28,632 bases of DNA, from positions 1-28,632 of the forward strand of contig JBBRIK010000001.1 in the NCBI GenBank assembly GCA_038221045.1, in the 5' to 3' direction. The notes beneath the pieces were generated by a model, which made no database searches, was not told the origin of the DNA, and saw only the letters and a program-made list of their open reading frames with translations. This DNA is from Gemmatales bacterium (lineage in GTDB: Bacteria > Planctomycetota > Planctomycetia > Gemmatales > Gemmataceae). Numbering within the stretch: position 1 is the first letter of the stretch; each line of letters starts with the position of its first letter. The position numbers were made by a program, and so were the translations under genes. This document shows positions 1 through 28,632 of this stretch, in pieces.

Positions 1-537
1 CTGCTGCTGGCCGCCCGACAGGTTGAGAGCCGAGTCGTTCAAGCGGTCCTTGACCTCGTCCCACAGGGCGGCGCGGCGCAGACTGTGTTCGGTGATCTCG
101 TACAGATGCGCCCGGTTGCTGACTCCCGCCACGCGCGGCCCGAAGACCACGTTCTCGAAGACGGATTTGGGAAAGGGGTTCGACTTCTGGAACACCATAC
201 CCACGCGCCGGCGCAGCTCCACAATGTCGAGCGGCCCGCCGTAGATCTCCTGGCCGTCGAGAGAGATTTCGCCGGTGTGGCGCGTCCCTTCGATCAGGTC
301 GTTCATGCGGTTGAGGGAGCGCAGAAACGTCGATTTGCCGCACCCGGACGGCCCAATGAGGGCGAACACCGAGCGCTCCGGGATCACCACGGAGACATCG
401 TGCAGGGCCTGGATGCCGCCGTACCAGAACGACAGGCCTCGAACCAGGAACTTCGGGCGCACTCCCTTCAGGTCGGGAGACTCCCGTCCCACCATGCTTC
501 GTTCGGACAGGATGGCGGAGTAAGAAAGGATGGACAC
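1..537 (-). CDS. pstB: Phosphate ABC transporter ATP-binding protein PstB (3' end runs off the window)
   Basis: Translated by hand because it is missing from the ORF track (no stop in window): ...[12 protein letters not shown]...[22 protein letters not shown]...[22 protein letters not shown]...[11 protein letters not shown]. Walker A and ABC signature present. GTG at 537 follows GAGGTG; the in-frame ATG at 495 is an alternative start. Confidence 0.95.
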
Positions 538-587
538 CGAAGCACCTCAAGGCAAGCCGAACGGCGTTTCAGGGAGACTGCGAGGAA

Positions 588-631
588 ATTCTAATGCTCG
601 CATGTGTGGATTTGATGAAGAAATCGCGAAG
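588..631 (-). promoter_or_regulatory. Pho-box-like promoter upstream of pstB
   Basis: Minus strand CTTCGC-N5-CTTCAT-N5-CCACAC (11-bp period; 631-626, 620-615, 609-604), then 10 nt, then -10 TAGAAT (593-588). Confidence 0.7.
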
Positions 632-632
632 A

Positions 633-2396
633 TCAAGGGGCAGGGGCGAGCGGCAGACGGATGAAAAACTTCGTTCCCTCGCCCACTCGGCTCGTCGCGG
701 ATATCGTTCCCCGCATGGCCTGGACGAGATGTTTGACGATCGACAGTCCCAGGCCGGTCCCTCCCAGTTCGCGGGCGCGGGCCTTGTCCACGCGGTAAAA
801 GCGCTCGAAGATGCGCGGCAAATCCTGGTCGGGAATGCCGATGCCGGTGTCGTCGATCTCCAGACAGACTTGCCCTTCTTCCACTCGCCAGCGTATGCCG
901 ATGCGGCCCCCCGCCGGCGTGTACTTCAGCGCATTATCCACGAGGTTGTCGAGGATCTGGTTGATCGCTTCCTCGTCGGCCCAGACAGCGAGGCCGTCCC
1001 CCGACGCTTCGAGCGACTGGTTCTTCGCTTCGGCGCGGGCGCGATTGCGTTCGAGGCAGGCAGCGACCGGCGGACCGAGCGCGACTGCCTGGAAGTCGAA
1101 GGCTTCCGTTCCCGACTCGATCCGCGCCAGACTGAGCAGATCGAGGATCAGGGCCTGCAAGCGATCGGCTTGCTCGGCGATCATCCGCAGGAACGGCCCT
1201 CGATGTTCCGGGTCGTCCACTGCCCCTTCGAGCAGGGTTTCCACATACGCCTTGATGACCGATAGAGGCGTCTTTAATTCGTGGGAAACGTTGGCGACGA
1301 ACTCCTGACGCAGACGCTCCAGGCGGCGCAGTTCGGTCGTATCGTGAAGCACCAGGACGGCCCCGCGCGAAGGAAAGCCGGGCAGGCGGGCGGCATGGAC
1401 CGTCAAGCTCTTGGCCGTGGTGCCCTCCCAGATCAGTTCCTGCTGATAGGGGTCCGGATCGTCCAGCGCCCGGCGGACGACGTCCTGAAGCGCGCGCCGC
1501 CGGACGACTTCCCAGAGTTTGCGGCCCGTCATCGCCTGAGGTTGGAACTCGAGCAACTGTCCCGCGCGCTCGTTGGCGAAGAGGATGCGCTGGTCCGCGT
1601 CGAGGGCGACGACCCCCTCGATCATGCCGCTGAGGATCATGCGCAGCTGCTGGCGATCCTCCGCGACCTGGGCGAACTGAGCCGCCAACCGCTCGCTCAT
1701 CTCGTTGAAAGTGCGGGCCAGTGTGCCGACTTCGTCCCGGCCGACGGCGTAGACCTTGTGGCCATAGTCGCCCGCCGCGAGTCGTTCGGCCCCGGCCGTC
1801 AGTTCCTGGAGCGGCCGGCTGCCGCGCCGCGCCAGCCACAGGGCCAGGGCCAGGGCGGCGAGGCTGGTCCCGGCAGCAGTACTCCAGACGACCTTGCGCA
1901 GCCAGGCCGCCTCTTCATGGACGCGAGTCAGCGGCAGGGCGACGCGCACAAAGCGCACAGTCCGGCCCTCGCCCTCGGCGCGCAGGGCCACATACATCAT
2001 CGGCTCATGGACGGTGTTGCTGAAGCGCGACGAGGTGCCGAAATGCGAGATCCGTGCCGCCTGCACTTCCGGGCGATTGGCGTGGTTCTCCATGTGAGCG
2101 GGGTCTTCTTCCGAATCGCCCAGCACGCGTCCATCCTCGGCCAGGAGCGTGATGCGCGTGGCAATCTCCTGACGCAGCGCGGTGATGCGTTCCTGAAGGA
2201 GCGCGATCTGGGCCGGTGACACGTCGCGAACGACTTCGCGGACGAGGATGGCCTTGGTGCGGAGGCTCTCTTCGATCTGGGCCAGATTGTGCTGCTGCAC
2301 CCGGCTGATAATCAGGATCCCGAGCAAACCGATTGCGGACAGCAACAGGAAACTGCAAGTGCCGAACAGCCGCCAGAACATGCGTGAGTGCCACAT
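633..2396 (-). CDS. phoR: PhoR-like sensor histidine kinase (2 TM, HAMP, PAS, HisKA, HATPase), 587 aa
   Basis: H-box FVANVSHELKTPL, N-box NLVDNALKY, G1 DDTGIGI, F-box IFERFYRVDKAR, G2 GGTGLGLSIVKH; lies inside the pst cluster. Confidence 0.85.
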   Translation of the reverse strand: MWHSRMFWRLFGTCSFLLLSAIGLLGILIISRVQQHNLAQIEESLRTKAILVREVVRDVSPAQIALLQERITALRQEIATRITLLAEDGRVLGDSEEDPAHMENHANRPEVQAARISHFGTSSRFSNTVHEPMMYVALRAEGEGRTVRFVRVALPLTRVHEEAAWLRKVVWSTAAGTSLAALALALWLARRGSRPLQELTAGAERLAAGDYGHKVYAVGRDEVGTLARTFNEMSERLAAQFAQVAEDRQQLRMILSGMIEGVVALDADQRILFANERAGQLLEFQPQAMTGRKLWEVVRRRALQDVVRRALDDPDPYQQELIWEGTTAKSLTVHAARLPGFPSRGAVLVLHDTTELRRLERLRQEFVANVSHELKTPLSVIKAYVETLLEGAVDDPEHRGPFLRMIAEQADRLQALILDLLSLARIESGTEAFDFQAVALGPPVAACLERNRARAEAKNQSLEASGDGLAVWADEEAINQILDNLVDNALKYTPAGGRIGIRWRVEEGQVCLEIDDTGIGIPDQDLPRIFERFYRVDKARARELGGTGLGLSIVKHLVQAMRGTISATSRVGEGTKFFIRLPLAPAP

Positions 2397-2435
2397 CGTT
2401 CGTTCTTGTCACCCTTACGCTGACTGAATTGGATG

Positions 2436-2502
2436 GGCGAGCCCCGAGCGTAAGCGACCGGAGTTTTCGCATCACTCCAGTCGCTTACGCTCCCGGCTCG
2501 CC
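2436..2502. repeat. REP-like palindrome, family B (GGCGAGCC..GAGCGTAAGCGACCGGAG..CTCC(A/G)GTCGCTTACGCTC..GGCTCGCC)
   Basis: Long near-perfect inverted repeat; a near-identical second copy lies at 4500-4566. Confidence 0.9.
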
Positions 2503-2542
2503 TGGCAAAACGCGATCTCGCAGAGAAATACGTCCTTGCGTT

Positions 2543-4462
2543 TCAATCGGCCCGGCTGGCCGAGATCACCCGCTTGCCGGTCAGGAGGCGGATGCCGACG
2601 TTGAGCAGCATGACGGCGCTCAGAAGCACGAGGGCGGCCGCCCAGGCCTGCTTGTGCCAGTCGTCATAGGGGCTGACGGCATAATTGAAGATATACACCG
2701 GCAACGACGGAGTGAAATCGTTCGGCGACGAAGGCCAGAATTGATTGCTCGACGCGGTCAACAGCAGCGGCGCGGTTTCGCCGCCGATGCGAGCGATGGC
2801 CAGGAACACGCCCGTGATGATGGCCGGCAGCGCCGCCGGCACCACGACGCGCAGCACGGTCTGCGGCTGGCTCGCTCCCAGAGCGTAACTGGCATTGCGA
2901 ATCGATTGCGGCACCAGCTTCAGCGCCTCCTCCGAAGCGCGCATGACAATGGGGATCATCATCATCCCCAGGGCGAACGCGCCGGCCCAGCCTGAAAAAT
3001 GGCCCATCGGCTTCACGACCAGATGGTAAGCGAAGATGCCGATGACGATGGAGGGAACGCCGCTGAGCAACTCGCCGACGAAGCGCACGACCGGCCCGAA
3101 ACGTTCGCTCCGGTACTCGACCAGGTAGATCGCGGCGAGGATGCCGACGGGGACGGCGAAGAGCGTGGCCAAGCCGACCAGTACGAAACTGCCATAGAGG
3201 GCGTTGGCCATGCCGCCCCCCTTTTCGCCGACCGGCGCGGGGAGATTGACGAAGAACTCCCAGTTCAACGAGCCGATCCCTTGATAGATCAGATGGCCGA
3301 GAATGAGGAACAACGGCCCCACCGTGATGGCCAGGCACAGGCCGAGAACGCCCGTCATGACGCGATTGATCCACCGCGCCATCCGAGGGGAAGCCTGATA
3401 CGAGAACGGAACGAGCGTGGACGATGGATCGATGTTCGGAGGAGGCGAGAATGCGCTCTTGCCGCGGAGAAAGGCGAGGAAGGGTTTGCGCGGACCGCCC
3501 TGGCTGACGCGGCGGATCAGCAGACGCGCCAGAGAGTTGACGACCACGCTGACGAGCAGAAGCAGCAGTCCCAACTCCACCAGGGCCGACAGGTACAGGT
3601 CATAGGTCGCCTCGGTGAACTCGTTGGCGATGACGCTGGCGATGGAATTGCCCAGGGAGAACGGATACAGGCTGATGTCCGCGCGATTGCCGATGAGCAT
3701 GGTGACGGCCATCGTTTCGCCGAGCGCCCGCCCCAGGGCAAGGAAGCAGCCGCCGATGATGCCCGGCCGGGCGTAAGGAAGTACGACCGAGCGAATCGTC
3801 TGCCAGCGCGTGGCCCCCAGCGCCAGCGCGGCCTCCCGTTGCGAGTGGGGGACGGCTCGACAGACGTCGTAGGAGACGGCGGCGACATAGGGCACGATCA
3901 TGATCGACAGGATGAGGCCGGCCGGCAGGATGCCGACGCCGCCGTGATTGGGTCCGCCCAGCGCGGTAATCACCGGCTGAAGGGCCGGCGCCAGCACGAC
4001 GAGTCCCCAGAAGCCATAGACGACGCTGGGGACGGCCGCCAGCATTTCGACGAGGAAGGACCCCGTCCGCCGGAGCCAGCCGGGAGCGATCTCCGACAGG
4101 AACGCGGCGGTGCCGACGCCGAGCGGCACGGCGATGAGCATGGCGATGACCGAGGTGGCGAGGGTGCCAAAGACGAACGCCGCCGCTCCGAACTGGCGAT
4201 GGCTCGGCTCCGGGTCCCAGGTGGTGGTGGCGAAGAAGCGCAGCCCGAGCGTCTGGATGGCCAGCCACGATTGCCAGACGAGGACGACAAGGAGGAGAGC
4301 GGCGAGGACGAGGACCAGCATCGCGGCCGCCTGACACACGGCGCGAAACGCGATGTCCGTGAAGCGTTTGAAGGGGAAAGCGCCGCGCCGTGGAGACGGA
4401 AAGCGGAATTCAGTCGCTCCGGCTTTTCGAGACGGCGGCGAGTTACCCGAGAGCGTCTCCAC
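2543..4462 (-). CDS. pstC-pstA: Fused phosphate ABC permease PstC-PstA, 639 aa
   Basis: One uninterrupted frame: PstC-like half (GTLATSVIAMLIAVPLG, EMLAAVPSVVYGFWG, QREAALALGATRWQT, ALGRALGETMAV), then PstA-like half (GGMANALYGS, LSGVPSIVIGIF, IRNASYALGAS, ARIGGETAPLLLT). GTG start at 4462. Confidence 0.92.
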   Translation of the reverse strand: METLSGNSPPSRKAGATEFRFPSPRRGAFPFKRFTDIAFRAVCQAAAMLVLVLAALLLVVLVWQSWLAIQTLGLRFFATTTWDPEPSHRQFGAAAFVFGTLATSVIAMLIAVPLGVGTAAFLSEIAPGWLRRTGSFLVEMLAAVPSVVYGFWGLVVLAPALQPVITALGGPNHGGVGILPAGLILSIMIVPYVAAVSYDVCRAVPHSQREAALALGATRWQTIRSVVLPYARPGIIGGCFLALGRALGETMAVTMLIGNRADISLYPFSLGNSIASVIANEFTEATYDLYLSALVELGLLLLLVSVVVNSLARLLIRRVSQGGPRKPFLAFLRGKSAFSPPPNIDPSSTLVPFSYQASPRMARWINRVMTGVLGLCLAITVGPLFLILGHLIYQGIGSLNWEFFVNLPAPVGEKGGGMANALYGSFVLVGLATLFAVPVGILAAIYLVEYRSERFGPVVRFVGELLSGVPSIVIGIFAYHLVVKPMGHFSGWAGAFALGMMMIPIVMRASEEALKLVPQSIRNASYALGASQPQTVLRVVVPAALPAIITGVFLAIARIGGETAPLLLTASSNQFWPSSPNDFTPSLPVYIFNYAVSPYDDWHKQAWAAALVLLSAVMLLNVGIRLLTGKRVISASRAD

Positions 4463-4499
4463 GGCTGGTCCTCGTAAACATGGGCGTCACCGTCCGACC

Positions 4500-4566
4500 G
4501 GCGAGCCGGGTGCGTAAGCGACCGGAGTCTTCGTTTCACTCCGGTCGCTTACGCTCCCGGCTCGCC
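4500..4566. repeat. REP-like palindrome, family B, between pstS and pstC-pstA
   Basis: GGCGAGCCGGGTGCGTAAGCGACCGGAG-loop-CTCCGGTCGCTTACGCTCCCGGCTCGCC; matches 2436-2502. Confidence 0.9.
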
Positions 4567-4582
4567 GACCTCGCACATCGAA

Positions 4583-5623
4583 CTACTTGGCCACCTTGAC
4601 CTGATCGAGCTTCTTCTCCAGCCGATCGATGAGGCCCTGAGGCAACCGGGCGTAGTCCAGGTCCGCCGTGTACTGTTGTCCCTCATGCGTCACCCAGCGC
4701 AGGAAATCGACCACGGCCTGTCCCTTATCCGCCGGTTGGTTGACGTAGACGACCGCCCAGACGGTGCCGCTGATCGGATACGCCTCCTTGCCGGGGGCGT
4801 CGGTTATTGAGTAACGCAAGTCGTCGGGGATCTCCGCCAGCGCGCCCTTGGCAGCTGCCGTCACCGATTCCAGGTTCGCCTTGATCGCCGCCCCCTCCTT
4901 GTTCTTGACCTTCCCGAAGGCGATGCCGTTCTGCAAGGCGTAGGTCAACTCGACGTAGCCGATGCTGCCGGGAGAACGCTTGACCTGTCCAGACACGCCC
5001 TCGCTGCCCTTTTGGCCGACGCCGCAGGGCCAGTTGACCGAGGTGCCGACGCCGACCTGCTTCTTCCACTCCGGGCTGACCTTCGACAGATAATCCACGA
5101 AAATGTAGGTGGTGCCGCTGCCGTCGGAACGATGCACGACGCCGATCTCCTTGTCCGGCAACGCCGCCTGGGGGTTGAGTTCTTTCAGGGCCGAATCGTT
5201 CCACTTCTTGATCTTGCCGAGGTAGATGTCGGCGAGGACCGTCCCCGTGAAGGTGAGAGGTTCCTTGACCTCCTCCAGGTTATAGGCGGCCACGACCGCT
5301 CCCATCGCGAGCGGGATGTGAACGACTTCTCCGGAAGTGTCGGCCGCTTTCTTCAACTGCTCCTCGTTCATCGGCCCATCCGTGCAGCCGAAGTCGAAGG
5401 TCTTGGCGGTCATTTGCTGAATACCGCCGCCGGAGCCGATCGACTGATAGTTGACCTTGGTCCCTTTCGCCTTGTCGTATTCGCTGGCCCACTTGCTCAT
5501 CATCGGGTAGACGAAGGTGGACCCGCCTCCGTTGAGCCGCTGTTCCTTGCCGCTTTTGCCGCTGCATCCTGCCGCCAGGACGCCGAACAGTCCCAGCAGA
5601 GCGATTCCCGATAGACGCTTCAT
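4583..5623 (-). CDS. pstS: Phosphate-binding lipoprotein PstS, 346 aa
   Basis: Lipobox LAAGC; GGGSTFVYP, YQSIGSGGG, DFGCTD, VHRSDGSGTT, GSIGYVE, YPISG motifs. Confidence 0.97.
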   Translation of the reverse strand: MKRLSGIALLGLFGVLAAGCSGKSGKEQRLNGGGSTFVYPMMSKWASEYDKAKGTKVNYQSIGSGGGIQQMTAKTFDFGCTDGPMNEEQLKKAADTSGEVVHIPLAMGAVVAAYNLEEVKEPLTFTGTVLADIYLGKIKKWNDSALKELNPQAALPDKEIGVVHRSDGSGTTYIFVDYLSKVSPEWKKQVGVGTSVNWPCGVGQKGSEGVSGQVKRSPGSIGYVELTYALQNGIAFGKVKNKEGAAIKANLESVTAAAKGALAEIPDDLRYSITDAPGKEAYPISGTVWAVVYVNQPADKGQAVVDFLRWVTHEGQQYTADLDYARLPQGLIDRLEKKLDQVKVAK

Positions 5624-5686
5624 GAATTGTCTCCACCTTGGCGTTTGCGTTGCCCATCTCTGGAAAGAGAGTGGGTGACGCAGAAC

Positions 5687-5741
5687 ACTCTAGATGGAGG
5701 CCGCGATGGAAGCGTGAGGAATGGATGAAGATTGCGTGAAG
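5687..5741 (-). promoter_or_regulatory. Pho-box-like promoter of pstS
   Basis: Minus strand CTTCAC-N5-CTTCAT-N5-CCTCAC-N5-CATCGC (741/730/719/708 register: 5741, 5730, 5719, 5708; 11-bp period), then 10 nt, then -10 TAGAGT (5692-5687). Confidence 0.75.
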
Positions 5742-5786
5742 GAGGGGCTGAGCAGCACAAGGAGGGTGACGCGGAGGAGATACCGG

Positions 5787-7046
5787 CTACTCGTCGATCC
5801 AGCAGCGGAATTCTTCTTCGCTCAGCCGGGGAGAGAACTCACATCCGTGCATCCAGCCTCCGCCTTCCGCCGTCGCGCGCACCACCCGAGCGAGCAAGGC
5901 TCGCGAGCCGGCGGACAGGGGTTCGATAATCAGCACGGTCCCCTGGGAGAACCGTGTTTCCAGATACACTCCTGCTCCACCAGCCGAGATGTCGCGGAGA
6001 GTGGCAAACGCCTCCGCGCCCTGCTCCTCACCCTTGAGCCGCACCCGTGCGGCGCGGTTGCAAAGCACCCGGGCCGTCACGCGACGGTCGATCCAGCGAA
6101 GGTCGTCCAGCGCAAGTTCGTCGTCATCCTGGATGATGGCGTACTCCACCCGCCCTTTGCCCGTCTTTTTGACCCGGTACATCAGGGCGTCCACGCGCTG
6201 GATCATGAGGTCCAGATCGAGGAGGGGGCGGTGGAAAGTGATGGCCCCCACGCTGAACGTCACGGGCCAACCCTTCTGGGCCGTCTCCTGCGAGAGCGTC
6301 TGGTGCAGCCGATCCAGCAGGGCGACCGCTTGCCCGGAGTCCGTCTCGGGCAGCAGCAGGGCAAACTCATCCCCGCCGAGACGAGCAAGAAGGTCCGAGC
6401 CGCGCAGGTTGAGGCGGATCACATGGACAATGTGTATCAGGGCCGCGTCCCCCGCGGCGTGGCCCATCCGGTCGTTAAGCTGCTTGAAGTTGTCCAGGTC
6501 GAGGTAGGCCAGCGTCAGAGGCCGGGACCCACGCAGGGCCCGTTCCGTCTCCACCGCCGCCGTCTCGTAAAAGGTCCGTCCATTCGCCGCCCCGGTCAGC
6601 GAGTCGGTGCGCGCGAGCAGCCGTTCTCGAAGGATGCCGGAGTAGAGCCGAGAGACCAGGCTGGAAATAAGGACCAATGTGCTGAAGCGGACGACGCCAT
6701 TCCAAACCTGGGAGGAGGGGGGTAGGTGATTCTCCAGGCCGTCCGCCACGCACCACGCGACCGATCCGGCCAGGGCGACGAGTGTGCCGTGAGAGAAGCC
6801 GCCCCACCAGGCGCAAACCATGACGGGGAGCAGATAGAAGATGCTGAAGGAAAAGTTCGGCCTGGTTCCGCAATCCAGCAGGGCGATCAGGGCGATGAGA
6901 AGGATCCCGCCCGCGACGATAAGTCCATCGCGGAAACCACGAAGCAACAAGAGTTGGGAGGGCCTCGGCAAGCGCCGTCCGACCCTGGAGGGGGAAGGAA
7001 CACGCAGCCAGAGCTGATCGGTGACCTCAGGCGTTTGGGTACTCAT
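5787..7046 (-). CDS. Membrane diguanylate cyclase with C-terminal PilZ domain, 419 aa
   Basis: N-terminal TM bundle; DSLTGAAN, YLDLDNFKQLNDRMGHAAGD, RGSD I-site five residues before an intact GGDEF; PilZ motifs RVTAR (RxxxR) and DISAGG (DxSxxG). Confidence 0.9.
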   Translation of the reverse strand: MSTQTPEVTDQLWLRVPSPSRVGRRLPRPSQLLLLRGFRDGLIVAGGILLIALIALLDCGTRPNFSFSIFYLLPVMVCAWWGGFSHGTLVALAGSVAWCVADGLENHLPPSSQVWNGVVRFSTLVLISSLVSRLYSGILRERLLARTDSLTGAANGRTFYETAAVETERALRGSRPLTLAYLDLDNFKQLNDRMGHAAGDAALIHIVHVIRLNLRGSDLLARLGGDEFALLLPETDSGQAVALLDRLHQTLSQETAQKGWPVTFSVGAITFHRPLLDLDLMIQRVDALMYRVKKTGKGRVEYAIIQDDDELALDDLRWIDRRVTARVLCNRAARVRLKGEEQGAEAFATLRDISAGGAGVYLETRFSQGTVLIIEPLSAGSRALLARVVRATAEGGGWMHGCEFSPRLSEEEFRCWIDE

Positions 7047-7144
7047 GCTAGGCCCGTAAGGGGTACTGTTCTGCCGGCGGCAATGCCCCGTGAGGGAACT
7101 CTAGCTCGCAAATGGCCCTGATGCACGAGGCGCAGCGGAATCCT

Positions 7145-7197
7145 TTCTTGCCGCTTGCGGCTTAGCAGGCAGCCCGCTAAGCCGCAAGCGGCAAGAA
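7145..7197. repeat. REPIN-like paired palindrome, family A (core GCCGC-TT/AA-GCGGC)
   Basis: Perfect 22-bp arms TTCTTGCCGCTTGCGGCTTAGC / GCTAAGCCGCAAGCGGCAAGAA with a 9-nt spacer. Confidence 0.92.
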
Positions 7198-7236
7198 GGG
7201 TTCCGCGATCGGTGTCCGCACACGGCGCGGCTGGCA

Positions 7237-7265
7237 TTGCTTGTGAAGACGACAGGGACTACACT
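7237..7265 (+). promoter_or_regulatory. Sigma70-type promoter
   Basis: TTGCTT (7237-7242) - 17 nt - TACACT (7260-7265). Confidence 0.6.
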
Positions 7266-7450
7266 CGCAGTGGATTCATTCGCCCCGACGCTCCGAGCAA
7301 CCGTTCGTTCCTCGATCTCCCCCCATCGTCTCCCACCCCAGGACACGGAACGGTCTTTTCGACGGGGACCTTCGGGCCTTCTCTGATCCGGACTCATGGA
7401 CGAGCCGGAGGGCCGGTCCGCGCAGTCGCTTGAACACGACAGGACTTCCC

Positions 7451-7741
7451 ATGTTCAGCATTTTCCGCAGTCAGACGGCCATGCTTCCCTTGCGGCAACA
7501 GTGGGAGGAAGCCAACGATCCTCTGCGCGAGGCGATCCTGCTGGCCTCGCGTCAACTGGATCAGCAGCTCAAGCACGATCCGCAGGAGAAGGGGGAGGCC
7601 CGGGAAGGGAACGTGCGCATCGCGTTCCAGTCGCCCCTGGCGGTGCTGTTCGAGGTGGATGAGGCGAACCAACTGGTGCGCATCCTGCGCGCCTGGGCGT
7701 TTCAGAGAGAAGCGGACCGGCCGAACCACGAGGCCGCGTGA
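7451..7741 (+). CDS. Small hypothetical protein, RelE/ParE-like (planctomycete type), 96 aa
   Basis: MFSIFRSQTA...LDQQLKHDPQEKGEAREGNVRIAFQSPLAVLFEVDEANQLVRILRAW resembles the RelE/ParE-like pattern (P...GE.R...R......L.V.F.V......V.I). Resemblance is recalled, not searched. Alternative start at 7430. Confidence 0.55.
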   Translation: MFSIFRSQTAMLPLRQQWEEANDPLREAILLASRQLDQQLKHDPQEKGEAREGNVRIAFQSPLAVLFEVDEANQLVRILRAWAFQREADRPNHEAA

Positions 7742-7755
7742 CGTCGAGGCGAACG

Positions 7756-7782
7756 AGGCACGCGCTTGCCGAGCGAGTGCCT
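7756..7782. terminator. Hairpin between convergent genes
   Basis: AGGCACGCGCTT-GCC-GAGCGAGTGCCT imperfect stem between the stops at 7741 and 7792. Confidence 0.4.
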
Positions 7783-7791
7783 GGCTCAGTT

Positions 7792-7995
7792 TTAGATTTC
7801 CTTGTCGTTTGAAGGGGCAGAAGGAGGCGGCTCCTCCGGTCGCAGTTGCCGTCCTATGGGGCCTCGACTCGGCCGGATGGTTGTATCCCCCGGCGAATCG
7901 AGATACACATAGAGGCTCTTTAAGTTCTCTGTCTCCATCTCAACCAGCGGAAGGCCGGAAGGCTGATCAGAAGCAGAGGATCGATGGTCACTCAT
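7792..7995 (-). CDS. Small hypothetical protein, 67 aa, translationally coupled to the upstream gene
   Basis: ATG (7995-7993) overlaps the TGA (7994-7992) of the upstream gene as ATGA; MSDHRSSASDQPSGLPLVEMETENLKSLYVYLD... Confidence 0.55.
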   Translation of the reverse strand: MSDHRSSASDQPSGLPLVEMETENLKSLYVYLDSPGDTTIRPSRGPIGRQLRPEEPPPSAPSNDKEI

Positions 7996-8390
7996 CCTTC
8001 GATCTCCCGGTGATAAACGCGAAGGCGGCGTTGCGCCATCCACTCGCCGTCGAGCAGCAGAGTGAATTGATAGGTCCCAGCCGCTGGAAAGACGAACTGG
8101 CGCAATCGGAGATGATACGACACCTCAGTCACCTTGTCCGGAAACGTCAACGACGCCTGATGCGAATAGGTTTCCTCGTTCGTGTCCATATGCGTCACCA
8201 GTAACTCCATCGTAGCACCCCCCAGGCCGTCTGTCAGCACGGCGAAGACCGAAAACGGCGCAACGAGAGCGGGGAAATGGGGGACTCCCAGCCCGGTGAA
8301 GGTCCCGATCAGAGACAGTTTCTTCGTGCGCTCTTCGACGATGACGTAGTCACACAGGCTCATCCCGACAACGATAGGCCGAGGACCCAT
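7992..8390 (-). CDS. Beta-sandwich hypothetical protein, DUF6941-like, 132 aa
   Basis: MSLCDYVIVEERTKKLSLIGTF...FPAAGTYQFTLLLDGEWMAQRRL matches the recalled LCD...G.F...FP.PG.Y...L..DGE pattern; GGGAGG precedes the ATG at 8390. Confidence 0.7.
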   Translation of the reverse strand: MGPRPIVVGMSLCDYVIVEERTKKLSLIGTFTGLGVPHFPALVAPFSVFAVLTDGLGGATMELLVTHMDTNEETYSHQASLTFPDKVTEVSYHLRLRQFVFPAAGTYQFTLLLDGEWMAQRRLRVYHREIEG

Positions 8391-8524
8391 CTCATTGCCC
8401 TCCCGCGTTTCCTTGCTCTCCGGCGTTCGATTTTCCCCTGCGACGCCCCCTTTCGGAGGGCGTCTACATAGTTTCGTCAATCGGTGCCCGAAACATCACC
8501 TTTGAAACCTGCCGGGGTTTCTGG

Positions 8525-8557
8525 CAGTATGGTGAAGGATTCTCCTTCACCATACTG
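8525..8557. promoter_or_regulatory. Perfect 15-bp inverted repeat in a divergent intergenic region
   Basis: CAGTATGGTGAAGGA-TTC-TCCTTCACCATACTG, ending 11 nt before the ATG at 8569; no second copy seen in the window. Confidence 0.6.
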
Positions 8558-8568
8558 AGTCTTCCTCG

Positions 8569-10314
8569 ATGAGGTTGCTGATGTACTCCCGATCGCTATT
8601 GCTGTGCGGACTGCTCGTTGGCTCCCTCTCGGCCGCGGAACCGGCGCGAGCCGGTCTTACCGTCGAGGAATTCTCCCTCAAGGACGCCGCCGGCAAGACA
8701 GTCGCCTTCTCCGACTACAAGGACCGCAAGGCCGTCGTCGTCGTCTTCCTCGGGACGCAATGCCCGATCAACAACGCCTTCCTCCCCATCCTGGCCGAGA
8801 TGCACCAGAAGTACGCCGACAAGGGCGTTCAGTTCCTCGGCGTCAACAGCAATCGCCACGATAGCCCCGAGCGCGTCGCCGAACACGCCAAGAAGCACGA
8901 CCTTCCCTTCCCCGTCCTCAAGGACGCCGGCAACCTCGTCGCCGACAAGCTCAAGGCCGAACGCACGCCGGAAGCCCTCGTCGTCGCCGGCGGCAAGGTC
9001 GTCTATCGCGGACGCATCGACGATCGCTTCGGCTACAAGCATCGCCGCGACAAGCCGTCGCGTCTCGACCTGGCCGCCGCCCTCGACGAAGTGCTGGCCG
9101 GCAAGCCTGTCAGCGTCGCCGTCACTGAGGTCGAAGGCTGCTTCATTACTCGCGCCGTCCAGACGAAGAAGGACGGGGCCGTCACCTTCACGAAGCACGT
9201 CTCGCGCATCTTGCAGAAGAACTGTCAGGAGTGCCATCGTCCCGACCAGATCGGCCCGATGTCGCTCATCAGCTACGAGGACGCCGTCGATTGGGCGGCG
9301 ACGATCCGGGAGGTCGTCGATACCAAACGCATGCCGCCCTGGCACGCCGACCCGAAGCACGGCAAGTTCGCCAACGATCGCACCCTCTCGAAAGAGGACC
9401 GCGATAACCTGCTGGCCTGGATCGACAAGGGCATGCCGCGCGGCGACGACAGGGACGCTCCAGAGCCTCAGAAGTTCGTCGAGGGCTGGCGCATCGGCAA
9501 GCCGGACGCCGTCTTTCTGATGGCCGACGAGTACGTTGTGCCGCCGAGATCGGAGAAGAACAGCGTCAAGTACCAGTATTTCCGGGTGCCGACGAACTTC
9601 AAGGAGGACATGTGGGTGCAGGCGGCCGAGGCCCGTCCCGGCAACGCCAAGGTCGTCCATCACATCATCGTCTACGTTCGCGGCCCCGGCGGACGAGGCA
9701 ACCCGGCCGACGGCATCGGCAACGGCTTCCTCGTCCCCTACGCGCCGGGCGACATGCCCTCGATCTTCTCCGAGGGGACGGCGAAGAAGGTCCCCAAGGG
9801 AGCCGAACTCGTCTTCCAGATGCATTACACGCCGGTGGCGACGAAGGAGAAGGATCGTTCCTCGGTCGGCCTGATCTTCAGCAAGAAGCCGCCGGAGAAC
9901 GAGGCCCGGACGCGCGGCATCGCCCAGCAGATCCTGGCGATACCGGCCAACGCCGAGAGCCACAAGGTCACGTCGCGGACGGTGCTGCCGAAGGATTCGC
10001 TGCTGGTGAGTCTGCTGCCGCACATGCATCTTCGCGGCAAAAGTTTCGAGTACACGGCCACCTTCCCCGACGGCAAGAAAGAGGTGCTGCTGCGGGTGCC
10101 GGAGTACGACTTCAACTGGCAGACGGTCTACCGCCTGGACAAGCCGATGCGTCTGCCGGCCGGAACGCGTATCGACTGCACGGCGATCTTCGACAACTCG
10201 ACGAAGAACAAGAACAATCCCGACCCAGGCAAGATGGTCTTCTGGGGCGATCAGACCTGGCAGGAGATGATGATTGGCTTCATCGACTATGTGACGCTGC
10301 CGGAGAGCAAGTAG
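8569..10314 (+). CDS. Exported redoxin (AhpC/TSA) + c-type heme + copper type II (PHM/DBH-like) monooxygenase fusion, 581 aa
   Basis: Signal peptide; FLGTQCPINN...YRGRIDD...GC redoxin domain; CQECH plus RMPPW; VHHII, QMHY, PHMHLRG, WGDQTWQEMM. Alternative start 8581 (GAGGT before it). Confidence 0.85.
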   Translation: MRLLMYSRSLLLCGLLVGSLSAAEPARAGLTVEEFSLKDAAGKTVAFSDYKDRKAVVVVFLGTQCPINNAFLPILAEMHQKYADKGVQFLGVNSNRHDSPERVAEHAKKHDLPFPVLKDAGNLVADKLKAERTPEALVVAGGKVVYRGRIDDRFGYKHRRDKPSRLDLAAALDEVLAGKPVSVAVTEVEGCFITRAVQTKKDGAVTFTKHVSRILQKNCQECHRPDQIGPMSLISYEDAVDWAATIREVVDTKRMPPWHADPKHGKFANDRTLSKEDRDNLLAWIDKGMPRGDDRDAPEPQKFVEGWRIGKPDAVFLMADEYVVPPRSEKNSVKYQYFRVPTNFKEDMWVQAAEARPGNAKVVHHIIVYVRGPGGRGNPADGIGNGFLVPYAPGDMPSIFSEGTAKKVPKGAELVFQMHYTPVATKEKDRSSVGLIFSKKPPENEARTRGIAQQILAIPANAESHKVTSRTVLPKDSLLVSLLPHMHLRGKSFEYTATFPDGKKEVLLRVPEYDFNWQTVYRLDKPMRLPAGTRIDCTAIFDNSTKNKNNPDPGKMVFWGDQTWQEMMIGFIDYVTLPESK

Positions 10315-10325
10315 CGACCGTTCTT

Positions 10326-10373
10326 GCCGCTTGCGGCTTTGCACTCCTCAGCGTGTGCAAAGCCGCAAGCGGC
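10326..10373. repeat. REPIN-like paired palindrome, family A
   Basis: Perfect 19-bp arms GCCGCTTGCGGCTTTGCAC / GTGCAAAGCCGCAAGCGGC. Confidence 0.9.
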
Positions 10374-10396
10374 TCAACCTCTCCGAGATCCCTCTC

Positions 10397-11245
10397 ATGA
10401 ACCTGATCTGCTCCACCCTACTGGTGTTCGTTTCATTCGCGCTCGACGCCGATGGCGAGGACCTCGCCTCTCTCACCAAGGAGGCTCGCCAGGCCCTCGC
10501 TCTCAGCGACGGCCAAAAGGCCGTCGCGCTCGTCGATCGAGCGATTGCCCTGAATCCGAAGGATTCCGAACTGCGCCTGCTCCGGGCCAGCGCGCACGAC
10601 TTGCTCGACAAGCACAAGGAAGCCGTCGCGGATTACAGTCGCGTCCTCGAACTCGATCCGAAAAACGCCGACGCCCTCGACCGCCGAGGCAGCGCCAACT
10701 TCAAGGCCGGTCGCATTCCCGAGTCCGTTGCTGACTTCGACGCCTATCTCAAACTGCGTCCCAAGGAGTTCGAGGGACACTGGCGGCGCGGCATCTCGCT
10801 CTACTACGCCGGCAAGTTCGACGAGGCCCGCAAACAGTTCGAGGGCTACGAGAAAGTCGATACCAACGACGTCGAGAATGCCGTCTGGCACTTCCTCTGC
10901 GTCGCCCGCAAGGACGGCGTCGAGAAGGCGCGCAAGTCAATCCTCAAGATCGGCCGCGATCGGCGCGTGCCGATGATGATCGTCTACGACCTGTTCCAGG
11001 GGAAGGCCAAGCCCGACGACGTCCTCAAGGCGTGTGAGGAAGGCGATCCCGACGAGAAGCAGAAGAACTATCGCCTCTTCTATGCGCACCTCTATCTCGG
11101 TCTCTACGCGGAGGTCAACAGCGAACCGAAGCTGGCCCTGAAGCATCTCACCGAGTCCGCGAGCAAGCCGAAGGTGCATCCGTACATGAACGACGTGGCG
11201 CGTGTGCATCGCGATCTGCTGAAGGCGAAGCTGTCCCAGAAATGA
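10397..11245 (+). CDS. Exported TPR protein, NlpI-like, 282 aa
   Basis: Signal peptide MNLICSTLLVFVSFALDA; TPR units (AVADYSRVLELDP, SVADFDAYLKLRP); RRGISLYYAG, ENAVWHFLC and YAHLYLGLY resemble NlpI-family motifs. Confidence 0.8.
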   Translation: MNLICSTLLVFVSFALDADGEDLASLTKEARQALALSDGQKAVALVDRAIALNPKDSELRLLRASAHDLLDKHKEAVADYSRVLELDPKNADALDRRGSANFKAGRIPESVADFDAYLKLRPKEFEGHWRRGISLYYAGKFDEARKQFEGYEKVDTNDVENAVWHFLCVARKDGVEKARKSILKIGRDRRVPMMIVYDLFQGKAKPDDVLKACEEGDPDEKQKNYRLFYAHLYLGLYAEVNSEPKLALKHLTESASKPKVHPYMNDVARVHRDLLKAKLSQK

Positions 11246-11252
11246 TAAAGTC

Positions 11253-11276
11253 CGCACCGCCGGGGGAAGCGGTGCG
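11253..11276. terminator. Hairpin between convergent genes
   Basis: CGCACCGC-8nt-GCGGTGCG starting 8 nt after the TPR gene stop; no clear U tract. Confidence 0.45.
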
Positions 11277-11318
11277 AACAGGAGGGCAATGCGGATCGCG
11301 GAGCGGGAACCGCGAGGA

Positions 11319-12011
11319 TCAATACGGGCTCTTGCTGAGATTGAGCGGGCGCGGGGCGCTGTAGGTCGCGGGGACGGCCGGCTGAACGATCAGGTCGCTC
11401 GGCATCATCTCCATCCGCTCGACCTTCTTGTTGCCGATGGGGGCCGGACCTTCCGGCAGCTTCTTCGACTCATCCGACTTCGGCATCTTCGGGTTGACCG
11501 GCGCCGTCTGGATCGTCTCGGCCGGATTGCCGATGATCGTCTCGCCACAGCCGCCGCAGCTGCCGCAGCTGCTGCATCCGCCGCACTTGCGGCTCGAGAA
11601 GCGGGACGACACGCGGCTGAACAGCCCGCACGGCTTGCTGCCGCCGCAGGTTCCCGAGGCGTATCCCGACTCGCAGCCGCAGGATGACTTGCAGGAGCCA
11701 CAGGTTACGGTCGGGCATTCCGAGCACTTGACCGGGCAACTGGCCGGACAGGGAGAAACACATTCCTTGACGTGGTGCTTGCAGGTCGGACGTTCGGCGC
11801 AAGGAGCGGGGTGCGAACACTCCGTCTGACACTCGTTGCAACTGCTTCGCTTCAATTTCCCGCGCAGACGCGCCAGAAAGCCTTCCTTCTCTCCACAGGA
11901 AGAGCAAGAAGAGCAAGAAGCGGGAGCGCAGTTGCAATCGCCGCAGGGCGAAGAACCGCAGGGGGTGGTGCCGGTGGCACACGCGGCGAACAACAGTAGA
12001 GCAGCATTCAT
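11319..12011 (-). CDS. Cysteine-rich, probably exported hypothetical protein, 230 aa
   Basis: GGAGG before the ATG at 12011; short hydrophobic N-terminus MNAALLLFAAC; 29 Cys by my count in the first ~155 aa (CxxC, CxC, CSSC, CGGC runs); Pro-rich Cys-free tail. Confidence 0.8.
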   Translation of the reverse strand: MNAALLLFAACATGTTPCGSSPCGDCNCAPASCSSCSSCGEKEGFLARLRGKLKRSSCNECQTECSHPAPCAERPTCKHHVKECVSPCPASCPVKCSECPTVTCGSCKSSCGCESGYASGTCGGSKPCGLFSRVSSRFSSRKCGGCSSCGSCGGCGETIIGNPAETIQTAPVNPKMPKSDESKKLPEGPAPIGNKKVERMEMMPSDLIVQPAVPATYSAPRPLNLSKSPY

Positions 12012-12288
12012 GCGAATTCCTCCAGTCGAGGCGAGGGCCCGGTCGCGGATGCGGAGCTGTCGCGAGGTGCGTCGCTCGTCCTGGGCCTGGTTCCATGGCG
12101 TGTTGTGTTTATCCCGGCGCTTCGTCCTGCCTGGACTTCCTCGTGTGCCGGGCTTCTGCTCTTTACATCGGTTACCACGCCCCCGCACTTGAACAGGATT
12201 GCGCGAAACGTGCGATTCCCTCCGGCCTCCCCGCCCCTGCCTTCGCTCAACTCGATACCCTGGACTCTCCTGGCGCGCCCGGATCGGG

Positions 12289-12294
12289 TATAAT
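12289..12294 (+). promoter_or_regulatory. Putative -10 element for recJ
   Basis: Perfect TATAAT 50 nt before the TTG start; no convincing -35. Confidence 0.4.
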
Positions 12295-12344
12295 GTCTCG
12301 CGCTACCAGGAGTCCTTGCTCTTCCGGCACGAGGGAGACAGCCG

Positions 12345-14114
12345 TTGTCCGCCGTCGTCAAGACCTGGCGCCTGCTGCCGCACGATTTCGCCGCGGTCCA
12401 GCACCTGGCCCATTCGATGAGCCTGGCCCCCGTCGTCGCCCAGTTGCTGCTCAATCGCGGCGTCTCCCGTCCCGAGGATGTCCGCCGATTCCTCGACGCC
12501 CCGCTCGCCGGCCTTCATCCGCCCGAGTCGCTGCCCGGCGTCGTCGAGGCGGCGGAGATGCTGCTGAAGGCCATTCGCGACAACCGCAAGATCTGCGTCT
12601 ATGGCGACTATGACGTCGATGGCGTCACCGGCACTGCTTTGCTCAAGCTGATCCTCCAGGCGGCCGGCGCTACCGTCGATGTGTATGTTCCCCATCGACT
12701 CGAAGAAGGCTACGGACTCAATCGCGAGGCCCTGACTCAGATTGCCGCTGGCGGGGCGAGCGTCGTCGTCACGGTCGATTGCGGCATCGCCAGCCTCGAC
12801 GAGGCGGACCTGGCCCTCCAACTTGGGCTGCAACTGATCGTCACCGATCATCACGAGATGAAGGATCGTCTGCCGGCGGCGGCCGTGCTGGTCCATCCGC
12901 GTCTGCCGGGGACGAACTATCCCTTCGGCAAGCTCTCCGGCGCCGCCGTCGCCTTCAAACTGGCGTGGTGTTTCGCGCAGAAAGTCTGTGGCAGCGACAA
13001 GGTGACACCGCGTTTTCGCGAGCTGCTGCTCGACGCCGTCGCCCTCGCGGCCCTCGGCGTCGTCGCCGACGTCGTACCCTTGTGGGACGAGAATCGCATC
13101 CTGGTCAAGCACGGCCTGGCGCGTCTGCGCCAGCAACCGCCGCTGGGGCTGAAAGTGCTGATGGAGGTGGCAGGCGTGCCGTCAGGGCAGGCCCTGCGCG
13201 CCTCGGACGTCGCCTACAAGTTAGCGCCGCGGATGAACGCGGCGGGCCGGCTCGGCTGTGCCCTCCTTGTCGTCGATCTGCTGACGACGACCAATCCGCA
13301 GAGAGCCGGCGACCTGGCCCGCGTCCTGGAGGATCACAACGTTCAGCGCCAGACGCTGGAACGCACCATGCTCCGCACCGCGCGGGAGCAGGTCGATCGG
13401 CTGCCGCTGGAGGCGGCGCTGGTGCTTGCGAGTGGACAGTTTCATCCTGGCGTCGTCGGCATCGTGGCGAGCCGGCTGGTCGATCTGTACGCCCGGCCGA
13501 CGCTGATGATCGCCCTGCGTTCTCCGGGCGACGACGGCGGTCCCATCATCGGCCAGGGCTCGGGGCGATCGATTCCCGGATTCGCCCTGCACTCCGCCCT
13601 GGAGGCGTGTGGCGATCTGCTGCTGAGTCATGGAGGCCATCATCAGGCGGTCGGTCTGAGGGTTCACGCCCATCGCATCGACGAACTGCGCGAGCGTTTC
13701 TGTGCCTATGCCGCGCGTCATTTTCCCGGTGGCCCGCCGCCGCCGGAGATCGTCCTCGACGCCGAGGTGCCGCTCTCCGCGCTGACGGTGAAGCTGGTCA
13801 AGGACCTCGATCGGCTGGAGCCCTACGGCTGCGACAATGACGCGCCGATCTTCATGGCGGGCGACCTGCGTGTCGAGGGCGAGCCGCGCAAGGTCGGCCA
13901 GGGCGAACGGCATCTGAGCTTTCGCGTGCGTCAGGGCAGCATCGTGCTAAAGGCCATCGCGTTCGGCATGAGCGAGCGCATGGAGGAGTTGATGTCGGCC
14001 GGCGGCGCGTGCTGTCTGGCATTCACGCCCAAGATCAACGAGTGGCAGGGCCGCCAGTCGGTGGACCTTGTCGTCGAGGACATTCAGGCCGGCCCGCGCG
14101 CGGCGCTGACGTGA
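12345..14114 (+). CDS. recJ: Single-stranded DNA-specific exonuclease RecJ, 589 aa
   Basis: [46 protein letters not shown] motifs; TTG start after GAGGGAG. Confidence 0.96.
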
Positions 14115-14123
14115 GGTTTGTCT

Positions 14124-14178
14124 TGCCGCTTGCGGCGTAGCGGCTGGTTCTGAAGCACCCGCTACGCCGCAAGCGGCA
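14124..14178. repeat. REPIN-like paired palindrome, family A, between recJ and aroC
   Basis: Perfect 20-bp arms TGCCGCTTGCGGCGTAGCGG / CCGCTACGCCGCAAGCGGCA. Confidence 0.9.
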
Positions 14179-14193
14179 GACTGCGAGCCAATC

Positions 14194-15339
14194 ATGCCCG
14201 GCAACACCTTCGGCAAACTGTTCCGCGTCACGACGGCCGGCGTCAGTCACGGTCCCGGCTACGTCGTCATCATTGATGGCTGTCCGCCCGGTCTGCCGCT
14301 GTCCGTCGAGGACTTGCTGCCGGACCTGCGCCGCCGCCGGCCCGGTCAGTCGAAGATCGTCACCCAGCGCAAAGAGGACGACGAGCCGGAGATCTGGTCC
14401 GGCGTCTTCGAGGGCCGCACGGACGGCACCTCGATCGGCATTCTCTTTCGCAACGCCGATCAGCACAGCGGCGATTACGGCGACATCAAGGACAAGTATC
14501 GTCCCGGCCACGCCGACTTCACCTTTGACGCGAAATACGGTTTTCGCGACCATCGTGGCGGCGGACGCTCCTCGGCGCGCGAGACTGTCTGTCGCGTCGC
14601 GGCGGGGGCCATCGCCAAGAAGTTGCTGGCGACGCAAGGAGTGCGCGTCCTCGGCTACGTCACGCAGGTCGGCGACGTCTGCTGTCCCGTTGACGATCCG
14701 GCAGCCGTGACGCTCGAACAGGTCGAGGCGACGCCGGTGCGCTGTCCGGATCCCGCGATTGCCGAGCGGATGATCGCATTGATTGAGGAAGTGAGGAAGG
14801 ATCAGGACTCGATCGGCGGCATCTGCGAGCTGGTGGCGGCCGGTGTGCCGGCCGGCTGGGGCGAACCCGTCTTCGACAAGCTCAAGGCGGACCTCGCGAA
14901 AGCGCTGCTGTCGCTGCCGGCCGTGATGGGATTCGAGTACGGCGCAGGCTTTGGCGTCGCGCGCCTCCGTGGCAGTCAGAACAACGATGTCTTCGTTCCC
15001 CTCACCCCTTCCCCCTCTCCCCTGTCTGGGGGAGAGGGGAAAGGGGTGAGGGGGCGTCGCATTGGCACCGAGACGAATCGGCACGGCGGCATGCTCGGCG
15101 GCATCTCCAGCGGTGAGCCGATCGTCTGCCGCGTCGCGATCAAGCCGACGAGCAGTTTGCCGCGTTCGCAGCGAACGGTGACGCGAGCCGGTGAGGCGAC
15201 CGAAATCGCCACGCGCGGCCGGCACGATCCCTGTCTCTTGCCGCGCTTCGTGCCCATGGGCGAGGCAATGCTGGCGCTGGTCCTCGTCGATCACTGGCTG
15301 CGCTACCGCGCCCAGTGTCCGCAACCGAATGGGGAGTGA
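14194..15339 (+). CDS. aroC: Chorismate synthase, 381 aa, with a 19-aa repeat-derived insertion
   Basis: [67 protein letters not shown]. Confidence 0.97.
14998..15053. repeat. Palindromic repeat (family D) inside the aroC reading frame
   Basis: CCCCTCACCCCTTCCCCCTCTCCCC-TGTCTG-GGGGAGAGGGGAAAGGGGTGAGGGG; 24 of 25 arm positions complementary; encodes [19 protein letters not shown]. Confidence 0.9.
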
Positions 15340-15340
15340 T

Positions 15341-15383
15341 CGCGAAACGACGGGCATCCCCCCGCGCTGCTTGTCGTTTCGCG
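15341..15383. terminator. Inverted repeat right after the aroC stop (terminator or REP-like)
   Basis: Perfect 11-bp arms CGCGAAACGAC / GTCGTTTCGCG; weak U tract. Confidence 0.45.
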
Positions 15384-15395
15384 CTCTTGCGGGTC

Positions 15396-15424
15396 TGGCA
15401 CTCTTCCACGTCAGTCCCTATACT
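15396..15424 (+). promoter_or_regulatory. Sigma70-type promoter of the small basic protein gene
   Basis: TGGCAC - 17 nt - TATACT. Confidence 0.5.
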
Positions 15425-15483
15425 GATTCGGCACTTGCCGCGCCGCCCCGGCGCCGCGAAGGAGTACATGGGGAGTTGAACTG

Positions 15484-15663
15484 ATGGTCGAACGTCGTAC
15501 CGAGTTGAAGCGCCGCTATCATCGCAAGAAGAAGATGAAGAAGCTCAAGGCGAAACTGACCAAGGCCGCCACGACCAAGGACGGCCGCGAGCGCGAGAAG
15601 ATCCTCTACAAGATCAAGTGCCTCAGCCCCTTCTGGAAAGAGCCGGCCCCGGCGCACGCCTGA
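15484..15663 (+). CDS. Small Lys/Arg-rich protein, DUF6800-like, 59 aa
   Basis: Below the ORF-track cutoff; hand translation MVERRTELKRRYHRKKKMKKLKAKLTKAATTKDGREREKILYKIKCLSPFWKEPAPAHA*; GGGGAG before the ATG; the ISPF-like end motif matches the recalled family. Confidence 0.8.
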   Translation: MVERRTELKRRYHRKKKMKKLKAKLTKAATTKDGREREKILYKIKCLSPFWKEPAPAHA

Positions 15664-15690
15664 CCGCTCCTCGAACCTGCGCATCCCGTG

Positions 15691-15738
15691 CAGCCCGCGG
15701 CGCAAGCAAGGGTCATTCCCTGTTTGCGCCGCGGGCTG
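15691..15738. repeat. REP-like palindrome, family C
   Basis: Perfect 15-bp arms CAGCCCGCGGCGCAA / TTGCGCCGCGGGCTG, extended imperfectly by GCAAGGG / CCCTGT. Confidence 0.85.
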
Positions 15739-15763
15739 TTCGTTTCCATTTCGGGGAACCTCC

Positions 15764-15909
15764 ATGAACCGCCTTCTCTTCCCAAATCCGCGCCAGGCCC
15801 GGCTCGACGTCAGTGAGTATGCGCGGGGCCGCATCCCGAAACTTCAGCCGGCAAAGTCGGCCGAGGAGTGGGCGAAGGAATCCGAACGTCTTCGCGGCGA
15901 AGTCCTCCC
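15764..15909 (+). pseudogene. Probable 5' remnant of a truncated hydrolase/esterase gene
   Basis: GGGGAA then ATG; MNRLLF...EYARGRIPKLQPAKSAEEWAKESERLRGEVL resembles the '..EEW....E.LR..VL' helical leader of acetylxylan-esterase-like proteins (recalled); the downstream part of ORF 15764..16285 is the antisense of another gene. Confidence 0.4.
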
Positions 15910-16027
15910 TGATGGCTCGGCGAGCCGTTTTCGGGCTGCTCGGCCATTAATGCGGGTCTGCTCGACGAGCAGGAAAAACAGACGGCCGCTCAGCGCCACT
16001 GGAAGGGAAGGAATTTCCCCGCGTGCC

Positions 16028-16765
16028 TTACCCACGGACCAACGCCGCAACCACGTCGGACCTCTTGTAGGTTTTCGATTTCGCGTGCGTGGCATCCTCC
16101 CGGACAGCCCACTCCTTCCCGGCAAAGTGGGAATCGATGAGCGCCTGAAAGATCTCGCACTCGGGTGTCGGTTCGATCGTCACCACGTCCCTGGACGGCA
16201 GGAAGGGATACGTTCGGGTATATCCTCTGACTTTGGCAAAGAAAGCATGGCCCTCGCGATTCTCCCCGCGTCTTTTCTCGGGTAGGAAGACGGGGCCTTC
16301 CCAGCCATCTTCGCCACTGCGCGAGGGCTCTCTCCTGGGCAGGGAAGGGTCGGCCTGCATCTCGGCCCGGAAAATGACCTTCTCATCTCTTCCGAGGCGG
16401 ATCGAAGACAGGGACGAAGCCGAGAGTTGAACGTCTCCGTAGTGGTAGGGCGTCGAGAAGAATACCCGCTCGCAAAAGGCAAAGAATCGGCACGAGTTAT
16501 ACGCACGAGCCAGGTAGGCGCCGGCTTGTCGAATGCCGTCTCCGTGCTGAGAGACAAGGACGGAGAAGCTCAGTTCCTTGAAGCGGATGCCTCGGAATTT
16601 CGCGTCGGCAGCGATCACCAGGAGTTGAGCCTTGCCGTCGCTCTCGGCGGGAACCATTTTCTCCTTCTGCAATCGGTCCTTCCAGAAGACGAGATCTGCA
16701 GTGCCAAGGAGCGAAACCTCTCGCACATGCTCCAGTTCGGCGACGTATTTGAGGGAAACGCTCAT
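16028..16765 (-). CDS. Hypothetical protein, possibly acetoacetate-decarboxylase/DUF2071-like fold, 245 aa
   Basis: Long non-shadow ORF with globular composition; FKELSFSVLV, GAYLARAY and ERVFFSTPYHYG loosely resemble ADC-like/DUF2071 motifs. ATG at 16765 chosen because the track extension runs through repeats. Confidence 0.55.
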   Translation of the reverse strand: MSVSLKYVAELEHVREVSLLGTADLVFWKDRLQKEKMVPAESDGKAQLLVIAADAKFRGIRFKELSFSVLVSQHGDGIRQAGAYLARAYNSCRFFAFCERVFFSTPYHYGDVQLSASSLSSIRLGRDEKVIFRAEMQADPSLPRREPSRSGEDGWEGPVFLPEKRRGENREGHAFFAKVRGYTRTYPFLPSRDVVTIEPTPECEIFQALIDSHFAGKEWAVREDATHAKSKTYKRSDVVAALVRG

Positions 16766-16842
16766 GATGCGGATGCTTGAGGTCAGAGAATATGCTTCCT
16801 TCAGCGCCACAATTCCGCAGCTCGTGGCCTCTTCTTGCAGGC

Positions 16843-16865
16843 GAGCCGCGACCGCAAGGGAACGG
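16843..16865. repeat. REP-like half element, family E
   Basis: GAGCCGCGACCGCAAGGGAACGG; the same AGCCGCGAC start occurs at 26091 in another intergenic region. Confidence 0.45.
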
Positions 16866-16884
16866 TTGGAAAAACGACTGAAAA

Positions 16885-16900
16885 GCCGCAAGCGGCAAGA
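16885..16900. repeat. Single family A half element
   Basis: GCCGCAAGCGGCAAGA, 2 nt from the M28 gene stop; identical 16-mer at 18779-18794. Confidence 0.8.
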
Positions 16901-16902
16901 CA

Positions 16903-18699
16903 TCAATCGAGCTTCACCTTCAACTTCAGTTCCTTCTCCTTGCGCATCACCTTGACCTCGATGGTGTCGCCCTTCTTCTGCTCGCGCATGAAGAGCATAT
17001 AGCCTTCGAGGTTCTTGATCTGCTTGCCGCCCATCTCGACGATGCGATCGCCTTCCTTCATGCCCGCCTTCTCGGCGGGATCGCCGTCGCTGACGCCCTC
17101 GACGACCACGCCCTCGGCGTCCTCCGAGTAACCGGGACGGATGCCCAGACGCACCGCTGGCCGAGGACCACCGCCCCCTCCGCCAGCAAGCTTGATGTAC
17201 TCGGGACGTTCCGCTGCCGTCGCCAGGCTGTTCGCCAGCTCCTCGACCAGATCGACAACCTTCTTCAGGCCGGCATAGTTAATCAGGTCCGGCTTATCGC
17301 TCGGCCGATGGTACTGCGCGTGATCGCCGGTGAAGAAGAAGTAGACCGGGATCTTCACGGCGTAGAAGGAACTGTGATCGCTCGGCCCGAAGCCGTTCGG
17401 CTTCTTCTGAAGCGTGAAGTCGTACCTCTTGTTGATGTCCTCGATCAGCTTGTCGAAGTTCTTGGCCGTCCCGGTGCCATGCACCTGAATGCGGTCCTTC
17501 ACCAGCCGGCCGACCATGTCGAGGTTGATCATCGCGACGGTGTCCGACAGCGGGAAAAGCGGGTTCTTGCAGTACTGAGCCGAGCCGAGCAAACCCAACT
17601 CCTCGCCGCTGAAGGTCATGAACACCAGCCGCCGGCCCTGACGTTCCGGCATCGCGCCAAAGCGACGCGCCAGTTCTATCACGCCACTGGAGCCGGAAGC
17701 GTTGTCGTCCGCCCCATAGTGAATCGCCATCTTCTTCAGGTTCGCCAGACTGCTCGAACCGCCGTAGCCGAGATGGTCGTAGTGGGCGCCGATGATAACG
17801 GTCTCGTTCGCCAACGGTCCCTTGCCTTCCAGAACGCCGATGACGTTCTTCAGCTCGATGCCGTCGCGCTTGACGCGAACCTCACAACTCGCCGTCCAGC
17901 CCTTGAGGGCAGCACTCAGCGGCTCCTTGTCCTTGTGGATGGCGGCTTCGAGGGTGGCCAGGTCCTTCATGTCGGCGGCGGCCAGCATCTTATCGACGAG
18001 GGCGCGCTTGACGTGATAGGCCGGCAGCTTGACGCCGACGCGCGCCGTGGCGTGGAAGTTGAAGTCGAGCAGATCGTCGCCGTCCTTCGCGGTCTCGGCG
18101 TCGTTGACGAACAGGATGGCGAGGGCGTCGCGCTTCTCGGCCTGGGTCATCTTCTCGATGAGGGAGGCGTGCTGCTGGCGCGCCCGGCGATCCTCAATGA
18201 ACTTCGGCGCATCGCGCAGGACGATCACGACCTTGCCGGCCACTTCGAGGTCTTTCCACTCGTTGTAGGTCTTGCTATCGACGCCGAAGCCGGCGAAAAC
18301 GACGCCAGCGTCTTTGACAGCGCCGTTAGAAGCTAGACCGAGAGCGTGGAACTCGGCGGCGGGCTTCGGCTCAAGCGTCTGGCTCTTGGACCCGGCGAAG
18401 CTGAGCGTTGCGGGCGCTGTCAGCCGCGAGCCGGGGATGCTGAATTGCTGGAAGTAACTGCCGCTCTTGGTGGCGGGCTTGAGGCCGGCCTTCTTGAACT
18501 CGCCGGCAATGAAGTCCGCTGCCTTGTCGATGCCCTTGGTCGTCGGCCCGCGTCCTTCGCACTCGTCAGAAGCGAGAAAGCCCAGGTCGTGCTTGATGCG
18601 TGCCTCGGATTCCTTGCCTTTGGTTTCAACGTCTTTTTCGGCAGCCCGAGCCGTCAACGCGGTGACAACGAGAACACCCCAGCACATCCACATCTTCAT
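16903..18699 (-). CDS. Exported M28-family zinc aminopeptidase with PA and PDZ domains, 598 aa
   Basis: Signal peptide; LASDECEGRG, IGAHYDHLG, GADDNASG, FSGEELGLLGS, NLDMVG, SDHSSF, YHRPSD; C-terminal PDZ (LGIRP..GVSDGDPAEKAGMKEGDRIV). -10 TACAAT at 18745-18740. Confidence 0.93.
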   Translation of the reverse strand: MKMWMCWGVLVVTALTARAAEKDVETKGKESEARIKHDLGFLASDECEGRGPTTKGIDKAADFIAGEFKKAGLKPATKSGSYFQQFSIPGSRLTAPATLSFAGSKSQTLEPKPAAEFHALGLASNGAVKDAGVVFAGFGVDSKTYNEWKDLEVAGKVVIVLRDAPKFIEDRRARQQHASLIEKMTQAEKRDALAILFVNDAETAKDGDDLLDFNFHATARVGVKLPAYHVKRALVDKMLAAADMKDLATLEAAIHKDKEPLSAALKGWTASCEVRVKRDGIELKNVIGVLEGKGPLANETVIIGAHYDHLGYGGSSSLANLKKMAIHYGADDNASGSSGVIELARRFGAMPERQGRRLVFMTFSGEELGLLGSAQYCKNPLFPLSDTVAMINLDMVGRLVKDRIQVHGTGTAKNFDKLIEDINKRYDFTLQKKPNGFGPSDHSSFYAVKIPVYFFFTGDHAQYHRPSDKPDLINYAGLKKVVDLVEELANSLATAAERPEYIKLAGGGGGGPRPAVRLGIRPGYSEDAEGVVVEGVSDGDPAEKAGMKEGDRIVEMGGKQIKNLEGYMLFMREQKKGDTIEVKVMRKEKELKLKVKLD

Positions 18700-18771
18700 T
18701 GCGAATATCCCCCGGTGAGCAATACAAACGCCAATGTCCATTGTAGAGCGCGAGCGATCGTCTACACCAGA

Positions 18772-18794
18772 GCGCTACGCCGCAAGCGGCAAGA
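18772..18794. repeat. Single family A half element
   Basis: GCGCTACGCCGCAAGCGGCAAGA upstream of the M28 gene. Confidence 0.8.
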
Positions 18795-18924
18795 TGGGGA
18801 GAGTCCTGACGGTTGGAGGGATTTTCGCGCCGGCGCGCAAGAGTCTCTTCCCCACGCCCGAATGACATGTTAGAGTGTGAGATGGATAGGAGAGTGAACT
18901 TCATCACTCGCTTCCGTGTCCAAT

Positions 18925-19012
18925 CACAACGGCAGGCAGCATCATTCACCACCCGAGAGTGCAACCCTCGGACGAGCGCGCCAGCGAGCTGGCCCGTCAG
19001 GAGGTTGTGCCG
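18925..19012 (+). ncRNA. Putative structured 5' leader of infC
   Basis: Extended -10 TGtTAGAGT at 18868-18876; basal stem CGGCA/TGCCG (18930-34 / 19008-12) encloses hairpins CCGAG..CTCGG (18953-71) and GACG..GCCAGC-GA-GCTGGC..CGTC (18971-98). Folded by eye only. Confidence 0.4.
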
Positions 19013-19035
19013 AATTAACTGAAGGAGACTGGGCT

Positions 19036-19557
19036 ATTCCCCCAGAGCGCAATCCGCAACAACGGATGAACGATCAGATCCGTATCAGTCCCGTTCGACT
19101 GATTGGTGCCAACGGTGAGCAACTCGGCGTCGTGCCGACGTCGCACGCTCTCAACCTGGCCCGTGAGGCCAATCTCGATCTCGTCGAGGTTGCGCCGCAG
19201 GAACGTCCCCCGGTCTGCAAGATCCTCGATTACGGCAAATTCAAGTATTCTCAGTCGCGCAAGACGACCAAGGTCAAGGTGCATCAGACCAAGGTCAAGG
19301 AGATTCGTGTCCGCCCCAAGACCGGCGACCACGACGTCGAGACGAAGATCAACCAGGCGAAGCGCTTCCTGGAACACAAGGACAAGGTGCTGGTCAACGT
19401 CCTGTTCCGTGGCTGCGAACTGCAGCATATCGACGAGGGCCGGCGGATCATCGTCATGATCCTCGAGAAACTCGCCGAGATGGCCAAGGTCGAACGCTCG
19501 CCGACGATGGAGGGTAAGCGGATGACCGCCATGCTCGCGCCCAAGGGTGGCGCCTGA
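19036..19557 (+). CDS. infC: Translation initiation factor IF-3, 173 aa, ATT start
   Basis: NDQIRISPVRLIG, LDLVEVAP, PPVCKILDYGKFKY, VKEIRVRP, FLEHKDKV, FRG; AAGGAG (19022-27) lies 8 nt before an in-frame ATT. Confidence 0.96.
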   Translation: MPPERNPQQRMNDQIRISPVRLIGANGEQLGVVPTSHALNLAREANLDLVEVAPQERPPVCKILDYGKFKYSQSRKTTKVKVHQTKVKEIRVRPKTGDHDVETKINQAKRFLEHKDKVLVNVLFRGCELQHIDEGRRIIVMILEKLAEMAKVERSPTMEGKRMTAMLAPKGGA

Positions 19558-19621
19558 TGGTCGATGGATTCCTCCTCTTTCCGCGCCGCCGGTGTCTTTC
19601 TACAATAGGGCTTCCGACCAG

Positions 19622-19656
19622 GACCCCCTGGCAGATCCGGGGGGGTCATTTCTTTT
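19622..19656 (+). terminator. Intrinsic-terminator-like hairpin between infC and rpmI
   Basis: GACCCCCTGG-CAGAT-CCGGGGGGGTC followed by ATTTCTTTT. Confidence 0.55.
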
Positions 19657-19696
19657 GTGAGAGCGACAAGGGCGTTGAAAGAAAGTGGGGCGAATC

Positions 19697-19894
19697 ATGC
19701 CCAAGATGAAGACGCACAAGGGATCTCGGAAACGATTCAAGATCACCGCCACCGGCAAACTGAAGCGCCAACAGGCCGGCAAGCGCCACTTGAACAGTCA
19801 CAAGACCGGCAAGCGGAAGCGCCACCTGCGCGAAGCGATCGTCGATGGCGGCAAACTGGCCAAGAAGTACGTCGCCGCCATGGGCGGAGCGTGA
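19697..19894 (+). CDS. rpmI: 50S ribosomal protein L35, 65 aa
   Basis: [32 protein letters not shown]; between infC and rplT. Confidence 0.97.
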
Positions 19895-19901
19895 CCATTT
19901 T

Positions 19902-19946
19902 GCCGCTTGCGGCTTAGCGGATTGAGCCCGCCAAGCCGCAAGCGGC
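19902..19946. repeat. REPIN-like paired palindrome, family A, between rpmI and rplT
   Basis: GCCGCTTGCGGCTTAGCGG / CCGCCAAGCCGCAAGCGGC, 18 of 19 positions complementary. Confidence 0.9.
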
Positions 19947-19969
19947 GCTGACAGGGAGTATCACCACCC

Positions 19970-20347
19970 ATGACTCGCGCACGAAGCGGCAAGACCGTGC
20001 TGCGGAATCGCGCACGCATGCGGAAGCTGACGAAGGGCTTTCGCGCTGGCCGACACCATCTCTATCGTCAATCTGTCGTCACCCTGATGCGGGCGCAGGT
20101 TTACGCCTACCGCGATCGGCGGGCGCGCAAACGCGATTTCCGCCGCCTGTGGATCATTCGCATTAACGCCGCCTGCCGCAGCCGAGGCATGCGCTACAGC
20201 GAGTTGATCGCCGGACTCGAACGCGGACTCGTCGCCGTCAACCGCAAGATGCTCTCCGAGATCGCCATTCACGATCCCGAGACGTTTACCAAGATCGTCG
20301 AACTGGCGCGAGCGAGTTTGCCCACCCGGCAGACAGTGTCTGCTTGA
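19970..20347 (+). CDS. rplT: 50S ribosomal protein L20, 125 aa
   Basis: YAYRDRRARKRDFRRLWIIRINAA, YSELIAGL, NRKMLSEIAIHDP. Confidence 0.97.
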   Translation: MTRARSGKTVLRNRARMRKLTKGFRAGRHHLYRQSVVTLMRAQVYAYRDRRARKRDFRRLWIIRINAACRSRGMRYSELIAGLERGLVAVNRKMLSEIAIHDPETFTKIVELARASLPTRQTVSA

Positions 20348-20351
20348 GAGG

Positions 20352-20470
20352 TCGGGGATCGGGGATCGGGCATGGGGCATCGGGAAGAACCGATCAGGTT
20401 CTTTTCTTCCCGATGCCCGATGCCCGATGCCCCGATCCCCGATCCCCGATCCCCGATCCCCGAATCCCGA
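20352..20470. repeat. Inverted heptamer tandem repeats (STRR-like) between rplT and pheS
   Basis: Left arm (GGGGATC)n/(GGGCATC)n then GAAGAA; right arm TTCTT then (CCCGATG)x3 (CCCCGAT)x4 CCCCGAA; arms complementary. Confidence 0.9.
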
Positions 20471-20479
20471 CACAATCCC

Positions 20480-21502
20480 ATGTCCGATCTCGCATCTCTC
20501 GAACAAACAGCGATCCAGGAGTTGAACGCCTGCACCGACGAGGCGTCGCTCCGCGCCTGGCACACACGCTATTTCGGCAAGCAGGGCGAAGTGCTGCTGG
20601 CCCTCAAGGGCATCGGCGGCGTTCCGCAGGATCAACGCAAGACCTACGGCCAAGAAGCCAATCGCATCAAGACCGCTCTCGAACAGGCGTACGAACAGGC
20701 CCTGGCCCGTGAAAAGGATCGCGCGCTCGAAGCGAGCCTCAAGGCCGATCCACTTGACGTGTCGCTGCCGGGACGCCAGGTCCCGCGCGGCCGGCTACAT
20801 GTCGCCACGCAGGTTATGCGCAGGATCTGCGCCATCTTCGCCGATCTCGGCTTTCAGGTCTATCGAAGCCGGGAGGTCGAGGACGATCTCACGAACTTCG
20901 AGTTGCTCAACATGCCGCCGCACCACCCGGCGCGCGACATGTGGGACACCTTCCACACGACGGTCCCCGGCGTCCTGCTGCGGACGCACACCTCGCCGGG
21001 ACAGATCCACGTCATGCGCGAGCAGTGTCCGAAGCCGATCCGCGTCATCCTGCCCGGCATGGTCTATCGCTACGAGCAGGTGACGACGCGCAGCGAGATG
21101 ATGTTCCATCAGGTCGAGGGACTCGCGGTCGGCCACGATATCACGATGGCGGATCTCAAGGGTACGCTGCTGGCGTTCGCGCGCCGGCTGTTCGGTCAGG
21201 ATCGCCAGATTCGCATCCGTTCGAGCTACTTCCCCTTCACCGAGCCATCCATCGAGGTGGACGTGAGTTGGCCGGTCGTCGATGCGGAGAGCGAGCGTCT
21301 GACCAAGGGTACCGGCTGGCTGGAGATTCTCGGCGCGGGCATGGTGCATCCAGTAGTGCTGCGCAACGGCGGCTACGATCCCGCGACGTATAGTGGCTTC
21401 GCCTTCGGTCTTGGCCCGCAGCGAATGACGATGGTGATGCATGCCATCGACGACATTCGCCACTTCTGGGGCAATGACCTGCGCTTCCTGAGGCAATTCT
21501 GA
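20480..21502 (+). CDS. pheS: Phenylalanine--tRNA ligase alpha subunit, 340 aa
   Basis: NFELLNMPPHHPARDMWDTF, LLRTHTSPGQ, FHQVEGL, YFPFTEPS, WLEILGAGMVHP, GFAFGLG. Confidence 0.97.
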   Translation: MSDLASLEQTAIQELNACTDEASLRAWHTRYFGKQGEVLLALKGIGGVPQDQRKTYGQEANRIKTALEQAYEQALAREKDRALEASLKADPLDVSLPGRQVPRGRLHVATQVMRRICAIFADLGFQVYRSREVEDDLTNFELLNMPPHHPARDMWDTFHTTVPGVLLRTHTSPGQIHVMREQCPKPIRVILPGMVYRYEQVTTRSEMMFHQVEGLAVGHDITMADLKGTLLAFARRLFGQDRQIRIRSSYFPFTEPSIEVDVSWPVVDAESERLTKGTGWLEILGAGMVHPVVLRNGGYDPATYSGFAFGLGPQRMTMVMHAIDDIRHFWGNDLRFLRQF

Positions 21503-21523
21503 GGTTCTTCGAGGAGGGGGACC

Positions 21524-22153
21524 ATGACCCTGAGCGATCGGTTGCAAGGGGACGTCGGCTACGCGGATCTCGTCACGGGCACCGACGATCTTTTGCGCGG
21601 CGAACTCGCTACGGATGTAGCCGCCGACTGGGACCTCGTCTCTGACGACCGGGGGGCACCCTGGCTTCAACTGCGGTTGAGCGACAAGGCCGGGGACCGG
21701 AGTGAGGCCCTGATTCGTCCCGAAGAGATGAAATTTCCGGTCCGGCTCAAGCAGAAAGTCGGGACGCTGAGCAGCAACCTGAAGCGCATTCAGGAATGGA
21801 AATCCCTTCTGCGTTCCTTGTTCGATCAGGTCCGTCTCTGGTGCGAACAGAAAGCCCCCGACTTGCTTCTTTCCGAGCGCCCGTACCTGGTCAAGGAAGA
21901 GTTGTTTGGCCAGTACCCGGCCAGTGTTCTCCACGCCGACAGCGACAAGGGCCATGCGGAGTTGCGCCCCATCGGCGCACGAGTCGTCGGCGCCGAGGGG
22001 CGTGTTGACGTTGTCGGACCGGAACAGGATCATGTCCTCATCTACGACACTCACGACGGCGGCTGGAACTGGGTCGATCGCAGCCCTCTTGTCACCTTTC
22101 GTCCTCTGAATGCGGACCTGATGGTCAGCCTCATTCGGGATTGTCTGGGATGA
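21524..22153 (+). CDS. Hypothetical protein, 209 aa, inserted between pheS and pheT
   Basis: GAGGAGG before the ATG; globular composition; EW..LL..L..QV..W...EE..GQYPA..L...LRPIGARVVGAEGRVDV; ATGA overlap with the next gene. Confidence 0.8.
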   Translation: MTLSDRLQGDVGYADLVTGTDDLLRGELATDVAADWDLVSDDRGAPWLQLRLSDKAGDRSEALIRPEEMKFPVRLKQKVGTLSSNLKRIQEWKSLLRSLFDQVRLWCEQKAPDLLLSERPYLVKEELFGQYPASVLHADSDKGHAELRPIGARVVGAEGRVDVVGPEQDHVLIYDTHDGGWNWVDRSPLVTFRPLNADLMVSLIRDCLG

Positions 22154-22372
22154 CCAATCCGCTCGAGCCTGTGTGGCAGGCGTATTGCTTTACGCGCGAC
22201 TGCCTGCGCGTGACACGGCGAGTGGTGGACAAGGCCCTTGCCGGCGCGATTACCGAACGAAGTGGCCCACGGACACGTTCGGGGCACTCCTCCCCCTGCC
22301 TACGCGGACCCCGCCACCGCCTTCAAACGGCTGACGGAATTCCTTGTTGAGGCCGGTTTGATCGGCCCCTGA
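22150..22372 (+). pseudogene. Decayed HEPN-motif gene (internal deletion plus frameshift)
   Basis: Frame 1: MTNPLEPVWQAYCFTRDCLRVTRRVVDKALAG. At 22248 GAT TAC CGA A^C GAA GTG GCC CAC GGA reads DYRNEVAHG (Rx4H) if one A is restored; the shifted frame continues ...PPPAYADPATAFKRLTEFLVEAGLIGP* (TGA 22370-72). Confidence 0.6.
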
Positions 22373-22515
22373 AAGCCTTGATCGGCACGAGCGATGATTC
22401 GTTCCCAGGTTCGCCGCCCCTTGTAGGGCAGGCACAACCTCACCTACAACGAAGAAGAGCTATCGCAAAGCCGTTTTCAGCGTTTCCACCCAATCGGGCA
22501 AATGAGGGTCGAGGA

Positions 22516-22550
22516 CTGAAAGCTGACAACTGAAAGCTGAGAGCTAAACA
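22516..22550. repeat. Heptamer tandem repeat just before pheT
   Basis: CTGAAAG CTGACAA CTGAAAG CTGAGAG CTAAACA; a degenerate complementary arm (AGCTATC..TTTTCAGC) lies at ~22458-22481. Confidence 0.75.
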
Positions 22551-22552
22551 TC

Positions 22553-25069
22553 ATGAAAATCCCTCTGAGCTGGCTTCGCGATTACGTTGACGTCACCCTT
22601 CCCGTCGAGCAGTTGGCCGTCCGGCTGACGCTCGCCGGACTCGAGGTCGCCGGCATTCGGCCCGTCGGTCTGCCCGTCCCCGAAGGAGTGCGCGTCAAGC
22701 CCGAGGACGCCGGCCCGGTCTGGGAGCGCGACAAGGTCGTCATCGCCGAGGTTCTTGAGGTCGTCAAGCATCCTGACGCCGACAAGCTCAAGTTGCCGCT
22801 CGTCTCGTTCGGGGGCGGCAAGACCAAGCAGCTCCTGACCGGCGCTCCGAACCTTAACGTCGGCGACAAGGGCCAGAAGGTCGTCGTCGGCCTCGCCGGC
22901 ACGACCTACTTCGATGGCCATAGCAAGGACAAGAAGAAGGAACTCAAGGCCCTCAAACCGGCGACGGTACGCGGCATCCTCTCCGACGCGATGGTCATGT
23001 CGCAGTTCGAGTTGGGCATCGCCGACGATCACGAGGGCATCATCCTCCTCGACGAGGATGCCCCGGTGGGGACGCCGTTCGCCGACTACATGGGCGATTT
23101 CGTCCTCGAAATCGACGTGCTGCCCAACATGGCCCGCTGTCTGTCGATGATCGGCATCGCCCGCGAAGTGGCCGCCCTGACGGGACAGACGCTGAGATAT
23201 CCCCCGGCGCTCAGCGGCGTCTCGAACGAGGCCATCGAGGGACAGGTCAAGGTCGTCATCGAGGACCCGGCCCTGTCGGCGCGCTATGCCGCGATGCTGC
23301 TGAAGAGCGTGAAGGTCGGTCCGTCGCCGTACTGGATGAAGCGCCGTCTGACCCTTGCCGGCATGAGGCCCATCAACAACCTCGTCGATGTGACCAATTA
23401 CGTCATGCTCGAATGGGGCCAGCCGCTGCACGCCTTCGATTTCGACAAACTCAGGGAACGCGCCGGCGGCAAGACGCCGGCGATCATCGTCCGGCCCGCG
23501 CGTGCCGGCGAGAAACTGACCACCCTCGATAAGGCCGAGCGAACGCTGGCGGCGGAGAACCTCGTCATCGCCGACGAGAAGGGAGCGATCGCGCTGGCCG
23601 GCGTCATGGGCGGACTCGAAACCGAGGTGACGGAATCAACGAAGCAGGTGCTGCTCGAGTCGGCCAGCTTCCATTTCGTCAGCATTCGGCGAACCTATCG
23701 GGCGATGGATCTGCCGAGCGAGGCGAGCGCGCGTTTCTCGCGCGGCGTCCATCCCGAGATGGTCAAGCCGGCCGCCGAACGCGCCTGCGATCTCATGCGC
23801 CAGTACGGCGGCGCGAGCGTCTGCAAGGGCGTCATCGACGTTTACCCCGCGCCGCTGACTCCGCAAGTCATCGACCTGAAGCTGAGCGAGGTTCGCCGCA
23901 AGCTCGGCATGGACGTCTCGAAAGAGGAAGCGACACGGGTGCTGTCGGCCCTCGAATTCAAGGTTGCGGACGCGGGGGAGGGGACGCTGCGCGTGACCGC
24001 CCCGCCGCATCGCCTCGACATCCAGGAAGGGGAGGCGGACCTCATCGAAGAACTGGCCCGCATTCATGGCTACGATCGCCTGCCGGCCACGCTCATCCGC
24101 GAGGCGCTGCCCGAGCCGGTGGGCAATGCCGCCCTCGAACACGAGGAGCGCATCCGCGATCTGCTGGTCAACGCCGGCCTGCAAGAAGTCGTCACCTATG
24201 CGCTGACGGAGCCAGCCCGCGAGAAGCCGATGGGATTGCCGGAGCGCGAGTACGTCCGCCTGGTCAACCCCATCAGCAGCGAGCGCGTCGTCATGCGGCA
24301 CAGCCTCCTTGCGAGTGTGCTGGAGGTGACGGGGACGAACTTGAAACATGCCGGCGACGTGCGCCTGTTCGAGATTGGCCGGGTCTATCTGCCGTGCACC
24401 AGCGACAAGTTGCCGGACGAACCCTTACGGCTGGCGCTGGCGCTGACGGGCTGGCGTCAGCCGGAGTTCTGGGGCGTGCCGGCGGGAACCGAGCGCCAGC
24501 CGCTCGACTTCTTCGACCTCAAGGGCGTCGTCGAGGGATTGGCCGCCGACCTGCATCTGGCAGACGTGAGCTATCAGCGTTCGGCCGTGCCGTACCTGCA
24601 TCCGGCCCTGGCAGCGGACCTGCTTGTCGGCGGACAGGTGGTTGGCTCCTTCGGCCAGTTGCATCCGCGCACGGCGGAAGCCTACAAGCTCGGAGGCCGG
24701 CCCCTCCTCGCTGGCGAGTTCGACCTCGAAGCGATCCTGAAGGCCGTGCCGGCGCGGTATGCGTATGCGTCGATTTCTCCGTATCCGCCCGCGCTGCGAG
24801 ACGTCGCAGTCATCGTCGATGAGACGGTGACGGCGGAGCAGGTGTTGAAGGAGATTCGCGGCGCCGGCGGAGCGCTCTTGAGCGAGGCGCGTCTGTTCGA
24901 CCTCTACCGGGGCGACAGCATCGCGGCCGGCAAGAAGAGTCTCGCCTACGCGCTGACCTATCAGTCGAACGAGGGAACGCTGAGCGACAAGGAGATCGAC
25001 AAGGTCCACAAGAAGGTCGAGGATCGGCTGAAGCACACCCTCAAGGCATCGATTCGCGGGCAGGAGTGA
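22553..25069 (+). CDS. pheT: Phenylalanine--tRNA ligase beta subunit, 838 aa
   Basis: MKIPLSWLRDYV, KHPDADKL, PNMARCLS, RPINNLVDVTNYVMLEWGQPLHAFD, AGVMGG, LLESASF, DLIEELARIHGY, LFDLYRG, KKSLAY (FDX-ACB). Confidence 0.97.
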   Translation: MKIPLSWLRDYVDVTLPVEQLAVRLTLAGLEVAGIRPVGLPVPEGVRVKPEDAGPVWERDKVVIAEVLEVVKHPDADKLKLPLVSFGGGKTKQLLTGAPNLNVGDKGQKVVVGLAGTTYFDGHSKDKKKELKALKPATVRGILSDAMVMSQFELGIADDHEGIILLDEDAPVGTPFADYMGDFVLEIDVLPNMARCLSMIGIAREVAALTGQTLRYPPALSGVSNEAIEGQVKVVIEDPALSARYAAMLLKSVKVGPSPYWMKRRLTLAGMRPINNLVDVTNYVMLEWGQPLHAFDFDKLRERAGGKTPAIIVRPARAGEKLTTLDKAERTLAAENLVIADEKGAIALAGVMGGLETEVTESTKQVLLESASFHFVSIRRTYRAMDLPSEASARFSRGVHPEMVKPAAERACDLMRQYGGASVCKGVIDVYPAPLTPQVIDLKLSEVRRKLGMDVSKEEATRVLSALEFKVADAGEGTLRVTAPPHRLDIQEGEADLIEELARIHGYDRLPATLIREALPEPVGNAALEHEERIRDLLVNAGLQEVVTYALTEPAREKPMGLPEREYVRLVNPISSERVVMRHSLLASVLEVTGTNLKHAGDVRLFEIGRVYLPCTSDKLPDEPLRLALALTGWRQPEFWGVPAGTERQPLDFFDLKGVVEGLAADLHLADVSYQRSAVPYLHPALAADLLVGGQVVGSFGQLHPRTAEAYKLGGRPLLAGEFDLEAILKAVPARYAYASISPYPPALRDVAVIVDETVTAEQVLKEIRGAGGALLSEARLFDLYRGDSIAAGKKSLAYALTYQSNEGTLSDKEIDKVHKKVEDRLKHTLKASIRGQE

Positions 25070-25099
25070 CCCTCCGCCGCATTCTGGTCCCCGACTACA

Positions 25100-26062
25100 A
25101 TGGGAGCGATGAACGAACCAGCCTCCTGCGATCCCGCCTGTCGCGAAACCTGCACCGCTCCCTGTGCCGCGCCGCTGTCGCCCATCTCGCTGAGCGAGGC
25201 CCAGGAACGCTATCAGCGCGAGGCGGTGCGGGGCGTCTGCGACACGGGCCGCTATCGTTGCCGTTACTACGTCTGGGGTGCAGGGCCGCCGCTGGTCTTC
25301 CTTCAGGGCCTGGCCGACACCAGCGGCGCGTTCCTGCTGCCGATCGCGCACCTGTCGCGCTGGTTCCGCTGCATCGCCTACGATCTGCCAAACGGCCGCG
25401 ATGGCGCTCGTCTGTCGCGCTACACCCATCCCGATCTCGTCGAGGACCTCTGGAGGGTTCTCGATCACGTCGGGGCAAACCAGAGTTACATCTACGCGGC
25501 TTCGTTCGGCTCGACCGTGGCCCTGGCTGCTCTCAAGGCGCGGCCGCAACGGCTGCCGCGCGCCATTCTGCAAGCTCCTGTCGCGTACAAGCCGCTCACC
25601 CGGATCGAGCGCATCTGCGCCTGGCTGCTGTGTCGTCTGCCCGGCACGATGGCTTCGCTGCCCTTGCGCCGGCGTTTCTTGACCTGCCTGCATCACGCAC
25701 CCTTCGCTCATCGTCCGCCGGAGGTCTGGGAACACTTCCTCGCCTTGTCCGGCACCGTCCCCATTCACACGGTCGGCCGGCGGGCGCGGATGCTGGACAG
25801 AATTGACCTGTTCAATGATCTGAGCGAGGTGCGTCAACCGGTGCTGCTGGTGATTGGCGACGGCGATCCGATTGTCAGCCTGCCGGACACGGAAGAGTTG
25901 CTGGAGCGCTTGCCGTCGGCGGGCCGCGCCGTTCTGGAGGAGTGTGGCCACGTTCCGAACTTTACCCATCCCGAGGCGCTGGCCCAGCTTATCCGTCTGT
26001 TCCTGACGCCGCCGGCTCCCTGTCCTGAACACGATGCCCGGATGCATCTCGCGGACTGTTAA
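25100..26062 (+). CDS. Alpha/beta hydrolase, 320 aa
   Basis: PPLVFLQGL oxyanion strand, IAYDLP, nucleophile elbow AASFG, acid GDGDPIV, catalytic His CGHVP. Confidence 0.88.
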   Translation: MGAMNEPASCDPACRETCTAPCAAPLSPISLSEAQERYQREAVRGVCDTGRYRCRYYVWGAGPPLVFLQGLADTSGAFLLPIAHLSRWFRCIAYDLPNGRDGARLSRYTHPDLVEDLWRVLDHVGANQSYIYAASFGSTVALAALKARPQRLPRAILQAPVAYKPLTRIERICAWLLCRLPGTMASLPLRRRFLTCLHHAPFAHRPPEVWEHFLALSGTVPIHTVGRRARMLDRIDLFNDLSEVRQPVLLVIGDGDPIVSLPDTEELLERLPSAGRAVLEECGHVPNFTHPEALAQLIRLFLTPPAPCPEHDARMHLADC

Positions 26063-26238
26063 GTGCGCGTGGAAGATGCGAAGGTTGGTTAGCCGCGACG
26101 CGGAGTCCTCGGAGCGGAGCGCGTGCCGCGATAAGAAATGTGGAAAATTTGTGTTAGTTCCGTTGCAGAGAGATCGTCGCCGGTCGTCTCTAGTCAGTGG
26201 GGAAAGAGTTTGGGGGATGTTTTCTCACGGGACTCGTC

Positions 26239-27789
26239 ATGTCGCAGGATTCGACTAGCACCCCTTCATGGGACGTTGTCGCTGCTGAATTGCGAGCTTA
26301 TCGCGATGAGCAGAAGCAAACGTGGGGCGAACTCGATAGCGCCCTGATTGGTCGTTACCTGGCCGGCGAAGTCAACGACGAGGAACGCACCCAGGTCGAA
26401 GCCTCTCTGCAAGATCATCCCGAACTTCGCGCCCTTACCGAAATCGTCAGCGATGTCCTGTCCGATTGTTCACCAACCGCTCCCATCGAAGTGGAGCCGG
26501 CCCGGCCTCGGATTCTCTCTTTCACCGCCTCGCAGCCGGTTCGCAAGAATCGCTTCCAGCGTTCGCAGCGCCTGTTCGCTCTTGCGGCGGCGGCCTGTCT
26601 GATGCTCGGTCTCGGCATCGTCCTCGACCAGCAGCCCTCCAGCCCGAACAATGCGGGATCGTCCCTGGCCTTCAACTCCATGGAAGGCGACCACAAGTCA
26701 AGGTTGCAGACGTCTCTCAAGCAGCCCACCCCCGTCTCGCAACCGGAAGACGTCGTGGCGCGGGCGAATGACCTGGTCGAGAAGAAGCATTTCGGAGAGG
26801 CCGCTGACGTACTGTTTCTGGCTCCTCCCAGGACGCCCCGGTCGGCGGTTCGCGTGGCCGCTCCCCTCGATCGCGCCCGGAAGCTCAATGAGGCGGTCGT
26901 CAACTTGACGGAGCAGGTCCTGGAAACCATGCCGCCGGCTGACGAGAACGGCCAGAAGAACGACGGCTCCCGCGGCAGCATCTCTGGAATCAAGTTCATG
27001 GCGGCCCCCGAGGGGAAGGAGAATGACAGCGACAAGCGGAACTGGATTCTCTCCAACTCGCTGCCTTATCTCGTCGCCGGCGTCAATCAGCAAGAAGATC
27101 GCAAACTCCAGCGTCGTAGTGCCGACGCTTTGGGACGAATGGGTTCCTACGCCGCCCCGGCCGTCCCTCAGTTGGGCGAGACGCTCCGCAACTCGAATTG
27201 CCCCGTCCAGCAGACTGTTCTGACGGAAGTCTTCAGGCAACTCGGTCCCGAGGCTCGGCCCGCCGCCAAGGACCTCGAGTATGTCGCGGATAAGGCCTGC
27301 AAGGAAGTCCAGACGCTCGCCCGCGAAGCGTTGCTGGCCGTCCGCGTTCCCGACTGGATCGGCATCCGCGACGAAGGCAAGATCCTCGACGTGAAGGTCC
27401 GGGAGCGGCTCAACGCTCGCATCCGCGATCTTTCGCGCCGCCATCACGTCTCCGTCGTCGCCGAGGCGGTCCGCACTCTGCCCGCCAATGCGATGGCGAC
27501 CTACACCGCCGCCAAAAGTGAGGACCAGAAGGCCGCCTATCTGTCGGGCGTCGCTCGCAAACGCGGCAAGGACGTCGGAGCGGAGCGTGGCGTCTATCTG
27601 TTCATCTGCATGGATCCCCCTGCCGTCCAGGTCGCTCTCGGACTCGACGCCCAGGCAGGCAAGCCGCTGGTGGGCGTGGCCGCCGATGCCGTCAAGGATC
27701 GCCTTGAGAAGTCGCTGAAGAAGGGCGATTACGACAAGGGCATCGAAGAAGAAGTCGTGCAGATGATCCAGCAAGTCATCGGGAAGTGA
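26239..27789 (+). CDS. Membrane protein: anti-sigma-like N-terminus, TM helix, HEAT-like repeats, C-terminal TPM-like domain, 516 aa
   Basis: LIGRYLAGEVNDEERTQVEASLQDHPELR (zf-HC2-like without Cys/His ligands); TM LFALAAAACLMLGLGIVL; AADALG-like RSADALGRMG..AAPAVPQL; IRDEGKIL...GVYLFICMDPPAVQV...GDYDKGI (TPM-like). Confidence 0.65.
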   Translation: MSQDSTSTPSWDVVAAELRAYRDEQKQTWGELDSALIGRYLAGEVNDEERTQVEASLQDHPELRALTEIVSDVLSDCSPTAPIEVEPARPRILSFTASQPVRKNRFQRSQRLFALAAAACLMLGLGIVLDQQPSSPNNAGSSLAFNSMEGDHKSRLQTSLKQPTPVSQPEDVVARANDLVEKKHFGEAADVLFLAPPRTPRSAVRVAAPLDRARKLNEAVVNLTEQVLETMPPADENGQKNDGSRGSISGIKFMAAPEGKENDSDKRNWILSNSLPYLVAGVNQQEDRKLQRRSADALGRMGSYAAPAVPQLGETLRNSNCPVQQTVLTEVFRQLGPEARPAAKDLEYVADKACKEVQTLAREALLAVRVPDWIGIRDEGKILDVKVRERLNARIRDLSRRHHVSVVAEAVRTLPANAMATYTAAKSEDQKAAYLSGVARKRGKDVGAERGVYLFICMDPPAVQVALGLDAQAGKPLVGVAADAVKDRLEKSLKKGDYDKGIEEEVVQMIQQVIGK

Positions 27790-27807
27790 AGTCGCTTCCG
27801 CATCAAC

Positions 27808-27839
27808 AGAACCCGCCCTTTGGCGGGTTCTTTCATTTC
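27808..27839 (+). terminator. Intrinsic terminator
   Basis: AGAACCCGCC-CTTT-GGCGGGTTCT followed by TTCATTTC, 18 nt after the stop. Confidence 0.8.
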
Positions 27840-27960
27840 AAGTTGACAGATGCCCTGCTGGAGAAAGGGGAGTCCGTGCAGTGTGGGGGTGCCACTTTGA
27901 GAGAGTTACCTATTCGAGGACGGTGATATTGAGGTAAAATAAGTCAGAGGGAGGGGAACG

Positions 27961-28344
27961 ATGGGGAAGACAAAACTGAGTTCAAAGACGAAGCCTCCGC
28001 CCACGAAAGTGACGATGGGCAAGAAGCCACCGAAGAAAGCCAACGTCGTCGTAAGCCCACCCCCCCTGGACGAGACCGCCCTCCGGGCGATCCCTGGCGT
28101 TCCCGATGAGTCCGTCATCCAGGAAGCGGGAAAACTCCTGAGTGCCGAAGAGAAGCGGGCATTTACCCGAGCGCAGCATCTTCTGGCGGAACACCTTGGC
28201 TCGCAGGCCGCCGCTCGTTTGTGGCTCGTAACTCCTGGGACAGGGTTCAAGACGACGGCTCTGGACGCCGTGCGCGAGGGACAGGCGACCTTGGTGCTCG
28301 CAACCCTCCAGTCGCAGTGGGGCAAGAGTCCGAGTTATGCTTAG
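27961..28344 (+). CDS. Antitoxin with Xre/MbcA/ParS-type C-terminal toxin-binding domain, 127 aa
   Basis: AARLWLVTP...TTALDAVREGQATLVLATL matches the A..WL..P...P/AL.....G....V...L pattern; GGAGGGG RBS; -10 TAAAAT at 27935-40; overlaps a RES gene by 8 nt. Confidence 0.8.
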   Translation: MGKTKLSSKTKPPPTKVTMGKKPPKKANVVVSPPPLDETALRAIPGVPDESVIQEAGKLLSAEEKRAFTRAQHLLAEHLGSQAAARLWLVTPGTGFKTTALDAVREGQATLVLATLQSQWGKSPSYA

Positions 28345-28632
28345 CGCACCGCATCTGGGCGCAGCGATTGCGGGACTTCGTCCCCAGGCCGTCCCCTTGG
28401 CCACCGTGGGCTTCCGCTCCATTCATCTTCAATACTTCGCGAACTTCCGCGCAGCACAGCCTTTATTCACCGCCGGGGGTGGACTGGCGGGAACGAGGTA
28501 TGTCCCGCCGAACGGTCAGCCATCGCTCTATTTGGCGATCGATGCGGATACGGCGCATCGGGAGGGGAATCAATCGTACTATCAGACGGCGAGTACAGTG
28601 GCTGGTCAAGCTCTGATCGTGGCCGGTGCGCT
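28337..28632 (+). CDS. RES-domain toxin (NAD+-targeting family), 5' part only
   Basis: Missing from the track; hand translation MLSAPHLGAAIAGLRPQAVPLATVGFRSIHLQYF...GGGLAGTRYVPPNGQPSLYLAIDADTAHREG..., with FR, G.RY, LYLA and TA..E typical of RES domains. Confidence 0.8.
   Translation, partial: MLSAPHLGAAIAGLRPQAVPLATVGFRSIHLQYFANFRAAQPLFTAGGGLAGTRYVPPNGQPSLYLAIDADTAHREGNQSYYQTASTVAGQALIVAGA

Follow-up and report, generated by a model that had tools for sequence, protein, structure and literature searches.

A palindrome read in frame in chorismate synthase is probably a copy of a dispersed Gemmatales hairpin repeat

The chorismate synthase gene (aroC) of a Gemmatales bacterium (NCBI GenBank assembly GCA_038221045.1) contains a 57-nt near-perfect palindrome which, in our judgement, is quite likely one copy of a hairpin repeat family dispersed in Gemmatales, gained in this lineage at a tolerant loop of the enzyme and read through. 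The palindrome lies at positions 14998-15054 (+) of the window, as we name the whole stretch of DNA analysed (28,632 nucleotides, contig JBBRIK010000001.1, forward strand), and coincides exactly with codons 269-287 of aroC: codon 269 opens at 14998 and the insert amounts to 19 codons in frame. An initial annotation, made from the letters of the window, had described a 56-bp near-perfect palindrome starting at codon 269 and yielding 19 residues; position, frame and number of residues are as described, and the length has to be corrected to 57 nt.

The insert is built from two 11-nt boxes, GGGGAGAGGGG and GGGGTGAGGGG, plus their complements, arranged as a symmetric copy of the repeat (C-out, C-in, loop, G-in, G-out). 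The left, C-rich arm (14998-15022, +) consists of the outer box CCCCTCACCCC (14998-15008), a TT spacer and the inner box CCCCCTCTCCCC (15011-15022). It is followed by the hairpin loop TGTCT (15023-15027, +) and by the right, G-rich arm (15028-15054, +), with the inner box GGGGGAGAGGGG (15028-15039), an AAA spacer and the outer box GGGGTGAGGGGG (15043-15054). A repeat search delimited the arms as 14998-15022 and 15029-15053, of 25 nt each, 96% complementary (a mismatch at 1 of 25 positions) and with 6 nt between them; the core palindrome pattern has a chance expectation of 0.00 in the window. Folded as RNA, the insert reaches -59.3 kcal/mol, compared with -34.1 ± 3.5 for 200 shuffled versions (z -7.18), none of which (0/200) was as stable. 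A canonical G-quadruplex motif (four runs of G4-5 with 3-nt loops, detected by regular expression) starts at 15028 (+) in the right arm, and the mirror half of the insert matches the same motif on the minus strand, the quadruplex being a motif-based prediction. Four of the six reading frames are free of stops in the aroC palindrome, and five of six in the canonical unit of the family described below. A search of the insert against Rfam 15 returned only generic miRNA-hairpin models, all below threshold (no more than 40 bits where 55-180 are required), and no terminator-like site was found at the insert. The CGTC directly 3' of the aroC copy is part of native Arg-Arg codons.

The host gene (14194-15339, +; 381 codons plus stop) is intact, as judged from its open reading frame, its Pfam family, solved chains and an AF2 model. 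The ORF matches PF01264 over the complete profile (1-327 of 327; E 7.2e-132) and its product matches 11 solved chorismate synthases. With respect to the Pseudomonas AroC chain 5z9a the window AroC has an insertion of ~17 residues, and the alignment with 4lj2 was split by HMMER at the insert position. The segment D265-N295 has 29 residues in the window AroC and usually 13-14 in 85 diverse AroC sequences, in agreement with the earlier statement that AroC elsewhere has only a short loop at this site. A comparison with the aroC of an insert-free relative of the same genus gives a dN/dS of 0.11 and a dS of 0.54, and on these sequences the gene is under purifying selection outside the insert. The open frame and the dN/dS suggest that the 19 residues of the insert are translated and that the insert-bearing AroC is active. 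The peptide, rich in Pro, Ser, Gly and Thr, is probably a flexible loop.

The AF2 model of the window AroC, computed with the 85 diverse sequences as input, has a mean pLDDT of 93.2 and a pTM of 0.93, and compares with solved chorismate synthase chains at TM values of 0.86-0.96; it superseded a poor first run on 38 near-identical sequences (pLDDT 63). Low confidence inside the chain is limited to blocks at residues 271-290 (with mean values of 56 and 61), flanked by strands 267-269 and 290-292, so that in the predicted structure the insert extends the tip of a β-hairpin. Mapping on a structure, as initially suggested, thus marks the insert as the only low-confidence internal stretch of a model with a mean pLDDT of 93. 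Among 173 distinct AroC genes of the clade, internal insertions longer than 6 aa occur at this loop alone, in 31 sequences, and the sole indel region elsewhere in the interior follows residue 179, where 3 sequences have an insertion of 6 aa. Across these genes, long insertions are tolerated by the enzyme nowhere but in this loop. A literature search returned no usable description of this loop in solved AroC structures.

The boxes of the insert recur in its own genome, a fragmented Gemmataceae bin of 1467 contigs (7.1 Mb, 63% G+C, 84% complete). The canonical unit consists of TCTTGCT, an inner hairpin (CCCCTCGCCCC-loop-GGGGAGAGGGG), a 2-nt spacer (Y-T) and the outer box GGGGGTGAGGGG; it is asymmetric and 45-55 nt long, with TCTTGCT as left-flank consensus (26 copies) and no consensus in the right flank. 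The genome holds ~33 copies of this unit with the same boxes as the insert, and ~70 inner hairpin units in which three loops recur (CGCTTCG, TATCCT and CGGCTTTGCG). We defined a double-box pattern, GGGGMGAGGGG-N1-4-GGGGTGAGGG, and used the reversed pattern as control. In this genome the double-box pattern has 26 matches, including one on each strand of the aroC insert (14999-15022 on the minus and 15029-15052 on the plus strand), and the control has 0. The copies are often found as inverted pairs or short arrays, many of them at contig ends; inverted pairs (+/- and -/+, 5-70 nt apart) lie on contigs C22, C762 and C732. The exact symmetric 57-mer occurs only once in the assembly as it stands (84% complete, in 1467 contigs). 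The expectation of further genomic copies therefore holds for the boxes and the hairpin units, and fails for the complete 57-mer, which is unique.

Other copies are also read in frame. Three more genes of this genome have an in-frame unit: one codes for a xanthine-dehydrogenase-type subunit, with the unit between its two Mo-cofactor domains (peptide PLTPTPSPQDRGEG), one for a Ser/Thr kinase, in which the catalytic loop HRDVKPANILV immediately precedes the unit (peptide PLAPSGGEGSGVRG), and one for a DUF7133 protein, with the unit inside that domain (peptide PSPPTPLPPGGRGE). The proteome search that had been proposed thus recovered related peptides within Pfam domains of three other proteins. 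At the site in the Mo-cofactor subunit, eight orthologs have short or different loops, and native Ala-Pro-Leu codons overlap the start of the element. ORFs running over repeat copies on contigs C394, C102, C762, C479, C86 and C22 are without Pfam support and we did not count them as coding; the three units on C35 are located upstream of the truD domain and not within it.

The comparison with close relatives, another of the proposed checks, dates the gain. In a loop-masked tree, the window AroC (L001) is sister to the AroC of the same-genus genome G001 (L002), with an SH-aLRT of 95 and 90% amino acid identity. The loop of the latter is short (FINKGDRIG) and has no palindrome, and the same is true of five further close homologs, with loops of the form F[IV][NK]KG[DE][RH]IG. 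These short loops of the query's clade resemble the loop of the order's sister family. No double-box match (0) was found in G001 (8.5 Mb, 78% complete). The sequences indicate that the insert entered aroC after the split from the same-genus relative, in what would be a recent, lineage-specific gain. Although dS between the two genes is 0.54, the arms of the palindrome differ at only 1 of 25 positions, which means that the insert postdates the split by a wide margin, unless its arms have been kept matched. In comparison with the closest empty sites, the insert is not a clean addition: it replaces four native codons (AAC AAG GGC GAT).

The loop has been filled in many other lineages. At this site the loop is at least 16 residues long in 63 of the 120 nearest homologs, whose identity is 80-87%, and we inspected the DNA of the loop at 194 loci. 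Taking a G-out box alone as the signature of a unit(+) and a C-out box alone as that of a unit(-), the 63 long loops divide into 7 symmetric-like inserts, 19 unit(+), 14 unit(-), 7 dimers or arrays and 16 other or decayed sequences. Canonical asymmetric units occur in two different frames (L031 as against L117 and L036) and, in L249, in the opposite orientation. We found two-unit dimers (L115, L035, L140), inverted pairs (L133, L172), arrays of three and four hairpins within outer boxes (L033, L139), variants with the box GGGGAGGGG (L058, L092, L164) and small unrelated hairpins (L122, L037). The loop of L166 contains an unrelated palindrome with 28-nt arms which is the dominant repeat of its own genome (383 matches, control 0), and single arms of this type of palindrome are present in the AroC loops of L009, L135 and L062. 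All five of the tested genomes with double-box AroC inserts hold further double-box matches, 10-228 in each. The boundaries of the inserts vary by 0-6 codons among lineages. The inserts of the window aroC and of two non-sister genes, P0002 and P0010, share identical boundaries (TTC-RTY, then CCCCTCACCCC ... GGGGG, then CGN) and are all symmetric; recombination between aroC alleles may have spread them, or a site-specific process may be at work. Spacers co-vary within each hairpin (TT/AAA in the window, AA/TT in P0010 and AA/GT in P0002).

On loop-masked trees, the state of the insert needs 16-29 changes, at least 7-8 of which are forced by well-supported branches; these are quick-search protein trees in which many branches are weak. 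Grouping the 19 hairpin-bearing loci in one clade is rejected by an AU test (dlnL 608, p 9.5e-80). Since orientation, frame, unit number and repeat family differ among the inserts, several independent gains are required, though losses also contribute. Some of the empty sisters may be deletion remnants (compare P0067, ..PAGEGRIG, with its filled sister P0021, ..GGEGGPNIG), and part of the scatter on the tree may reflect such losses. In other lineages, the loops with broken or partial boxes suggest decay toward an ordinary loop. One permissive site and a selection filter are sufficient to explain the recurrence. Alongside the filter there may be a DNA-level preference for the AroC loop: its native Pro...Gly codons offer CCC...GGG microhomology to the ends of the element. 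We also considered mimicry of the target, given that GTCTTCGTY in aroC resembles the conserved left flank of the unit, GTCTTGCT, and rejected it, since the two sequences are only weakly alike and the other in-frame sites show no such likeness.

Beyond this genome, the double-box pattern is present in 44 of 121 sampled Gemmatales genomes, with 1-213 matches per genome in this count and a maximum of 228 in any relative, and outside Gemmatales in only 5 of 300 sampled planctomycete genomes; the reversed control gave one match in each of two genomes and zero in the rest. Inverted pairs (+/- and -/+, 5-70 nt apart) are frequent in G373, G405, G438 and G440, and the genomic repeats of G440 include symmetric -/+ pairs separated by 5-7 nt, built like the aroC copy. 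By these sequence counts, the double-box repeats form a REP-like family of G/C-rich hairpins that is dispersed in the order Gemmatales. A literature search on palindromic repeats of Gemmata found no relevant paper.

The dispersal of the family and its patchy distribution suggest that it is mobile. No GTAG or CGTC tag stands at the foot of the stem in the flank consensus of 26 copies. Comparison of the flanks gave no excess of matching 3-6-mers at any offset as a sign of target-site duplication (best 3/24, expected 0.5), and the family does not combine terminal inverted repeats with a target-site duplication of fixed length. Mobilisation by a RAYT, as in a REPtron, was considered and rejected: in five repeat-rich genomes, no box copies were found closer than 1.5 kb to any of 21 Y1_Tnp loci, and none were present on the four contigs of this genome that carry Y1_Tnp, where the copy on C435 is flanked by a different palindrome. 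Neither does Y1_Tnp track repeat content. It is present in 102 of the 121 genomes irrespective of the number of repeats, and a search of G407, a genome with 28 double-box matches, did not find it. What had been proposed initially, a mobile palindrome that landed in a surface loop without breaking the enzyme, is thus substantiated as regards the dispersed family and the purifying selection on the enzyme; the mobility of the palindrome is deduced from its distribution, and no mobilising enzyme was found.

We therefore favour, as the likely course of events, a gain of one copy of this family by aroC. In this scenario, a head-to-head dimer would have collapsed to one inner hairpin, giving rise to the symmetric form seen in aroC, and the copy would have entered the gene after the split from the same-genus relative, at the tip of the β-hairpin. 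It would persist there because four of its six frames lack stops, the ribosome reading through it as 19 residues while the rest of the enzyme stays under purifying selection. The insert itself would be neutral, and would have arrived by copying or transposition and not by allelic recombination.

The last point has to be weighed against an import, in which homologous recombination would have brought in a short aroC segment of another Gemmataceae lineage that already contained the insert in this loop. The boundaries and the symmetric architecture shared with the non-sister genes P0002 and P0010 are compatible with such an import, as are the replacement, and not the retention, of four native codons and the absence of further symmetric copies from this genome; moreover, L033 and L034 differ by 8% on average over the gene but by far more in the 28 nt immediately 3' of the insert. 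An exchanged tract is not apparent in the window, however, where identity to P0002 and P0010 is not raised beside the insert (0.73-0.86 in 90-nt windows against 0.83 overall), the spacers of the three inserts differ, and the genome has an active-looking family of its own with the same boxes, which the insert-free relative of the same genus lacks. We consider this import improbable. Still less credible to us is an ancient functional loop, ancestral to the AroC of Gemmataceae, kept by selection as peptide, hairpin or G-quadruplex and deleted many times. Palindromes are deletion-prone, more than half of the nearest 120 homologs have a related insert at the same site, the arms stay paired while spacers co-vary, and certain short loops (PLPPDQGR, PLTADDQGR, PAGEGR) look like remnants, all of which would fit. 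Yet the order's sister family and bacteria more broadly have short loops of 13-14 residues, and the query's own clade has six concordant loops of the ancestral type NKG[DE]R. In addition, the inserts vary in orientation, frame, unit number, boundaries and repeat family, the conservation of their peptides goes no further than the DNA boxes require, and the AU test rejects one clade.

We give the least credence of all to an artefact of assembly, in the form of a fold-back or a repeat-induced misjoin in a short-read metagenome bin. The bin is indeed highly fragmented and has many repeat copies at contig ends, and the Logan contigs of the best-matching run (34% of words) match both flanks exactly and none of them spans 14951-15058; one Logan contig, 90-95% alike and probably from another organism, skips 106 nt at the insert. 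Nevertheless, the insert measures exactly 19 codons, is in frame and lacks duplicated flanks, both flanks are collinear with relatives, and dozens of independent assemblies, chromosome-level and large-contig ones included, show analogous in-frame repeats at the same codon position. A different mechanism for the gain itself, unlikely in our estimate although less so than the import, would make the AroC loop an integration hot spot for transposase-independent, microhomology-templated copying into CCC...GGG mini-hairpins. In G+C-rich genomes, the Pro...Gly codons of the loop would yield such mini-hairpins, repeats starting with a C-run and ending with a G-run would be copied in, replacing the native codons between, and the arms would then be homogenised. 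In a variant of this model, the double-box, as a perfect G-quadruplex motif competing with the hairpin, would be a functional DNA element. Copying of this kind would explain the identical boundaries in non-sisters, the replaced codons, the co-varying spacers and the lack of a target duplication or RAYT; if true, it would make the repeats a general source of new protein loops in Gemmatales.

On the preferred reading, a dispersed repeat gained at a tolerant loop, the insertion belongs to a known kind of event. RPE-1 elements are ~100-150 bp long, and RPEs are restricted to Rickettsia sequence families. Ogata et al. are said to have described RPEs in 2000 as palindromic repeats lying in frame in conserved Rickettsia genes and read as extra surface peptides. 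The insert had initially been presented as an RPE-like route to new peptide sequence, and as an in-frame insert in a tolerant loop it deserves the comparison, the type of event being already known. Like RPEs, it is an in-frame palindrome in a housekeeping gene whose protein is not destroyed, a likeness of function for which we claim no similarity of sequence; unlike RPE-1, elements of the aroC type are 45-57 bp long, extremely G/C-rich and hosted by a taxonomically unrelated bacterium. REPINs, reportedly defined by Bertels and Rainey in 2011, are RAYT-mobilised inverted REP doublets. The double-box family resembles them in its inverted doublets, its co-varying arms and its patchy, lineage-specific expansions to hundreds of copies, but it has no flanking RAYT gene and no GTAG head.

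The closest precedent in the literature is that of intragenic REPs, short, G+C-rich stem-loop repeats that are dispersed, often as inverted dimers, and occasionally lie in frame in known genes (PMC3733652). More than half of the intragenic REP inserts are dimers or groups encoding 20-30 aa, and two Xanthomonas recB genes carry different REPs at about the same site (PMC3733652). The authors judged these inserts probably neutral on the ground that they fall in permissive regions, and they reported intragenic GTAG/CGTC REPs in many phyla (PMC3733652). RPE-4 and RPE-6 were equated with CGTC REPs, for which no dedicated transposase was found (Di Nocera et al. 2013, BMC Genomics 14:522; PMC3733652). 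The double-box family is like REPs in being short, G+C-rich and palindromic, with many dispersed copies and frequent inverted dimers, and like CGTC REPs in that no dedicated transposase is tied to it. It is unlike GTAG/CGTC REPs in being untagged, in its two-box structure with an extra outer box and in having no RAYT association. Compared with the cases of Di Nocera et al. 2013, host (Gemmatales) and target (aroC) are different and the recurrence at one gene, whose loop was hit by many architectures and by unrelated families throughout an order, is far above that of any gene reported there (PMC3733652). What stands out, then, is not in-frame hairpin insertion as such but an untagged, two-box, RAYT-less family, and an unusually dense and varied recolonisation of one AroC loop.

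If our reading is right, the case shows, at the resolution of a single loop, how selfish or self-copying hairpin DNA can feed new peptide into an essential, conserved enzyme. It also marks the loop of chorismate synthase as a position safe for engineered insertions, and points to a family by which Gemmatales assemblies are broken up and 'hypothetical' peptide motifs (PLTPNPSP and GEGxGVRG, for example) are inflated. The many natural filled and empty aroC alleles could be used to study how untagged, RAYT-less REP-like repeats spread. Finally, this genome also holds a separate family of GTAG-type doublets, with an example at ~14120-14180, just upstream of aroC; it is a better candidate for RAYT mobilisation than the double-box family.

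Besides the copy in aroC, three more double-box units of the window's own genome (G000) lie in frame within Pfam domains. They were found in a xanthine-dehydrogenase-type Mo subunit (contig C141, 5410-5451), in DUF7133 (C161, 2469-2508) and in a Ser/Thr kinase, where the unit immediately follows the HRD catalytic loop (C574, 2046-2085). A relative, G007, carries an unrelated insert of 23 residues at the same site of the Mo subunit, indicating that this site is also a variable loop.

The AroC loop, the β-hairpin tip of chorismate synthase, also contains inserts of other kinds. A palindrome family with the arm core GAGCGTGAGCGACCGGAG, unrelated to the double-box family, has 383 matches in the Fimbriiglobus-labelled genome G436, most of them hairpins with a spacer of ~10 nt, and several lineages (L166, the aroC locus of G436, and L009, L135 and L062) contain either the full palindrome or a single arm of it in this loop. 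At L189, from a genome labelled Phycisphaeraceae, that is, from another planctomycete class, two further G/C hairpins were found in the same loop (CCCCTCTCCCC-ACG-GGAGAGGG and GCCCTCACCCTCTCCC-GGA-GGGAGAGGGG). Unless this bin is mislabelled, the presence of hairpins in the AroC loop therefore reaches beyond Gemmatales. In one clade labelled Gemmata/Frigoriglobus (L011, L142, L059, L089, L109, L152, L102, L155 and L096) the loop holds 25-30 extra residues that are conserved, are not encoded by a palindrome and share an invariant Asp-Cys-Asn core (..HESPVAPDAADCNA.AWEP.H..). This insert looks like an established loop, not repeat DNA, and is possibly functional.

The number of double-box copies per genome varies from 0 in G001 (8.5 Mb), which belongs to the same genus, to 26 in G000 and more than 200 in some genera (genomes considered: G001 versus G000, and G373, G405, G415 and G440). 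The family is patchy inside genera too, being present, for instance, in 1 of 19 genomes of g20 but in 6 of the 8 of g270. Such a distribution is typical of bursts or of horizontal spread.

The window also contains an inverted doublet of a repeat that is not double-box, in the intergenic region between recJ (12345-14114) and aroC, at 14119-14180. Its layout, ...GCCGCTTGCGGC-GTAG-CGGCT ... AGCCG?-CTAC-GCCGCAAGCGGC..., identifies it as a pair of GTAG-tagged REPs of the classical, RAYT-type class, and G000 thus harbours two or more hairpin families that are unrelated to each other. Members of the two lie side by side on contig C37, where a double-box unit is immediately adjoined by a GTAG unit. 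Palindromes of a third kind, an array of GATTGCGCAATC units, were detected on contig C435 (L195, 1049-1104) after the best Y1_Tnp (IS200/RAYT-like) gene of G000, and this array may be the cognate repeat of the adjoining transposase.

Follow-up and report, generated by a model that had tools for sequence, protein, structure and literature searches.

We wanted to establish what separates pheS from pheT in the 28,632-nucleotide stretch of Gemmatales DNA analyzed here (the window), and how one of the two genes found there came to be broken while the other stayed intact. The original prediction, made from the letters alone, was a HEPN toxin gene inactivated behind an intact partner gene of a type other than minimal nucleotidyltransferase (MNT). 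The features that bear on this question are as follows (G001 is the genome of a sister species).

20480–21502, forward strand: pheS (PheRS alpha subunit), the upstream flank, an ORF with 93% identity to G001 pheS.
21524–22153, forward strand: ORF209, the "long partner" gene, intact at 209 amino acids, its frame open throughout.
21524–21781, forward strand: extra N-terminal domain of ORF209 (amino acids 1–86), similar to standalone proteins of ~110 amino acids.
21782–22150, forward strand: partner domain of ORF209 (amino acids ~87–209), matched by the partner HMM (alignments A3 and A8).
22150–22153, forward strand: ATGA overlap of the partner stop (TGA, 22151–22153) with the start of the HEPN remnant (ATG at 22150).
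22150–22254, forward strand: N part of the HEPN remnant, 35 amino acids in frame 0, first helix, aligned to residues 1–36 of alignment A11.
22150–22350, forward strand: present-day ORF, open in frame 0, 66 amino acids (35 native and 31 out of frame).
22210–22303, forward strand: 94-nt segment missing in G001 (DNA alignment A1), made up of 45 nt of the N part, 1 nt, and 48 nt of the C part.
22248–22256, forward strand: deletion junction GATTACCGA, where frame 0 reads ...AIT and frame +2 reads DYR.
22256–22372, forward strand: C part of the HEPN remnant, 38 amino acids and a stop in frame +1, the top match to the HEPN profile.
22553–25069, forward strand: pheT (PheRS beta subunit), the downstream flank, an ORF.

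The predicted arrangement of an intact 209-amino-acid gene coupled by ATGA to a broken gene holds. Reading the broken gene in frame 0 from 22150 gives MTNPLEPVWQAYCFTRDCLRVTRRVVDKALAGAIT..., open up to 22350; frame +2 gives RRDYR at 22242–22256; and frame +1 gives NEVAHGHVRGTPPPAYADPATAFKRLTEFLVEAGLIGP followed by a stop at 22256–22372, which carries the His of the Rx4H motif (NEVAHG) and the last helix. The three readings in three frames exist as claimed, but, because RRDYR shares the bases at 22248–22256 with "AIT," the gene is best described as two parts with a net +1 offset across a deletion scar, an offset read in a ~5x metagenome assembly. Independent contigs (Logan) break at 22151: in the best run, at ~5x depth, they cover 21464–22151 exactly and leave a hole at 22152–22512. 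An Rx4-6H motif in a single frame is absent from the window's copy: the His lies in frame +1 and the sole candidate Arg (in RRDYR) in frame +2.

To assign the fragments to a family, we scored all 932 stop-to-stop pieces of the window and the G001 locus with a profile of intact family members (alignment A2). The C part ranked first (E = 1.7e-4; positions 141–169 of 179), and reading through the breaks with X extended the match over positions 136–169. The N part alone scored weakly (E ~2) and aligns residue for residue with the N termini of a closer HEPN subfamily (alignment A11), with 51% identity overall to the L138 protein; in the same alignment, the C part is matched with ...NWVAHG...PAxAYQRLTEFLxQAGIxxP. 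Both fragments, as originally proposed, belong to one protein family of ~175 amino acids and represent its two ends. The nearest intact relative of the N part, P0322, reads MTNPLDPVWQSY...LSGAITDKH, and intact homologs carry ...GAITDKH... at about residue 36 and ...IIDYRNWVAHG... at about residue 140. Aligned to the ends of the family, the window's copy lacks ~102 core residues; of its helices, only the first and the last one or two are retained. The junction GATTACCGA is a single copy of a short shared stretch, as a deletion between direct repeats would leave. Scans of the three frame pieces against Pfam, NCBIfam, and PADLOC gave no match, and metagenome scans for the N part of the stub found none. 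We also considered, and rejected, the reading that the remnant is a chance Rx4H-like string: the profile match, the residue alignment with A11, the conservation of the ATGA coupling, and the presence of an orthologous G001 stub all speak against it.

The intact HEPN family consists of single-domain proteins of ~175 amino acids (171–193), in which the motif RNWVAHG (Rx4H) is invariant across the intact family, with R-N-Q-V-A-H at this position in P0322, the closest intact relative of the window's copy. None of its 198 relatives has a recorded Pfam domain or an informative name. A model of the family, made on the protein P0003 (contig C109 of the window's own genome, in which three intact copies lie elsewhere), reached a pLDDT of 93.7 and forms the up-and-down helical bundle of the HEPN fold. 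Its best matches among solved structures are HEPN proteins (1jog, 1wwp, 5yep_B, 8xdj, 2hsb, 7ae2, and the C-terminal domain of AbiA; Z 5.8–7.8), which in this structure-only search cover most of the domain, and the top-ranking clusters of AlphaFold DB bear the name RiboL-PSP-HEPN (TM 0.72–0.85). In sequence space, sub-threshold matches to PF18735 (HEPN_RiboL-PSP), centered on the motif, were found for 14 of 29 members (best E = 2.6e-4), none reaching the gathering cut-off of 28.4 bits; the corresponding figure for the long-partner HEPN subfamily is 2 of 11 (best E = 0.0049). DUF4145 gave sub-threshold Pfam matches for 17 of the 29 members, PADLOC gave weak, non-significant matches to Csm6-type HEPN models only, and the A2 profile had no match among PDB sequences. 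Foldseek against the PDB returned no match for either the HEPN or the partner model, and the informative structure searches are those with a Foldseek-independent aligner and with AlphaFold DB clusters only. On this confident model, we conclude that the intact family has the HEPN fold, with the RiboL-PSP-HEPN branch nearest, which agrees with the HEPN identity first read from the motif. The family is a predicted RNase of a RiboL-PSP-like branch; the literature reports no RNase activity, toxicity, or neutralization for it or for a known homolog.

A word-based protein search with ORF209 retrieved the window's protein and its G001 ortholog (80% identity) and nothing else, and an exhaustive HMMER search was therefore needed, which found ~40 full-length homologs of ~210 amino acids (alignment A10). 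The C-terminal ~120 amino acids of ORF209 are a member of a family of ~160-amino-acid partner proteins, as seen from the match of ORF209 to a partner HMM built without it (E = 7.8e-10; profile positions 21–150 of 161). These canonical partners are without the extra N-terminal domain, which resembles standalone proteins of ~110 amino acids at five loci (L003, L007, L008, L009, and L012) and the N terminus of a 317-amino-acid protein at L010. Judged by these similarities, the 209-amino-acid protein is a fusion of an extra N-terminal domain and a partner domain. Because MAFFT misaligned the N-domain homologs, the partners, and ORF209 when they were taken jointly (alignments A4–A7), the structure was modeled on a canonical partner (alignment A8) and not on ORF209, so that the N-terminal domain lies outside the model. 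The canonical partner shows a long N-terminal helix, a seven-strand sheet, and a C-terminal helix (pLDDT 91.3), and its top matches among solved structures are CyaY/frataxin (Z 9.4 and 9.2). A frataxin-like α/β sandwich is thus the predicted fold. Both the nucleotidyltransferase signature (GSxxDxD) and the nucleotidyltransferase fold are absent from ORF209 and the partner family, according to the scans and the canonical-partner model, which bears out the claim of a non-MNT partner. Neither ORF209 nor the partner family had a match in Pfam, NCBIfam, or PADLOC, and every AlphaFold DB neighbor of the partner family is named "uncharacterized"; together with the unnamed relatives of the HEPN family, this fits the suggestion that the pair is possibly undescribed. 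A Protein Atlas look-up with the N-terminal domain of ORF209 gave no usable match, and metagenome scans for more relatives of ORF209 found none.

The two families occur together. In all 79 canonical loci, the gene immediately before the HEPN gene encodes a partner homolog, with an identical 4-nt overlap in 67 of them, and among full-length long-partner homologs in other genera the HEPN gene comes next in nine of nine and is intact in eight; at L136, its frame is shifted near the N terminus. The predicted linkage of partner homologs to HEPN genes thus stands. We counted 158 module loci among the species genomes scanned, all in Planctomycetota, with several copies per genome and flanking genes that vary between loci, and the layout is that of a generic type II toxin-antitoxin (TA) system (two small, co-directional, coupled genes in variable contexts). 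By analogy with type II TA and abortive-infection pairs, we infer that the HEPN protein would be a toxic RNase that the partner neutralizes by binding. Three loci fit a simple TA model badly, because a broken partner stands beside an apparently intact HEPN gene (L002, with an in-frame TGA, in the window's own genome; L061; and L063), unless sequencing errors or protection in trans account for them; counts of broken partners against broken HEPN genes are biased, since every search favors intact copies of its query. A complex prediction for a cognate pair from contig C650 of the window's genome scored 0.00, which bears neither way on binding.

How the module came to lie between pheS and pheT can be read from its relatives. 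The spacing of the two genes is 1050 nt in the window and 827 nt in G001, compared with 13–208 nt in the 12 related genomes in which both were found together; pheS itself has 63–78% identity to that of relatives in the family and order. A long partner is linked to pheS in eight lineages (the window, G001, P0123, P0125, P0126, P0131, P0155, and P0152), and these eight partners form one clade (support 96/83), nested within a long-partner family that lacks pheS linkage. At P0125, P0126, and P0152, the pheS-linked partner is followed by a candidate HEPN gene of 157–176 amino acids, known by its size; those at P0126 and P0152 (174 and 176 amino acids) overlap the partner by 4 nt. In others, the downstream gene is reduced or gone. 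By these comparisons, the insertion into the pheST operon is old and clade-wide: the module does sit inside an essential operon, as first proposed, but did not arrive there recently. The pheS tree is poorly resolved and does not tell whether the insertion was inherited vertically or moved by site-specific transfer. Between 19900 and 22700, Rfam and promoter/terminator scans gave only spurious miRNA-precursor matches, on a long palindrome upstream of pheS.

Taken together, we conclude that 21524–22372 is probably a decayed copy of a Planctomycetota module of partner and HEPN genes that entered the pheST operon and has since lost the core of its HEPN gene. The module consists of a partner followed by a translationally coupled HEPN-fold protein of ~175 amino acids with an Rx4H motif. 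Its long-partner subtype would have entered the infC-rpmI-rplT-pheS-pheT operon once, in the ancestor of a Gemmataceae-level clade, and have been retained there ever since. In the window, an internal deletion between short repeats would then have taken ~102 HEPN codons, among them those for the conserved helices of the core and for the part of the active site that holds the Arg, leaving the N and C ends out of frame. G001 has a different, larger gap, with an in-frame stub of 42 amino acids left. Loss of the toxin core would have been tolerated while the partner was kept. That the predicted toxin lost its middle while the partner stayed intact is consistent with the earlier proposal, but a dead pseudogene is not the only reading of what is left, because the remnants carry a signature of purifying selection.

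Against G001, dN/dS is 0.13 for ORF209, 0.08 for pheS, and 0.07 for the N and C pieces of the remnant together, the last figure being based on only 24 substitutions (17 synonymous and 7 non-synonymous); read in the wrong frames, the pieces give values above 2. Neutral evolution is rejected for the N piece (p = 9e-5) and the C piece (p = 0.004), and a history split evenly between neutrality and constraint is also rejected, for the N piece (p = 0.005) as well as for both together (p = 0.001), but not for the C piece alone (p = 0.07). Between the two species, the stub pieces are conserved, whereas the intergenic DNA beyond the stop gives a poor alignment. The partner and both remnant pieces thus bear the sequence signature of strong purifying selection. 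A long-dead pseudogene would not reject neutrality, so that one must suppose either a functional stub or deletions that were recent and independent in the two species.

We tentatively consider, as one course that the decay of the module may have taken, that the common ancestor of the window's species and G001 had an intact HEPN gene of ~175 amino acids, that each species deleted its core recently, and that the remnants are now non-functional, their low dN/dS dating from the period before deletion. The retained extents differ (35 N-terminal and 38 C-terminal residues in the window, 20 and 22 in G001) and have no common breakpoint, microhomology is found at both junctions (CGCG flanks the segment missing in G001), and the C piece tolerates a half-neutral history. 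Decay of the HEPN gene also recurs elsewhere, at L147, L136, L149, and L129 and in the C-terminally short P0322. Arranged by what remains downstream of the partner, the copies form a series from 157–176 amino acids (candidate HEPN genes), through 159 amino acids (P0322, a HEPN protein, provisionally placed here), ~73 amino acids in two out-of-frame parts (the window), and 42 amino acids in frame (G001), to none (L129). This course requires two parallel losses in sister species, and the second Trp of the N-terminal WxWY/xWY motif, otherwise invariant, is lost in both, which hints at constraint relaxed before they split, although the intact P0322 shares the change.

It is possible, if rather doubtful, that the stub is instead a selected miniature protein that joins the first HEPN helix to the final one or two (42 amino acids in G001 and ~73 in the window) and could bind or stabilize the long partner; the window's single-base offset would then have arisen very recently by mutation or be an error of the assembly. 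The low dN/dS in the native frames, the rejected half-neutral histories of the N piece and of both pieces, and the conservation of the stub relative to the DNA beyond it would all follow, and the G001 ORF is in frame: an ancestor that was in frame, with one base added in the window, would account for its gap of 45 + 1 + 48 nt. L147 (G013:C656) has an independent in-frame stub of N and C parts after an intact partner, and the low depth of the assembly and the break in the independent contigs leave room for an error in the window. However, the assembled window has its two parts in different frames, two of three stubs in frame would be unremarkable by chance, and the number of substitutions is small; with no breakpoint shared, independent recent deletions of an intact gene account equally well for the low dN/dS. 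Further, the partner at L129 persists with no trace of a HEPN gene, which indicates that a partner needs no stub.

An unlikely, broader form of this idea is that the long partner has been domesticated in the infC-rpmI-rplT-pheS-pheT operon of the Gemmataceae clade, perhaps with a HEPN-derived mini-peptide as a selected complex, and has taken on a new role; it might guard against the genome's other HEPN copies or act on PheRS or tRNA-Phe. Finally, we regard it as improbable that the pair is no conflict module at all but serves PheRS or the ribosomal-protein operon in a housekeeping capacity (as an RNA-processing factor and its chaperone, for example), so that its location reflects function and not insertion, for, although the long partner is kept between pheS and pheT in eight lineages with a dN/dS near the pheS and pheT values, both families have most of their copies at other sites with unrelated surroundings, several to a genome, pheS and pheT are adjacent in most relatives, the HEPN member is repeatedly lost, and the pheS-linked clade is nested among partners without that linkage.

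The preferred reading, a decayed partner–HEPN module, would add a new HEPN-based two-gene module, widespread in Planctomycetota, whose partner family has no description in any library. Its location is rare, an accessory conflict module long held inside an essential aminoacyl-tRNA synthetase operon, and it offers a natural decay series, with the partner under selection throughout, that makes testable why toxins are outlived by antitoxin-like genes and perhaps by their own stubs. Intact pairs exist as material for toxicity-and-rescue and phage-defense tests. If the partner has been domesticated, the locus would not be a decaying selfish module.

Among known systems, the RiboL-PSP-HEPN domain (PF18735) is nearest. 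It has been described in fusions with endoRNase L-PSP or as a neighbor of ParB in an operon, and its branch as a distant relative of AbiD and AbiF (Anantharaman et al. 2013, PMC3710099). The family described here shares its all-helical HEPN fold and conserved Rx4H (R-N-x-x-A-H) but is standalone, and its neighbor is always an uncharacterized partner of ~160 or ~210 amino acids that precedes it, not endoRNase L-PSP or ParB. As in HEPN-MNT type II/VII TA systems (SO_3166/SO_3165, PDB 5yep; 7ae2; 8xdj), there are two small co-directional genes, one encoding an Rx4H HEPN protein, in mobile and multiple copies, and the best structural matches include HEPN-MNT toxins (Z 6.5–7.2). Unlike in those systems, the partner has neither GSxxDxD nor the nucleotidyltransferase (pol-β) fold and is predicted to be a frataxin-like sandwich; because it is not a minimal nucleotidyltransferase, neutralization by AMPylation is not expected. 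The match to the AbiA C-terminal domain and the weak DUF4145 matches recall abortive-infection HEPNs; however, the known AbiD/AbiF, AbiA, and DUF4145 proteins occur singly or fused to effector domains of other kinds. Last, the truncated predicted toxin beside an intact, constrained partner resembles orphan antitoxins and degraded TA loci. It differs from both in lying inside an essential aminoacyl-tRNA synthetase operon, conserved across a clade, and in that the remnant consists of exactly the two ends of the predicted toxin and bears a signature of purifying selection.

The window carries the following genes between rplT and pheT.

Features of the locus (window coordinates, forward strand)
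19970-20347, rplT
20480-21502, pheS
21524-22153, ORF209, the long partner gene (209 aa)
22150-22254, HEPN remnant, N part (35 aa), aligning to one end of the HEPN subfamily described below
22256-22369, HEPN remnant, C part (38 aa), aligning to the other end of that subfamily
22553-25069, pheT

The TGA of ORF209 is overlapped by an ATG at 22150 (ATGA), from which frame 0 encodes MTNPLEPVWQAYCFTRDCLRVTRRVVDKALAGAIT before continuing, out of register, as far as a stop at 22350; frame +2 contains RRDYR (22242-22256), and frame +1 contains NEVAHGHVRGTPPPAYADPATAFKRLTEFLVEAGLIGP followed by a stop (22256-22372). The original prediction of an intact 209-aa gene coupled by ATGA to a gene split over three frames was accurate on direct reading. 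Neither ORF209 nor the three frame pieces had a direct match in Pfam, NCBIfam, or PADLOC. We also note a long near-perfect palindrome of GGGGATC and CGGGCAT repeats between rplT and pheS (20342-20462), which gave spurious miRNA-precursor matches in Rfam and might act as a terminator or attenuator or represent a repeat element. In the best-matching run, the Logan contigs end exactly at 22151 and restart at 22513, leaving the remnant and the pheT leader uncovered, possibly because depth is low or strains are mixed there. A second run from that study contains a 205-nt contig with 16 differences from ORF209 over 118 aligned bases (window 21927-22044; ∼86% identity), and that sample probably contains a related strain or species with an ORF209-like gene.

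The family of the broken gene was reached through weak ORF209 matches in related genomes, which led to loci with a shorter homolog of the C-terminal half of ORF209, the same ATGA overlap, and then a 175-200-aa protein containing ...VRRYRNWVAHGRR...P..AYERLQRFL. This protein has 198 detectable relatives, the named source organisms of which are Gemmataceae, and none of which is informatively named or has a recorded Pfam domain. In the alignment of intact members (A2), R-N-W-V-A and G are invariant, and H is nearly so. A structure-only search of 48,161 PDB chains with the confident family model (pLDDT 93.7) placed HEPN proteins on top (Z 5.8-7.8: 1jog, 1wwp, the HEPN toxins 5yep_B, 8xdj, and 7ae2, and 2hsb, MtlR, YutE, and the AbiA C-terminal domain), and the top AlphaFold DB clusters carry the name RiboL-PSP-HEPN (TM 0.72-0.85, E down to 2e-11). 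Individual members gave sub-threshold Pfam matches to DUF4145 (17/29) and HEPN_RiboL-PSP (14/29). Of the 932 stop-to-stop pieces from the window plus the locus of the sister species (G001), all scored with the A2 profile, the C piece of the window ranked first (E=1.7e-4, profile positions 141-169 of 179); the N piece matched weakly (positions 4-27), and the remnant read through with X at the breaks matched over 136-169. The profile match and the HEPN fold of the family model bear out that the broken gene is a HEPN gene. Three intact HEPN copies lie elsewhere in this genome (contigs C109, C1078, and C650).

An exhaustive HMMER search yielded ∼40 full-length ORF209 homologs, roughly 210 aa in length. 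Across nine further genomes of the order, the gene after each long partner belongs to a distinct HEPN subfamily; it is intact in eight of the nine and frame-shifted near the N terminus in L136 (G265:C374). The subfamily begins M(A/T)NPLDP..WY.TA.DSIRVTRRV...GA.T.KH and ends ...VKQIIDYRNWVAHG....P.P....PA.AYQRLTEFL.QAGI..P. Both remnant parts align to the two ends of this one subfamily (alignment A11), with ∼102 residues absent between them and the parts out of frame, as expected from the prediction that the toxin had lost its middle and its frame and that the partner had stayed intact. Within the absent core lie the conserved helices ELxRLxVLALxAxFERTLRDHL and WNIS, together with the Arg side of the motif. 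The closest intact relative is P0322 (...LSGAITDKH... and ...IIDWRNQVAHGHVRG...). In the window, GATTACCGA (22248-22256) has two readings, one giving the end of the N part (AIT) and the other the DYR preceding the His helix; a scar of this type is what a deletion between two short direct repeats would produce. The C part lies one base further out of register. Relative to the window, G001 has a 94-nt gap (45 nt of the N part, 1 nt, and 48 nt of the C part), which takes out the out-of-frame junction and leaves an in-frame 42-aa ORF; the two species have no deletion breakpoint in common. Loss of the core with both ends kept recurs, because L147 (G013:C656, 1926-2072), in which an intact partner precedes a HEPN gene with an in-frame internal deletion, is an independent stub with MKTLADAWDWYEAT (N14) joined directly to WVAHGRR...MAYER....

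Substitutions between the window and G001 bear on the history of the stub.

Divergence between the window and G001
pheS: dN/dS 0.08, dS 0.48
pheT (N-terminal part): dN/dS 0.09, dS 0.52
ORF209: dN/dS 0.13, dS 0.85
Remnant N and C pieces together: dN/dS 0.07, dS about 1.07

Between the two species, the remnant pieces show 17 synonymous and 7 non-synonymous changes, neutral evolution is rejected for each (N, p=9e-5; C, p=0.004), and the wrong frames give dN/dS > 2. These data fit independent recent deletions, in which each species separately lost the core of a still-intact gene and the low dN/dS predates the deletions. They also fit a selected mini-gene, in which the stub is functional and the window acquired its offset very recently or through an assembly error; they do not separate the two histories.

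Scanning a single genome for each species turned up 158 loci, all of them in Planctomycetota (Gemmataceae, Isosphaeraceae, Pirellulales, Gemmata, Fimbriiglobus, and Paludisphaera), of which 80 were kept, 79 with upstream DNA. The linkage of the partner to HEPN genes held throughout: it lies directly upstream in 79/79, with an exact 4-nt overlap in 67/79, and the genes flanking the pair vary. The canonical partner is 156-165 aa long, and its HMM, built without ORF209, matches ORF209 residues 91-205 (E=7.8e-10). Its model (pLDDT 91.3) has a long N-terminal helix, a seven-strand sheet, and a C-terminal helix. Among solved structures, only CyaY/frataxin exceeds Z 8 (Z 9.4 and 9.2), with type III secretion chaperones and an Rhs immunity protein at lower rank; its AlphaFold DB neighbors are all uncharacterized, and it matched nothing in Pfam or PADLOC. 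As originally proposed, the partner is not a nucleotidyltransferase. In ORF209, the partner domain occupies residues 87-209, and residues 1-86 resemble ∼110-aa standalone proteins. The latter (L003 on C113 of this genome, L007, L009, and L012) are each followed by a ∼100-aa protein with a coiled coil and a C-terminal membrane helix, which looks like another conserved gene pair. The N domain joins different partners, because in L010 (G001:C739, 1432-2382) it is fused to an unrelated ∼230-aa C-terminal region, which has no PADLOC match.

In 12 relatives with both genes found together, pheS and pheT are 13-208 nt apart, compared with 1050 nt in the window and 827 nt in G001. The long partner directly follows pheS in eight lineages.

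Long partners directly after pheS
Window: 209 aa; then N35 and C38 parts, out of frame
G001: 209 aa; then a 42-aa in-frame stub
P0123 (L129/L130): 209 aa; then an unrelated 92-aa gene, no HEPN trace
P0125: 199 aa; then a 157-aa gene, possibly HEPN
P0126: 208 aa; then a 174-aa gene, possibly HEPN, 4-nt overlap
P0152: 228 aa; then a 176-aa gene, possibly HEPN, 4-nt overlap
P0131: 220 aa; then the contig ends
P0155: 214 aa; then the contig ends

The 92-aa ORF in the place of the HEPN gene (L129, 3703-3981; MDERFRQLQVGDQIRF...) does not resemble the HEPN profile. The eight pheS-linked lineages group in one supported clade (96/83) in a maximum-likelihood tree of long partners, nested among copies not near pheS, which points to a single entry into the pheST operon. 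Judged from these sequences, the pheST location is old and clade-wide; the pheS tree is poorly resolved and does not separate vertical descent with losses from site-specific transfer.

The HEPN protein would be an RNase toxin that the upstream partner would bind and so neutralize, in the manner of type II toxin-antitoxin or abortive-infection pairs. This reading is favored by the obligate coupling of the two genes, their mobility, their presence in several copies within a genome, the conserved catalytic motif, and the repeated loss of HEPN with retention of the partner; however, a few loci (L002, L061, and L063) have a broken partner beside an apparently intact HEPN. In L002 (168-1237, on C109 of this genome), a second module copy combines an intact HEPN of 185 aa (P0003) with a partner gene that contains an in-frame TGA (L002:453-455), the reverse of the state in the window; a sequencing error, read-through, or neutralization of the toxin by another partner may explain this. 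The partner genes of L061 and L063 are each broken across two frames.

In the literature and libraries searched, we found no paper or library model describing the partner or the pair. The most interesting features are the conserved pheST residence and the graded decay series. The HEPN protein is a member of the HEPN superfamily, nearest the RiboL-PSP branch, which was described with its fusions and neighbors by Anantharaman et al. 2013 (PMC3710099); unlike that branch, the family here falls below the Pfam threshold and is without those fusions and neighbors. Compared with HEPN-MNT modules, the layout is alike, but the partner is different.
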